Positions 1 to 19,408 of a stretch of 19,408 bases of DNA are shown here, one piece after another. Every line of letters starts with the position of its first letter. Within the stretch, counting starts at the first letter, position 1. The translations under genes and the position numbers were made by a program. This DNA comes from Escherichia coli (GTDB taxonomy: Bacteria; Pseudomonadota; Gammaproteobacteria; Enterobacterales; Enterobacteriaceae), in the NCBI RefSeq assembly GCF_003334385.1, contig NZ_QOWN01000061.1. One strand, given 5' to 3'. The notes under the pieces were generated by a model. It was not told the DNA's origin. It saw nothing but the letters and a program-made list of their open reading frames with translations, and made no database searches.

Positions 1-77
1 AACGCGAGGCATCGTCTTAACGAGGCACCGAGGCGTCGCATTCTTCAGATGGTTCAACCCTTAAGTTAGCGCTTATG
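1..77. mobile_element. Partial terminal segment of an IS186-like insertion sequence, cut by the window edge. The reverse complement of 55-77 reads CATAAGCGCTAACTTAAGGGTTG, which I recognise as the IS186 terminal inverted repeat.
   Basis: Terminal repeat recognised from memory, not searched. It is followed by a G-rich/C-rich stretch (GGGAATTATCCCC, 77-89) resembling the known IS186 target preference. K-12 carries an IS186 copy next to nupC. The exact boundary is uncertain by 1-2 nt. Confidence 0.5.
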
Positions 78-108
78 GGAATTATCCCCGGCTTTTTTAT
101 GTATGGTC

Positions 109-1311
109 TTACAGCACCAGTGCTGCGATTGACGCAGACAGCACACTCACCAGGGTAGAGCCGTAAACCAGCTTCAGACCGAAGCGAGAAACCACGTTAC
201 CTTGCTCTTCATTCAGGCCTTTAACTGCACCTGCGATAATCCCGATTGAAGAGAAGTTAGCGAAGGAAACCAGGAACACAGAGATGATGCCTTCAGCACG
301 CGGAGAGAGCGTGGAAGCAATTTTCTGCAGATCCATCATCGCAACGAACTCGTTGGAAACCAGTTTGGTCGCCATGATACTGCCCACTTGCAGTGCTTCA
401 CTGGAAGGAACACCCATCACCCATGCAATCGGATAGAAGATGTAGCCCAGGATGCCCTGGAAGGAGATGCTGTAGCCAAACCAGCCAGTAACGGTGGCAA
501 ACAGTGCGTTCAGCGCGGCGATCAGGGCGATAAAGCCAATCAGCATCGCGGCAACGATAATGGCAACTTTGAAACCTGCCAGAATGTATTCACCCAGCAT
601 TTCGAAGAAGCTCTGACCTTCGTGCAGGTTGGACATCTGGATGTTTTCTTCACTGGCATCAACACGGTAAGGATTGATCAGCGACAGCACGATAAAGGTG
701 CTGAACATGTTCAGTACCAGCGCAGCAACGACGTATTTCGGTTCCAGCATGGTCATGTATGCACCAACGATGGACATCGACACGGTGGACATTGCCGTGG
801 CAGCCATGGTGTACATACGATTACGGGAGATTTTGCCGAGGATATCTTTATAGGCAATAAAGTTTTCAGACTGACCCAGAATCAGGGAGCTGACGGCGTT
901 AAAGGATTCCAGTTTGCCCATGCCGTTGACTTTGGAGAGCAGGAAACCAATTGCGCGGATGATCACCGGCAACACGCGAATGTGCTGGAGAATACCGATC
1001 AGTGCAGAGATAAAGACGATTGGGCACAGCACTTTCAGGAAGAAGAATGCCAGGCCTTGATCATTCATGCTACCAAAGACGAAGTTAGTCCCTTCGTTGG
1101 CAAATCCGAGCAGTTTTTCGAACATTTCGGAGAAGCCTTTCACGAAGCCTAAACCAACGTCGGAGTTCAGGAAGAACCACGCCAGTAACACTTCGATAAC
1201 AAGCAGTTGAATAACATAACGGATACGAATTTTTTTGCGGTCGCTGCTTACCAGCAGTGCGAGAATCGCAACAACGGCAAGTGCCAGTACAAAATGAAGG
1301 ACGCGGTCCAT
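109..1311 (-). CDS. nupC: Nucleoside:H+ symporter NupC (CNT family), 400 aa
   Basis: The 413-aa minus-strand ORF at 109-1350 is trimmed to the internal ATG at 1311 ([13 protein letters not shown]...), which has a GGAG Shine-Dalgarno upstream and gives the 400-aa length I recall for NupC. Polytopic membrane protein; stop TAA at 109-111. Confidence 0.93.
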
Positions 1312-1406
1312 ATTTGCTCCAAATATGAGGCAGGTTAAATTTCCGTGCACATTCTATGTAACATGGTTAAGGAAAACGAGATCTGACACACACTATAATG
1401 ACGTCC

Positions 1407-1422
1407 TGTGACAGGCTTCAAA
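1407..1422. promoter_or_regulatory. Candidate CRP-like site TGTGA-N6-TCAAA in the nupC upstream region
   Basis: TGTGAcaggctTCAAA lies about 100 bp upstream of the nupC start. nupC is known to be CRP/CytR controlled, but this site is a by-eye match to the consensus only. Confidence 0.25.
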
Positions 1423-1577
1423 AATAGTGATCTGTCATACATTTCTGCTATGTTGTGTATGGAAGCTGAAAGTTATGTAAATGTGCTAACATTAAACATA
1501 ACCATAACATTCAAGTCATCAATCTTTTCGTAGTCATAATCCTGGTCTATCAGAGAAATCACCACAATCCATTTAAA

Positions 1578-1596
1578 TGAATTTGATAATCATTCT
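1578..1596. promoter_or_regulatory. Fur box upstream of mntH
   Basis: gaatttGATAATCATTctc matches about 15 of 19 positions of the Fur consensus GATAATGATAATCATTATC, roughly 50-70 bp upstream of the mntH ATG. Iron repression of mntH is established. Confidence 0.55.
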
Positions 1597-1612
1597 CGTT
1601 TGGCATAGCATG

Positions 1613-1634
1613 AAACATAGCAAAGGCTATGTTT
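1613..1634. promoter_or_regulatory. MntR operator, a 9-4-9 palindrome
   Basis: AAACATAGC-AAAG-GCTATGTTT is a perfect inverted repeat ending 12 bp before the mntH ATG. It matches the MntR box I recall for the E. coli mntH promoter. Confidence 0.65.
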
Positions 1635-1637
1635 TAG

Positions 1638-2885
<1,248 letters not shown>

Positions 2886-2889
2886 TTGA

Positions 2890-3024
<135 letters not shown>

Positions 3025-3025
3025 T

Positions 3026-3352
3026 TTAATGGCGGTGCCCATGACCCCGGCCTTTTCCGCGATGATCGTCACGATCGCGCCAGCCTTCACGATAGCCACG
3101 CTCATACGCTTTACGCTTATCCCAGCCACGGTGGTAGCCATTATCATGACGCCACCAACGGTTTTTGCGCCACTCATAATTGCGATGCCAGTAGTCACGG
3201 TCGCGCCAGTGACCACCGTCCCAGTAATTACCGTAATGATCGCGATCGCCAATTTGTAATTTGATTGATGGCAGTAGGGTGATTTCACCTGCGTTTGCTG
3301 CAAGCGGGGTAAATGCCATCAGGGCGGCCGCCAGAAACAGTGACCTGAACAT
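3026..3352 (-). CDS. ypeC: Small secreted protein YpeC (DUF2502), 108 aa, with a signal peptide and a low-complexity R/D/W/H/Y/G-rich mature region
   Basis: Minus-strand ORF with AAGGAGA Shine-Dalgarno about 7 nt upstream of the ATG. N-terminal signal peptide [21 protein letters not shown] followed by a repetitive charged, Trp-rich sequence ending [12 protein letters not shown]. Confidence 0.88.
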
Positions 3353-3466
3353 TGTTATTCTCCTTCACGCTCGAAGCCGTCAGCGGCCTGTTAACGCAAT
3401 ATTACGGGGAGGTAAAGCCCCGTATCATCGCCATAACTCTTAAATCATAAAGGAGAGCATTTTTTG

Positions 3467-4723
3467 CTAAACGTTATCGTGGGGTGGCTGTTGCTTCGGA
3501 CGATTGACCATCATCATCGGCTTACCTGCTAATAACAGCCATGCCGGAAGCATGACGATACAGAGCAGCGGTAGCAATGTGGTATTGGGTACAACGACTG
3601 CCGCCATAAAAAGACTTAACCAGCCATCGCGTGTTACCACCAGCACGATGCCGAGAATAGCGCAAGAAACGGTTATTGCCGCTGGTACGGCGGGAACGTG
3701 CTCATGCAGCATCAACCCTAATGCCACGCCGACAAACACTGCCGGGAAGATTCGCCCACCGCGAAAGCCACTGGCGGCAGCAACGACCAGGGCGGCAAGT
3801 TTAATTACCGCCAGCAAAAAGTAATCGCTGGTGCTGAAAGCCTGATTTGCCACCATTTGCTGCATCTCATCCAGCCCTTTAAACAGCGAAACTGGTCCAC
3901 CAATAACCCCCAGAATACCGAGAATAAATCCGCCAATACCCAGCACGAGCACCGGATTTTTCATTTGATGCATCATCGCGTGCAACCGTGGTAAGCACCA
4001 TACGGCGACCATCCCTGCTGCGATGGCAATCGCCGCGACAATTGCACCGCTGAGAATATCGGTCATTTCCATCTGTCCGTAATGAGCAATGGGCAGTGAA
4101 AAATGAGGATGGAAAAATAATCCGGTAGTAAGTGCACCAGCTGCTGCCGCCATTAACGGCGCAAAGAGACGATCCCATAGCGGAACTTCACTACTGCCAT
4201 TTAAGGTTTGCGAAAATATCAACGCCGCCGCAACAGGAGTGCCAAACAGTGCGCCGATGGTTCCGGCAGAGGCTAAAATAGTCCACTCCATTCGGTTGAC
4301 GCGCGGTAACAGACGAGCGCCAATGGCAACCGCAAGGGCGATATTGACGGTCATGATCGGATGTTCCGGCCCCAGGCTGACGCCGCCAGCAAGACCGAGA
4401 ATTAATGCTACGATAAGTCCAGGTAGCGCAGAGGGCGGAACCGGTGCGCCGATCAGCGGTTCACAGGCGGGGTCTGGTCCGGCATGACCCTGGCTGAAAC
4501 GGATAACCAACCCCACCGCAATACCCGTTAGCGTTAATACACCGATGATCCAGAGGGGTGAATCCTGGGCTATCCCCAGAGTTCCCGGCAGTCGTTGCCA
4601 GAGCAAATTCTGTAATACCGAGGCGATTTTCATCACCACAATCAGAATAAGACTGGACGCAATCCCAATTGCCACGGCGGGGAGCGATAATAACAACATG
4701 GTTCTGGCTCGCGGATGGAGCAT
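3467..4723 (-). CDS. yfeO: Putative ion-transport membrane protein YfeO (ClC chloride-channel-like family), 418 aa
   Basis: 418-aa polytopic membrane ORF, Gly/Ala-rich helices. Identity and length match recalled YfeO; the family assignment is from memory. Confidence 0.85.
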
Positions 4724-4926
4724 GTTCTATTCCTTATGCGGGGTCAGATACTTAGTTTGCCCAGCTTGCAAAAAGGCATCGCTGCAATTGGTGCTGAAAC
4801 GATAAAGTAATTGTGTGACCCAGATCGATATTTACAGGGAGCCTGCCTTTCCGGCGTTGTTGTTATGCCCCCAGGTATTTACAGTGTGAGAAAGAATTAT
4901 TTTGACTTTAGCGGAGCAGTTGAAGA

Positions 4927-5892
4927 ATGACAAAGTATGCATTAGTCGGTGATGTGGGCGGCACCAACGCACGTCTTGCTCTGTGTGATATTGCCAGTGG
5001 TGAAATCTCGCAGGCTAAGACCTATTCAGGGCTTGATTACCCCAGCCTCGAAGCGGTCATTCGCGTTTATCTTGAAGAACATAAGGTCGAGGTGAAAGAC
5101 GGCTGTATTGCCATCGCTTGCCCAATTACCGGTGACTGGGTGGCGATGACCAACCATACCTGGGCGTTCTCAATTGCCGAAATGAAAAAGAATCTCGGTT
5201 TTAGCCATCTGGAAATTATTAACGATTTTACCGCTGTATCGATGGCGATCCCGATGCTGAAAAAAGAGCATCTGATTCAGTTTGGTGGCGCAGAACCGGT
5301 CGAAGGTAAGCCTATTGCGGTTTACGGTGCCGGAACGGGGCTTGGGGTTGCGCATCTGGTCCATGTCGATAAGCGTTGGGTAAGCTTGCCAGGCGAAGGC
5401 GGTCACGTTGATTTTGCGCCGAATAGTGAAGAAGAGGCCATTATCCTCGAAATATTGCGTGCGGAAATTGGTCATGTTTCGGCGGAGCGCGTGCTTTCTG
5501 GCCCTGGGCTGGTGAATTTGTATCGCGCAATTGTGAAAGCTGACAACCGCCTGCCAGAAAATCTCAAGCCAAAAGATATTACCGAACGCGCGCTGGCTGA
5601 CAGCTGCACCGATTGCCGCCGCGCATTGTCGCTGTTTTGCGTCATTATGGGCCGTTTTGGCGGCAATCTGGCGCTCAATCTCGGGACATTTGGCGGCGTG
5701 TTTATTGCGGGCGGTATCGTGCCGCGCTTCCTTGAGTTCTTCAAAGCCTCCGGTTTCCGTGCCGCATTTGAAGATAAAGGGCGCTTTAAAGAATATGTCC
5801 ATGATATTCCGGTGTATCTCATCGTCCATGACAATCCGGGCCTTCTCGGTTCCGGTGCACATTTACGCCAGACCTTAGGTCACATTCTGTAA
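4927..5892 (+). CDS. glk: Glucokinase, 321 aa
   Basis: [20 protein letters not shown]-terminal ATP-binding motif of the ROK-like glucokinase family; full length 321 aa. Stop TAA at 5890-5892. Confidence 0.96.
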
Positions 5893-5905
5893 ATCCTTCC
5901 TTTTA

Positions 5906-5937
5906 TATCGGGAGGTAACTCTCCCGATAATCTTTTA
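5906..5937 (+). terminator. Probable intrinsic terminator of glk
   Basis: Inverted repeat TATCGGGAG-gtaa-CTCCCGATA (5906-5928) followed by a short T-rich tract (aTCTTTT), 14 nt after the glk stop. Confidence 0.5.
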
Positions 5938-6110
5938 AATCATACAGTTTATTCAATTTTTCTTTGTGTCCCCTCACAAGGTCGACCTGCGTCACACTTC
6001 CGTACAGCGGGATTAATTCTCCAGTAAATGCATTATTTGTCTGGTAACGGCGATTTGTTTTGCACGTTCATAATTTCACTCGTCAACTATCACTGAACGA
6101 GGAATTAACG

Positions 6111-6437
6111 ATGAGTAAGAAACTGATTGCCTTATGTGCCTGCCCGATGGGCCTGGCTCACACCTTTATGGCCGCTCAGGCGCTGGAAGAAGCGGCGGTA
6201 GAAGCCGGTTATGAAGTGAAAATTGAAACCCAGGGCGCGGACGGTATCCAGAATCGCCTGACGGCGCAGGATATCGCCGAAGCGACCATCATCATCCACT
6301 CCGTGGCAGTTACCCCGGAAGATAACGAACGTTTCGAATCACGCGACGTTTATGAAATCACTTTGCAGGACGCAATTAAAAACGCTGCGGGCATCATCAA
6401 AGAAATCGAAGAGATGATTGCCTCTGAACAACAGTAA
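6111..6437 (+). CDS. fryB: PTS fructose-like EIIB component FryB, 108 aa
   Basis: The ORF-track start at 6060 is trimmed to the ATG at 6111, which is preceded by GAGGA. The active-site Cys context LCACPMGLAHTF is typical of fructose-type EIIB. First gene of a tightly packed five-gene operon. Confidence 0.9.
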   Translation: MSKKLIALCACPMGLAHTFMAAQALEEAAVEAGYEVKIETQGADGIQNRLTAQDIAEATIIIHSVAVTPEDNERFESRDVYEITLQDAIKNAAGIIKEIEEMIASEQQ

Positions 6438-6458
6438 TATTCGACAGGGATAATTGTT

Positions 6459-7706
6459 ATGGCCATTAAAAAACGCAGTGCAACCGTTGTGCCTGGCGCA
6501 TCCGGTGCGGCAGCGGCAGTTAAGAATCCGCAGGCCTCTAAAACCAGCTTCTGGGGTGAACTCCCGCAGCATGTGATGTCAGGGATTTCACGCATGGTGC
6601 CGACCTTAATTATGGGCGGTGTGATCCTCGCTTTCAGCCAGCTGATTGCTTATAGCTGGCTTAAAATTCCTGCTGAGATCGGCATCATGGATGCTCTTAA
6701 TAGCGGGAAATTCTCCGGTTTCGACCTCTCCTTACTTAAATTTGCCTGGCTGTCGCAGTCCTTCGGCGGCGTGTTGTTTGGTTTTGCCATTCCGATGTTT
6801 GCTGCTTTTGTGGCGAACTCTATCGGTGGCAAACTGGCGTTCCCGGCTGGTTTTATCGGCGGGTTGATGTCTACCCAGCCGACGCAACTGCTGAACTTCG
6901 ATCCCAGCACTATGCAATGGGCGACCTCTTCGCCGGTGCCGTCCACCTTCATTGGTGCGCTGATTATTTCTATCGTTGCCGGTTACCTTGTGAAGTGGAT
7001 GAACCAGAAAATCCAGTTACCGGATTTCCTGTTAGCGTTCAAAACCACATTTTTGCTCCCGATTCTTTCCGCCATTTTTGTCATGCTGGCGATGTACTAC
7101 GTCATCACCCCCTTTGGTGGCTGGATCAACGGCGGTATCCGTACTGTGCTGACTGCCGCAGGTGAGAAGGGCGCGCTGATGTACGCAATGGGGATCGCCG
7201 CGGCGACAGCAATCGACCTTGGTGGCCCGATCAACAAAGCCGCAGGTTTTGTTGCCTTCAGCTTTACCACTGACCACGTATTACCGGTCACCGCTCGTTC
7301 TATCGCTATCGTTATTCCGCCGATTGGTCTGGGGCTGGCGACCATTATCGACCGTCGTTTAACCGGCAAACGCCTGTTCAACGCTCAACTTTATCCGCAG
7401 GGTAAGACCGCCATGTTCCTGGCGTTTATGGGGATCAGTGAGGGTGCGATTCCGTTTGCGCTGGAAAGCCCCATCACCGCCATTCCGTCGTATATGGTCG
7501 GCGCTATTGTCGGCTCAACCGCCGCTGTCTGGCTGGGCGCAGTGCAATGGTTCCCGGAGTCCGCTATCTGGGCATGGCCGCTGGTCACTAACCTGGGCGT
7601 CTATATGGCGGGGATCGCGCTGGGGGCAGTCATAACTGCGCTGATGGTGGTGTTCCTGCGTCTGATGATGTTCCGTAAAGGCAAATTGTTAATCGATAGC
7701 CTGTAA
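6459..7706 (+). CDS. fryC: PTS fructose-like EIIC permease FryC, 415 aa
   Basis: Polytopic membrane ORF 22 nt downstream of fryB with an AGGGA ribosome-binding site. Length matches FryC. Confidence 0.92.
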
Positions 7707-7720
7707 GAAGGAAAATCCAG

Positions 7721-8806
7721 ATGACATTACTCGCTTCGCTGCGCGACTGGCTTAAGGCGCAACAACTGGATGTAGTGCTTCTCTCCTCACGGCAGAACAA
7801 ACAGCCGCATCTGGGGATCTCCACCGGATCAGGTTATGTGGTGATTAGCCGTGAAAGTGCGCACATTCTGGTGGATTCGCGCTATTACGTTGAGGTGGAA
7901 GCCCGTGCGCAAGGCTACCAGCTGCATTTGCTTGACGCGACGAACACGCTTACCACTATCGTCAATCAAATCATTGCCGATGAACAGTTGCAAACGCTCG
8001 GTTTTGAGGGCCAGCAGGTGAGTTGGGAAACCGCGCACCGCTGGCAGTCTGAACTCAATGCGAAACTGGTTAGCGCCACGCCGGATGTGCTGCGGCAAAT
8101 CAAAACGCCAGAGGAGGTGGAGAAAATCCGCCTCGCCTGTGGGATTGCTGATCGCGGTGCAGAGCATATTCGCCGCTTTATTCAGGCGGGGATGAGCGAG
8201 CGCGAGATAGCCGCTGAACTGGAGTGGTTTATGCGCCAGCAGGGCGCAGAAAAAGCCTCTTTTGACACCATTGTCGCCAGTGGCTGGCGTGGGGCGCTGC
8301 CGCACGGCAAAGCCAGCGACAAGATTGTTGCAGCGGGCGAGTTTGTCACTCTCGATTTCGGTGCGCTGTATCAGGGCTACTGCTCTGATATGACGCGCAC
8401 CTTGCTGGTGAATGGCGAAGGGGTGAGCGCCGAATCTCACCCGCTGTTTAACGTCTATCAAATTGTCCTGCAGGCACAGCTCGCAGCAATCTCCGCGATT
8501 CGCCCCGGCGTGCGCTGCCAGCAGGTTGACGATGCCGCGCGCCGGGTCATTACAGAAGCAGGTTATGGCGACTATTTCGGTCATAACACCGGTCACGCTA
8601 TCGGCATTGAAGTTCATGAAGATCCGCGTTTTTCACCGCGGGACACCACGACGCTACAGCCAGGCATGTTACTGACCGTGGAGCCGGGGATTTATTTGCC
8701 AGGGCAAGGGGGCGTGCGCATCGAAGATGTTGTGCTGGTTACCCCGCAAGGCGCAGAAGTGCTCTACGCCATGCCGAAAACAGTGTTGCTCACGGGAGAG
8801 GCATAA
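7721..8806 (+). CDS. ypdF: Xaa-Pro aminopeptidase YpdF (peptidase family M24), 361 aa
   Basis: M24 metal-ligand motif [13 protein letters not shown] and the pita-bread fold consensus. AGGAAAA ribosome-binding site before the ATG. Confidence 0.93.
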
Positions 8807-9843
8807 TGGATTTATCGCTATTAAAAGCGTTGAGCGAGGCAGATGCGATCGCCTCCTCGGAACAGGAAGTGCGGCAGATCCTGCTGGAAGAAGCGGATCG
8901 CCTGCAAAAAGAAGTGCGATTTGATGGTCTGGGATCGGTGCTGATCCGCCTGAATGAATCGACAGGTCCGAAGGTGATGATCTGTGCGCATATGGACGAA
9001 GTGGGATTTATGGTGCGCAGCATCTCCCGCGAAGGGGCGATTGATGTGCTGCCGGTTGGCAACGTACGCATGGCTGCCCGCCAGCTGCAGCCGGTGCGCA
9101 TCACCACCCGTGAAGAGTGCAAAATTCCAGGCCTGCTTGACGGCGACCGGCAGGGGAATGACGTCAGCGCCATGCGCGTGGACATTGGTGCGCGCTCCTA
9201 TGACGAAGTGATGCAGGCGGGAATTCGTCCCGGCGATCGCGTCACGTTTGATACCACTTTTCAGGTTCTCCCTCACCAGCGAGTGATGGGGAAAGCCTTT
9301 GATGACCGCCTCGGTTGCTATCTGCTGGTGACGTTACTGCGCGAACTGCACGACGCCGAACTACCTGCGGAAGTGTGGCTGGTGGCAAGTTCCAGCGAAG
9401 AGGTGGGATTACGCGGCGGGCAAACTGCCACCCGCGCGGTGTCGCCGGACGTCGCCATTGTGCTTGATACCGCCTGCTGGGCGAAAAACTTTGATTATGG
9501 CGCGGCTAACCATCGCCAGATTGGTAACGGGCCGATGCTGGTGTTAAGCGACAAGTCGCTGATTGCGCCGCCAAAACTTACCGCCTGGGTCGAAACCGTG
9601 GCGGCAGAAATTGGCGTGCCGTTGCAGGCAGATATGTTCAGCAACGGCGGCACGGACGGCGGGGCGGTGCACTTAACCGGCACCGGCGTGCCCACAGTGG
9701 TGATGGGGCCAGCAACCCGCCATGGACATTGCGCCGCATCGATTGCCGATTGCCGCGACATTTTGCAGATGCAGCAACTTTTATCTGCCCTTATTCAACG
9801 TCTTACGCGTGAGACGGTTGTTCAACTGACGGATTTCAGATGA
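8806..9843 (+). CDS. ypdE: Aminopeptidase YpdE (peptidase family M42, FrvX/SgcX-like), 345 aa
   Basis: M42 signature HMDEVGFMV. The start ATG overlaps the ypdF stop (TAATG), indicating translational coupling. Confidence 0.93.
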
Positions 9844-9867
9844 TCTCCTGATTAACCCGGAGCGGTT

Positions 9868-12363
9868 ATGTTAACGATTCAATTTCTCTGTCCTTTGCCT
9901 AACGGTCTACATGCTCGTCCGGCGTGGGAACTTAAAGAACAGTGCAGCCAGTGGCAAAGCGAAATCACTTTTATTAACCATCGCCAGAACGCAAAGGCAG
10001 ATGCGAAAAGCTCGCTGGCGCTGATTGGCACCGGCACCCTATTTAATGACAGTTGCAGCCTGAACATTAGCGGCAGCGATGAAGAGCAGGCGCGGCGCGT
10101 GCTGGAAGAGTACATCTAGGTGTGCTTTATCGACAGCGACAGCGTTCAGCCTACGCAGGCAGAACTGACGGCGCATCCGCTGCCGCGTTCATTAAGCCGC
10201 CTTAACCCGGATTTACTGTACGGCAATGTGCTGGCAAGCGGCGTCGGCGTGGGTACGCTGACCCTGTTACAAAGCGACAGCCTCGACAGTTATCGGGCAA
10301 TCCCCGCCAGTGCGCAAGATTCCACCCGGCTGGAGCACAGCCTGGCAACGCTTGCCGAGCAACTGAACCAGCAATTGCGTGAGCGTGACGGCGAAAGCAA
10401 AACTATCCTCAGCGCCCATTTGTCGCTGATTCAGGATGATGAATTTGCAGGCAATATCCGTCGCCTGATGACAGAACAGCATCAGGGGCTGGGGGCGGCG
10501 ATCATCAGCAATATGGAGCAGGTTTGCGCCAAACTTTCTGCCTCTGCCAGCGATTATCTGCGCGAACGTGTTAGCGACATTCGCGATATCAGCGAACAGT
10601 TGCTGCATATCACCTGGCCGGAACTGAAGCCGCGCAACAAGCTGGTGCTTGAAAAACCGACCATTCTGGTGGCTGAAGATTTAACCCCAAGCCAGTTTTT
10701 GAGCCTTGATTTGAAAAATCTTGCGGGCATGATTCTGGAGAAAACCGGGCGCACCTCGCATACACTGATTCTGGCCCGTGCCTCGGCGATCCCGGTACTG
10801 AGTGGCTTGCCGCTGGATGCGATTGCCCGTTATGCCGGGCAACCTGCAGTGCTTGACGCCCAGTGCGGCGTGCTGGCGATTAACCCGAATGACGCGGTGA
10901 GCGGTTATTATCAGGTCGCGCAGACGCTGGCGGATAAACGCCAAAAACAACAGGCGCAGGCTGCCGCGCAGCTGGCCTATTCCCGTGATAACAAGCGTAT
11001 TGATATTGCGGCGAATATCGGCACCGCTCTGGAAGCGCCAGGCGCGTTTGCCAACGGCGCGGAAGGTGTCGGGCTGTTCCGTACCGAAATGCTCTATATG
11101 GATCGCGACAGCGCGCCGGACGAGCAGGAGCAATTTGAAGCCTACCAGCAGGTGCTACTGGCGGCGGGCGACAAGCCGATTATCTTCCGCACGATGGACA
11201 TCGGCGGCGATAAAAGCATTCCTTATCTGAATATTCCCCAGGAAGAGAACCCGTTCCTCGGCTATCGCGCGGTACGTATTTACCCGGAATTTGCTGGCCT
11301 GTTCCGCACTCAACTGCGGGCCATTTTGCGCGCCGCCAGTTTCGGCAACGCCCAGTTGATGATCCCGATGGTTCACAGCCTCGATCAGATCTTATGGGTG
11401 AAAGGCGAGATCCAAAAAGCGATCGTTGAGCTTAAGCGCGATGGCCTGCGTCATGCAGAGACGATTACGCTTGGGATCATGGTGGAAGTTCCGTCGGTGT
11501 GCTACATCATCGACCACTTCTGCGATGAGGTCGATTTCTTCAGTATCGGCTCCAACGATATGACCCAGTATCTGTATGCGGTCGATCGTAATAACCCGCG
11601 CGTATCGCCGCTATATAACCCGATTACGCCATCGTTCCTGCGCATGTTGCAGCAAATAGTTACCACTGCGCATCAGCGGGGCAAATGGGTAGGCATTTGC
11701 GGTGAACTGGGCGGTGAAAGCCGTTATCTGCCGCTACTGCTTGGGCTGGGCCTGGATGAGCTGAGTATGAGTAGCCCGCGTATTCCGGCGGTGAAAAGCC
11801 AGCTTCGTCAACTGGATAGCGAGGCGTGTCGGGAACTGGCGCGTCAGGCATGTGAATGCCGCAGTGCGCAGGAAATTGAAGCGTTACTCACCGCCTTTAC
11901 GCCGGAAGAAGACGTTCGCCCACTGCTGGCGCTGGAGAATATCTTTGTTGATCAGGATTTTAGCAATAAAGAGCAGGCGATCCAGTTCCTGTGCGGCAAC
12001 CTCGGCGTTAACGGGCGCACTGAACATCCGTTTGAGCTGGAAGAAGATGTCTGGCAGCGGGAAGAGATTGTTACCACCGGCGTTGGTTTTGGCGTAGCGA
12101 TCCCGCACACCAAATCTCAGTGGATCCGTCATTCCAGTATCAGCATTGCCCGGCTGGCGAAACCGATTGGCTGGCAGTCAGAAATGGGCGAAGTCGAACT
12201 GGTGATCATGCTGACGCTGGGTGCTAACGAAGGGATGAATCATGTGAAAGTCTTCTCGCAGCTGGCGCGTAAACTGGTGAATAAAAACTTCCGCCAGTCG
12301 TTGTTTGCCGCGCAAGATGCACAAAGTATCCTGACGCTGCTGGAAACAGAATTAACCTTCTGA
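9868..12363 (+). CDS. fryA: PTS multiphosphoryl transfer protein FryA (fused HPr-like, Enzyme I-like and EIIA-Fru-like domains). As written, the frame is interrupted by an in-frame TAG at 10117-10119, giving an 83-codon HPr-like ORF (9868-10119) and a 747-codon EI-EIIA ORF (10120-12363).
   Basis: The HPr motif GLHARPA, the EI phospho-His motif GRTSHTLILARA and the EIIA motif GVAIPH are all present in one frame. The span is 2496 nt, which equals 832 codons, the size of a single 831-aa fused protein. The TAG is visible directly in the sequence (TAC ATC TAG GTG TGC). Confidence 0.85.
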
Positions 12364-12365
12364 CG

Positions 12366-13223
12366 TTAGCCCTGAAAACGGGCGCTGTACTCTCCCGGCG
12401 TCAGACCAAACTGACGCCGGAAAACGCGACAAAAATAGTCGCTATCCGGAAAACCGCAACGCTGTGCCACTTCATGAATTGACAGATGATATTTCTGCAA
12501 AATCATCCTCGCCTTCGCCATTCGCACCCAACGCACATACTCGATAAAACGCATCGTTCCATGCTGAGCAAACAGTTTTGACAGATGATTGGGCGTGATA
12601 TTAAAAAACTGCGCCACGCTCTCGCGGGTGAGCGGCTGGGCATAATTATCCTGAACCCAGTTACAAATGCTGTGATAGAGAAAATCGCCGCGCGGCTGCG
12701 AATTGCCCGGCGGCATATTCACCACGCTACGGCAAAGATGCAGCAAACTTAACACCAGCGGCTGAATGATATTTTGCTCCAGCGGCGAACGGCTAAGATG
12801 GGTGAGGGCGGTAAGCATCGCTTCACCTTCACCGCGTTGCAGGCTGGGAAGCTGGATCTGGCGAGCAGGATGCAACAACGACGTGGTGCGGCTATCGTAA
12901 AACGATAACCCAAGCCAGGTCGGAGCGAACACCAGGCTTAACAGCATCACCGGTTTGTTGTTGACCGGTAAATTAGCCGCGCGCGCCGGAATAAACAGCA
13001 TTTCTCCTTCCACCAAACGTTGCTGCTTTGCTTCCAGCAGATTGCCGTATTCGCCGCGCAGCACGATATCCAGACGGGGAAAATCAATACATAAACTGCC
13101 CACCGGCAACGAGGCAGGCTGGCTGGCAAACCAGACGCGCCCCAGTAGTTGCGGGTTAAGCACCAGGCCGCTGAACAGATCGGCGAAAAATTGTTGATCG
13201 GCGGGCAAGCCTGGTGCTTTCAT
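12366..13223 (-). CDS. ypdC: AraC-family transcriptional regulator YpdC, 285 aa
   Basis: C-terminal AraC-type helix-turn-helix (…FIEYVRWVRMAKARMILQ…HEVAQRCGFPDSDYFCRVFRRQFGLTPGEY). Stop TAA at 12366-12368, 2 nt from the fryA stop. Confidence 0.9.
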   Translation of the reverse strand: MKAPGLPADQQFFADLFSGLVLNPQLLGRVWFASQPASLPVGSLCIDFPRLDIVLRGEYGNLLEAKQQRLVEGEMLFIPARAANLPVNNKPVMLLSLVFAPTWLGLSFYDSRTTSLLHPARQIQLPSLQRGEGEAMLTALTHLSRSPLEQNIIQPLVLSLLHLCRSVVNMPPGNSQPRGDFLYHSICNWVQDNYAQPLTRESVAQFFNITPNHLSKLFAQHGTMRFIEYVRWVRMAKARMILQKYHLSIHEVAQRCGFPDSDYFCRVFRRQFGLTPGEYSARFQG

Positions 13224-13235
13224 GAAAGTTCCCGA

Positions 13236-13970
13236 TTAAAGATGCATTAACTGGCGAAATTCTTTCACTTTGCTGCGGCTGACCGGCACTTCAAAATCCA
13301 GATCTTTCAGTCGCAGAATGTAGGTGTTATTAAACCACGGTTCGATTTCGCGTATTTTGTTCAGATTGACACAAAATGAGCGATGGCAGCGGAAAAAATG
13401 CGACGGCGGCAGTTTGCTGCAAAATTCGGTAATGTTCATCGGCATTACGTAGGATTCACGCCGCGTATAGACAAAGGTCATTTTCTCGTGCGCTTCGGCG
13501 TAATAGATATCGTTAATTGGCGTGACGATTATTCGCTCATCTTTCACCAGATTAATGGTGTCATTCTCACGCGTTACCGTCGCGGCAGGCGTACTGCTGG
13601 TCTGCTGTTGTTGCCAGGCCGCTTCCAGTTTTTGCAGCATCCCGGTAATACGTGACTCCTGATACGGTTTGAGAATGTAGTCAAACGCCTCCAGTTCAAA
13701 CGCTTCTACCGCATGTTCTTTCCACGCGGTGATGAACACAATAAACGGTTTATGGGCGAACTGGCTGATGTTTTGCGCCAGCAACACGCCATCCAGCGAC
13801 GGAATATTGATATCCAGAAAAATGGCGTCGACGCGGTTATGCTGCAAAAACTTCAACACGTCCAGACCGTCGTCAAAGGTGCCGACAATCTCCATCTGGC
13901 TGTGCTCTTTAATTAGCCAGCTCAGTTCCTGTTGTGCCAGGAATTCGTCTTCAACAATGATGACTTTCAC
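13236..13970 (-). CDS. ypdB: LytTR-family response regulator YpdB, 244 aa
   Basis: Receiver domain (VIIVEDE…AIFLDINIP) plus a C-terminal LytTR DNA-binding domain. The ORF-track TTG start at 13988 is trimmed to the GTG at 13970, preceded by GGAG, giving 244 aa. Confidence 0.88.
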   Translation of the reverse strand: MKVIIVEDEFLAQQELSWLIKEHSQMEIVGTFDDGLDVLKFLQHNRVDAIFLDINIPSLDGVLLAQNISQFAHKPFIVFITAWKEHAVEAFELEAFDYILKPYQESRITGMLQKLEAAWQQQQTSSTPAATVTRENDTINLVKDERIIVTPINDIYYAEAHEKMTFVYTRRESYVMPMNITEFCSKLPPSHFFRCHRSFCVNLNKIREIEPWFNNTYILRLKDLDFEVPVSRSKVKEFRQLMHL

Positions 13971-13984
13971 AATATCACTCCGGC

Positions 13985-15682
13985 TCAAAGCAATAACGTA
14001 GCCTGTGAGGCGACTGGGGTGCGTTGGTTAGGAATGTAAAACGCAATTTCCGTCCCCGGCTCCAGGCGGCGGATATGCAGCCCCTCGCCATACAATAACT
14101 TCACGCGATGATGGACATTCAGCAGGCCAATTTTATTGCCCGGCATTTCATTCGCTTCGACCCGCTCAATCACCTTTGGATCGATGCCGTGCCCGGTATC
14201 TCGCACCGCAATGCGTACCCGATTTCCGCACTCTGCAACGCTGATGGTGACAACGCCTTTACCTTTGCAAGGCTGAATACCGTGGACAATGGCGTTCTCC
14301 ACCAACGGCTGGATCAGCAGGCTGGGAATGCAGCAATTCACCTCTTCATCAATATCATAGATAACCGTCAGCTTGTCACCAAAGCGGGCCTGCTCAATGG
14401 CAATATAGTCTTTAATTTGATACAGCTCTTTTTTGATATCGATTTGCTCATCGTCTTTTAATTCAATGTTATAGCGCAGATAACGCGACAGATTAAAGAT
14501 CAACTGGCGAGCGGTATCCGGATTCAGACGGATTGACGATGAAATAGCGTTCAGAGCGTTAAACAGAAAATGGGGATTAATTTTGCTTTGCAGGGCGCGA
14601 AGCTCTGCCTTATTTGCCATTTCACGTAGCTGCTCGGCGCGTGAAACCTCCAGTTGCGTGGAGATGATTTGCGACAGACCGACCGCCATTTCCTGTAATG
14701 ACGAGGTGATCTGATGCGCGTGGCAGTAGTAAATTTTCAGCGTTCCGGTCACGACCCCTTTCTCCCACAATGGGATCACCAGCATGGAATGAATCTCTGG
14801 TGTGCGGTGGGCTTCATCATTGTTTTTAATGATGATTTTTCCGTAATTCATCGCCTGACGGGTAGTCGGGCTAATGAAGTCATCGCCATTCTGATAGTTA
14901 TGTTCACCCACGCCAACATAGGCCAGCACATGATCGGTATTAGTAATCGCCACCGCATCGGCGTGAATGTCATCGCGGATAATTTCGCAGACCTTGCGTA
15001 ATGACTCGCTATTGACATGGCGAAACAGCGGTAGCGTTTTGTTGGCGATATCCAGCGCCAGCTTGGCCTGCCGCGCGGCGCTGGCCTCTTTTTCGCCCTC
15101 AACGCTTTGCACCAGAAGCACAATAAAGCCGATACAGACGCTACCGAGGATCATTGGAATGCCGATTTTAGAGACGATATCGATCCCCAACGCGGTAGTT
15201 GGTGCCCAGACAATTACCAGAATCATGGTCAACGTCTCACACAACATGCCGCCGAGAATACCGACGCGCCAGCGCTGTGCTTTGGGGATTTTCAGGTTGA
15301 TCCAGCCCGATATACAACCCGCCAGAATGCTGGTGATAAAGCAGGGGATCGCCGTCACGCCGCCGATATCAATTAAATACCGGTGAATACCCGCAATCAC
15401 GCCGGTAATGATGCCTACCCACGGGCCAAACAGAATCCCGCCGGACATCACCGCGATAATACGTACGTTCACCAGCGAGCCTTCTACGGGAACGCCGGAC
15501 CAGGTGCTGAACAGGGCGAACAGCGAGAAAATGGCGGTAACGGCGAGCAATTCTTTTGGGGAGTGCGCCGACTTGTGCAACAGTTCGCGAAACAGGCGGA
15601 TACGGATGAGAAAGAACAGGCAGATAAGCATTAACGCTGCCCGATCGAAGACCGCCAGCAGCATGTTGAATATTTCGTGCAC
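13985..15682 (-). CDS. ypdA: LytS-family sensor histidine kinase YpdA, 565 aa
   Basis: N-terminal multi-transmembrane sensor domain, a central GAF-like region, the H-box [10 protein letters not shown] and a C-terminal ATPase domain. It lies immediately upstream of ypdB on the same strand. Confidence 0.93.
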
Positions 15683-16057
15683 GGGTGACTCTGAATAAGG
15701 ATTAAACCTCTATGATAGGTAACCTGAAGGCTGATGACCAGCAGGCCGTTTTTGAGGAAAAACCACAATTTTAAAAGGGGATTGATAGATAAATGGTGTA
15801 TTAGCAATGCATCTCTTGATAATGCACTTCTGGTTAGTAAAATTATTGAAATTATTATGTTAATAAAATGAGTGGTAATTTTCTTGTTAGCGCAGATAAA
15901 TTTCCTGTTTTTAAAGCAGAGTTCCTCATTTAACGTCATTAATAAAATGTTCTAAAACGCTGGACAGACAGAAATTAATCAGGCTATTTTCAAAACAGCC
16001 ACCATCGTGGCAGCGTCGCTCGGACGGTCCGGGCGCTAACGTTAATCTGAGGAAATT

Positions 16058-17296
16058 ATGGCTGACACTCGCCCTGAACGTCGCTTTACGCGCATTGATC
16101 GTCTCCCGCCCTACGTTTTTAACATCACCGCTGAACTGAAAATGGCTGCGCGTCGGCGCGGCGAAGATATTATCGATTTCAGCATGGGTAACCCGGACGG
16201 TGCGACTCCGCCGCATATCGTCGAAAAATTATGTACTGTGGCCCAGCGCCCGGACACGCATGGTTACTCCACTTCACGCGGCATTCCGCGGTTACGTCGC
16301 GCCATTTCCCGCTGGTATCAGGATCGCTACGACGTTGAAATCGACCCGGAATCAGAAGCCATCGTCACTATTGGTTCGAAAGAGGGCCTGGCGCATCTGA
16401 TGCTGGCGACGCTGGATCATGGTGACACGGTGCTGGTGCCGAATCCAAGTTACCCGATCCATATTTATGGCGCGGTGATTGCCGGGGCGCAGGTACGCTC
16501 AGTGCCGCTGGTGGAAGGTGTCGATTTCTTCAACGAACTGGAGCGAGCCATTCGTGAAAGTTATCCGAAACCGAAGATGATGATCCTCGGCTTCCCGTCA
16601 AACCCAACCGCGCAATGCGTGGAACTGGAGTTCTTCGAAAAAGTAGTGGCGCTGGCGAAACGCTACGATGTGCTGGTGGTCCATGACCTGGCCTATGCCG
16701 ATATCGTCTACGATGGCTGGAAAGCGCCGTCAATTATGCAGGTACCGGGTGCACGCGATGTGGCAGTCGAGTTCTTTACGCTGTCGAAAAGCTACAACAT
16801 GGCGGGCTGGCGTATCGGCTTTATGGTTGGCAACAAAACGCTGGTCAGCGCCCTGGCTCGTATTAAAAGCTATCACGATTACGGCACCTTTACGCCGTTG
16901 CAGGTGGCGGCGATTGCGGCGCTGGAGGGCGATCAACAGTGCGTGCGCGACATTGCCGAACAGTACAAACGCCGCCGTGATGTATTGGTTAAAGGGCTGC
17001 ATGAAGCGGGCTGGATGGTTGAAATGCCGAAGGCTTCGATGTATGTCTGGGCGAAAATCCCGGAACCATATGCGGCCATGGGATCGCTGGAATTTGCCAA
17101 GAAGCTCCTTAACGAAGCGAAGGTTTGTGTCTCGCCGGGGATTGGCTTTGGCGACTATGGTGATACGCATGTTCGCTTTGCACTGATTGAAAACCGCGAC
17201 CGTATTCGTCAGGCCATCAGAGGGATTAAAGCGATGTTCCGTGCCGACGGTTTACTACCCGCCAGCAGCAAACATATTCACGAAAACGCGGAATAA
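16058..17296 (+). CDS. alaC: Glutamate-pyruvate aminotransferase AlaC (class I PLP-dependent aminotransferase), 412 aa
   Basis: PLP-lysine region [12 protein letters not shown] and aminotransferase class I fold motifs. Full-length ORF with a GAGG ribosome-binding site. Confidence 0.95.
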
Positions 17297-17315
17297 ACAC
17301 CGTCGTCAGAAATGC

Positions 17316-17346
17316 AAACAGGAGCCTGATGGCTCCTGTTTTTCAT
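17316..17346. terminator. Intrinsic terminator, probably bidirectional for alaC (+) and ypdK (-)
   Basis: Perfect 8-bp GC-rich stem CAGGAGCC-tgat-GGCTCCTG followed by TTTTTCA on the plus strand, with AAA on the 5' side providing a T-run for the minus strand. Confidence 0.75.
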
Positions 17347-17360
17347 TGCACAGTTTGCTT

Positions 17361-17432
17361 TTAGATCATCAGGGCAAAAGTACCGGCCCAAACGATGACC
17401 ATAAAAGAAATGCCCATAAAGAAATATTTCAC
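17361..17432 (-). CDS. ypdK: 23-aa hydrophobic micro-protein YpdK (MKYFFMGISFMVIVWAGTFALMI), GTG start
   Basis: Hand-translated from the minus strand: GTG at 17432-17430, stop TAA at 17363-17361, GGAG about 9 nt upstream. It is below the ORF-track length cutoff. The sequence matches my recollection of K-12 YpdK. Confidence 0.6.
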   Translation of the reverse strand: MKYFFMGISFMVIVWAGTFALMI

Positions 17433-17705
17433 TTTACATCTCTCCGCGTAATTACTGTTACGCCTGAATGACTTCATTACACCTGATACAGTGAGTTGAC
17501 ACCGGGCAAAGCGACCTTAAAAGCCCTGTATTTTACCGTGGGCATCACCCCAGAATTCTGAGCTAAACTGCTCGAGACGGCGCTAATGTACGCCTAAAAC
17601 TGAAACGAGACAAGAGGCATTTTCTTATTTACTTTTAGTAACTTACAAGTGTCTCATATCGGCGACAGTTTAATTTCTGACGGTAATAATTAGATATTCA
17701 GCGAA

Positions 17706-17754
17706 GGAAAAAACCTTAAGAAAAAAGCCATAAAAACCATGAGGTTATTATGGC
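17706..17754 (-). terminator. Probable intrinsic terminator of lpxP
   Basis: A 12-bp stem with one mismatch (GCCATAAAAACC-atga-GGTTATTATGGC, 17727-17754) about 35 nt after the lpxP stop, followed on the minus strand by TTTTTTCTTAAGGTTTTTTCC. Confidence 0.55.
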
Positions 17755-17787
17755 CGATTTGAGGAGGGAAAGAGTAAGAGCAGTTTG

Positions 17788-18708
17788 TTAAATGTACAAC
17801 GACGATTCTCCCACCGGGCGCGTTTTAAAGCGACGGTGGATCCAGAGGTACTGCTCCGGTGCGCGCATGATCTCTTTCTCGATAATCTTGTTCATATAGG
17901 CAGCGGCTTGATTTTCATCTGTCGGGTAGCCTTCCATCTCTGGGGTGATGAACAAACGATATCCGCTGTAATCCGCTTTTCTTACCATCGTTACGGTCAA
18001 CATGGCTGCGCCAGAGAGACGGGAGAGAACATAGGTGCCATTGGTTGTGGCGACATTTTCCACCGCAAAGAACGGCGCGAAGGAGCTGCCTTTACGACCA
18101 TAATCCTGATCGGGAGCAAACCATACCGCTTCACCTTTCTTCAGTGCACCGACAATGCCGCGCAGATTATTTCTGCCGATCATCGCTTTGTTAGAGCGCA
18201 TGCGCCCACGGGTCTGCACCCATTCCATCAGCTGATTATTATGTGGACGATAGGTAGCCATCATTGGTTGGCACAGTCCCATCACGCGGCCGCCCAGTTC
18301 CAGCGACATAAAATGGACGCCGACAACCATTACGCCGCGATTTTGCATTTGTGCGCGTTTAAGGTTATCCAACCCTTCAACATCAAACCATTTACGTACG
18401 CGACTGTCGGGCCAGAACCATGCCATGCCGGTTTCTACCAGCGCCATGCCGAGTGAACGAAAGTTTTCGGCAATCATCTTCTCGCGTTCTTCCGCAGAAT
18501 GCTGCGGGAAACAAAGTTCCAGGTTTTTACGGGCGATAGATTCACGACGTTTCAGGAATGGTCGCGCCATTGCGCCAATACGCGTGCCGAGAAAGCAGAG
18601 AACAGGATAAGGAAGCTGTACCCAAAGCCAGAGTACACCAAGCCCAAACCATGTGAGCCAGTAGCGAGGATGTAGAAACTCGCGGGAAAATTTGCATTGT
18701 GGAAACAT
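17788..18708 (-). CDS. lpxP: Lipid A biosynthesis palmitoleoyl-ACP acyltransferase LpxP (cold-induced LpxL paralogue), 306 aa
   Basis: LpxL/LpxM/LpxP acyltransferase family. The ORF-track start at 18774 is trimmed to the ATG at 18708 (MFPQCKFSREF...), preceded by AAGG, giving the expected 306 aa. Calling it lpxP rather than lpxL rests on synteny with alaC and yfdY. Confidence 0.88.
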   Translation of the reverse strand: MFPQCKFSREFLHPRYWLTWFGLGVLWLWVQLPYPVLCFLGTRIGAMARPFLKRRESIARKNLELCFPQHSAEEREKMIAENFRSLGMALVETGMAWFWPDSRVRKWFDVEGLDNLKRAQMQNRGVMVVGVHFMSLELGGRVMGLCQPMMATYRPHNNQLMEWVQTRGRMRSNKAMIGRNNLRGIVGALKKGEAVWFAPDQDYGRKGSSFAPFFAVENVATTNGTYVLSRLSGAAMLTVTMVRKADYSGYRLFITPEMEGYPTDENQAAAYMNKIIEKEIMRAPEQYLWIHRRFKTRPVGESSLYI

Positions 18709-19060
18709 AGTTACCTTCTGTAGATACGAATTGTTGTATCGCAGAAGATTCCATGTCGACAGCGGTACACTCAATTGGTTGGGCCATCATGTACGACAAT
18801 GGTTCCTGTAAAGAGTGTAAAGACTAGTCAGGACATAACCACGAGGAGCATGAATGCGGTATCTGTACTTTATCACTCGCTGACTGCTTTCAGCTACTGA
18901 TTATTAATCGTGCAAAGTAAATATTTTTCCGTACACAACAGTCTTGCATTTAACATGCTGTTTTCATTGATGCTTAGCAAAAATTGCCAGAGGTTAAGGA
19001 TTGTCTTACTATTAAAGTGACTGAAGTTACAGGTTTTTTAGCGCGGCAGGAGGTTGAGCT

Positions 19061-19303
19061 ATGATTAATTTATGGATGTTTCTCGCCCTGTGTATTGTCT
19101 GCGTAAGCGGCTACATCGGTCAGGTACTGAACGTGGTATCGGCGGTCTCTTCTTTCTTCGGCATGGTGATCCTCGCTGCACTCATTTATTACTTCACCAT
19201 GTGGTTAACTGGCGGTAATGAACTAGTGACGGGGATATTTATGTTTCTTGCCCCGGCTTGTGGCTTGATGATTCGCTTTATGGTGGGGTATGGCAGGCGG
19301 TAG
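19061..19303 (+). CDS. yfdY: Small inner-membrane protein YfdY (DUF2545), 80 aa
   Basis: 80-aa ORF with two to three hydrophobic helices and a GGAGG Shine-Dalgarno 7 nt upstream of the ATG. Matches recalled YfdY. Confidence 0.85.
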   Translation: MINLWMFLALCIVCVSGYIGQVLNVVSAVSSFFGMVILAALIYYFTMWLTGGNELVTGIFMFLAPACGLMIRFMVGYGRR

Positions 19304-19408
19304 TGGGTCAGGATGGCTCATTTGGGCAGGTTGATCTTACCCAGCAATAGTGGACACGCGGCTAAGTGAGTAAACTCTCAGTCAGAGGTGACTCACATGA
19401 CAAAAACA

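Follow-up and report, generated by a model that had tools for sequence, protein, structure and literature searches.

Results

An IS186 end lies next to nupC

The window, that is, the whole 19,408-nt stretch of Escherichia coli DNA analyzed here, opens with aacgcgaggc...ggttCAACCCTTAAGTTAGCGCTTATGggaattatccccggcttttttatgtatggtctta (positions 1–111) and carries on its minus strand, according to the list of open reading frames, an intact coding sequence for the nucleoside:H+ symporter NupC (109..1311). The gene name and the protein accession (WP_000376337.1) were taken from the annotation of genomes that are 100% identical to the window across positions 1–400. The first 77 bp (1..77, plus strand) coincide base for base with the final 77 bp of an IS186/IS421 copy of 1,339 bp, as present in strains 720632 and ES4, and represent the right end of that element, past the transposase stop. 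Within this segment, positions 55..77 read CAACCCTTAAGTTAGCGCTTATG, the exact reverse complement of CATAAGCGCTAACTTAAGGGTTG, so that the minus strand holds a perfect copy of the 23-bp terminal inverted repeat of IS186. Only one end of the element is contained in the window, the 23-mer having no other match in the 19.4 kb when up to 3 mismatches are allowed. Without mismatch, the 23-mer stands at each end of IS186A, IS186B, and IS186C in MG1655 and of the element described as IS4-like IS421 in 720632 and ES4. The final base of the inverted repeat is G77, with GGGAATTATCCCC at positions 77–89, and in a comparison of the 2 orientations in which the element is found at this locus, identity begins exactly at position 55. 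With the nupC stop codon at 109–111 of the minus strand, 31 nt separate it from the end of the element, close to the "about 30 bp" estimated in an earlier, sequence-only reading of this DNA, which had recognized the IS186 terminus from its inverted repeat.

Two genomes with the identical junction carry a complete element

Many complete E. coli chromosomes match positions 1–400 of the window with 100% identity, among them that of strain 720632 (locus L001), which, together with the complete genome of strain ES4 (L005), has the nupC junction in the same orientation as the window. In both genomes, what precedes the base corresponding to position 1 belongs to an element of 1,339 bp with perfect inverted repeats of 23 bp at its ends. 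Its 370-aa protein, annotated in 720632 and ES4 as an "IS4-like element IS421 family transposase," reaches 133 bits with the NCBIfam model NF033592 for the IS4 family (cutoff 115), and the coding sequence lies upstream of window position 1, on the plus strand of the ES4 locus (L005 1794–2906). In size, in the presence of a single open reading frame, and in sequence identity, the 2 elements, both outside the window itself, are IS186/IS421. Accordingly, the transposase gene and the second inverted repeat that the sequence-only reading had predicted about 1.3 kb away are found in 720632 and ES4, the junctions of which are identical to that of the window.

In the annotation of MG1655, IS186C/insL3 is located between nupC and pdeA (yfeA). 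The element of 720632 is identical to IS186C at 1339/1339 positions once one of the 2 is reverse complemented relative to its flanks. Being inverted with respect to the K-12 copy, the element of the window lineage has its transposase gene reading toward nupC, the 2 genes being convergent. As the contig ends within the repeat, we infer the IS186 body and the pdeA-side junction of the source genome from the complete genomes that share the identical junction. Strain 720632, identical otherwise, shows 2 further changes at this locus: pdeA is also interrupted by ISKpn26, an IS5-like element (L001 1289–2474), and the pdeA-side flank of IS186 (L001 2725–2738) reads GGAG rather than GGGG, a point change in the old target that postdates the insertion.

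The target site is duplicated at the element and intact in insertion-free strains

The 10-mer GGAATTATCC occupies positions 78..87, directly on the nupC side of the element, and recurs next to the opposite end of the IS in ES4 and in MG1655, as expected for a target-site duplication. IS186 targets GGGG(N6/N7)CCCC in either orientation, and as many as 16 independent IS186 events have been recorded at a single site (Lee et al. 2016, PMC5009759); at the lon promoter, a spontaneous IS186 insertion was found at the same position but in the opposite orientation (PMC3045373). The empty-site target at the present locus, GGGGAATTATCCCC, with its 10-bp duplication GGAATTATCC, conforms to this description, and the runs of G and C that the earlier reading had singled out beside the element turn out to be one half of an exact GGGG(N6)CCCC target. 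No further motif of the GGGG(N6/N7)CCCC type is present elsewhere in the window.

The comparison with insertion-free strains that had been proposed alongside that reading recovered both the empty site and the 10-bp duplication GGAATTATCC. In strain 536 and in O157:H7 (Z1766), the 49-bp spacer between pdeA and nupC is uninterrupted and contains GCGTAAAAAAGCCGGGGAATTATCCCCGGCTTTTTTATG, and BL21(DE3), NCTC86, UMNF18, D9, and BE2-5 possess the same empty site with AAAAAAA in place of AAAAAAG. The sequence CCGGGGAATTATCCCCGGCTTTTTT is common to the empty sites of 536, O157, BL21, NCTC86, UMNF18, D9, and BE2-5. We also rebuilt an empty site by joining the end of K-12 pdeA, one copy of the 10-mer, and the window sequence from position 88 on. 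This 1,550-bp query matched at least 40 complete genomes in one piece and with 100% identity. The existence of the rebuilt site, intact, in real genomes indicates that the insertion was clean and generated a 10-bp duplication. Mechanistically, IS186, an IS4-family element with a DDE transposase, would have transposed into GGGG-AATTAT-CCCC within the 49-bp spacer of the convergent pdeA and nupC genes, and staggered cleavage of the target followed by gap repair would have duplicated the 10 bp of GGAATTATCC.

The insertion splits a predicted two-way terminator

At the uninterrupted site, an 8-bp GC-rich stem, GCCGGGGA/TCCCCGGC, closed by a 4-nt loop, is extended by six A-U pairs. The underlying perfect palindrome, AAAAAA(G/A)CCGGGGA-ATTA-TCCCCGGCTTTTTT, combines an A-tract on one flank with a T-tract on the opposite flank and is situated between convergent genes. 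For the nupC strand of the empty site, folding yielded −25.8 kcal/mol (z score −6.1), and for the pdeA strand −31.1 kcal/mol (z score −6.9). Judged by this predicted fold, the empty site is a textbook two-way rho-independent terminator common to pdeA and nupC, whereas no bidirectional intrinsic terminator structure is found downstream of nupC in the window.

Since the target is the top of the palindromic terminator, the insertion parts its 2 arms. The alignment of empty and occupied sites identifies the arm that survives in the window as 85..98, composed of TCCCCGGC (85–92) and T6 (93–98). Read on the nupC strand, A6 and GCCGGGGA (from 98 to 85) are present, so that the upstream arm and the loop are kept; past UCC, the strand runs into the IS sequence CAUAAGCGCUAAC, leaving a 4-bp remnant without the U-tract, which is now 1.3 kb away. 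The minus strand of positions 30–115 folds no better than shuffled sequence (z +0.73), and a terminator scan of positions 1–1700 called none, in line with the earlier remark that no convincing minus-strand hairpin with a T-run is seen between the nupC stop and the IS end. The accompanying suggestion that the native nupC terminator had been displaced needs to be amended: it is lost to nupC, as proposed, but the structure was not merely displaced; it was split, each gene being left with the proximal arm alone, and it was a two-way terminator belonging to pdeA as well. The A/T arms, by lengthening the stem, caused the simple scanner used here to under-call the native terminator: it gave a sub-optimal version of 5 pairs on just one of the 2 strands, and folding was therefore relied on instead. 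On the plus strand, G77–A80 and the surviving arm (together 77–98) form a mini-hairpin of 4 bp, after which CGGC-T6 follows. Rfam models, applied to the entire window at gathering thresholds, gave no match. The coding sequences of pdeA and nupC are both unaltered by the insertion.

Collectively, these observations make it very probable that a complete 1,339-bp IS186 is inserted at GGGG-AATTAT-CCCC in the source genome, splitting the two-way terminator of pdeA and nupC. The insertion accounts for both the missing nupC terminator and the point at which the window starts.

The pdeA-nupC site exists in 3 states

The distribution of the junctions was assessed in 5,426 complete E. coli genomes. The nupC junction in the orientation of the window is full-length in 465 of them, and the same number, 465, was obtained for the pdeA-side junction; in all genomes with the window junction (465/465), the opposite junction adjoins pdeA, which places the left edge of the window inside an insertion sequence, as had been deduced from the letters of the window. 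The junction in the K-12 orientation was found in 478 genomes, many of which are laboratory derivatives of K-12. The 1,550-bp empty-site query matched 6,392 places in 5,427 records, which translates into approximately 965 interrupted and approximately 4,460 intact genomes. The pdeA-nupC site is a three-state polymorphism, empty in approximately 82% of the genomes and occupied in each of the 2 orientations in approximately 9%. The spacer has also been visited by another element in at least one further genome: in MEI003 (L012 1690–3003), an IS3-family insertion with an apparent 3-bp TGG duplication is located in the 49 bp, between the intact terminator and the nupC stop.

Both ends of the window are insertion sequence stubs

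At its right edge, the window closes with 77 bp (19332–19408) that exactly match the left end of IS3, inserted 27 bp past the yfdY stop (19304) in the region where yfdY and ypdI converge. Each of the best-matching 60 complete genomes either stops matching at position 19331 or has IS3 elsewhere; as none of these 60 carries IS3 at 19332, this insertion appears to be strain-specific. De Bruijn assembly with k=77, when it breaks in repeats, yields stubs of 77 bp. The presence of a 77-bp IS stub at either end, IS186 on the left and IS3 on the right, suggests that the window is a whole short-read contig assembled with k=77 and broken at repeats, which would explain why it halts 77 bp into IS186.

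Elsewhere in the window, fryA/ptsA (9868–12363) differs from its counterparts in MG1655, NCTC86, and other strains by 2 substitutions located six bases apart (positions 10117 and 10123), namely CAG to TAG (Q84*) and CGC to TGC (R86C), and the listing of open reading frames restarts at 10120. The PTS enzyme I-like fryA gene is therefore truncated in the window lineage.

Alternative origins of the junction

The presence of a genuine, complete element at the left edge can be weighed against 2 other accounts. That positions 1–77 resemble a mobile element by chance has next to no probability: the match to the inverted repeat is 23/23 and was obtained in 0/200 shuffled sequences even when 3 mismatches were tolerated, all 77 bp are identical to the IS186 end, and thousands of genomes lack exactly that segment at the pdeA-nupC site. 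More serious is the scenario in which the 77 bp represent a solo or truncated IS186 end, or a rearrangement junction, such that nupC does not adjoin a complete IS186 followed by pdeA; the window stops inside the repeat and thus shows nothing of what precedes position 1, and IS-mediated rearrangements are common (PMC5009759). Nevertheless, the nupC-side and pdeA-side junctions each occur in exactly 465 genomes, the examples examined contain the full 1,339-bp copy, and a 77-bp stub at each end of the window fits an assembly break at k=77 better than a biological truncation, all of which leaves this scenario very improbable.

A different question is whether the 2 orientations go back to 1 insertion or 2. 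A single ancestral IS186 copy might later have been flipped in place, either by recombination between its 23-bp repeats or by excision and re-insertion, and the identity of the 10-bp duplication and of the element (1339/1339) in both orientations agrees with such a history, as do the mere 7 SNPs that separate the window from MG1655 over 19.2 kb of flanking sequence. However, the empty-site genomes of NCTC86, UMNF18, and D9 are about as near to the window (9–10 SNPs) as MG1655 is, and no SNP sets the window and MG1655 jointly apart from the empty-site genomes. Most of the SNPs among the window, MG1655, and the empty-site genomes are private to the window haplotype, and the sole shared derived site that was found, 7773T, joins the window to ES4, which has the element in the window orientation. 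Furthermore, repeats of 23 bp offer very little length for homologous recombination, whereas repeated insertion of IS186 at one target in either orientation is documented (PMC5009759, PMC3045373). The SNP pattern and the repeated IS186 hits in either orientation make an independent insertion the better explanation; we consider an in-place flip unlikely, and the most likely source of the window orientation is a separate insertion into the same palindrome. Two candidate indicators of common descent were discarded in the course of this comparison: the G-to-A change in the A-tract (AAAAAAG versus AAAAAAA) does not mark a shared insertion, because many empty-site genomes, BL21 and NCTC86 among them, have the A variant, and flank similarity to K-12 is not evidence of a shared origin, the empty-site genomes being equally similar.

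Predicted consequences for transcription

With the element in the window orientation, nupC transcripts would be expected to read into IS186 antisense to the transposase gene. Inside the element, the only terminator-like site on the strand of the nupC transcript is GCCGGAAAGGGAGCTCCGGC-TTTTTTATTA (L005 2524 to 2505), approximately 550 nt from the junction. Read-through from nupC may end at this internal hairpin and its T6, or else via Rho. Transcripts of pdeA would, in turn, enter IS186 in the sense direction, and in K-12 the roles of pdeA and nupC would be swapped. The plus-strand mini-hairpin with CGGC-T6 might serve as a weakened exit terminator that limits transcription from the IS into antisense nupC. 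The same disruption is present in K-12, where nupC is functional, and the physiological effect may therefore be small or negligible.

The sequence-only reading had additionally credited IS186 with outward promoter activity that could affect neighboring genes. This proposal found no backing here: a consensus promoter scan detected nothing promoter-like at positions 1–110, which cover the IS end and the junction, and none of the literature matches examined attributes such activity to IS186, the word "outward" in those matches on IS186 and promoters referring to primers or to engineered transposons. In the predicted read-through RNA of pdeA, CAGGCGTAA, from the region of the pdeA stop, is complementary to TTACGCCTG, inside the left end of IS186 (L005 1709–1717 and 1766–1774, respectively). 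The 2 segments could form a 9-bp helix (z −2.1) and are juxtaposed only in the window orientation; we treat this complementarity as probable chance rather than as a meaningful structure.

Discussion

The presence of IS186 beside nupC is not new. It appeared in print in 1994 and forms part of the MG1655 annotation, and both the target motif and the indifference of the element to orientation have been published as well. The 1994 report, by Craig, Zhang, and Gallagher, names IS186 as adjacent to nupC in its title. Our literature search returned nothing on IS186 together with nupC or yfeA, and insL3 matched a human hormone gene only. What the present analysis adds is solely the inverted allele of the window lineage and the three-state polymorphism of the site. 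The insertion is of an ordinary, described kind, and its significance hardly extends beyond careful annotation. Nevertheless, the reference arrangement of K-12 emerges as one of 3 natural alleles, and where K-12 is used as the wild type for the 3′-end biology or mRNA stability of nupC and pdeA, it should be borne in mind that the native shared terminator is disrupted in that strain too. The orientation polymorphism could, in addition, mark lineages within phylogroup A-like haplotypes.

The closest known counterpart of the insertion is IS186C of MG1655, which is the same element (1339/1339), sits at the same insertion point to the base pair, is flanked by the same 10-bp duplication, GGAATTATCC, and splits the terminator in the same way. 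The 2 differ in the direction of the transposase gene, which is co-directional with nupC in K-12 and with pdeA in the window lineage. The IS186 hot spots at the lon promoter, fimA, and menC share with the pdeA-nupC site the flanking GGGG(N6)CCCC motif and the insertion at one position in both orientations across strains. However, the target here is an intrinsic terminator, whereas the described hot spots lie in promoters or coding sequences, and the pdeA-nupC insertion is polymorphic in natural populations (approximately 17% of complete genomes), whereas the described hot spots come from laboratory lines. An IS186 hot-spot insertion is also said, going by the title, to be the subject of a 2001 paper by SaiSree et al.

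The remaining IS186 copies of MG1655 (loci L013 and L014) extend the comparison. IS186A, after hokC, and IS186B, after hokE, are each 1,339 bp long and are flanked by 10-bp duplications, and their reconstructed targets are GGCGGGGA-TCAC-TCCCCGCC and TGCGGGGA-GTAA-TCCCCGCA, respectively. All 3 K-12 copies of IS186 thus reside in the loops of hairpins with an 8-bp stem and a 4-nt loop, CGGGGA-NNNN-TCCCCG, at gene 3′ ends, which raises the possibility that the effective target exceeds GGGG-N6-CCCC and is more hairpin-like. We tentatively put forward, as a proposal that may well prove wrong, that the nupC/pdeA terminator is a recurrent natural hot spot of IS186, with the 2 orientations being independent and the orientation setting the gene from which sense read-through originates, and that IS186 favors CGGGGA-N4-TCCCCG hairpins at gene 3′ ends. 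If so, sense read-through into the transposase gene would come from nupC in K-12 and from pdeA in the window lineage, coupling transposase expression to different host signals and depriving both host genes of a proper 3′ end. IS186A and IS186B resemble the nupC/pdeA insertion in having a hairpin target of the same form and a 10-bp duplication, but their hairpins are without flanking A/T tracts, the nupC/pdeA site being the only canonical two-way terminator of the three.

What the first reader, a model, noticed from the sequence alone, without database searches (positions are those of the whole stretch)
3026..3352. YpeC: secreted low-complexity Arg/Asp/Trp/His-rich mini-protein next to the Mn/Fe transporter gene
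After a canonical signal peptide, the mature ~87 residues are dominated by repeated RDRD, WHR, YER and GW units and end in a His-rich tail ([12 protein letters not shown]). This composition is typical of periplasmic metal-binding or envelope-stress proteins, but no function is assigned. It is encoded convergently with mntH and separated from it only by REP elements. Its repetitive codons also create long spurious ORFs on the opposite strand (3005-3259 and 3013-3264), a hallmark of low-complexity coding sequence.
Basis: partly seen in the sequence, partly recalled or inferred. Interest (0 to 1): 0.4.

Follow-up and report, generated by a model that had tools for sequence, protein, structure and literature searches.

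The report
YpeC, an envelope-stress periplasmic mini-protein
This is the known but uncharacterised E. coli gene ypeC, which encodes a small exported protein made of a conserved Trp-rich mini-domain and a basic, His-rich tail; published data show it is switched on by envelope stress, and nothing found here ties it to metal transport.

Summary
The ORF at 3026-3352 (- strand) is real. It is 100% identical to annotated E. coli ypeC and matches Pfam DUF2502 (E = 1e-23). It lies tail-to-tail with mntH across 140 bp of REP repeats.

The signal peptide, the R/G/D/H/W/Y bias, the His-rich end and both antisense ORFs are as described. Two points are overstated:
- **Repeated units.** WHR and YER occur once each, and k-mer repetition is no greater than in composition-preserving shuffles.
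- **Low complexity.** Residues 22-70 form a conserved, confidently modelled small domain (motif GDRDxxGxYWDGxxWRD). Both this domain and the following segment 71-99 evolve at dN/dS of about 0.05.

The antisense ORFs follow automatically from the amino-acid composition.

Published data place ypeC in the Rcs envelope-stress regulon and the MarA/SoxS regulon. I found the marbox at 3457-3471, conserved in 18 of the 19 genera compared.

No Fur, MntR or Zur site precedes ypeC. Next door, mntH has a Fur-like box and the MntR palindrome. The mntH adjacency is backbone synteny and is absent in Serratia, Yersinia and betaproteobacterial homologues. There is no fold or sequence relative outside the family.

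Most likely role: a non-enzymatic periplasmic stress effector. Metal binding by the His tail is plausible but untested. This is a known gene of unknown function, of low to moderate interest.

The parts
3026..3352 (-). ypeC coding sequence (108 codons plus TAA stop)
   Evidence: ORF list. 100% identical to annotated ypeC. Pfam DUF2502, E = 1e-23, full-length model match. Intact in all 80 orthologous loci. dN/dS about 0.05.
3290..3352 (-). Sec-type signal peptide, residues 1-21 ([21 protein letters not shown]), predicted cleavage after ANA
   Evidence: Rule-based check. Ala21 invariant and Pro16 nearly invariant in the family. No lipobox Cys and no twin-Arg motif (read from the sequence).
3143..3289 (-). 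Conserved 'YWDG' mini-domain, residues 22-70 ([48 protein letters not shown])
   Evidence: Invariant P28, G35, G41, W44, D45, G46. AlphaFold2 block-mean pLDDT 85-91 over residues 31-70, with short strands and one helix. dN/dS median 0.046. The module is duplicated in tandem in distant members.
3056..3142 (-). Conserved basic segment, residues 71-99 ([29 protein letters not shown]); predicted disordered
   Evidence: pLDDT below 50, yet nearly invariant across Enterobacteriaceae genera. dN/dS median 0.044.
3029..3064 (-). His-rich C-terminal tail, residues 97-108 ([12 protein letters not shown]). The Gly/His part varies in length between genera
   Evidence: Sequence. In 80 orthologues the median is 5 His in the last 12 residues, and the tail after residue 70 is 34-49 residues long, with the length variation in the terminal Gly/His tract.
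3457..3471 (+). marbox GCATTTTTTGCTAAA (MarA/SoxS binding site), about 105 bp upstream of the ypeC ATG, overlapping the yfeO stop codon
   Evidence: Same sequence as the ChIP-seq site reported for ypeC in E. coli (PMC5684230) and Salmonella (PMC10268841). Located in the window. Conserved as TTTAGCAAAAARTGC in 18 of 19 genera, degenerate in Siccibacter.
3435..3446 (-). Conserved upstream element GATTTA[AG]GAGTT with a TA[AG]GA half-site; candidate activator (RcsB?) site
   Evidence: The core TT-GAGT is invariant in the 19-genus alignment. It matches only 6 of 8 informative positions of the RcsB box at best. Function is inferred, not shown.
3399..3404 (-). Candidate -10 hexamer TAATAT with no good -35
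   Evidence: Its T, A, A and T positions are invariant in the 19-genus alignment. The consensus promoter scan finds no full sigma-70 promoter in 2800-3600, which fits activator dependence. No transcription start data were examined.
3375..3388 (-). Small conserved GC hairpin in the presumed 5' UTR (GGCCG-loop-CGGCC)
   Evidence: RNAalifold on 16 genera: 5 pairs, 2 with compensatory changes.
2886..3025 (.). mntH-ypeC spacer made of REP elements (hairpins 2914-2943 and 2970-3001)
   Evidence: Inverted repeats. Matches to the REP-derived Rfam model naRNA4 at 48.7 and 50.9 bits, below the gathering score of 59.5. 40 or more copies per E. coli genome. Other genera have only about 40-100 bp here.
3005..3264 (+). 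Two spurious antisense ORFs (3005-3259, 3013-3264)
   Evidence: Listed. They stay open in 100% of 2,000 synonymous recodings of YpeC, and about as often after shuffling the residue order.
2944..3303 (-). Spurious same-strand alternative-frame ORF (119 aa) that reads through the REP element
   Evidence: It is the frame into which many frameshifted database entries of 113-165 aa run.

Best explanation
ypeC encodes a Sec-exported, soluble periplasmic protein of about 11 kDa in the DUF2502 family. The family is confined to Enterobacterales plus a few betaproteobacteria.

The protein has three parts:
1. A small Trp-rich, mostly beta mini-domain (residues 22-70, motif GDRDxxGxYWDGxxWRDxxWW). This is the only part conserved across the whole family.
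2. A basic segment (residues 71-99) that is predicted disordered but strongly constrained.
3. A Gly/His tail of variable length.

The gene has its own activator-dependent promoter. That promoter carries a conserved marbox and a second conserved element. Expression is induced when the envelope is damaged (Rcs phosphorelay) and under MarA/SoxS-type stress.

Inferred mechanism: YpeC is too small and too motif-poor to be an enzyme, so it most likely acts stoichiometrically as a binder. The mini-domain and the constrained segment would dock onto an envelope partner. In the Enterobacteriaceae forms, the cationic His-rich tail would add pH- or metal-tunable affinity for anionic envelope material such as LPS, phospholipid, periplasmic glucans or capsule.

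Shown here or in the literature: gene identity, export signal, architecture, purifying selection, and regulation. Inferred only: periplasmic location, binder role, nature of the ligand.
For: **Identity**
- 100% match to annotated ypeC. Pfam DUF2502, E = 1e-23.

**Selection**
- Intact ORF in all 80 orthologous loci. dN/dS is about 0.05 for both the domain and residues 71-99.

**Architecture**
- Invariant P28/G35/G41/W44/D45/G46.
- AlphaFold2 block-mean pLDDT 85-91 for residues 31-70 and below 50 for residues 73-108.
- The module occurs twice in tandem in distant members.
- Only PF10697 is recorded on the 120 best family hits listed (of 579), all 84-174 aa, so no fusion to an enzymatic domain was seen.

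**Regulation (published)**
- 42- to 60-fold induction with Rcs regulon genes (PMC5105897).
- 23.7-fold lower in an rcsB-disrupted strain (PMC5343319).
- The paralogue yaaX is in the RcsB regulon (PMC2731931, PMC3599342).
- A Serratia homologue serves as an Rcs reporter promoter (PMC8470065).
- MarA and SoxS ChIP sites lie at ypeC.

**Regulation (tested here)**
- The marbox and a second element are conserved across the 19 genera compared, whichever gene lies upstream; the marbox is degenerate only in Siccibacter.

**Charge and composition**
- Net +7.5, 15 aromatic residues, GRAVY -2.1.
Against: - No experiment addresses location, ligand or phenotype.
- Net positive charge is not a family-wide trait: 23% of tails and 33% of mature proteins are neutral or acidic. 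The polycation idea can therefore hold only for the YpeC subgroup.
- No full RcsB box lies at a conserved place upstream; the best match is 6 of 8 informative positions. Rcs control may be indirect.
- The fold model covers only about 45 residues and has no structural neighbour outside the family. The fold therefore gives no clue to the ligand.
Confidence: 0.45

Rival explanations
1. One reading: YpeC is a periplasmic metal-binding protein (a buffer or metallochaperone for Mn, Zn, Ni or Cu). It would use its His/Asp-rich tail and be functionally coupled to the neighbouring Mn/Fe importer MntH.
For: - A His-rich C-terminus is maintained in 80 YpeC orthologues although its length drifts (median 5 His in the last 12 residues).
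- 78% of 181 clean family members have at least 10% His in the tail. Many acidic tails are His plus Asp, which are typical metal ligands.
- The convergent ypeC/mntH arrangement holds in about 68 of 79 informative Enterobacteriaceae loci, and also in members only 38-42% identical.
- The paralogue yaaX changes together with zraP and the cus genes in silver-adapted cusS mutants (PMC10920338).
Against: - No Fur, MntR, Zur or NikR-like site lies upstream of ypeC (12/19, 13/22, 14/23, 8/12, all at background level). mntH, 1.4 kb away, has the MntR palindrome and a 15/19 Fur box.
- The two genes are convergent with separate promoters.
- The adjacency is part of a wider conserved backbone (glk-ipdC-gpr-ypeC-mntH-nupC).
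- The adjacency is absent where the family sits elsewhere: ihfA/btuCED in Serratia and Yersinia, unrelated genes in Chitiniphilus and Jeongeupia.
- Yersinia and Serratia members have Asn/Gly/Gln-rich tails with few His.
- There is no homology to ZraP, SilE/PcoE, RcnB, ZinT or any solved metal-binding protein.
- All known regulation is envelope or xenobiotic stress, not metal.
Confidence: 0.18
2. YpeC is a ligand-unspecific 'hydrophilin' or chaperone-like shield. In this reading it is a very hydrophilic, Gly-rich, largely disordered periplasmic protein that limits aggregation or dehydration damage during envelope and osmotic stress. It would be functionally analogous to Spy or LEA-type proteins.
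For: - GRAVY -2.1 and 15% Gly.
- The C-terminal 36 residues are predicted disordered.
- Family tails are always hydrophilic and low-complexity but vary in chemistry: His-, Pro- or Asn/Gly/Gln-rich.
- ypeC is co-induced with spy, osmB and other osmotic-stress genes such as otsB and osmE (the yaaX passage of the same table).
Against: - The invariant YWDG domain and the near-invariant segment 71-99 (dN/dS about 0.05) point to a specific structure and partner rather than a bulk physicochemical role.
- There is no similarity to Spy/CpxP or LEA families.
Confidence: 0.15
3. The ORF is not a functional gene. Either it is a chance open frame in biased DNA, or one of the overlapping ORFs (3005-3259 +, 3013-3264 +, 2944-3303 -) is the real gene.
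For: Four of the six frames are open across this stretch.
Against: - Substitutions between genera fall almost entirely on synonymous sites of the ypeC frame (dN/dS about 0.05 with saturated dS).
- The ORF is intact in all 80 loci.
- The other frames stay open in 100% of synonymous recodings, so they carry no independent signal.
- There is a Shine-Dalgarno sequence (GGAG, 3360-3363) and a conserved promoter region.
- Strong regulated transcription is published.
Confidence: 0.01

Closest known systems
YaaX (E. coli b0005), the DUF2502 paralogue
   Same: - Same Pfam family and same signal peptide plus YWDG module. DNA is 74.8% identical over the module region.
- His-rich tail.
- Also Rcs-induced.
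- Equally uncharacterised.
   Different: - It sits at a different locus.
- In the YaaX-like sequences retrieved (P0131, P0133) the tail after the module is Pro/His-rich. It lacks the YpeC-specific [18 protein letters not shown] segment.
- No marbox has been reported for it in the papers I read.
ZraP / Spy / CpxP family (stress-induced periplasmic proteins; ZraP binds Zn)
   Same: - Small, exported and strongly induced by envelope stress.
- spy is co-induced with ypeC.
- ZraP is a Zn-binding periplasmic protein (from my own knowledge).
   Different: - No sequence or fold similarity.
- Those proteins are all-helical oligomers (from my own knowledge). YpeC is modelled as a small domain of short strands with one helix, plus a disordered tail.
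SilE / PcoE-type periplasmic metal 'sponges' and other His-rich metal buffers
   Same: Exported, small, largely disordered and rich in metal-ligand residues.
   Different: - No homology.
- Those genes sit in metal-resistance operons and are metal-induced (from my own knowledge).
- ypeC has its own stress promoter with no metal-regulator site.
Other small Rcs-induced envelope proteins (OsmB, YcfJ, Bdm, YpfG, Ivy, YmgD/YmgG)
   Same: Co-regulated in the same published experiments. Short, and mostly of unknown or binder/inhibitor function.
   Different: Unrelated in sequence. Several are lipoproteins, whereas YpeC has no lipobox.
REP / BIME elements
   Same: The spacer 2886-3025 consists of two oppositely oriented REP hairpins and recurs at 40 or more places per genome.
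   Different: The repeats are not part of the gene. The weak extension of the Rfam match into codons 100-108 relies on a poorly paired stem with a 25-nt insertion. The His tail is conserved in genera whose spacer is only 40-100 bp.

Membership tests
Pfam DUF2502 (PF10697) | Significant full-length match to the family HMM | tested here: met
   E = 1e-23, 83.8 bits, residues 23-106 on model positions 1-90 of 90.
Pfam DUF2502 (PF10697) | Signal peptide followed by the conserved IGDRDxxGxYWDGxxWRD core | tested here: met
   Invariant P28, G35, G41, W44, D45, G46 and A21 at the cleavage site, in alignments of 24 and 68 members.
Rcs (RcsB) envelope-stress regulon | RcsB-dependent expression | not testable with these tools
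   Published only: down 23.7-fold in an rcsB-disrupted strain (PMC5343319); up 42- to 60-fold with Rcs genes under LolCDE inhibition (PMC5105897).
Rcs (RcsB) envelope-stress regulon | RcsB homodimer box TN(G/A)GAN4TC(T/C)NA in the regulatory region (PMC7913699) | tested here: not met
   The best match within 210 bp upstream is 6 of 8 informative positions in E. coli. No conserved full box is present in 19 genera. A conserved TA[AG]GA half-site exists at 3435-3446. Direct control is therefore unproven.
mar/sox/rob regulon | marbox upstream of the promoter, bound by MarA or SoxS | tested here: met
   GCATTTTTTGCTAAA at 3457-3471 equals the published ChIP-seq site. It is conserved in 18 of 19 genera. 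Binding itself is from the literature.
Periplasmic metal-binding / metal-homeostasis proteins (ZraP, SilE/PcoE, RcnB, ZinT) | Sequence or fold homology to a known metal-binding family | tested here: not met
Periplasmic metal-binding / metal-homeostasis proteins (ZraP, SilE/PcoE, RcnB, ZinT) | Control by a metal-responsive regulator (Fur, MntR, Zur, NikR) | tested here: not met
   Consensus scans upstream of ypeC stay at background level. mntH shows MntR 22/22 and Fur 15/19 as a positive control. The consensus sequences were recalled from memory, and the MntR one is the mntH site itself.
Periplasmic metal-binding / metal-homeostasis proteins (ZraP, SilE/PcoE, RcnB, ZinT) | Measured metal binding | not testable with these tools
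   Only the His-rich tail (4 His in the last 12 residues; median 5 in orthologues) is seen.
REP/BIME repeats (the spacer only) | Imperfect GC-rich palindromes of about 35 nt, dispersed in many copies in intergenic regions | tested here: met
   Hairpins of 14-nt arms, 86% complementary. naRNA4/REP model matches at E = 1e-7 to 3e-7 in the 1.4-kb search, below the gathering score. 40 or more places per genome.
True tandem/internal repeat protein | Repeated sequence units beyond what composition predicts | tested here: not met
   k-mer repetition equals that of shuffles for k = 2-4. A single repeated 5-mer, WRDRD, gives P = 0.06.

The most novel reading that the evidence does not exclude
The YWDG mini-domain is a previously unrecognised ligand-binding fold, and YpeC/YaaX are direct effectors of Rcs-mediated envelope protection. 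In this reading, the domain together with the constrained 'disordered' segment 71-99 would dock onto a specific envelope partner such as LPS, peptidoglycan, periplasmic glucans or an outer-membrane protein. The Gly/His tail would make that binding depend on periplasmic pH or on Zn, Ni or Cu. This would give a molecular role to one of the most strongly Rcs-induced genes of unknown function in enteric bacteria.
Probability: 0.2. Interest if true: 0.5.

Novelty: already known. Interest (0 to 1): 0.27.

Why it matters
ypeC is a core gene: the region was found in all 5,426 complete E. coli genomes searched. It is also among the most strongly induced genes when the Rcs envelope-stress system fires, and it is a direct MarA/SoxS target. 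Both pathways are linked to antibiotic tolerance, yet the protein has never been studied.

This analysis adds four things:
- A corrected architecture: a folded YWDG mini-domain, a constrained basic segment and a variable His tail.
- A conserved promoter layout.
- A clear negative on the mntH/metal link.
- A warning that many database 'DUF2502' entries are frameshift chimeras.

It does not reveal a new kind of system.

Tried and rejected
- **NCBIfam and PADLOC scans.** No hits.
- **Domain fusions that might reveal function.** A profile of distant members found 579 proteins. The 120 best listed are all small and carry only PF10697. Two members ending in CPPGQAKKGNC hit no other Pfam family.
- **Gene neighbourhood as a clue to function.** The mntH adjacency is backbone synteny and is absent elsewhere.
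- **Metal-regulator boxes upstream of ypeC.** None found.
- **RcsB box.** No conserved full box.
- **Internal repeats.** Not above the composition-shuffle expectation.
- **The idea that the His tail derives from the adjacent REP element**, prompted by an Rfam match running into codons 100-108. Rejected, because the tail is conserved in genera with short spacers and is under purifying selection.
- **The idea that an overlapping ORF is the real gene.** Rejected.
- **Consensus promoter and terminator scan.** No sigma-70 promoter, and no terminator at the ypeC 3' end.

Full report
**What is there**

The window is E. coli chromosome. Its gene order is nupC (109-1350 -), mntH (1647-2885 +), a 140-bp spacer, the finding (3026-3352 -), yfeO (3467-4723 -) and glk (4927-5892 +).

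A 1.2-kb stretch around the finding matches complete E. coli genomes at 100% identity. In those genomes the ORF is annotated 'ypeC: DUF2502 domain-containing protein YpeC'. All 5,426 genomes hold the region. The protein matches Pfam DUF2502 over the full model (E = 1e-23). It matches no NCBIfam or PADLOC model.

**Checking the observation**

The coordinates, strand and 108-aa product are exact.

The first 21 residues fit a Sec signal peptide by simple rules. There is one basic residue, a 12-residue hydrophobic core and Ala at -3 and -1. The -1 Ala is invariant in the family. There is no lipobox Cys and no twin-Arg motif. I had no dedicated signal-peptide predictor.

The 87-residue mature protein has R 16, G 13, D 10, H 9, W 8 and Y 7, a calculated pI of about 10, net charge +7.5 and GRAVY -2.1. 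The excess of W, R and H is far beyond chance against approximate proteome frequencies that I recalled from memory (P = 5e-5, 2e-5 and 2e-4). The tail [12 protein letters not shown] is present.

The 'repeated units' do not hold up. RDRD and GW occur twice, but WHR and YER occur once. Repeated 2- to 5-mers are no commoner than in shuffles of the same residues. This is bias in composition, not a repeat.

The spacer to mntH carries two oppositely oriented REP hairpins. These match the REP-derived Rfam model naRNA4 just below its gathering score. The spacer recurs at 40 or more places in each E. coli genome. Other genera have only about 40-100 bp here, so the longer REP-filled spacer is seen only in the Escherichia loci.

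**The extra ORFs**

Both antisense ORFs exist. So does a third extra one on the coding strand, 2944-3303.

I recoded YpeC 2,000 times with synonymous codons drawn from approximate E. coli codon usage. The two antisense frames stayed at least as open every time. Shuffling the residue order gave similar lengths.

The open frames are therefore forced by the amino-acid make-up; the biased core has no Leu, Ser, Val, Ile or Thr. They do not come from repeated codons, and they carry no evidence of their own.

Between genera, substitutions are concentrated at synonymous sites of the ypeC frame (dN/dS about 0.05 with saturated dS). This settles which frame is real.

One side effect is worth noting. Many database 'DUF2502' proteins of 113-165 aa are frameshift chimeras that switch into the alternative frame and read on through the REP element.

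**Anatomy of the protein**

Alignments of 24 and 68 family members show a sharply conserved N-terminal core, [33 protein letters not shown]. P28, G35, G41, W44, D45 and G46 are invariant.

AlphaFold2, run with the 68-sequence alignment, gives block-mean pLDDT of 85-91 for residues 31-70. The model has short strands and one helix. Residues 73-108 score below 50.

Distant members carry the module twice in tandem, as expected for an autonomous unit. So roughly half of the mature protein is a small Trp-packed domain, not low-complexity sequence.

Residues 71-99 ([29 protein letters not shown]) are predicted disordered. Yet they are almost invariant across Enterobacteriaceae genera and as constrained as the domain (median dN/dS 0.044 against 0.046). 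This pattern suggests a segment that folds on a partner.

Only the last stretch, a Gly/His tract, drifts in length. The region after residue 70 is 34-49 residues long in total. The tract keeps a median of 5 His in the final 12 residues.

**Family and distribution**

The family is small. There are 85 representatives at 50% identity in 1.84 billion proteins. A scan of one genome for each of 100,044 species returned 454 encoding stretches.

Named members come from several groups:
- Enterobacteriaceae
- Erwiniaceae
- Yersiniaceae
- Pectobacteriaceae
- Hafnia and Obesumbacterium
- A few betaproteobacteria (Chitiniphilus, Jeongeupia, Deefgea)

E. coli has one paralogue, yaaX.

A profile of distant members found 579 proteins. 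The 120 best listed are all 84-174 aa and carry PF10697 alone, so no domain fusion gives away the function.

Family-wide, the tails are always hydrophilic but chemically diverse. They are His-rich in 78% of members, Pro-rich in some, and Asn/Gly/Gln-rich in Yersinia and Serratia. Net charge is not conserved either: 23% of tails and 33% of mature proteins are neutral or acidic. The universal element is the YWDG module.

**Regulation**

Published work already places ypeC in two stress regulons.

*Rcs envelope-stress regulon:*
- ypeC rose 42- to 60-fold with a LolCDE inhibitor, next to wca genes, bdm, ycfJ and spy (PMC5105897).
- It fell 23.7-fold in an O157 strain with a disrupted rcsB (PMC5343319).
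- The paralogue yaaX is listed in the RcsB regulon and is induced by colicin M (PMC2731931, PMC3599342).
- A Serratia homologue's promoter is used as an Rcs reporter (PMC8470065).

*MarA/SoxS regulon:*
- MarA ChIP-seq in E. coli and SoxS ChIP-seq in Salmonella both place a marbox, GCATTTTTTGCTAAA, at ypeC (PMC5684230, PMC10268841).

I located that exact sequence at 3457-3471. It overlaps the yfeO stop codon.

Aligning 210 bp upstream from 19 genera gave the following conserved elements:
- The marbox, clear in 18 genera and degenerate in Siccibacter.
- A second element, GATTTA[AG]GAGTT (3435-3446).
- A TAATAT hexamer with no good -35 (3399-3404).

The gene upstream differs between genera. In most of them ipdC and gpr lie between yfeO and ypeC.

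A small GC hairpin lies in the presumed leader.

The RcsB homodimer box defined in PMC7913699 is not present as a conserved full match. The best match is 6 of 8 informative positions. Direct RcsB control therefore remains unproven.

**The metal idea**

Three tests came out negative.

1. *Regulatory sites.* The mntH promoter in this same window carries the MntR palindrome (1613-1634) and a 15/19 Fur box (1579-1597). The best matches upstream of ypeC are at background level. I recalled the consensus sequences from memory, and the MntR one is the mntH site itself, so that control is partly circular.
2. *Gene neighbourhood.*
   - The convergent ypeC/mntH pair is kept in about 68 of 79 informative Enterobacteriaceae loci.
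   - It is also kept for members only 38-42% identical.
   - It travels with the whole glk-ipdC-gpr-ypeC-mntH-nupC backbone.
   - The Serratia and Yersinia copies examined lie between ihfA and btuCED.
   - The betaproteobacterial copies have unrelated neighbours.
3. *Homology.* There is no similarity to any metal-binding family.

In favour of the idea remain two things. One is the maintained His-rich, often His plus Asp, tails. The other is a weak hint that yaaX changes together with zraP and the cus genes in silver-adapted cusS mutants (PMC10920338). A (Gly-His)n end will very probably bind Ni or Zn in vitro. Whether that is its job is unknown.

**Most likely mechanism**

Shown here or in the literature:
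- An exported small protein with a folded mini-domain, a constrained segment and a variable His tail.
- Strong purifying selection.
- A dedicated stress-responsive promoter.

Inferred:
- With no enzymatic features and about 11 kDa, YpeC most likely acts as a stoichiometric periplasmic binder during envelope stress.
- The domain and residues 71-99 would recognise a partner.
- In the Enterobacteriaceae forms, the cationic His tail would add pH- or metal-tunable affinity for anionic envelope material.

I give this about 0.45. A dedicated metal-homeostasis role linked to MntH gets about 0.18. A ligand-unspecific hydrophilin or chaperone role gets about 0.15. An artefact gets about 0.01. The remainder is for roles not imagined here.

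**Novelty and verdict**

The gene, its family and its regulation are already on record, and its function is not. Nothing here points to a new kind of system. The finding is a correct spotting of an understudied y-gene, with an over-reading of 'repeats' and of the mntH neighbourhood.

Interest is low to moderate (0.27). The main value is that a very strongly Rcs-induced, MarA/SoxS-bound core gene remains uncharacterised, and that its conserved YWDG domain has no known structural relative.

Noticed in passing
window 1577-1666 (+): RefSeq annotates a 29-aa small protein, YpeD ([29 protein letters not shown]). Its ORF overlaps the mntH start codon by 20 nt. It also lies across the Fur-like box (1579-1597) and the MntR palindrome (1613-1634).
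   Followed up: partly
window 3375-3388 (- strand): A conserved 5-bp GC hairpin (GGCCG-loop-CGGCC) lies in the presumed ypeC 5' leader. Two of the five pairs show compensatory changes across 16 genera. Raoultella has a 23-nt insertion in the loop.
   Followed up: partly
window 2944-3303 (-); proteins P0002-P0006, P0011, P0018, P0028, P0058, P0065, P0107: Many public 'DUF2502' proteins of 113-165 aa are frameshift chimeras. They join the YpeC N-terminus to the alternative same-strand frame, which stays open and reads through the REP element. One such cluster has 44 member sequences, including NCBI genomes. I did not determine whether these are sequencing errors or real pseudogenes.
   Followed up: no
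proteins P0160, P0164, P0170, P0173, P0194, P0198, P0199 and most Serratia/Yersinia/Rahnella members: Distant family members carry two YWDG modules in tandem. Their tails are Asn/Gly/Gln-rich or Pro-rich instead of His-rich. Two betaproteobacterial-type members end in a Cys-flanked CPPGQAKKGNC motif.
   Followed up: partly
L090, L091, L092 (Serratia, Yersinia); L088, L089 (Chitiniphilus, Jeongeupia): The Serratia and Yersinia DUF2502 copy sits between ihfA and btuC-btuE-btuD, just upstream of arnB/arnC-like genes. The betaproteobacterial copies have unrelated neighbours, which is compatible with horizontal acquisition.
   Followed up: partly
window 3435-3446 (- strand): An invariant upstream element, GATTTA[AG]GAGTT, lies between the marbox and the promoter. 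It has only a half-site resemblance to the RcsB box, although ypeC is one of the most RcsB-dependent genes.
   Followed up: partly
L001 (Rhizobium wenxiniae, 398-bp contig); L054 (Chryseobacterium sp.): ypeC loci appear in assemblies labelled as non-enterobacterial species. L001 is 100% identical to E. coli. L054 has the full enterobacterial yfeO-ypeC-mntH-nupC context. Both are most likely contamination or mislabelled assemblies.
   Followed up: no
AFDB entry A0A0B1RBG7 (Pantoea rodasii, 112 aa): A DUF2502 family member is annotated 'Zinc ABC transporter substrate-binding protein'. At 112 aa it cannot be one. The name was probably transferred through its His-rich stretch.
   Followed up: no

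Follow-up and report, generated by a model that had tools for sequence, protein, structure and literature searches.

Why should a sugar PTS permease be encoded together with two aminopeptidases? The question is raised by positions 6111 to 12363 of the window, by which we mean the whole 19,408-nt stretch of Escherichia coli DNA analyzed here. This region is the known and already annotated fryB-fryC-ypdF-ypdE-fryA locus, and all five open reading frames assigned to it in a preliminary description were found where they had been placed. Genes, order, and spacing are the same as in fryBC-ypdFE-fryA of E. coli K-12 (b2387 to b2383; RefSeq and EcoCyc), but the present copy has the private fryA change Q84*, as well as fryA R86C and ypdF A18V. 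RefSeq lists the same five coding sequences for E. coli C, where fryA is an intact 831-aa coding sequence. In the literature, fryBC-ypdFE-fryA is given as a single unit (PMC2731931), and Fry is described as the "putative PTS permease FryABC," with no assigned function (PMC5364489). Among the points absent from the preliminary description are the private status of the fryA stop, the breadth of the cassette, and the membership of ypdC. The genes are listed below, with families assigned by comparing NCBIfam profile scores with curated cutoffs.

6111-6437, plus strand: fryB, PTS EIIB of the fructose family, 108 aa, phospho-acceptor Cys11
6459-7706, plus strand: fryC, PTS EIIC permease of the fructose family, 415 aa
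7721-8806, plus strand: ypdF, M24B (Xaa-Pro type) metallo-aminopeptidase, 361 aa, bearing A18V
8806-9843, plus strand: ypdE, M42 (TET-type) metallo-aminopeptidase, 345 aa, its start overlapping the ypdF stop
9868-12363, plus strand: fryA, fused HPr-EI-EIIA(Fru), 831 codons, amber-interrupted
12366-13223, minus strand: ypdC, AraC-family regulator, convergent with fryA and 2 nt away

The genes are separated by 21 nt (fryB-fryC), 14 nt (fryC-ypdF), a 1-nt overlap at the ypdF/ypdE junction (TAATG, in GCATAATGG), and 24 nt (ypdE-fryA). These distances bear out the operon-like packing and the TAATG overlap described previously; the accompanying claim that no gap exceeds 22 nt holds for the first two and is off by 2 nt for ypdE-fryA. 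No convincing terminator was detected within the operon by a pattern scan. Because spacing, the lack of internal terminators, and conserved gene order all agree, the locus is consistent with a single operon whose five genes would be co-transcribed. Two features lie upstream of it.

5906-5929, plus strand: glk terminator hairpin, TATCGGGAG-N6-CTCCCGATA, a 9-nt perfect inverted repeat followed by a T-rich run
5992-6074, plus strand: conserved fry upstream region, with TCACACTTCC at 5992-6001, TCCAGTAAATGCATTATTTGTCTGGTAAC at 6020-6048, and a -10-like CATAAT at 6069-6074

The hairpin, a strong one lying after glk, marks the upstream limit of the fry transcription unit. The CATAAT hexamer lies upstream of fryB without a good -35 element, and the conserved blocks are kept in E. 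coli, Citrobacter, Superficieibacter, and two metagenomic enterobacterial loci with differing flanks. The region from 5992 to 6074 is a candidate for a promoter and operator that depend on an activator, possibly YpdC. The ypdC gene accompanies the fry cassette in other enterobacterial genera; it belongs to the cassette and is a candidate fry regulator; a ChIP-exo study recovered zero YpdC binding sites under the conditions used (PMC8464067).

FryB scored 92.2 bits against the fructose-type EIIB profile TIGR00829 (cutoff, 76.85), and its Cys11 sits in CPMGLAHT, which fits the Fru-type EIIB motif CP.G.AHT. FryC, named "PTS fructose transporter subunit IIC" in RefSeq, scored 157.0 bits against the fructose-type EIIC profile TIGR01427, marginally below the cutoff of 157.55, and Pfam PF02378 is present in its homologs. 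Truncated or fused fryC/ypdF products occur in some E. coli records. Within FryA, the EI domain (TIGR01417, 506 bits; cutoff, 341.7) and the EIIA-Fru domain (TIGR00848, 138.8 bits; cutoff, 103.5) were recognized, while the HPr domain scored just under its cutoff (TIGR01003, 44.3 bits against 47.9) with the GLHARPA motif present. YpdF matched the M24 aminopeptidase profile NF007310 at 816.8 bits (cutoff, 393) and YpdE the M42 aminopeptidase profile NF007421 at 681.4 bits (cutoff, 412). Crystal structures of both already exist: YpdF is identical to PDB entry 5CNX, "Aminopeptidase YpdF," at all but 2 of 360 aligned residues, and YpdE to 1YLO at all but 6 of 345. The preliminary description had called the catalytic motifs intact, and we agree: the M24 metal ligands of YpdF (D212, D223, H292, E321, and E335) are invariant in nine cassette homologs, the M42 residues of YpdE (H62, D64, D166, E198, E199, D221, and H308) do not vary among 18 sequences, and the phospho-sites and catalytic residues of the PTS proteins (FryA H15, H298, C611, and H747; FryB C11) are preserved.

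Of 5426 complete E. coli genomes, 5416 carry the fry locus. The best-matching genomes, E. coli C among them, show 3 differences in 6601 bases; E. coli C has 7 differences in the window, two of them silent. In comparisons with Citrobacter and Superficieibacter, dN/dS ranged from 0.01 to 0.14 for the fry genes, values that are rough given saturated dS, and was 0.03 for glk. The fry genes are under purifying selection, and together with the intact active-site residues these values uphold the view that, apart from the fryA stop, the genes are undecayed.

The order EIIB-EIIC-M24-M42-FryA-AraC is kept in enterobacterial loci with unrelated flanking genes, and EIIA-EIIB-EIIC-M24-M42 occurs in the same order in Caproiciproducens, Enterocloster, and a Lachnospiraceae MAG. 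Counterparts in these clostridia are 74 to 77% (FryB) and 57 to 64% (FryC) identical; FryC identity within enterobacteria is 92%, and no part of the cassette is better conserved than EIIC and EIIB. An M24+M42 pair also accompanies a lactose/cellobiose (Lac)-family PTS in Clostridium cavendishii, a Clostridium MAG, several metagenomic contigs, and Vibrio marinisediminis, while a Terrisporobacter contig stops inside EIIC, before any M24 gene could appear. The trio of M24, M42, and PTS is conserved across phyla, in two different gene orders and with PTSs of two families. In a census of 80 M42 loci from named genomes, in which PTS and M24 genes were sought within 10 kb, 16 loci were PTS linked. 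Each of the 12 loci with the M42 nearest YpdE was part of a PTS cluster; an M24 gene was also present in 11 of them, and in the remaining one the contig breaks off within the cluster. The other 64 loci, mostly from Bacillaceae, gave zero PTS or M24 matches within that distance. In a neighbor-joining tree, drawn without support values, the PTS-linked M42s cluster in one superclade. The association between M42 and PTS genes, for which recurrence had been claimed, is much wider than the preliminary description knew. Because the pairing has been kept all the way from enterobacteria to gut clostridia, it is almost certainly functional, and the link between the peptidases and the PTS is real.

Two other cryptic PTS operons of E. 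coli that embed an M42 gene share part of this arrangement. K-12 MG1655 has both frvA-frvB-frvX-frvR and sgcX-sgcB-sgcC-sgcQ-sgcA-sgcE-sgcR, as the preliminary description had proposed, with the M42 gene overlapping its PTS neighbor by 11 nt in frv and 4 nt in sgc. FrvX (36% identical to YpdE) and SgcX (31%) belong to the M42 superclade that also contains YpdE. Unlike fry, these operons have neither an M24 partner nor a private EI/HPr, the sgc EIIC is of the galactitol family, and the regulators are FrvR (PRD type) and SgcR rather than an AraC protein. The clostridial PRD cassettes (Caproiciproducens faecalis, Enterocloster lavalensis, Clostridium cavendishii, and others) share the EIIB-EIIC-M24-M42 core of fry, in the same order in the fructose-type cassettes; the second clostridial version differs in its lactose/cellobiose-family PTS. 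In place of FryA and YpdC, they have a separate EIIA and a PRD activator, and one adds a mannose-6-P isomerase. In each of the five clostridial cassettes tested, a PatB-family C-S lyase exceeded its curated cutoff. We found no published description of these cassettes in the literature searched.

What, then, would the cassette do? Our preferred reading, in which we have moderate confidence, is that fry forms a self-contained cassette for taking up and catabolizing a sugar or polyol with an aminoacyl or peptidyl group attached. Phosphate would pass from PEP through FryA (HPr-EI-EIIA) and FryB to the substrate as it enters via FryC. The substrate would carry its aminoacyl or short peptidyl group with the N terminus free, so that YpdE, an M42 aminopeptidase of broad specificity, could strip amino acids from it in the cytoplasm and YpdF (M24B) could cut the Xaa-Pro-like bonds that stop other aminopeptidases. 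The phospho-sugar that remains would enter central metabolism. Such a cassette would be horizontally mobile, with ypdC alongside as its probable regulator. We offer the sugar-peptide conjugate as a hypothesis, and both the substrate class and the order of steps are inferences; no experiment or paper in the literature searched names a substrate for Fry. An amino acid part in the imported substrate fits the comparative data, because PatB is present in the clostridial cassettes, an M42 relative of SgcX in a sister lineage follows a Dpp/Opp peptide ABC importer, and YpdE is a characterized aminopeptidase. The presence of PatB suggests that in clostridia a cysteine or cysteine S-conjugate belongs to the substrate, and the C-S lyase would complete the core there. 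The E. coli cassette includes no deglycase, glycosidase, or C-S lyase gene, and therefore the full pathway cannot be written from its genes.

We know of no PTS that imports a peptide conjugate, and the usual targets of M42 TET enzymes, which are dodecameric cages, are plain peptides. Import of sugar-amino-acid conjugates of the kind proposed for fry has a precedent in frlABCD of E. coli and gfrABCDEF of Salmonella, which take up fructoselysine and glucoselysine (by a PTS in the case of gfr) and free the amino acid in the cytoplasm. The gfr system uses a sigma-54-dependent, mannose-family PTS, and the bond is cut by SIS-domain deglycases, which fry lacks, rather than by metallopeptidases. In E. 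coli MngA/MngB, a fructose-family PTS imports a sugar conjugate, 2-O-alpha-mannosyl-D-glycerate, that is split in the cytoplasm, although by a glycoside hydrolase where fry has peptidases. The MngA model matches FryB, FryC, and the EIIA domain with E-values of 5e-24, 3e-29, and 5e-21, respectively, all with scores far under its 763-bit cutoff. As described in PMC7385124 and PMC11742315, the thioalcohol pathway of Staphylococcus hominis combines a peptide transporter, a dipeptidase, and a PatB C-S lyase. On that account its logic is that of the clostridial cassettes, an S-conjugated Cys peptide being imported, trimmed, and cut at the C-S bond by PatB, but uptake is not by a PTS, the peptidase is another one, and E. 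coli fry has no PatB.

A fairly unlikely alternative is that YpdE and YpdF serve as amidohydrolases and that their target is a phosphorylated amino sugar bearing a non-peptide amide. The substrate would then be a glyco-amino-acid rather than a glycopeptide, for example one in which an amide bond joins an amino acid to the glucosamine 2-amino group, like a bacillithiol- or mycothiol-like Cys-GlcN. The M24 fold includes non-peptidases among the relatives of YpdF (ectoine hydrolase, DddP, and creatinase-type enzymes), the hydrolase of the NAGGN system belongs to the M42 family, MngA, which the Fry proteins match, acts on a hydroxy acid glycoside, and the clostridial PatB fits a cysteine-containing substrate. 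On the other hand, it is hard to see why one amide bond should need two different aminopeptidases, and the cassette has no glycosidase. YpdF reportedly hydrolyzes ordinary peptides in vitro. The same activity is on record for YpdE (Zheng 2005, as cited in PMC3511314, which also gives the enzyme as dodecameric from unpublished data).

In the present strain fryA does not encode one uninterrupted 831-aa polypeptide, as the preliminary description had noticed.

10117-10119, plus strand: fryA Q84*, TAG replacing CAG at codon 84, at the HPr/EI domain boundary

The TAG was found at this codon in none of the 5426 complete E. coli genomes, the gene being intact in E. coli C and in the others probed, and the stop is therefore private to the present strain. 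Q84* would part HPr from EI-EIIA and probably cripples the Fry system here. The phosphorelay would probably be abolished or strongly reduced, unless ribosomes reinitiate at the GTG directly after the TAG (position 10120, in frame), which opens a 747-aa EI-EIIA ORF, or an amber suppressor is present. FryA might even be effectively intact, if the TAG is a sequencing or assembly error or is read by a supE-type tRNA inserting Gln. The wild-type CAG (Gln) is one transition away, the TAG occurs in no other genome, and the private ypdF A18V (SNP 7773) and the rare R86C in the same operon might point to a low-quality or mutagenized source. We nevertheless consider this quite unlikely, since the remaining differences from E. 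coli C resemble ordinary polymorphisms: two are silent, and R86C (T10123, 6 nt downstream of the TAG) is found in seven natural genomes.

After 24 h of culture in LB, an in-frame fryA deletion improved growth on LB plates but left growth on glucose minimal plates unchanged (PMC5364489). This growth effect shows that fryA matters physiologically, and it points to no particular substrate. The effect on peptide-rich LB, along with the possession of its own EI and HPr as in the nitrogen PTS, would suit a mainly regulatory phosphorelay like PtsP-PtsO-PtsN, in which phosphorylation of FryA/FryB reports carbon status and controls the catabolism of ordinary cytoplasmic peptides by YpdE/YpdF. We regard such a role as very unlikely, considering that a full-length EIIC is present and is, with EIIB, what the cassette conserves best, and that the clostridial combination of PRD and EIIA/B/C with no private EI is how catabolic PTS operons are normally arranged.

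Finally, the idea that ypdF and ypdE are housekeeping peptidases with no functional link to a cryptic, decaying PTS operon is disfavored as extremely improbable: it can draw on the lack of a recorded substrate or inducing condition, on the truncated or fused fryC/ypdF products, and on the fryA nonsense mutation as a sign of decay, but that stop is seen in 0 of 5426 genomes, and against it stand the low dN/dS, the near-universal presence of the cassette in E. coli, and the trio kept across phyla in both gene orders and with both PTS families.

Within the window, nupC, mntH, ypeC, yfeO and glk precede fryB, fryC, ypdF, ypdE and fryA; ypdC, ypdB and ypdA follow on the opposite strand, and alaC, ypdK and lpxP complete the right part. 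The preliminary description placed a five-gene fry operon at 6111-12363; exactly five open reading frames lie there, with these NCBIfam assignments:

6111-6437, fryB, fructose-family EIIB
6459-7706, fryC, fructose-family EIIC (TIGR01427, 157.0 bits, just short of the cutoff of 157.55)
7721-8806, ypdF, M24 aminopeptidase (equivalog NF007310, 817 bits)
8806-9843, ypdE, M42 aminopeptidase (NF007421, 681 bits)
9868-12363, fryA, fusion of HPr, Enzyme I and fructose-type EIIA

The solved structures 1YLO (Shigella SF2450 protein) and 5CNX ("Aminopeptidase YpdF") match YpdE and YpdF, respectively, at nearly every residue. The genes had been described as separated by no more than 22 nt with one overlap, which holds for three junctions (fryB-fryC, 21 nt; fryC-ypdF, 14 nt; ypdF/ypdE, a one-base overlap inside GCATAATGG) and fails for ypdE-fryA, at 24 nt. 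The glk gene ends in a perfect 9-bp hairpin and T-rich run (5906-5929), a pattern scan found no convincing terminator inside the five fry genes, and fryA converges with ypdC, their stop codons lying 2 nt apart. We infer that the five genes are cotranscribed; a published regulon table lists fryBC-ypdFE-fryA as one unit, with ypdF up 1.9-fold and fryA up 1.5-fold (PMC2731931). The locus is thus already known as an annotated unit of E. coli, and the lack of an explanation for it is a known gap. FryABC has been described as a "putative PTS permease" whose substrate is unknown, and an in-frame fryA deletion improved growth on LB plates after 24-h LB culture (PMC5364489). No substrate, inducer, or regulator for fry was found in the searchable full-text literature. 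Some E. coli protein records (among P0080, P0081, P0112, and P0085) are 653- to 688-aa products in which the EIIC domain of FryC is linked with M24 (Creatinase_N plus Peptidase_M24) or M42 domains; they could have arisen by frameshift or deletion inside the operon or be natural fusions. Further E. coli FryC records are N-terminally shortened (379 to 384 aa).

Alignments bear out the earlier view that the catalytic motifs are intact. The M42 ligands H62, D64, D166, E198, E199, D221, and H308 are invariant among 18 sequences that include FrvX and SgcX, as are the M24 ligands D212, D223, H292, E321, and E335 among nine cassette homologues, and the phospho-acceptor residues of FryA (H15, H298, C611, and H747) and FryB (C11) are present. 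The fry operon was found in 5416 of 5426 complete E. coli genomes (6.6-kb query, ≥80% coverage, ≥95% identity). Compared with Citrobacter werkmanii and Superficieibacter electus, all five genes gave dN/dS values of 0.01 to 0.14, with 0.03 for glk (Nei-Gojobori; the values are rough because dS is saturated). Both conservation across genomes and these ratios agree with the statement that, apart from the stop in fryA, the genes are not decayed; at the species level, the fry genes are not decaying. In the same two-species comparison FryB and FryC are 92 to 96% identical, whereas YpdF is 70 to 73% identical; the transporter genes, and not the peptidases, are the most constrained part of the cassette.

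The preliminary description also held that M42 genes recur in other PTS loci. The frvABXR and sgcXBCQAER operons of K-12 MG1655 do contain M42 genes, and in both the M42 gene overlaps a PTS gene. Because E. coli has three M42 aminopeptidases (PMC3511314), the contexts of YpdE, FrvX, and SgcX place all three in PTS operons. Why E. coli keeps three such enzymes is unstudied, according to M42 specialists, who discuss the paralogues without mention of the PTS (PMC3511314); a recent survey of archaeal M42 diversity likewise mentions neither the PTS nor genomic context. Among 1.84 billion representative proteins, YpdE orthologues have at least 75% identity, followed by a gap down to 45% or less. Six of the closest proteins beyond this gap were placed in context: four lie beside PTS genes, three of those four contigs also carry an M24 gene, the fifth contig has an adjacent M24 gene only, and the sixth is too short to contain neighbours. 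A wider context scan took one genome per species and covered at least 80 M42 loci from the 600 matches listed. These loci were annotated by phmmer; the queries were the window proteins together with PTS proteins taken from K-12 and from a single clostridial contig.

Genomic contexts of M42 genes, counted among the matches listed
At least 4 loci: YpdE orthologues; fry layout
At least 3 loci: Caproiciproducens faecalis, Enterocloster lavalensis, and a Lachnospiraceae MAG; E. coli order (PRD regulator, EIIA, EIIB, EIIC, M24, M42, PF00155 gene)
At least 3 loci: Clostridium cavendishii, a Clostridium MAG, and Terrisporobacter, whose contig stops inside EIIC; lactose/cellobiose-family PTS (PRD regulator, M42, EIIA, EIIB, EIIC, M24, PF00155 gene)
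At least 1 locus: Vibrio marinisediminis; Lac-type EIIB, EIIC, M24, M42
At least 3 loci: FrvX orthologues; frv layout
At least 2 loci: Clostridium baratii and a second Lachnospiraceae MAG; Lac-type PTS, then two M42 genes
64 of 80 loci: the rest, mostly Bacillaceae, 31 to 39% identical to YpdE

At those 64 loci, among the matches listed, phmmer detected no PTS or M24 match within 10 kb. The survey (at least 80 loci) extends the recurrence of the M42-PTS association from enterobacteria to clostridia and Vibrio. Proteins of the clostridial group with the E. coli gene order are 74 to 77% (FryB), 57 to 64% (FryC), 45 to 46% (YpdF), and 43 to 48% (YpdE) identical to those of E. coli. In a neighbour-joining tree, built without support values, the PTS-linked M42 proteins form one superclade separate from the housekeeping type, and PTS association is thus a property of a particular M42 lineage. 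Since the association has survived shifts in phylum, gene order, and regulator, and even a switch of PTS family, it is difficult to account for unless the substrate is shared. Such comparative evidence strongly supports a functional link between the peptidases and the PTS.

Several further features of these loci were recorded. In the PTS loci of C. baratii (L040, 6566-11010) and of a second contig (L067, 3741-11050), the tandem M42 genes belong to different clades and occur without M24; in L067, a PRD regulator and EIIA lie upstream of the Lac-family PTS. Nine protein records of 700 to 790 aa (P0139, P0147, P0155, P0158, P0161, P0162, P0177, P0204, and P0261) contain two M42-like stretches and appear to be tandem-fused M42 proteins. 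The cassette has a G+C content of 55.5% against about 50% in the window flanks, and it lies 2 to 5 points above its 20-kb surroundings in every host examined (the window, L004, L005, L022, L024, L026, L041, L023, and L031). We do not take this as a sign of recent transfer, because an excess in every host identifies no donor.

The clostridial cassettes offer a chemical clue. In all five tested (5/5), the last gene is a PF00155 gene encoding a PatB-family C-S lyase (TIGR04350, 348 to 369 bits against a curated cutoff of 340):

L011 (metagenomic contig), 12279-13490, PatB gene
L023, 14160-15338, PatB gene
L024 (Caproiciproducens), 11056-12234, PatB gene
L026, 11092-12315, PatB gene
L041, 11031-12218, PatB gene

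The next gene is a class I mannose-6-phosphate isomerase in the Caproiciproducens locus (12278-13243) and an alanine dehydrogenase in the metagenomic one (13506-14624). Peptidase followed by PatB resembles the pathway of Staphylococcus hominis, in which uptake, peptidase, and then PatB are the established logic for Cys-Gly S-conjugates (PMC7385124, PMC11742315). In Peribacillus loiseleuriae (L078, 5246-11065), an M42 gene that groups with SgcX directly follows the genes for an ATPase, two permeases, and a binding protein, which make up a Dpp/Opp-type peptide ABC importer. An enzyme of the same type is thereby placed behind an ordinary peptide transporter. FryB, FryC, and the EIIA domain match, well below cutoff, the model for MngA, a fructose-family PTS for mannosylglycerate, which is a sugar conjugate split after uptake. 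Zheng et al. (2005) reportedly found YpdE to be a broad aminopeptidase and YpdF to prefer Xaa-Pro and some Met-Xaa bonds, so that the pair would be complementary on a peptide containing proline. A second sugar operon lies directly upstream of the M42 cassette in the metagenomic locus L011 (153-5862); it encodes a fructose-type EIIBCA, a HAD hydrolase, a 383-aa SIS-domain protein, a PfkB kinase, and a class II aldolase and is reminiscent of tagatose or Amadori-type pathways. We also considered alaC (16058-17296), which lies 3.7 kb from fryA beyond ypdAB, as a pathway member and rejected it: the clostridial PF00155 gene is PatB, of a different subfamily, and not an alanine transaminase, and alaC is also absent beside the cassette in Superficieibacter and in loci L004 to L007. 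The resemblance appears to be coincidence.

Judged from sequence comparison, the most likely mechanism is uptake and trimming of a conjugate. The Fry PTS would import and phosphorylate a sugar or polyol to which an aminoacyl or short peptidyl group is attached. Once this substrate is in the cytoplasm, the two aminopeptidases would remove its amino acids, and the clostridial C-S lyase would handle a cysteine-type residue. The enterobacteria would have acquired their own HPr-EI-EIIA fusion and AraC regulator, making the system independent of the general PTS. Two weak points of this model are that, apart from the peptidases, the E. coli cassette encodes nothing that would break a sugar-amino acid bond, and that we know of no PTS for a peptide conjugate. 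The conjugate class of substrate suggested in the preliminary description seems plausible and is now sharper. Alternatively, the two enzymes may be amidases whose target is an N-aminoacyl amino sugar rather than a peptide. Fry may also be a regulatory phosphorelay, or the link between peptidases and PTS may be accidental; both readings are disfavoured because EIIB and EIIC are the most strongly conserved cassette genes and the trio of M24, M42, and PTS recurs across phyla. We suggest, as a doubtful proposal, that EIIB-EIIC-M24-M42 is an unrecognised, horizontally mobile catabolic module for PTS import of a peptide or cysteine conjugate of a sugar or polyol. As parts of the same tentative reading, the module would be common to Enterobacteriaceae, Vibrio, and gut Clostridia, with the PatB C-S lyase added in Clostridia, and candidate substrates would be glycated or S-/N-glycosyl peptides, sugar-cysteine thiazolidines, and bacillithiol-like compounds.

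The substrates of Fry, Frv, and Sgc have been open since their discovery by genome analysis in the 1990s. Our analysis makes this thirty-year-old cryptic-PTS question directly testable, as the comparison defines a conserved four-gene core and the C-S lyase provides a chemical clue. If the module proposal were true, this would be the first PTS known for a peptide-bearing substrate, and the three orphan E. coli M42 enzymes and the cryptic Fry, Frv, and Sgc systems would gain a physiological role. Were the substrate a diet- or host-derived glyco-amino acid or glycopeptide, it would define a new nutrient niche common to gut enterobacteria and clostridia. We found no description in the searchable literature of the cross-phylum EIIB-EIIC-M24-M42 core, its PatB partner, the PTS family swap, or the membership of ypdC in the cassette; these points may already be recorded in gene-neighbourhood databases or subscription papers.

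The evidence for ypdC as a cassette member comes from enterobacterial contigs with unrelated flanks. FryC homologues of 65% and 76% identity occur in two contigs without glk and ypdAB, both of which keep EIIB, EIIC, M24, M42, and an 831- to 832-aa HPr-EI-EIIA fusion, with a convergent AraC-family gene (281 to 282 aa) next after the fusion gene. The same block and AraC gene occur in E. albertii, two Citrobacter species, and Superficieibacter.

Window, 12366-13223, minus strand, ypdC (AraC family)
L004, 15817-16662, ypdC-type AraC gene
L005, 15978-16826, ypdC-type AraC gene

Because the linkage is kept without ypdAB, which encode a pyruvate sensor, ypdC travels with fry, and we reject its membership in ypdAB as the main reading. 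The obvious candidate for the regulator of fry is YpdC, and naming this likely switch would provide a way to turn the operon on for substrate screening. ChIP-exo found no YpdC sites under the conditions used (PMC8464067), as would be expected for an AraC-type activator without its inducer. Upstream of fryB, three elements are conserved in five taxa:

5992-6001, conserved block TCACACTTCC
6020-6048, conserved block TCCAGTAAATGCATTATTTGTCTGGTAAC
6069-6074, -10-like CATAAT, with no good -35

This layout fits a candidate activator-dependent promoter. We do not claim a CRP site, since only a TCACA half-site is conserved and the matching left half is absent. The leader contains no notable repeats besides the glk terminator, and no Rfam family reached threshold anywhere in the window.

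The stop previously noted in fryA is real in this sequence: an in-frame TAG at 10117-10119 breaks the frame at codon 84. Relative to E. coli C, a close reference genome, the fry operon has three changes, all C to T (ypdF A18V, fryA Q84* [CAG to TAG], and fryA R86C). The whole window has 7 differences in 19.4 kb (1661, 3857, 7773, 10117, 10123, 15842, and 18324), of which five are C to T on the plus strand; those outside fry are silent changes in mntH (R5R) and yfeO (Q289Q), an intergenic ypdA-alaC change, and lpxP I129V. None of the complete E. coli genomes in the collection matched the window exactly. A 59-nt megablast probe, for which seeding was possible only on genomes with T10117 or T10123, matched 7 of 5426 complete genomes, none of the 7 exactly, and the two inspected (one per identity band) carry CAG with TGC. 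With TAG at codon 84 thus detected in 0/5426 genomes by this probe, the stop is private to the source strain or an error, and R86C is a rare natural variant found in 7 genomes.

The TAG coincides with the end of the HPr domain, whose model spans residues 11 to 82. Immediately after it comes an in-frame GTG, the first codon of a 747-aa EI-EIIA frame, preceded only by a weak Shine-Dalgarno-like GGAAGAG, and the EI model starts about 34 residues into the frame downstream of the TAG. From this arrangement, the stop might conceivably split the fusion into free HPr and a reinitiated EI-EIIA; the simpler expectation is that the private phosphorelay is lost or strongly reduced. Because of this private amber codon, the Fry system of the source strain probably functions differently from that of other E. 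coli. The stop may, however, be an artefact or be suppressed, and a supE-type suppressor would restore the wild-type Gln. Programmed readthrough or recoding finds no support in conservation, as no other complete genome has the TAG. Base editing or mutagenesis as the origin of two C-to-T changes 6 nt apart has no support: neighbouring C10116, in an editor-preferred context, is unchanged, R86C is natural in 7 genomes, and silent changes are among the other differences. What matters in practice for the window itself is more modest: a known gene of the strain bears a private nonsense mutation. The best-matching genomes listed, including E. coli C, align only to 19331; the final 77 bases (19332-19408) match elsewhere or only in a few strains (in ES4, for example, in two pieces) and are a strain-variable junction downstream of lpxP.

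Follow-up and report, generated by a model that had tools for sequence, protein, structure and literature searches.

The change of CCAGG to CTAGG, which turns a CAG codon into TAG, is the classical amber hotspot of 5-methylcytosine deamination, and is normally countered by Vsr. Amber hotspots at the CCAGG sites of lacI were reportedly described by Coulondre, Miller, Farabaugh and Gilbert in 1978, and Lieb is said to have found in 1991 that these lacI CCAGG hotspots are suppressed by Vsr very-short-patch repair. Translation is known to restart beyond nonsense codons in lacI, with its restart proteins, and in T4 rIIB, and ribosomes are known to scan after termination. A Gln-inserting amber suppressor tRNA reverses a CAG-to-TAG change at the protein level. 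In the general PTS, HPr and Enzyme I (EI) are encoded by separate genes, ptsH and ptsI, each of which has a ribosome-binding site of its own and which are conserved as a pair of genes. In genomes of natural E. coli and Salmonella, C-to-T changes at the inner C of CCWGG occur at an 8-fold higher rate (Cherry, 2018, J Bacteriol 200:e00371-18, via PMC9520237), and the latter article also summarises the Vsr very-short-patch repair pathway.

The window, i.e., the whole stretch of 19,408 nt that was analysed, is collinear with E. coli K-12 MG1655 on comparison with the annotated K-12 locus, and has the gene order nupC-mntH-ypeC-yfeO-glk-fryB-fryC-ypdF-ypdE-fryA-ypdC-ypdB-ypdA-alaC-ypdK-lpxP-yfdY. 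A tRNA scan of the window gave no tRNA gene, and an Rfam scan of it gave no match. The operon ends with fryA, so that a stop codon within this gene has no downstream target for polarity. The operon and the parts of the interrupted gene are given below, the four upstream genes being placed from the collinear K-12 annotation and the ORF list.

6111-6437, + strand: fryB, upstream in the fryA operon
6459-7706, + strand: fryC, upstream in the fryA operon
7721-8806, + strand: ypdF, upstream in the fryA operon
8806-9843, + strand: ypdE, upstream in the fryA operon
9868-12363, + strand: fryA, amber-interrupted, 832 codons including the stop, collinear with the K-12 CDS of 831 aa
9868-10119, + strand: 5' fragment, 83 codons and TAG from an ATG start, HPr-like domain, product matching PF00381
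10116-10120: mutated Dcm site CTAGG, which is CCAGG in K-12, ATCC 11775, L1PEag1 and O55:H7
10117-10119, + strand: amber codon TAG, Gln84 to stop, from C10117T
10120-12363, + strand: downstream ORF, 747 codons from GTG, comprising the linker, Enzyme I and EIIA-Fru-type domains, stop codon at 12361-12363

The K-12 counterpart is called ptsP, phosphoenolpyruvate--protein phosphotransferase, in RefSeq and multiphosphoryl transfer protein 1 in UniRef, and the fryA of the window differs from it at 2 of 2496 nt (C10117T and C10123T). The codons around the stop read ..GAG TAC ATC TAG GTG TGC.., in frame with ATG 9868. The motifs of all three parts are found, namely GLHARPA of HPr, GRTSHTLILARA of Enzyme I and GVAIPH of EIIA; the His15 codon of the HPr-like fragment lies at 9910-9912, and the phosphorylatable His residues are unbroken in the HPr and EI parts alike. 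The initial annotation, made from the window alone, had reported the 747-codon continuation, these three motifs and a span of 2496 nt equal to that of the single K-12 CDS, and all of this was verified. Its claim of a nonsense codon where a sense codon is expected also holds, since K-12 has CAG here and no complete genome tested has TAG; in the alignment to reference alleles, position 10117 is C in K-12 and T in the window.

The placement of the stop exactly at the boundary between HPr and Enzyme I was nearly right. In the K-12 protein, Pfam assigns HPr to residues 6-84, PEP-utilisers_N to 119-234, the mobile domain to 262-334, the PEP-binding domain to 360-650 and EIIA_2 to 687-826. The stop costs the HPr model its last residue, and a 34-residue linker comes next, before EI. 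Alignments to solved HPr structures extend to FryA residues 84-88, and by this structural alignment the 83-aa fragment stops about 4 residues short of where a free-standing HPr would end. The domain order and the fryBC-ypdFE-fryA operon setting are those of FryA-type HPr-EI-EIIA proteins, and the single reading frame of that family is interrupted by the amber at codon 84; what the window has is thus a broken allele of a FryA fusion gene.

Over the 18,464 nt that the window has in common with the fetched K-12 locus there are 7 substitutions and 0 indels, and C-to-T accounts for 5 of the 7. They are listed as K-12 base to window base.

1661, C to T: silent in mntH and R29C in ypeD, a small gene that overlaps it
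3857, C to T: silent in yfeO
7773, C to T: A18V in ypdF
8442, T to C: L241P in ypdF
10117, C to T: Q84 to stop in fryA (CAG, Gln84, to TAG), hereafter Q84*
10123, C to T, + strand: R86C in fryA (CGC, Arg86), which is the second codon of the downstream ORF
15842, T to A: intergenic

The substitution at 10117 affects the internal cytosine of an ancestral CCWGG site, and the same C-to-T change at the same cytosine is present in 17 of 17 other carrier loci. The methylated position on the opposite strand of this site has changed as well, by G-to-A (CAG to CAA), in 4 complete genomes. Some long-read basecallers are known to have difficulty with Dcm motifs, and a sequencing or assembly artefact with a true C at 10117 might also be suspected from the absence of the allele in every complete genome tested. 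However, a Logan contig found through the exact 747-aa product (ERR1948963_27) equals window positions 2918-19361 at 100% identity over 16,444 nt; the assembly is short-read-derived and the contig is common to 6 samples. Assemblies of many different projects, in NCBI, ENA and Logan alike, have the same amber. Likewise, over the 18.4 kb in common with K-12, 42 of 43 Dcm sites are unchanged and the one that differs is the fryA CTAGG, which rules out a systematic methylation-linked basecalling error. An artefact is hence scarcely credible, and the sequencing error that the initial annotation had offered as one option was refuted by the identical independent assembly and the many projects with the same change. 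The TAG at 10117-10119 is real.

The share of C-to-T among the substitutions, 5 of 7, and the presence of two changes 6 nt apart also led us to consider a mutagenised or base-edited laboratory strain. This candidate was dropped. There is no suitably placed NGG PAM for base editing, some of the SNPs are natural polymorphisms (7773T occurs in carriers L002 and L003, and 8442C in every other locus), and the TAG recurs in unrelated assemblies of very different backgrounds.

The allele is rare. The 67-mer of the window is absent from 5,426 complete RefSeq E. coli genomes, in which the best matches have 2 mismatches, and TAG-bearing 33-mers of the two main local contexts gave no match among the same 5,426 genomes, as compared to 1,136 complete genomes matched by a wild-type control 33-mer. 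Reference genomes uniformly carrying TAG, a situation envisaged in the initial annotation, are therefore not what was found in the contexts tested. Outside the complete genomes, the exact 83-aa product is present in 268 blocks of a large sequence collection and in 184 public contigs, and the exact 747-aa downstream product in 2 contigs only. When places with the 83-aa product were sampled, 10 of 10 had a true stop followed by the 747-aa gene.

The carriers have diverse fryA sequences. The 18 that were compared, comprising the window plus 17 loci among which several contigs were fetched twice, resolve into at least 11 haplotypes of fryA that differ from one another at up to 128 of 2496 nt (~5%), and the 747-codon downstream frame is unbroken in all of them. 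Several carriers are nearly identical to a complete genome that has the intact gene, as follows.

Carrier L007: nearest complete genome the type strain ATCC 11775, differing only at nt 250 (C to T) of 2496
Carrier L008: nearest complete genome strain L1PEag1, differing only at nt 250 (C to T) of 2496
Carriers L004 and L005: nearest complete genome O55:H7 RM12579, differing at nt 250 and 1-2 others of 2496

Since carriers match different complete genomes except at nt 250 (and 1-2 other positions), the fryA sequences indicate that Q84* arose independently on K-12-like, ATCC 11775, O55:H7 and L1PEag1 backgrounds. The spread of TAG by a single recombination tract was considered and dropped, as flanking markers 4-80 nt on either side of the stop vary among carriers and two carriers equal a complete genome save for one base. 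The description of the change as a strain-specific nonsense polymorphism did not survive either, the same mutation being found on at least 11 haplotypes.

A site that mutates by methylcytosine deamination is expected to recur more often than unmethylated sites. As controls, we took two further nonsense sites that a single transition can create; both lie in this invariant HPr domain and outside Dcm sites. Raw counts of exact-match blocks were misleading as a frequency, many of the 73-aa and 39-aa matches being genes cut by contig ends, and hence verified stops and haplotypes were counted instead. Q74* appears in 91 blocks, but in 7 of 10 places that were sampled the gene is cut by the end of a contig, and its real cases comprise 2 K-12-like haplotypes; for Q40*, 1 of the 3 places that were sampled has a real stop. 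The Dcm codon thus has at least 11 haplotypes against 2 and 1 backgrounds. This excess is semi-quantitative, for clonal sampling and independent events are confounded in counts of blocks or contigs and the control codons are only two, and on that footing it fits the published hotspot size. In each respect that could be tested, Q84* has the properties of a Dcm-hotspot amber mutation.

Recurrence could also come mainly from positive selection for fryA inactivation, in stationary phase or on laboratory passage, codon 84 being merely a convenient place for it. The gene can indeed be lost, as is evident from its other independent lesions: Q74* and Q40*, a deletion of 19 bp that shifts the frame in 4 STEC genomes, and a range of fragments in Shigella. 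A 48-bp in-frame fryA deletion was moreover found to give better fitness after prolonged LB culture (PMC5364489). However, such selection would be expected to hit many codons, yet the Dcm codon outnumbers two comparable Gln codons of the same domain; there is no large clade with the allele, and the gene is normally kept. Selection as the main cause is consequently improbable in our estimation, although, in view of the deletion that was advantageous in LB culture, selection for such lesions might contribute to the recurrence.

The evidence that fryA is normally kept comes from the intact alleles, for which dN/dS is 0.03-0.06 between phylogroup-scale haplotypes; in the HPr domain dN is 0, with no amino-acid change. 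This low dN/dS points to strong purifying selection and implies that the species maintains fryA, a gene of unknown substrate (PMC5364489). That the allele keeps arising and yet does not become common is consistent with mutation-selection balance at a hotspot. Q84* is a recurrent and rare allele, probably one of loss of function, and most likely an incipient pseudogene. Among the five options that the initial annotation had listed for the stop, early pseudogenisation is thus the best fit; the probable cause, a Dcm CCAGG hotspot, was not in that list.

The alternative to loss of function is that the split gene still works. The TAG directly adjoins GTG 10120-10122, so that terminating ribosomes could in principle reinitiate at the GTG, by analogy with known restarts, and some EI-EIIA product could arise from this arrangement and from the frame that is intact in carriers. 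In a functional fission of this kind the cell would make the HPr-like protein and EI-EIIA as two molecules that still pass phosphate in trans, as the products of ptsH and ptsI do, and the recurrence of the allele would then reflect tolerance or selection. The position of the stop at the end of the HPr domain and ahead of the linker, the adjacent in-frame TAG and GTG, the whole 747-codon frame in all 11 carrier haplotypes, the separate HPr and Enzyme I of the general PTS and the documented restarts in lacI and T4 rIIB all speak for it.

The features of the GTG itself speak against it. It is the ancestral Val85 codon in the comparison of K-12, ATCC 11775, L1PEag1 and O55:H7, and relatives have CAG GTG inside one ORF rather than two conserved genes. 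The best anti-SD duplex at the GTG is -3.3 kcal/mol, against a background of -2.1 +/- 2.4 in which 29% of random positions are as good, and against -4.3 to -11.0 kcal/mol at 14 of 15 annotated starts in the window. Similarly, the local 60-nt fold around the GTG, at -20.8 kcal/mol, is the most stable among the starts examined. The weak SD match and the stable fold make de novo initiation at the GTG unlikely and, together with its ancestral status, indicate on the evidence of sequence features that the stop-GTG arrangement is coincidental and not evolved. The absence of the allele from all 5,426 complete genomes and its occurrence only on scattered backgrounds suit a deleterious variant that a hotspot keeps supplying, and the HPr-like fragment is short of the C-terminal residues noted above. 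Functional fission is on balance unlikely. Its fuller form, in which Q84* would be a viable recurrent fission aided by selection (as in stationary phase) besides the Dcm hotspot, with products that cooperate or that lower Fry activity and with R86C as a second-step adjustment at codon 2, is a doubtful proposition.

Full-length FryA with Gln84 might instead be restored by readthrough, through natural leakiness or a suppressor of the supE (glnV) type, which inserts Gln and would reverse exactly this CAG-to-TAG change. The K-12-like backbone of the window would be in keeping with such a suppressor. However, the window has no tRNA gene, and the other carriers have backgrounds that differ on the scale of phylogroups, in which suppressors are not expected. 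Moreover, purposeful in-frame stops, as in programmed readthrough or recoding, are conserved among relatives, but the fryA TAG is derived and rare and its wild-type codon is CAG. Readthrough is accordingly a highly improbable account of the allele.

The second fryA substitution, R86C, had been overlooked in the initial annotation, as had the Dcm site of the mutated C and the recurrence. C10123T sits 6 nt from C10117T, and the chance of 2 of 7 random sites lying so close is ~0.013. R86C alone is a lineage polymorphism in 5 complete genomes and underlies carrier L008, whereas L024 and L025, the other TAG carriers of K-12-like background, lack it. A templated double mutation, from a quasi-palindrome or an ectopic donor, was rejected for want of a supporting template within the window, where, on both strands, no second copy exists of any word that covers both sites (>=8 nt) or either one (>=10 nt). 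A compensatory role of R86C, opening the mRNA for reinitiation, found no support: the fold is -20.8 kcal/mol with R86C as compared to -17.8 kcal/mol with TAG alone, and the new GTG at 10122-10124 is out of frame. The proximity of C10123T may reflect clustered deamination, chance or an adjustment after the split.

Taken together, a natural fryA amber allele that came about by deamination at a Dcm site, is recurrent and rare, and most likely entails loss or strong reduction of function is the reading that we hold to be likely. Dcm, whose gene lies outside the window as does vsr, would methylate the internal cytosine of CCAGG in the source strain, the 5-methylcytosine would deaminate spontaneously to thymine, and the resulting T:G mismatch would escape Vsr very-short-patch repair, upon which replication would fix CAG as TAG. 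Because the CCAGG site would be hypermutable, the same allele would be regenerated on unrelated E. coli backgrounds, and because selection maintains intact fryA it would stay rare. Translation from ATG 9868 would end after the 83-residue HPr-like fragment, and EI-EIIA would come only from inefficient reinitiation at the adjacent GTG or from amber readthrough.

Q84* is an ordinary rare gene-breaking variant of a well-known kind and involves no new mechanism. It is of use nonetheless in several ways. It offers a natural example in which the methylated cytosine of a CCAGG site would repeatedly give the same amber in unrelated lineages, with selection keeping the allele rare. For annotation, an 'HPr family phosphocarrier protein' beside a 747-aa 'ptsP' should be taken as a broken fryA and not as a two-gene operon. 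For phylogeny, the base is homoplasic and unfit as a marker. It is also a ready-made natural allele for testing a fused PTS phosphorelay protein that is cut at a domain junction.

Among the described systems, the lacI hotspots are alike in the CCAGG site, the internal Dcm-methylated C, the C-to-T change and the conversion of CAG (Gln) to TAG (amber). They differ in being laboratory-selected mutants, whereas fryA Q84* is natural, segregating and located in a chromosomal PTS gene, at a site that is presumably methylated. The restarts of lacI and T4 rIIB share with fryA a premature stop and a nearby in-frame GUG, which could allow reinitiation without a strong SD; the sequence features that were scored for the fryA restart are weak. 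Split fryA resembles ptsHI in its HPr-then-EI gene order and in the intact His residues of both parts, but here the two ORFs result from a rare, derived lesion in a fusion that is otherwise conserved, and the second has no evolved start signal. Lastly, the recurrence of fryA Q84* would be an instance of the methylation-associated hypermutation of natural populations (Cherry, 2018, via PMC9520237), which is a genome-wide statistic; here it concerns one site, at which the same change puts a stop at a domain junction.

The second change beside the amber mutation (C10117T, fryA codon 84, CAG to TAG) lies very close to it, and the further differences from the K-12 MG1655 locus lie in several genes and in intergenic DNA. 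The features concerned are as follows.

Differences of the window from K-12 MG1655
1661: C to T, synonymous in codon 5 of mntH and R29C at the last residue of the overlapping 29-aa gene ypeD
7773 and 8442: substitutions in ypdF, giving YpdF A18V and L241P
10123: C to T, 6 nt 3' of the amber mutation, giving R86C in fryA, which is codon 2 of the downstream ORF
15842: T to A in the ypdA-alaC intergenic region, TAAATTTATT becoming TAAAATTATT
19332-19408: IS3 left end, the last 77 bases, which match IS3 and where collinearity with K-12 is lost

A spacing as tight as that between 10117 and 10123 has a chance probability of about 0.013, and the change at 10123 also makes a new out-of-frame GTG at 10122-10124. 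Over the whole window, C-to-T on the plus strand accounts for five of the seven differences from the K-12 locus, four of which fall on the coding strand of the affected gene; these numbers are too small for a signature. In ypdF, 7773T is common to the window and two comparison loci (L002 and L003), and the exact YpdF protein of the window is found in 138 blocks of the public collection by exact look-up. At 8442, all eight other loci compared carry C (Pro), and K-12 is the odd one out, not the window.

Other lesions are found in fryA. At codon 84, CAA is found in four complete STEC genomes; this corresponds to G-to-A at the opposite-strand cytosine of the Dcm site. The two of these genomes that were inspected share a further lesion.

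fryA nt 506-524: 19-bp frameshifting deletion in strains 2013C-4830 (L038) and 90-3040 (L039)

In these two genomes the fryA pieces carry the RefSeq labels ‘HPr family phosphocarrier protein,’ ptsP (partial) and ‘fructose PTS transporter subunit IIA.’ The gene, with both CAA and the deletion, is an independent pseudogene. Further incomplete ‘HPr family phosphocarrier protein’ fragments, 94-182 aa long, occur in NCBI records for Shigella sonnei and S. flexneri, which suggests more independent fryA disruptions in Shigella. Many public assemblies (L015-L023) have contig breaks at two repeated positions within fryA, nt 117-118 and 219-220, which result in partial gene calls resembling truncated proteins of 39 and 73 aa in exact-sequence look-ups. 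Such contig-end calls are a trap when nonsense alleles are counted in this way.

At the right end, the IS3 segment finishes with ATGACAAAAACA, reading M-T-K-T..., and the Logan contig ERR1948963_27 ends 30 nt into the element. Comparison with the K-12 locus places the insertion point in the yfdY/ypdI interval, where MG1655 is without the element. Strain ES4 has the identical sequence at another site, inside yfdX, with the annotation IS3 transposase element.

Follow-up and report, generated by a model that had tools for sequence, protein, structure and literature searches.

Organization of the convergent fryA-ypdC junction of Escherichia coli, with YpdC as a candidate regulator of the fry operon

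The fry operon and ypdC of Escherichia coli converge tail to tail and their coding sequences nearly touch. This raises two questions: how transcripts from either side end at such a junction, and whether the AraC-type product of ypdC governs the operon next to it. YpdC is one of the few remaining E. coli K-12 AraC-family regulators without a known target and fry is an uncharacterised PTS; the literature on YpdC targets or fry regulation was found to hold nothing beyond lists. The DNA analyzed (the window) is a stretch of 19,408 nucleotides from E. coli (assembly GCF_003334385.1, contig NZ_QOWN01000061.1). Positions are those of the window unless a RefSeq record is named, and its features are collected in Table 1.

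Table 1. Coordinates of genes and sequence elements in the window
Feature	Position	Strand	Basis or remark
CRP-like site (core GTCGA-N6-TCACA at 5981-5996)	5978-5999	+	
First 20-bp direct repeat, GGGATTAATTCTCCAGTAAA	6009-6028	+	proposed YpdC operator
Second 20-bp direct repeat, TGCATTATTTGTCTGGTAAC	6029-6048	+	proposed YpdC operator
CATAAT, proposed -10 of the fryB promoter	6069-6074	+	invariant in 21 genomes
fryB	6111-6437	+	ORF list, annotation
fryC	6459-7706	+	ORF list, annotation
ypdF, M24 aminopeptidase	7721-8806	+	ORF list, annotation
ypdE, M42 aminopeptidase	8806-9843	+	ORF list, annotation
fryA (HPr-EI-IIA fusion)	9868-12363	+	ORF list; NCBIfam PTS_I_fam, fructose IIA domain
Rho termination region, ypdC-sense strand	12335 (= NC_000913.3 2502018)	-	Adams et al. 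2021, supplementary file 2
fryA stop codon TGA	12361-12363	+	sequence, ORF list
Gap CG separating the stop codons (2 bp)	12364-12365		sequence
ypdC stop codon TAA (reads TTA on +)	12366-12368	-	sequence
ypdC, 285 aa, AraC/XylS-family regulator	12366-13223	-	ORF list, Pfam
Perfect 10-bp hairpin, CCGGCGTCAG-N6-CTGACGCCGG	12395-12420	both	folding, conservation
C-rich, G-poor stretch of fry-sense RNA, candidate Rho loading region	12421-12620	+	composition
ypdB, two-component system with ypdA	13236-13970 (as annotated)	-	ORF list, annotation
ypdA, pyruvate-responsive two-component system	13985-15682	-	ORF list, annotation

The fryA-ypdC junction and termination of its transcripts

The original prediction placed the stop codons of fryA and ypdC 2 bp apart. 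Reading of the sequence, the ORF list and the RefSeq annotation of MG1655 all confirm this. The plus strand reads ACC TTC TGA CG TTA GCC across the junction, and the same 2-bp gap is found in the MG1655 RefSeq records NZ_CP032667 and NC_000913.3 (in the latter, ypdC is at 2501130-2501987 and fryA at 2501990-2504485). That picture needs one amendment, as fryA is not an intact frame of 831 codons in the window: an in-frame TAG at positions 10117-10119 interrupts the gene.

Short gaps between convergent genes are no rarity in E. coli. Of 704 convergent gene pairs counted in a 2026 preprint, 207 have REP elements and 383 are REP-free with a positive, length-matched gap; thus up to about 114 pairs are overlapping, abutting or very long. 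What is beyond chance is the persistence of the fryA-ypdC junction. The stop-to-stop distance ranges from overlapping to 13 bp in 24 of the 34 orthologous loci, in genera whose YpdC sequences are 58-83% identical, and inserts of 104 bp to 8 kb are present in 10 loci from several lineages. The 2-bp tail-to-tail arrangement may represent the compact ancestral form. The inserts between fryA and ypdC in two Salmonella loci display REP-like palindromes, as judged by eye.

A consensus scan combined with folding detected no intrinsic terminator (a hairpin followed by a T-run) on either strand up to 250 bp from the junction. The nearest terminator-like sites are at 12627-12614 (minus strand), which is inside ypdC, and at 10969-10954 (minus) and 14590-14608 (plus), each more than 1 kb away. 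On the ypdC-sense strand a Rho termination region has been reported 31 nt beyond the ypdC stop codon, antisense to the 3′ end of fryA (Adams et al. 2021); its position is the peak of an analysis in 800-nt windows and not a mapped 3′ end. Across this position the read count drops from 69 to 14 in the absence of bicyclomycin and is 41 before and 51 after it in the presence of the drug, and the Rho score is 6.13 (p = 1.5e-7) on the ypdC-sense strand only (Adams et al. 2021). On the fry-sense strand, the 200 nt that follow the hairpin described below contain 54 C and 37 G, with the GC skew falling to -0.38 at positions 12450-12549.

It had been argued that the junction leaves no room for a terminator and that the transcripts must therefore collide. 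The first part stands, as there is no intergenic or intrinsic terminator. The second part does not follow, because Rho termination needs no gap and the reported region lies just past the end of ypdC. In the proposed mechanism, each polymerase would enter the untranslated antisense of the opposite gene and would be stopped there by Rho rather than in the gap. A Rho region past ypdC, together with a hairpin and C-rich tract past fryA, implies that the antisense overlap is short and Rho-limited. Nothing shows a regulatory role for this overlap. A promoter-like sequence, TTGACA-16-AATCAT, is present antisense in ypdC at positions 12479-12506 (plus strand), but the count of such matches in the region is not above shuffle expectation and it was not retained.

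The hairpin within the 3′ end of ypdC

A perfect hairpin lies 31 nt past the fryA stop codon and occupies codons 268-277 of ypdC. At the DNA level it is an inverted repeat of 26 bp. It folds with z = -5.0 on the plus strand; the stem forms equally in both transcripts and can be extended to 14 pairs in the ypdC sense. The nucleotides at its 3′ side are AAAACG on the plus strand and GAGAGU on the minus strand, and no T-run follows on either. Of 22 loci with a tight junction, 21 retain at least nine of the ten pairs; in Buttiauxella the junction is tight but the hairpin is absent. Among eight loci with an insertion between the genes, four have a decayed hairpin (two of these four are Salmonella), a contrast between tight and separated junctions that represents few independent lineages.

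The hairpin coincides with the strongest conservation of synonymous codons in ypdC (the top 7-codon window; permutation p = 0.008). Codon use differs sharply from that of the gene as a whole: CGG 95% vs 21%, ACG 100% vs 47%, CCG 100% vs 56% and TTC 90% vs 20%. The third-position bases pair with fixed first positions, which makes compensatory change impossible, and the evidence is one of conservation only. A mirror-image hairpin that would serve the ypdC mRNA was not found in the 3′ end of fryA, and synonymous constraint is absent there. A search of Rfam over positions 11800-13300 detected no family; the sole match, DicF (E = 0.75), is below the gathering threshold and is caused by the hairpin.

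Judged from the sequence, the hairpin and the C-rich tract downstream of it most likely form an exonuclease-resistant 3′ end of the fry mRNA. Rho-dependent 3′ ends with such an anatomy have been described, including some inside downstream coding regions (Dar & Sorek 2018). The resemblance to these protected ends lies in a stable GC-rich stem-loop without uridines after it, an excess of C over G just downstream, and a possible placement inside the coding region of the next gene. Unlike those ends, the ypdC hairpin shares its DNA with a conserved FRRQFGLTPG motif encoded on the opposite strand, and the fry-strand end is a predicted one. The Term-seq table of Adams et al. (2021) has no entry at the hairpin position, nor do the supplementary 3′-end tables of SMRT-Cappable-seq have one for the junction. 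The junction would add a case in which a transcript-end element must be encoded within conserved codons of an opposite-strand gene.

The hairpin may have another role than that of a fry 3′ end. It could position head-on polymerase collisions, as in the bidirectional terminators of Ju and Wang, act as part of the ypdC mRNA, or serve as a palindrome to which a protein binds. These roles are unlikely but carry some weight. The stem is available to both transcripts and is longer in the ypdC sense, the palindrome exists in the DNA, and a stem-loop was required for positioning the collisions of convergent genes in the work of Wang et al. However, the hairpin lies eight codons ahead of the ypdC stop codon, thus ypdC transcripts ended there would be mRNAs without a stop codon. 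The lack of both a mirror-image element in fryA and an Rfam family also speaks against these roles. Collision-type terminators (Ju 2019; Wang 2022 preprint) likewise involve convergent genes that lack a canonical intrinsic terminator and have a stem-loop close to their ends. Their stem-loop sits between the genes, whereas the present one is inside a coding region, and those terminators are described as Rho-independent, whereas the ypdC strand is Rho-dependent, i.e. bicyclomycin-sensitive. Assignment of the junction to this class was set aside on these two counts. A protected 3′ end of the fry mRNA remains the preferred reading.

Composition of the ypdC-fry cassette

YpdC loci were compared in 35 cases from about a dozen genera of the Enterobacteriaceae. 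fryA is present in 34 of these, and the full operon is found wherever the contig permits. ypdA and ypdB, by comparison, are missing from the upstream flank in 20 of the 35. They are present in the loci of Escherichia, Citrobacter, Pseudocitrobacter and Kluyvera and absent from those of Salmonella, Enterobacter, Pluralibacter, Lelliottia, Superficieibacter, Huaxiibacter and Buttiauxella. A YpdA-type kinase has been reported not to occur in Salmonella (Behr 2017). In the three ypdAB-less loci that were inspected (L017, L019 and L025) an alpha/beta hydrolase gene is upstream of the cassette, with rnk and ahpF further upstream in L019; the E. coli cassette differs from all three in its glk-alaC context. 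Thus ypdC and fryB-fryC-ypdF-ypdE-fryA appear to form a single, mobile catabolic cassette, about 7.2 kb long.

There are exceptions to the association. Citrobacter amalonaticus has kept ypdABC with no fry genes within 10 kb, and some strains of E. coli and Shigella retain fry with a ypdC that is truncated or interrupted by IS1.

ypdA and ypdB (RefSeq now names ypdB/ypdA pyrR/pyrS) are a neighbor of the cassette and not a member of it. They are usually listed with ypdC as one operon, but co-occurrence across these loci does not bear out a ypdA-ypdB-ypdC unit and sets ypdC apart from the pyruvate-sensing pair. In loci with ypdAB, 12 bp separate the end of ypdB from the start of ypdC on the same strand, a spacing that makes co-transcription in E. 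coli possible. The acquisition of the pair upstream of ypdC may be confined to the Escherichia-Citrobacter group. The distribution of ypdAB marks the pyruvate link as lineage-specific and not ancestral, and the earlier suggestion that pyruvate sensing indirectly controls fry is weak.

A search with FryA as query returned close relatives only and was unhelpful for fry operons without ypdC, so a search with representative YpdE sequences was used in its place. This shows distant operons that combine a PTS with M24 and M42 peptidases and have a dedicated neighboring regulator, of the PRD type. These, and the E. coli frv operon with FrvR, resemble fry in having a PTS IIB/IIC set, an M42 and often an M24 peptidase, and an adjoining dedicated regulator; FrvR is itself listed as an AraC-family factor. 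In the distant loci, however, the PRD/Mga-type activator gene is upstream and in the same direction, whereas fry has a convergent AraC-type gene. The distant operon versions also carry an aminotransferase and an alanine dehydrogenase.

YpdC and the fryB promoter

As an AraC-type regulator YpdC is full-length, combining a modeled beta-barrel sensor with a double helix-turn-helix domain. Its C-terminal domain, about 100 aa long and with a pair of helix-turn-helix motifs, is typical of the AraC/XylS family: Pfam HTH_18 is at residues 204-281 (E = 2.9e-20) and HTH_AraC is also found. PDB profile matches are to the DNA-binding domains of AraC, SoxS, GadX and MarA, and the structure model (pLDDT 82.6) matches these folds with TM-scores of 0.8-0.88. 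In the model a helical C-terminal DNA-binding domain is joined to an N-terminal beta-barrel, with seven strands at residues 30-126, and the full-length matches are Rns, CsvR and ToxT. Pfam calls no domain in the N-terminal half. Its modeled fold displays similarities to the RhaR regulatory domain (5u9e, E = 8e-4) and to RmlC-like cupins (E about 4e-3); RhaR NCBIfam profiles align from residue 47 with scores below their cut-offs, and RhaR/AraC profile matches extend into the N-terminal half.

The original prediction had YpdC as a candidate regulator of fry, and had proposed positions 5940-6110 for footprinting. The idea gains support from the near-constant pairing of ypdC with fry, also in the loci without ypdAB, and from a conserved direct-repeat operator candidate with a CRP-like site, which lie within that stretch. 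The two 20-bp repeats score 29.3 and 21.1 bits with their matrix; the next best score in the window is 8.6 and the mean maximum in shuffles is 10.1. Neither the window nor any of the 20-kb loci has a match to the matrix outside the fryB promoter site, and the motif is absent from the one locus without fry. A second copy upstream of ypdC or ypdA was not found, the other scores (8.6 bits or below) being shuffle noise, so autoregulation is not indicated.

Conservation across 21 genomes delimits the elements. The mean column identity is 0.74 for the CRP-like site, 0.77 and 0.87 for the repeats and 1.0 for CATAAT, as against 0.47-0.51 for flanks and spacers. The repeats end 20 bp ahead of CATAAT, and the -35 position (about 6045-6051) is poor and non-conserved. 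TCACAyTT of the CRP-like site does not vary, and the left half of the site (GTCGA), poor as a whole, has a conserved GA. TCACA and CATAAT are always 76-77 bp apart, and CATAAT precedes the ATG by a variable 35 to 63 bp. fryB is among the targets of cAMP-CRP in genomic SELEX (Shimada 2011).

With a transcription start assumed near position 6081, the CRP-like site would be centered at -92.5 and the repeats would span about -72 to -33, values that may be off by a few bases. Class II AraC-type promoters that also depend on CRP have two direct-repeat half-sites spaced by about two helical turns, the proximal one over a weak -35, and the sequence, with this assumed start, displays them; the CRP-like site likewise lies upstream of the repeats, as in such promoters. 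YpdC most likely binds these repeats. Inducer-loaded YpdC would then activate the promoter together with cAMP-CRP about 92 bp upstream of the start, in the manner of araBAD and rhaBAD, and YpdC is probably the fry operon's own on-switch.

The comparison with araBAD (AraC and CRP) and rhaBAD (RhaS and CRP) is close in several respects. In both, an AraC-family dimer has two direct-repeat half-sites, of which the one nearer the promoter overlaps a weak -35, and CRP binds about 92-93 bp ahead of the start. Their regulators carry a C-terminal double helix-turn-helix and a beta-barrel sensor, for which YpdC has a modeled counterpart. fry differs in the 20-bp period of its repeats, in that no upstream looping or autoregulatory site was found, and in that ypdC converges on and abuts the operon end, whereas the ara and rha regulator genes are divergent from the operon start. 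Control of this kind is ordinary for a sugar operon and will not surprise specialists. Its value is a testable target for an uncharacterised regulator, and the guess from adjacency is now specific: a candidate operator at 6009-6048 and a predicted dependence on CRP.

A published genome-wide ChIP-exo analysis of 8-myc-tagged YpdC detected no binding site anywhere. This was done in glucose minimal medium with no inducer, a possible reason for the empty result. The tag extended the DNA-binding domain at its C-terminus, and its chromosomal insertion lay at the 3′ end of ypdC beside the fryA junction.

The negative ChIP-exo result would also fit a reading in which another regulator binds the repeats, YpdC acts elsewhere and its linkage to fry is historical, as would C. 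amalonaticus and the strains that retain fry with a broken ypdC. We consider this quite unlikely, since the pairing outlasts the loss of ypdAB and relocation (as in the three loci inspected), the cassette has no other regulator gene, the geometry of direct repeats overlapping the -35 is typical of AraC-family dimers, and the motif disappears where fry does. That the terminator-less junction is itself the regulatory device, with ypdABC transcription and hence pyruvate sensing interfering with fry through collision or antisense RNA, or the reverse, appears less probable again. Some ypdC-sense reads do enter fryA antisense (14 vs 69 upstream), and the tight junction and the short ypdB-ypdC spacing agree with it. 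But most read-through is removed by Rho in the first few hundred nucleotides, large inserts are tolerated, and the same junction occurs without ypdAB in 20 loci, thus the pyruvate link is not the reason for its retention. A 2-bp gap is moreover a tiny mutational target, and neutral persistence is possible. The least probable reading has YpdC as a repressor of fry. The operon is regarded as cryptic in laboratory culture and some AraC-family members do repress, but the repeats are upstream of and overlapping the poor -35 and not over the -10 or the start, and an invariant -10, a non-conserved -35 and a CRP-like site near -92 are the standard layout of an activator-dependent promoter.

We lean, if only somewhat, towards the joint reading: a mobile cassette in which YpdC and CRP activate fryB, transcripts are ended by Rho, the fry 3′ end is protected by the hairpin, and ypdAB joined later. 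It is improbable that the abutting layout is kept for feedback, where fry polymerases activated by YpdC and CRP would invade the end of ypdC and throttle synthesis of their activator, with the hairpin and Rho setting their reach.

On a more speculative level, the substrate of the cassette may be a sugar linked to an amino acid or a peptide, with both aminopeptidases trimming the conjugate. If such a conjugate is imported, the released alanine and pyruvate would explain the presence of alaC and of a pyruvate sensor beside the E. coli cassette, as well as the aminotransferase and alanine dehydrogenase in the distant versions of the operon.

Genes that accompany ypdC

The window is close to E. 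coli K-12. The gene order from glk to yfdX is that of MG1655 with the orientation reversed, and only five single-base differences from MG1655 are found ahead of an insertion at the window end.

Features of the ypdC-fry region with window coordinates
Feature	Position	Strand	Description	Mean column identity
glk, fryB, fryC, ypdF, ypdE, fryA		+		
ypdC, ypdB, ypdA		-		
alaC		+	after ypdA	
CRP-like 22-mer	5978-5999		core GTCGA-N6-TCACA; TCACAyTT invariant	0.74
Tandem 20-bp repeats	6009-6028, 6029-6048		consensus TGCATCATTTGTCCGGTAAA	0.77, 0.87
CATAAT	6069-6074		invariant	1.0
Perfect 10-bp hairpin	12395-12420		CCGGCGUCAG-N6-CUGACGCCGG; 31 nt past fryA stop; inside ypdC codons 268-277 (FRRQFGLTPG)	

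A search of one-genome-per-species contigs with a YpdC orthologue profile gave 35 orthologous loci, with which the E. coli proteins were compared by tblastn. fryA is present in 34 of the 35 loci, and the complete fryB-fryC-ypdF-ypdE-fryA set (the fry operon) is found wherever the contig is long enough. In all 24 loci with a tight junction, i.e. with fryA and ypdC stop codons that overlap or are up to 13 bp apart, fryA is convergent and immediately past ypdC. The ypdA and ypdB genes of the pyruvate-responsive two-component system (ypdAB, now named pyrS/pyrR in RefSeq) are present in only 15 loci, which are from Escherichia, Citrobacter, Pseudocitrobacter and Kluyvera, and are absent from the other 20. 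Salmonella arizonae and diarizonae both lack ypdA/ypdB and have alaC immediately upstream of ypdC. Three other ypdAB-less loci inspected (L017, L019 and L025) have an alpha/beta hydrolase gene upstream of the cassette of ypdC and fry; L019 has rnk and ahpF further upstream, a chromosomal neighborhood unlike that of E. coli. Independent of this survey, Salmonella has no YpdA-type kinase (Behr et al. 2017). ypdAB adjoins its target yhjX in Serratia and Yersinia (Behr et al. 2017), and no YpdC orthologue from these two genera was found in the orthologue profile or the locus searches.

There is one counter-example. Citrobacter amalonaticus (L009, positions 10859-20855) has ypdA-ypdB-ypdC with unrelated open reading frames after ypdC, and neither the fry genes nor the repeat motif of the fryB promoter was found within 10 kb downstream of ypdC. 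This double dissociation indicates that ypdC goes with fry and not with ypdAB. The link from pyruvate sensing to fry that was part of the original prediction would at most apply to the Escherichia-Citrobacter group, in which the ypdC start is 12 bp past ypdB.

ypdC is split by IS1 in some E. coli isolates (NZ_AP021896, NZ_AP027873, NZ_AP027713 and NZ_AP027886) and is truncated in Shigella proteins, thus the regulator is dispensable in some lineages.

The fryB promoter and the YpdC protein

When the 230 bp ahead of fryB are aligned across 21 genomes, a sharp phylogenetic footprint is seen that consists of a CRP-like site, two tandem repeats and a CATAAT sequence. Column identity outside these blocks (spacers, upstream flank and 5′ UTR) is 0.47-0.51. 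The TCACA-to-CATAAT spacing is 76-77 bp in 21 of 21 genomes and the distance from CATAAT to the ATG is 35 to 63 bp; the -35 position is unconserved and is poor in E. coli. A weight matrix of the repeat scores 29.3 and 21.1 bits at the two fryB repeats and no higher than 8.6 bits elsewhere in the 19.4-kb window, with a mean maximum of 10.1 for shuffled sequences. Each 20-kb locus shows matches at the fryB promoter alone, and there is no match in the locus without fry. The 8.6-bit match, at 13227-13246 (-), is located at the 12-bp ypdB-ypdC gap (13224-13235) and is within noise.

If transcription is assumed to start about 7 nt past CATAAT, near position 6081, the repeats would lie at approximately -72 to -33, with the center of the CRP-like site at about -92.5. 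Placed beside the reference site positions of the araBAD and rhaBAD promoters, this would be the same arrangement. fryB is among the new cAMP-CRP targets found by genomic SELEX (Shimada et al. 2011). The glk terminator, at 5906-5929, precedes the CRP-like site by about 50 bp and has a 10-bp stem, TATCGGGAGG...CCTCCCGATA, followed by ATCTTTTAAA; the alignment shows that it is not conserved outside Escherichia.

A direct-repeat operator of this type requires a two-domain AraC-type regulator. YpdC displays an AraC-family double helix-turn-helix at residues 204-281. Its AlphaFold model (pLDDT 82.6) adds a beta-barrel at the N terminus and a linker helix. The whole model matches Rns, CsvR and ToxT, and the barrel matches the RhaR regulatory domain (model match, E = 8e-4). 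RhaR profiles align to YpdC from residue 47 with scores that are under their cut-offs. Because of the double helix-turn-helix and the modeled barrel, YpdC is predicted to be a two-domain AraC-type regulator of the ligand-responsive kind.

YpdC is listed as uncharacterised in the literature, and no paper connecting it to fry was found. In a ChIP-exo analysis of 40 candidate factors YpdC was without a peak “under the test conditions”, which were glucose minimal medium and a chromosomal C-terminal 8-myc tag. The inducer was absent and the tag was on the DNA-binding end, inserted at the ypdC 3′ end beside the junction, thus the negative result carries little weight. The proposal that YpdC is a candidate regulator of fry gains support, and is sharpened, by the ypdC-fry pairing in 34 of 35 loci and by the conserved fryB direct repeats. 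The ypdC-fry pair would represent an AraC-type, CRP-assisted sugar-operon switch, a kind already known of which this is a putative new member.

Outside the Enterobacteriaceae, the nearest relatives of YpdE (42%-45% identity) are encoded on metagenome contigs in operons with PTS IIA/IIB/IIC and M24 and M42 peptidase genes (L040, positions 6094-14624, L041 and L042). In the loci of one relative, P0248 (L040 and L041), the operon is directly preceded by a PRD/Mga-type regulator gene and followed by genes for an aminotransferase and an alanine dehydrogenase, which is reminiscent of alaC beside the E. coli cassette. One locus of a second relative, P0250, also has an aminotransferase downstream. Thus the module recurs with its own adjacent regulator, the type of which varies. 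The enzymes it encodes hint, speculatively, at a sugar-amino acid or sugar-peptide substrate.

The fryA-ypdC junction and its transcript ends

The fryA stop codon (TGA, 12361-12363, plus strand) is followed by CG at 12364-12365 and by TTA at 12366-12368, which is the ypdC TAA on the minus strand. The head-on junction with a 2-bp gap is therefore exactly as originally described, and the gap is identical in the RefSeq annotation of MG1655. Convergent E. coli genes with a short gap are not unusual (of 704 convergent pairs in one survey, up to ~114 overlap, abut or are very long), thus abutment by itself means little. The two stops are 1-2 bp apart in Escherichia. Pseudocitrobacter, Enterobacter, Pluralibacter, Superficieibacter, Huaxiibacter and Lelliottia have distances of 1-6 bp, one further genus has 13 bp, and in Buttiauxella the stops overlap. 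The junction is tight in 24 of 34 fryA-containing loci, and 10 loci have insertions between the genes. These are 104-107 bp in length in Salmonella enterica subsp. arizonae and diarizonae (L013 10856-10959, L035 10856-10962), with REP-like palindromes as judged by eye, and 282-368 bp in the Citrobacter freundii group; others are 1.1, 6.8 and 8.2 kb long. The tight junction is thus ancestral and long-lived, yet dispensable.

A hairpin-plus-T-run was not found near the junction. In the data of Adams et al. (2021), the ypdC strand has a Rho termination region at NC_000913.3 2502018 (+ strand), which is antisense to fryA and carries the label “primary” with respect to ypdC. Without bicyclomycin, the 800-nt windows have 69 reads upstream and 14 downstream; with bicyclomycin the counts are 41 and 51 (Rho score 6.13, p = 1.5e-7; Adams et al. 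2021). This position corresponds to window position 12335, 31 nt past the ypdC stop (ypdC ends at 2501987). The Rho dependence is clear and the position resolution coarse. The Term-seq tables of the same study have no 3′ end at the junction, which is consistent with low expression. A sigma-70 consensus match at 12479-12506 (+), with TTGACA, a 16-bp spacer and AATCAT (10 of 12 positions), reads antisense into ypdC. The region has 11 promoter-like matches, which is not above the shuffle expectation of 8.4 ± 3.0.

The hairpin in the 3′ end of ypdC concerns the fry strand. Codon identity was scanned in 7-codon windows across ypdC in 20 non-redundant tight-junction genomes, and codons 270-276 form the best window of the gene (0.907 vs. 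a gene mean of 0.654; permutation p = 0.008). The hairpin and the remainder of ypdC differ in codon usage: 95% vs. 21% for CGG, 75% vs. 21% for CGT, 100% vs. 47% for ACG, 100% vs. 56% for CCG, 100% vs. 53% for CTG and 90% vs. 20% for TTC. The hairpin is thus maintained by selection at synonymous sites; the last 70 codons of fryA show no comparable constraint. At least 9 of the 10 pairs are kept in 21 of 22 tight-junction loci, the sole exception being Buttiauxella, in which the encoded residues are different. Only 6-8 pairs remain in 4 of the 8 loci with an insertion between the genes, including both Salmonella loci, a contrast between tight and separated lineages that rests on few independent events.

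On neither strand does a U-run come after the hairpin. The fry-sense RNA continues from it into a C-rich, G-poor tract (54 C vs. 37 G in 200 nt, GC skew down to -0.38). The Rho-dependent 3′ ends described by Dar and Sorek (2018) combine a stable stem-loop with C enriched over G downstream and no U-tract, and the stem shields the transcript from PNPase and RNase II. From this anatomy and its conservation, we infer that the hairpin probably forms a protective 3′ end for fry mRNA. The original statement that the two transcripts must run into each other holds for a short Rho-limited stretch only, and nothing shows a regulatory role for the encounter. The arrangement of transcript ends is unusual but explicable.

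Strain differences in fryA and at the window end

fryA in this strain has an in-frame amber codon, TAG at 10117-10119, in place of the MG1655 CAG (codon 84), with GTG directly after, and a second C-to-T change at 10123 results in R86C. The TAG is near the HPr/EI domain boundary. A search of 5,426 complete E. coli genomes did not find these changes (best match 99.2% over 261 bp). Unless the TAG is suppressed or translation re-initiates, ~2.2 kb of fryA would be untranslated and exposed to Rho, thus fewer fry transcripts would arrive at the junction in this strain. The remaining three single-base differences from MG1655 (7773, 8442 and 15842) affect ypdF twice and the ypdA-alaC intergenic region once. 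Divergence from MG1655 starts at 19332, and the new sequence, TGATCTTACCCAGCAATAGTGGACACGCGG...ATGACAAAAACA at 19333-19408, resembles an IS3 left end, which would be inserted upstream of yfdX.

Follow-up and report, generated by a model that had tools for sequence, protein, structure and literature searches.

ypdK of Escherichia coli, a conserved small-protein gene with a predicted promoter and structured leader of its own

Between alaC and lpxP, a 19,408-nucleotide stretch of Escherichia coli DNA (the window, meaning the whole stretch that was analysed) carries ypdK, a known gene that most likely forms its own transcription unit, is weakly translated and may encode an accessory helix of the inner membrane. 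We place the probability of this explanation as a whole at roughly 80%. A sigma-70-type promoter belonging to ypdK would give rise to an mRNA with a structured leader of ~148 nt, and transcription would end at a terminator hairpin held in common with the convergent alaC gene. Translation appears to be kept deliberately weak, in that the start codon is GTG and never ATG in 75 species, the Shine-Dalgarno (SD) element is predicted to be paired and the translation efficiency (TE) is low. The product would cross the inner membrane once with its N-terminus inside, and it may be an accessory helix of low copy number that attaches to a larger protein or complex of that membrane and tunes it. By analogy with known microproteins, we rate this mode of action at slightly less than even odds.

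The feature is ypdK (b4680), a gene whose annotation and experimental support date from 2008, and is not new. Modest novelty lies in a GUG start that is invariant, in the self-contained predicted promoter with its covarying leader, and in the linkage to alaC.

The ypdK reading frame and its conservation

The earlier note on this DNA had described a minus-strand ORF with a GGAG element, a 9-nt spacer, a GTG start, 22 sense codons and TAA, and had named it ypdK. The sequence of the window agrees with this description exactly, and both the RefSeq coordinates and the NCBIfam model NF033437 bear out the name. The elements are:

17361 to 17432, minus strand: ypdK coding sequence, GTG plus 22 sense codons and TAA, encoding MKYFFMGISFMVIVWAGTFALMI
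17442 to 17445, minus strand: SD element GGAG, 9 nt upstream of the GTG, invariant in Enterobacteriaceae alignments

On the minus strand the GTG occupies 17432-17430 and the TAA 17363-17361, the spacer between SD and GTG is AGATGTAAA (17441-17433, 9 nt), and the translation reads (M)KYFFMGISFMVIVWAGTFALMI. A RefSeq CDS for ypdK, ‘membrane protein YpdK’ (WP_010723117.1; one record), maps exactly onto 17361-17432, and the window's copy shows no difference from this reference sequence of the NF033437 family. The NF033437 equivalog model is matched with 57.5 bits against a cutoff of 30 (E 9.4e-16), residues 1-23 aligning with positions 1-23 of 23. A search of Pfam returned no family match for YpdK, and no chain in the PDB is YpdK.

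Of 5426 complete E. coli genomes, 5423 match a 651-nt query across the site, and the records listed annotate alaC, ypdK and lpxP. With a 96-nt query comprising the ORF and the SD element, at least 99% identity was found in 4741 records. The earlier description of a ‘hidden’ micro-ORF must therefore be set aside, as RefSeq annotates ypdK in essentially every complete E. coli genome and an NCBIfam model exists. The ORF listing gave the ypdK frame as a 38-aa ORF that begins at an upstream in-frame ATG at 17477. This longer form matches NF033437 through its last 22 residues only, and its start was rejected because the in-frame ATG is present in E. coli only and the family model has 23 positions.

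Published data also include the gene. In an acid-stress Ribo-seq study, b4680 is located at NC_000913.3:2496921-2496992 (+) with a GTG start and is classed as a ‘Previously known sORF’ (PMC10746267). Retapamulin mapping of start sites had been proposed as a check on the ORF, and ypdK is indeed listed as Ribo-RET-detected: Table S1 of the PIRT-Seq study places it in the column ‘Ribo-ret only’, which denotes detection in the retapamulin initiation-site dataset and not by proteomics or transposon reporter (PMC12350097). A UV tiling-array article counts ypdK as one of 18 ORFs from Hemm et al. 2008 and describes a putative single transmembrane peptide (PMC3009722). A Klebsiella deep-learning paper that names YpdK holds no functional information about it. 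Our full-text literature search on ypdK found no functional study, in line with the earlier statement that no function was known. The evidence of Hemm and colleagues in 2008 is said to have been chromosomal epitope tagging. Most of the checks that the earlier note put forward have therefore already been carried out in published work.

The size of the ypdK ORF alone does not stand above chance, because 62 ORFs of at least 20 aa occur in the surrounding 3.9 kb; judged from the orthologues, it is conservation that raises it above chance. For comparison we used 80 species loci across Enterobacterales, anchored on AlaC. A YpdK-like ORF convergent with alaC is present in 75 of the 80, the exceptions being one contig end and four loci in which a sensitive motif search gave no match. 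The strict motif [KR]Y..MG.S.....[WFY].GTF produced 76 matches in six-frame translations of 81 loci, which equals the number of ypdK copies there. Every one of the 75 orthologues has a GTG start, 23-24 codons and a GGAG or GGAG-like element 6-9 nt upstream.

The substitution pattern is that of a coding sequence. Among 69 distinct nucleotide sequences, entropy at codon positions 1, 2 and 3 is 0.58, 0.19 and 1.13, and mean pS and mean pN are 0.61 and 0.17 (pN/pS 0.28). Residues K2 (or R), Y3, M6, G7, S9, W15 (or F), G17, T18, F19 and M22 (or L) are invariant or nearly so, with no variation at all at Y3, M6, G7, S9, G17, T18 and F19, and at the invariant G7, S9, G17 and T18 the wobble entropies reach 1.4-1.8. 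By these measures YpdK is a protein under purifying selection.

An out-of-frame start codon also lies 7 nt upstream of the GTG, ATG in Enterobacteriaceae and TTG in Erwiniaceae and Serratia (window 17434-17439, minus strand; loci L002-L081). In E. coli this ATG forms an ATG-TAA start-stop pair. The overlapping frame that begins here was rejected as a selected ORF because its pN exceeds its pS.

The single hydrophobic helix predicted in the earlier note is consistent with the composition of the peptide. Residues 3-23 have a mean Kyte-Doolittle value of 1.99 and include no charged residue, and this stretch attains the ~18-21-residue span needed for bilayer crossing. YpdK would thus insert as a single-pass inner-membrane helix, and its N-terminus is probably inside because residue 2 is a conserved Lys or Arg (positive-inside rule). 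In the 24-residue forms, the additional residue at the C-terminus is E, K or A. Conserved residues cluster at both ends of the helix. The possibility of one conserved helical face was rejected (moment 0.07, permutation p 0.74), and because the conserved residues do not fall on one face, no clear single packing interface emerges.

Promoter, terminators and neighbouring genes

The elements that bound the proposed transcription unit, together with the convergent gene, are:

17585 to 17613, minus strand: inferred ypdK promoter, with -35 TTGTCT (17613-17608), a 17-nt spacer, -10 TACATT (17590-17585) and a G+C-rich AGCGCC discriminator
17650 to 17667, minus strand: invariant palindrome TGTC-N10-GACA, its centre ~80 nt upstream of the predicted start, with invariant arms and a variable spacer
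17311 to 17345, either strand: hairpin terminator between ypdK and alaC, stem AAACAGGAGCC / GGCUCCUGUUU
16058 to 17296, plus strand: alaC (alanine transaminase), convergent with ypdK and persistently linked to it
17720 to 17755, minus strand: lpxP intrinsic terminator, a hairpin (17755-17726) followed by a U-run

A block from about -245 to -85 upstream of ypdK shows 70-88% conservation between genera with differing upstream genes. In the upstream alignment, 14 genera share GGCGTACATTAG and CTTG without change. At 67 distinct loci, those of Pantoea, Mixta and Serratia among them, the -10 motif recurs at a distance of 76-199 nt upstream of the GTG, and from this conserved element transcription is predicted to start at ~17578. 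The promoter agrees with the sigma-70 consensus at 8 of 12 positions, a score below the scan threshold, which is why it is absent from the simple scan. A UV tiling array reported a transcript at 2494795-2494997, with ypdK at 2494943-2495014 (PMC3009722). Within the limited resolution of the array, the 5′ end of this transcript falls 148 nt upstream of the GTG, at ~17580 in the window. That ypdK is a monocistronic unit of ~270 nt with its own predicted sigma-70-type promoter is well supported, by inference and by one published transcript boundary.

The TGTC-N10-GACA palindrome, found in Enterobacteriaceae only, is a candidate regulator-binding site; an A/T-rich tract lies between it and the -35 region in the upstream alignment. 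It matches neither the YpdB nor the LexA motif. Near ypdK we found neither a LexA box to explain UV induction nor the YpdB direct repeat GGCATTTCAT-N11-GGCATTTCAT. Regulation by YpdB was rejected because this direct repeat is missing and half-sites occur at chance level (21 found versus 26.6 expected).

Convergent pairing of alaC and ypdK within 150 nt is retained at 71 of 75 loci, and in most of the 75 the two stop codons lie 36-88 nt apart. The intervening hairpin has an 11-bp stem and a predicted energy of -22.7 to -24.2 kcal/mol (z -3.1 to -3.5). A hairpin recurs at all 71 short-gap loci with a median of -20 kcal/mol, commonly in the form AAAAACAGGAGCC...GGCUCCUGUUUUU and often with A-tract and U-tract flanks. 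Where the earlier note spoke of a strong terminator serving both genes, the hairpin structure holds, and at the level of structure it is predicted to be a bidirectional intrinsic terminator; the strength does not hold equally in both directions, as UUUUU comes after the hairpin on the alaC side and UUUGCAUUU, which looks weaker, on the ypdK side. The simple terminator scan did not call this hairpin. The sole Rfam match to the region at E ≤ 1, to the psbJ plastid 3′ UTR (17316-17410, minus strand), covers the terminator hairpin and was rejected as spurious (23.5 bits versus a gathering threshold of 65.6, E 0.24). Also rejected was a role for ypdK as a leader peptide or upstream ORF attenuator, because the hairpin terminator follows within 20-50 nt and convergent alaC comes after it.

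The region of the lpxP terminator has a predicted energy of -18.5 kcal/mol (z -3.6), and its hairpin, GGCCAUAA...UUAUGGCU, lies 33-68 nt past the lpxP stop codon. Judged from this structure, the terminator separates lpxP from the ypdK promoter.

Several loci are unusual in their neighbourhoods. In E. coli NCTC9040 an IS1A element has inserted between alaC and ypdK (L082:523-1220), leaving ypdK intact and breaking an otherwise very stable junction. A record titled Pseudomonas resinovorans DSM 21078 (L079) encodes an AlaC that is 91% identical to that of E. coli, unexpectedly high for Pseudomonas, and has no ypdK or ypdA nearby. In the Erwiniaceae loci (L057-L075; Pantoea, Mixta and Erwinia), genes for a DHA2-type MFS protein and an EmrA/EmrK-family adaptor lie directly upstream of ypdK on the same strand, at ~100-210 nt and 1130-1280 nt. 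We rejected the idea of an efflux partner (MFS or EmrAB-like) conserved across these genera, because the MFS neighbours of ypdK in Buttiauxella and Cedecea share only 26% identity with those of Erwiniaceae and are not orthologous to them, and the Pantoea and Buttiauxella proteins match different models.

Leader structure and translation

The leader and its helices are:

17433 to 17580, minus strand: ypdK 5′ leader of ~148 nt (inferred 5′ UTR), defined by the conserved -10 element and the array 5′ end
17557 to 17577, minus strand: helix P0, a hairpin at the transcript 5′ end, with 81% of cells paired and 3 of 6 pairs changed on both sides
17493 to 17551, minus strand: helix P1, a long-range pairing of GGGGUGAUGCC (17551-17541) with GGUGUCAACUC (17503-17493)
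17446 to 17463, minus strand: helix P2, a hairpin GCGUAA...UUACGC abutting the SD element, with 92% of cells paired and 4 of 6 pairs changed on both sides

Across 37 Enterobacteriaceae sequences, 90.4% of cells in this structure are paired, compared with 37-49% when the partners are slid. Covariation is 0.24 versus at most 0.095 for slid partners, none of 500 shuffles reaches the observed score, and 15 pairs are changed on both sides, counts made on the same alignment from which the structure was derived. P0 is also part of the minimum-free-energy fold of the E. coli leader. P1 is 92% paired and 5 of its 11 pairs are changed on both sides (for example pair 48/97: AU 14, UG 12, UA 7); the insert that it encloses is variable. 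Erwiniaceae and Serratia retain the promoter, a long leader and an SD-abutting hairpin, but with different sequences. A search of Rfam found no family match to the leader.

The leader is polymorphic in length. It is 33 nt shorter in the E. coli species-representative strain (L002:5354-5497 versus window 17412-17588; also L010 and L011), and Pseudocitrobacter is without the segment enclosed by P1. The enclosed insert is probably dispensable, because it is missing from both. A small ORF in the leader (17477-17548, GTG start, 23 aa) was rejected as a conserved gene, since this segment is variable or deleted in other genera. The 5′ arm of P1 (17541-17551, minus strand) contains a near-perfect extended SD-like sequence, GAGGUGAUG in most genera and GGGGUGAUG in E. 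coli. This site is sequestered by the helix and is followed by no conserved start codon.

Ribosome profiling, another check that had been proposed, does reveal ribosomes on ypdK: footprints range from 1.6 to 14 rpkm against RNA at ~17-144 rpkm, among the values listed (PMC10746267). From the same source, average TE is 0.23 at pH 7.6, 0.035 at pH 5.8 and 0.146 at pH 4.4, within an overall range of 0.03-0.37 that is noisy for a 72-nt ORF. At pH 5.8 the ypdK RNA rises ~3-fold (log2FC 1.55, padj 0.003) but footprints do not (-0.27; PMC10746267 Tables S3 and S8). After UV, the transcript is reported to go up (+1.06; PMC3009722 supplementary file 3).

In predicted folds, the SD region GGAGAGAUGU is base-paired to the U-rich codons 3-6 (AUAUUUCUUU) in E. 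coli and to AUUUC in Salmonella. The low measured TE would fit a GTG start combined with an SD element paired to early codons. The second codon is a conserved AAA, and this feature, along with a GTG that is never replaced, would be in keeping with selection on the rate of initiation.

It is conceivable that the ~148-nt leader (P0, P1 hiding GAGGUGAUG, and P2), the GUG start and the TGTC-N10-GACA palindrome together make up a conserved and previously undescribed cis-regulatory system, with the leader as its RNA part, in which some signal controls how much of the microprotein is made. We regard this proposal as speculative and give it only a minor chance.

Possible roles of the peptide

AcrZ, MgtS, CydX, KdpF and MgrB are E. 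coli microproteins that sit in the inner membrane as a single helix and have accessory or regulatory roles there. Like the members of the pairs AcrZ-AcrB, MgtS-MgtA, CydX-CydAB, KdpF-KdpABC and MgrB-PhoQ, YpdK falls in the range of ~20-50 aa, consists of a single hydrophobic helix, and is chromosomally encoded and conserved in enterobacteria. It also shares with this class the small residues Gly, Ser and Thr, which are suited to helix packing. Unlike these microproteins, with which it has no sequence similarity, YpdK comes from a monocistronic gene convergent with a gene for a soluble enzyme, and the residues conserved in it do not share a helical face. No partner emerged from co-encoding, as the upstream neighbours vary, or from the chains in the PDB, and neither LpxP nor YpdA is indicated in this role. 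This weakens an assignment of YpdK to the class but not the use of the class as an analogy.

The earlier note had implied a tie to the cold-inducible lpxP, in which the two genes would share a transcript or their regulation, with YpdK modulating LpxP in the membrane. LpxP is an inner-membrane protein, as YpdK is predicted to be, and in E. coli lpxP does lie upstream of ypdK on the same strand, as the earlier note had it (stop at 17788, 355 nt away). The two genes are also adjacent in Salmonella and Enterobacter, and are separated by one intervening gene in some Citrobacter. However, lpxP is next to ypdK at only 17 of 75 loci (Escherichia, Citrobacter, Salmonella and Enterobacter), and elsewhere the upstream gene varies. 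Moreover, lpxP is followed by a hairpin and U-run terminator, a conserved predicted promoter precedes ypdK itself, and the transcript reported from the array begins 148 nt upstream of the GTG rather than at lpxP, which makes a functional or regulatory coupling of the two highly improbable. The stability of the alaC junction draws attention to the other side of the gene, where YpdK might serve the pyruvate and alanine genes by modulating the YpdA kinase, as MgrB does PhoQ, or by assisting an AlaC-linked transporter. There are well-established cases of kinases modulated by small membrane proteins, ypdA flanks alaC at 62 of 75 ypdK loci, and the four loci without ypdK are all without ypdA as well. 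Yet AlaC is a soluble enzyme, 13 loci keep ypdK with no ypdA nearby, and the direct repeat recognized by YpdB is absent from the vicinity of ypdK. In addition, YpdA/YpdB are absent altogether from Salmonella (PMC5552118), where YpdK is identical to the window's copy; a dependence of YpdK on YpdA was rejected on this ground. The linkage to alaC may be neutral, because convergent genes with a common terminator of ~50 nt are hard to separate by rearrangement, and we consider a role in the YpdA/alaC pathway unlikely.

The size and hydrophobicity of YpdK would equally suit a membrane-damaging peptide that is silenced by its leader and weak initiation and released under UV or acid stress. TisB, DinQ, Ibs, ShoB, Ldr and Hok are type I toxin peptides, and TisB and DinQ are SOS-induced. 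With these toxins YpdK has in common a small hydrophobic product, a long structured leader, an occluded ribosome-binding site (the SD is predicted to be paired), low basal translation as reflected in TE, and, as for some of them, stress induction of the mRNA, the ypdK transcript being elevated after UV (+1.06) and at pH 5.8. The multi-copy, patchy or mobile distribution of type I toxins is not what we found: ypdK occupies a median of one place per genome among complete E. coli genomes, is deeply conserved at one fixed chromosomal locus in three families of Enterobacterales, does not lie on mobile elements, and has no match in the phage collection. The plasmid collection includes 14 records with ypdK, mostly megabase-sized or non-mobilizable, and the gene is absent from true plasmids. 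(Several of these records, H22-H24 and H27, are 4.8-5.4 Mb in length, which suggests chromosomes filed as plasmids.) Strong purifying selection on specific residues and the lack of a LexA box near ypdK also set it apart from the toxins. The scans revealed no cognate antisense RNA, with no Rfam antitoxin RNA and no promoter-like site antisense to the mRNA, an unannotated sRNA being outside the reach of the promoter scan. A toxin-like function is therefore improbable. If instead the transcript acted mainly as an RNA-level regulator or dual-function RNA, with a peptide that is secondary or dispensable, one could account for a leader and promoter nearly as conserved as the ORF, for the covarying helices and sequestered SD-like GAGGUGAUG, and for RNA abundance far above ribosome occupancy. 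Set against this idea, which we judge quite improbable, is the unmistakable protein-coding substitution pattern over ~75 species, which argues that the peptide is selected. Between Enterobacteriaceae and Erwiniaceae/Serratia the peptide motif is retained, yet leader sequence and structure change; some E. coli and Pseudocitrobacter have a deletion in the leader, and Rfam holds no matching family.

We thus favour an autonomous, weakly translated ypdK whose product may serve as an accessory helix in the inner membrane. This reading directs follow-up away from LpxP and towards a self-contained conserved unit with low and possibly regulated translation, whose linkage to alaC is very stable and unexplained. 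The invariant residues, the invariant GUG start and the covarying leader offer handles for functional study. Should the leader indeed gate translation, ypdK would be a regulated membrane effector and not a constitutive minor peptide.

Follow-up and report, generated by a model that had tools for sequence, protein, structure and literature searches.

Promoter region and structured 5′ leader of ypdK probably account for the unannotated DNA between lpxP and ypdK in Escherichia coli

The 5′ untranslated region (5′ UTR) of ompA is a classic example of the stabilising, structured 5′ UTRs with a 5′-terminal stem-loop found in enterobacterial mRNAs. The leader of ypdK resembles ompA-type stabilising 5′ UTRs in that it is longer than 100 nt, has a predicted stem-loop within 1–2 nt of its 5′ end and contains further hairpins upstream of the ribosome-binding site (RBS), with the Shine–Dalgarno (SD) sequence and the start codon lying outside the conserved helices. 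Its sequence, however, is unrelated to theirs, its stabilising effect is one that we infer, and its main element, a long internal hairpin with a dispensable interior that we call P1, has no obvious counterpart among them. A second point of comparison is provided by AzuCR, a 164-nt RNA that encodes the 28-amino acid protein AzuC (PMC8915982). Like AzuCR and other dual-function RNAs, the ypdK RNA is short (∼266 nt), monocistronic and codes for a protein of fewer than 30 amino acids, and as in AzuCR-type RNAs its nucleotide conservation exceeds coding needs; unlike AzuCR, it has no known base-pairing targets or chaperone binding. The candidate RNA Tpke70 (EcoCyc G0-8906), which was first flagged for conservation of the lpxP–alaC interval between enterics, lies in the same interval as the ypdK leader. 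The ypdK unit differs from it in being on the opposite strand, and Tpke70 shares no base with the region described here, positions 17433–17705.

The stretch of DNA that we analysed, referred to below as the window, comprises 19,408 nt of E. coli sequence (contig NZ_QOWN01000061.1, assembly GCF_003334385.1). Positions 17300–17800 of the window are identical to E. coli K-12 MG1655 (NC_000913.3) after reverse complementation, and a window coordinate is converted to K-12 v3 by subtracting it from 2514353. The K-12 RefSeq annotation contains no features between lpxP and ypdK. The stretch is single-copy at ≥95% identity in 5,423 of 5,426 complete E. coli genomes, where ypdK and lpxP are the only annotated features under it. 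Both sources therefore agree with the initial annotation, made from the sequence alone, that 17433–17705 is unannotated non-coding DNA. That annotation also described the gap as having no assigned function, which is too strong because a ypdK transcription start site (TSS) within it was published in 2012, and it offered a regulatory region or a small RNA as possible contents; the first of these is borne out by the results below, whereas the second is not. We conclude, with a probability of roughly 85%, that 17433–17705 is the transcriptional control region of ypdK together with its 5′ untranslated leader, both on the minus strand, and this reading largely accounts for the gap. The features of the unit and its neighbors, in order of decreasing window coordinate, are as follows.

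18708–17788, minus strand: lpxP (K-12 RefSeq annotation).
17721–17754, minus strand: intrinsic terminator of lpxP, the right-hand boundary, outside the ypdK unit (inverted repeat and Term-seq).
17646–17706, minus strand: conserved block 5′ of the A/T tract, at roughly −69 to −128 relative to the TSS (identity 0.78, 38% invariant columns).
17614–17645, minus strand: A/T-rich, UP-element-like tract directly 5′ of the −35 (alignment identity 0.81).
17608–17613, minus strand: −35 hexamer TTGTCT, positionally conserved (TTGTCA in Enterobacter, Lelliottia and Silvania).
17585–17590, minus strand: −10 hexamer TACATT (columns 17595–17576 are ∼100% identical in 27 species).
17584–17579, minus strand: GC-rich discriminator AGCGCC, invariant or nearly so.
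17578, minus strand: ypdK TSS, a G (sequence prediction, then published TSS map).
17433–17578, minus strand: ypdK 5′ UTR of 146 nt (published TSS; the transcript ends at 17313, with no end inside the leader).
17557–17577, minus strand: predicted 5′-terminal stem-loop, beginning at +2, with a UCUG...CAGA outer stem (RNAalifold on the full mRNA and single-sequence folds).
17541–17551, minus strand: 5′ arm of P1, GGGGUGAUGCC, pairing with 17503–17493.
17504–17540, minus strand: interior of P1, variable and dispensable (identity 0.47; deletions).
17493–17503, minus strand: 3′ arm of P1, GGUGUCAACUC, whose complement contains the plus-strand TTGACA at 17496–17501.
17446–17463, minus strand: SD-adjacent hairpin GCGUAA-N6-UUACGC, immediately 5′ of the SD and covarying.
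17440–17445, minus strand: ypdK SD sequence GGAGAG, 7 nt before the GTG and nearly invariant.
17361–17432, minus strand: ypdK coding sequence (b4680; K-12 annotation), encoding a hydrophobic protein of 23 amino acids from a GTG start at 17432.
17313–17341, minus strand: bidirectional terminator of ypdK, held in common with alaC (inverted repeat; mRNA 3′ end at 17313).
16058–17296, plus strand: alaC (K-12 RefSeq annotation).

The gap was assigned to ypdK by comparing 80 LpxP loci, one per species, and by aligning 27 species of Escherichia, Salmonella, Citrobacter, Enterobacter, Lelliottia and Silvania, to which Klebsiella was added as a 28th. Across these 27–28 enterobacterial species the block 17706–17542 has a mean pairwise identity of 0.81 with 44% invariant columns, and the segment from the −35 to the TSS reaches 0.89 and 61%. 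The corresponding values are 0.50 and 4% for the third codon positions of lpxP, which served as a benchmark, and mean pairwise identity is 0.35 in the spacer just past the lpxP terminator and 0.47 in the interior of the P1 hairpin. The block matches first codon positions in its level of conservation and greatly exceeds the neutral benchmarks, and the onset of conservation at 17705/17706 is abrupt in the 27-species alignment. The conservation and covariation analysis that the initial annotation had suggested therefore returned strong constraint across 27–28 species and, as described below, leader hairpins that covary. Conservation of this exceptional degree appears not to have been described previously for the region.

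The block also keeps company with ypdK and not with lpxP. An invariant core within it, TTTTAGGCGTACATTAGCGCCGTCT, is present in exactly the 27 loci that contain ypdK, is missing from all 54 LpxP loci that do not, and always lies ∼170 nt upstream of the ypdK start; every locus carrying the block has ypdK. In several Citrobacter species ∼650 bp separate lpxP from the block, in Silvania the distance is ∼2.8 kb, and in Klebsiella pneumoniae the upstream neighbor is a cyanate transporter gene rather than lpxP, and in each of these cases the block still adjoins ypdK. It follows that strong purifying selection acts on the stretch, which is part of ypdK and not of lpxP.

When both strands of the 27 species were scanned for σ70-like promoters, only one was positionally conserved, the minus-strand TTGTC(T/A)-17-TACATT, which scores at least 8/12 at the conserved position in 22 of the 27. 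The pattern has a single match in the window and none in 200 shuffles. The E. coli hexamers each match the consensus (TTGACA and TATAAT) at four of six positions, among them A2 and T6, the key positions in the −10, and the Enterobacter −35, TTGTCA, matches at five of six. Across the alignment the hexamers are invariant or nearly so. The 17-bp spacer between the hexamers is partly variable across species, as a promoter should be. From the conserved position of this promoter we predicted a start at 17578 (K-12 v2 2494797), and the prediction was recorded before the published map was consulted. The 5′-triphosphate-enriched TSS map of Kim 2012 (PMC3415461) lists a ypdK TSS at NC_000913.2 2494797 (+), with 18 reads and a 5′ UTR of 146 nt (Table S1), and gives upstream sequence ending in ...GGCGTACATTAGCGCCG, ...TTTTAGGCGTACATTAGCGCCG. 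This nucleotide is exactly window position 17578 (K-12 v3 2496775), 7 nt past the −10. It is also the sole TSS listed within 2494600–2495099, so that the start-site check proposed in the initial annotation, made here with the published map, finds a single TSS in the gap. The TSS is supported by a single data set, in which its 18 reads are a modest number against a mean of 108. These results show that a σ70-type promoter drives initiation at G17578; the promoter and UTR were already mapped publicly before this analysis.

The other end of the transcript is defined by Term-seq (Adams 2021, PMC7815308), which places the primary 3′ end of ypdK at K-12 2497040 (window 17313) and the 3′ end of the lpxP mRNA at K-12 2496632 (window 17721), and reports no 3′ ends between the two. 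An inverted-repeat search places the lpxP terminator hairpin itself at 17727–17754. The ypdK RNA is accordingly ∼266 nt long, consisting of the 146-nt leader, the 72-nt coding sequence including its stop codon, and the terminator. The A/T tract, −35, 17-bp spacer, −10 and discriminator make up the promoter from which transcription starts at G17578, and the transcript extends over 146 nt to the ypdK GTG and stops at the ypdK/alaC terminator, ∼266 nt in total. The initial annotation had remarked that the gap is longer than a ypdK promoter needs and that it might hold a ypdK regulatory region. A promoter, a mapped TSS and a conserved, structured 5′ UTR of 146 nt have now been found there, and these account for the extra length.

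Two observations concern other promoter candidates in the region. A generic promoter and terminator scan overlooked the real promoter, because its score of 8/12 sat below the threshold; all that it flagged was a plus-strand site specific to Escherichia and, within ypdK, a stem that is due to chance. A TATAAT present in Salmonella and Enterobacter at ∼17490 was considered as a second promoter and rejected as the main one: no −35 stands at a usable distance from it, Escherichia and several Citrobacter have lost it, and no TSS is listed for it.

The ypdK promoter has several features in common with rrnB P1. In its Enterobacter version it contains the 10-mer CCTCTTGTCA spanning the −35, and like rrnB P1 it has an A/T-rich tract immediately 5′ of the −35 (TAAGTTACTAAAAGTAAATAAGAAAATGCCTC in E. 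coli, ...GGAAATTATTTAAAAAAATGCCTC in Enterobacter) and, from the −10 to +1, a discriminator with GCGCC. It is unlike rrnB P1 in that its spacer measures 17 bp instead of 16, its −10 reads TACATT where rrnB P1 has TATAAT, the E. coli −35 is TTGTCT, the TSS read count is low and the Fis-site consensus upstream is not conserved. A global alignment of the two promoters gave a similarity no higher than that of shuffles. The rrn-promoter-like features (a TTGTCA-type −35, the A-tract and GCGCC) suggest sensitivity to growth rate or ppGpp, which we offer only as a lead.

Further upstream, the block at −69 to −128 has an identity of 0.78, compared with 0.35 in the adjacent spacer. It contains an inverted repeat, TGTCG-N8-(C/A)GACA, at 17667–17650 with its center near −80.5. 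Words that are invariant within the block include TCGC, ATTTATT, GAAAT, AAACTGTCGCCG and GTAAGT. We presume that these words and the repeat are binding sites for regulators, such that the ∼60 bp including the inverted repeat would bind one or more transcription factors. A search with eleven consensus motifs (Fis, IHF, CRP, RcsB, CpxR, OmpR, PhoP, LexA, ArcA, FNR and Lrp) found none that is positionally conserved in all 27 species; 14 of the 27 carry an IHF-like word and 10 an OmpR-like one. RNAalifold applied to the upstream block alone in 12 close species gave zero covariation, because the block is nearly invariant. Long-range pairs proposed from the upstream-block fold were dropped, as the wider set of species places their 3′ partner in P1.

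The right end of the stretch could alternatively serve as the promoter of Tpke70, which is annotated on the plus strand at window 17724–18159, antisense to the 3′ end of lpxP (sequence from the PMC6172242 supplement). A plus-strand promoter-like sequence, GCGACA-17-AATAAT, does lie at 17662–17690, and a start from it would fall ∼25–30 nt before the annotated 5′ end. This site, however, is confined to Escherichia and found in only 4 of 27 species, whereas the surrounding block is found in all, and Kim 2012 lists no TSS for it; moreover, the boundaries of Tpke70 come from a computational screen, and the RNA did not co-purify with Hfq. We therefore give this alternative very little weight as an explanation of the conserved block. 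Tpke70 is a separate annotation on the opposite strand that overlaps the 3′ end of lpxP, with the block at −69 to −128 assigned to the control region of ypdK.

Downstream of the TSS, the ypdK leader shows conserved RNA structure. Unguided RNAalifold predicted both P1 and the SD-adjacent hairpin. In the 28 species including Klebsiella, P1 is paired in 95% of its cells, and seven of its 10 pairs show changes on both sides (for example, Citrobacter GAGGUGAUGC/GCAUCAGCUC versus Enterobacter GAGCUGGAGUC/GAUUUCAGUUC), much of this covariation being one two-clade split and thus reflecting few independent events. For the leader structure as a whole, 92% of cells are paired, compared with 31–43% in slid controls. 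Two-sided changes occur in 9 pairs, and the covariation score is reached by none of 500 shuffles. The interior of P1 tolerates large changes: in one Escherichia lineage (locus L003) a 33-nt deletion leaves a tetraloop hairpin, the interior is also shorter in loci L018 and L020, and in single-sequence folds of Enterobacter and Salmonella it extends P1 to a hairpin of ∼60 nt. In the SD-adjacent hairpin 89% of cells are paired and two of six pairs are compensated. Its stem reads GCGUAC/GUACGC in Salmonella and has a distinct sequence in Klebsiella, and its position is kept across genera. The 5′-terminal stem-loop is predicted; its outer pairs are invariant, so that covariation is uninformative for it, and its inner stem varies. 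Folded alone, the E. coli K-12 leader does no better than shuffles (z = −0.74), and its minimum free energy structure lacks P1. Comparative analysis thus shows a predicted fold of the leader into P1 and a short hairpin abutting the SD, and the covarying leader hairpin appears not to have been described before.

The P1 helix also explains a motif singled out in the initial annotation, a plus-strand TTGACA without a convincing −10 partner. The motif is present, and promoter scans likewise find no −10 partner for it. It is not a promoter element but the complement of the P1 3′ arm.

The same helix bears on the idea of a small RNA. The high conservation of the stretch and the presence of several inverted repeats capable of forming hairpins speak for an independent trans-acting small RNA gene within it, on either strand. 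Against this, G·U pairs occupy 45 of 280 P1 cells (16%), which indicates an RNA helix on the ypdK strand rather than on the complementary strand or a DNA palindrome, and this places the conserved helix inside the mapped 5′ UTR. In addition, no intrinsic terminator is predicted within 17433–17705, there is no Term-seq 3′ end between 17721 and 17313, and the plus strand lacks a conserved promoter. An Rfam 15 scan of E. coli 17000–18100 and of positions 4950–5420 of an Enterobacter locus (L014) gave chance-level matches only, none with E < 10 in the block. With no internal terminator, Term-seq 3′ end, conserved antisense promoter or Rfam match, the small RNA offered by the initial annotation finds no support here, and an independent gene of this kind is highly improbable.

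Conservation of the gap might also reflect an unannotated small protein or a regulatory upstream open reading frame (ORF). The E. coli K-12 leader does contain an ORF of 22–23 codons, at 17480–17548, and the 33-nt deletion in another Escherichia lineage keeps its frame. The ORF is missing, however, from the Enterobacter/Lelliottia/Silvania group, neither the sequence nor the length of the peptide is conserved, and the SD-like GAGGU is merely 1 nt from the AUG. Substitutions show no 3-nt periodicity, conservation is highest in a segment 5′ of the TSS, and no ORF start on either strand is common to all species. Small ORFs were rejected because none is common to all species and the peptides are not conserved, which makes this reading a very remote one. 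The earlier statement that no ORF in the gap has an RBS holds in essence: two ORFs of 21–23 amino acids can be drawn mechanically, and neither is conserved.

A further alternative casts ypdK as a type I toxin, with a divergent antisense RNA encoded in the upstream block that targets its long leader. The small hydrophobic ORF, the long, structured and conserved 5′ UTR and the conserved upstream block are all compatible with such a system. For a divergent RNA, however, neither a promoter nor a terminator is conserved, the map of Kim 2012 has no TSS in the minus orientation, and the locus is single-copy and core, being present in 5,423 of 5,426 E. coli genomes. We consider this the least probable of the readings.

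The assignment of the gap to the ypdK promoter and leader leaves several candidate roles for the leader. Its hairpins would act in cis on the ypdK mRNA. In an in silico test, the effect of the leader on predicted RBS accessibility was the same as that of shuffled leaders, and the hairpins probably do not occlude the RBS. The negative outcome of this test leads us to favor, with modest confidence, a role in stabilization or processing over one in occluding translation. The most likely role would be to shield the 5′ end and body of this short mRNA from RNase E or from 5′-end-dependent decay; alternatively, the leader may provide a processing site or a site bound by a regulator.

A broader proposal is that the ypdK leader, perhaps together with the rest of the ∼266-nt transcript, constitutes a regulatory RNA not described before. 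It could act in cis, by sensing a signal or by binding a protein or small RNA through the invariant CAGAAUUCUG and P1, or it could have a dual function in trans, in either case under a growth-rate- or stringent-type promoter with an UP element and a conserved upstream operator. We regard this as unlikely overall. The more specific version, in which the ∼266-nt transcript both encodes the 23-amino acid protein and base-pairs in trans through its leader or 5′ coding segment, is very unlikely. It draws on the precedent of AzuCR, on the fact that the ypdK RNA is short and independently transcribed and terminated, and on invariant segments that are predicted to be single-stranded, such as CAGAAUUCUG. 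The first 9 codons of ypdK are invariant in 27 species, and its synonymous sites are unusually conserved, with a third-position identity of 0.75 versus 0.50 in lpxP. Functions in cis, however, could also account for this conservation, the ypdK RNA is not known to have a target or a seed or to associate with Hfq or ProQ, and the main texts of the examined papers that mention ypdK report no such role.

The preferred reading, in which the stretch is the control region and leader of ypdK, closes an apparent annotation gap next to a conserved small membrane protein of E. coli. The gain is incremental, since a promoter followed by a structured 5′ UTR is a familiar arrangement. The control region is conserved above most coding third positions, which shows tight specification of YpdK expression. 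The defined promoter, the operator-like upstream block and the covarying leader hairpin provide handles on when and why YpdK is made.

A mobile-element or plasmid origin of the stretch was considered and set aside. The matches labeled as plasmids that we checked are records of megabase size, i.e. mislabeled chromosomes, and one of them, from Klebsiella, was inspected and is chromosome-like. The single phage match to the stretch is a 2-kb Salmonella fragment.

The nucleotides of ypdK codons 1-9 (17406-17432, minus strand) are identical in 27 species from six genera, and identity at third codon positions is 0.75 for ypdK as compared with 0.50 for lpxP. The invariance of this segment, together with the high third-position identity of the gene, indicates a constraint on the RNA or the DNA that goes beyond the protein sequence. 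We also observed two perfect 10-nt palindromes, GAAAUAUUUC within codons 1-9 and CAGAAUUCUG in the ypdK leader. A further conserved element is shared by ypdK and alaC:

17316-17341, bidirectional terminator hairpin common to ypdK and alaC

The stem of this terminator carries a compensatory change, from GGAGCC/GGCUCC to GGCGCC/GGCGCC, with the latter form found in several Enterobacter, in Silvania and in one MAG.

The ypdK leader of E. coli K-12 contains a small open reading frame:

17480-17548, minus strand, leader ORF of 22-23 codons, MPTVKYRAFKVALPGVNSLYQV

Its start lies within the 5' arm of P1, the long leader hairpin. The ORF is shortened by a 33-nt in-frame deletion in one Escherichia lineage (L003) and is not present in the Enterobacter group, and we found no conservation of the peptide among the species compared. 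Between the ypdK Shine-Dalgarno sequence and the GTG start, Escherichia has an ATG-TAA start-stop pair (17434-17439, minus strand); the other genera have ATG-AAA at this position, which opens an out-of-frame ORF. This ATG is no obvious start because the Shine-Dalgarno sequence is too close to it.

Directly upstream of the ypdK -35 element, E. coli and Salmonella share the word TAAGAAAATGCCTC (17614-17627, minus strand), which is similar to an RcsB box, TAAGAATATTCCTA. The G of this word is not kept in most genera beyond these two, and only 3 of the 27 species pass a scan for the RcsB box in which three mismatches were allowed.

The DNA separating lpxP from the ypdK control block, the conserved promoter and upstream DNA that travels with ypdK, is a hotspot of variation. 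In several Citrobacter species (L005, L007-L009 and L011; about 4920-5640) it carries an insert of ∼650 bp, which in L005 looks like an opposite-strand gene, and Silvania (L021 and L024; about 4920-7600) has ∼2.8 kb. In Klebsiella pneumoniae (L083), the neighbor of ypdK-alaC is a cyanate transporter rather than lpxP. On the lpxP side of the control region lies an annotated candidate small RNA:

17724-18159, plus strand, Tpke70 (EcoCyc G0-8906), 436 nt

Tpke70 is antisense to the 3' end and terminator of lpxP and begins 19 nt beyond the right-hand end of the ypdK-lpxP gap (17433-17705). Its boundaries come from an old computational screen, and the neighboring conserved control region may be the reason that this interval stood out.

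In the 5' UTR of the cold-induced gene lpxP, Term-seq places a 3' end at K-12 2495560 (window ∼18793, minus strand), 85 nt before the start of lpxP (Adams 2021). This end points to processing or premature termination within the lpxP leader. A weaker start site (12 reads; v2 2494578, window ∼17797, minus strand), within the 3' end of lpxP, was assigned to ypdK with a UTR of 365 nt (Kim 2012). A ypdK transcript from this site could arise only by read-through of the lpxP terminator.
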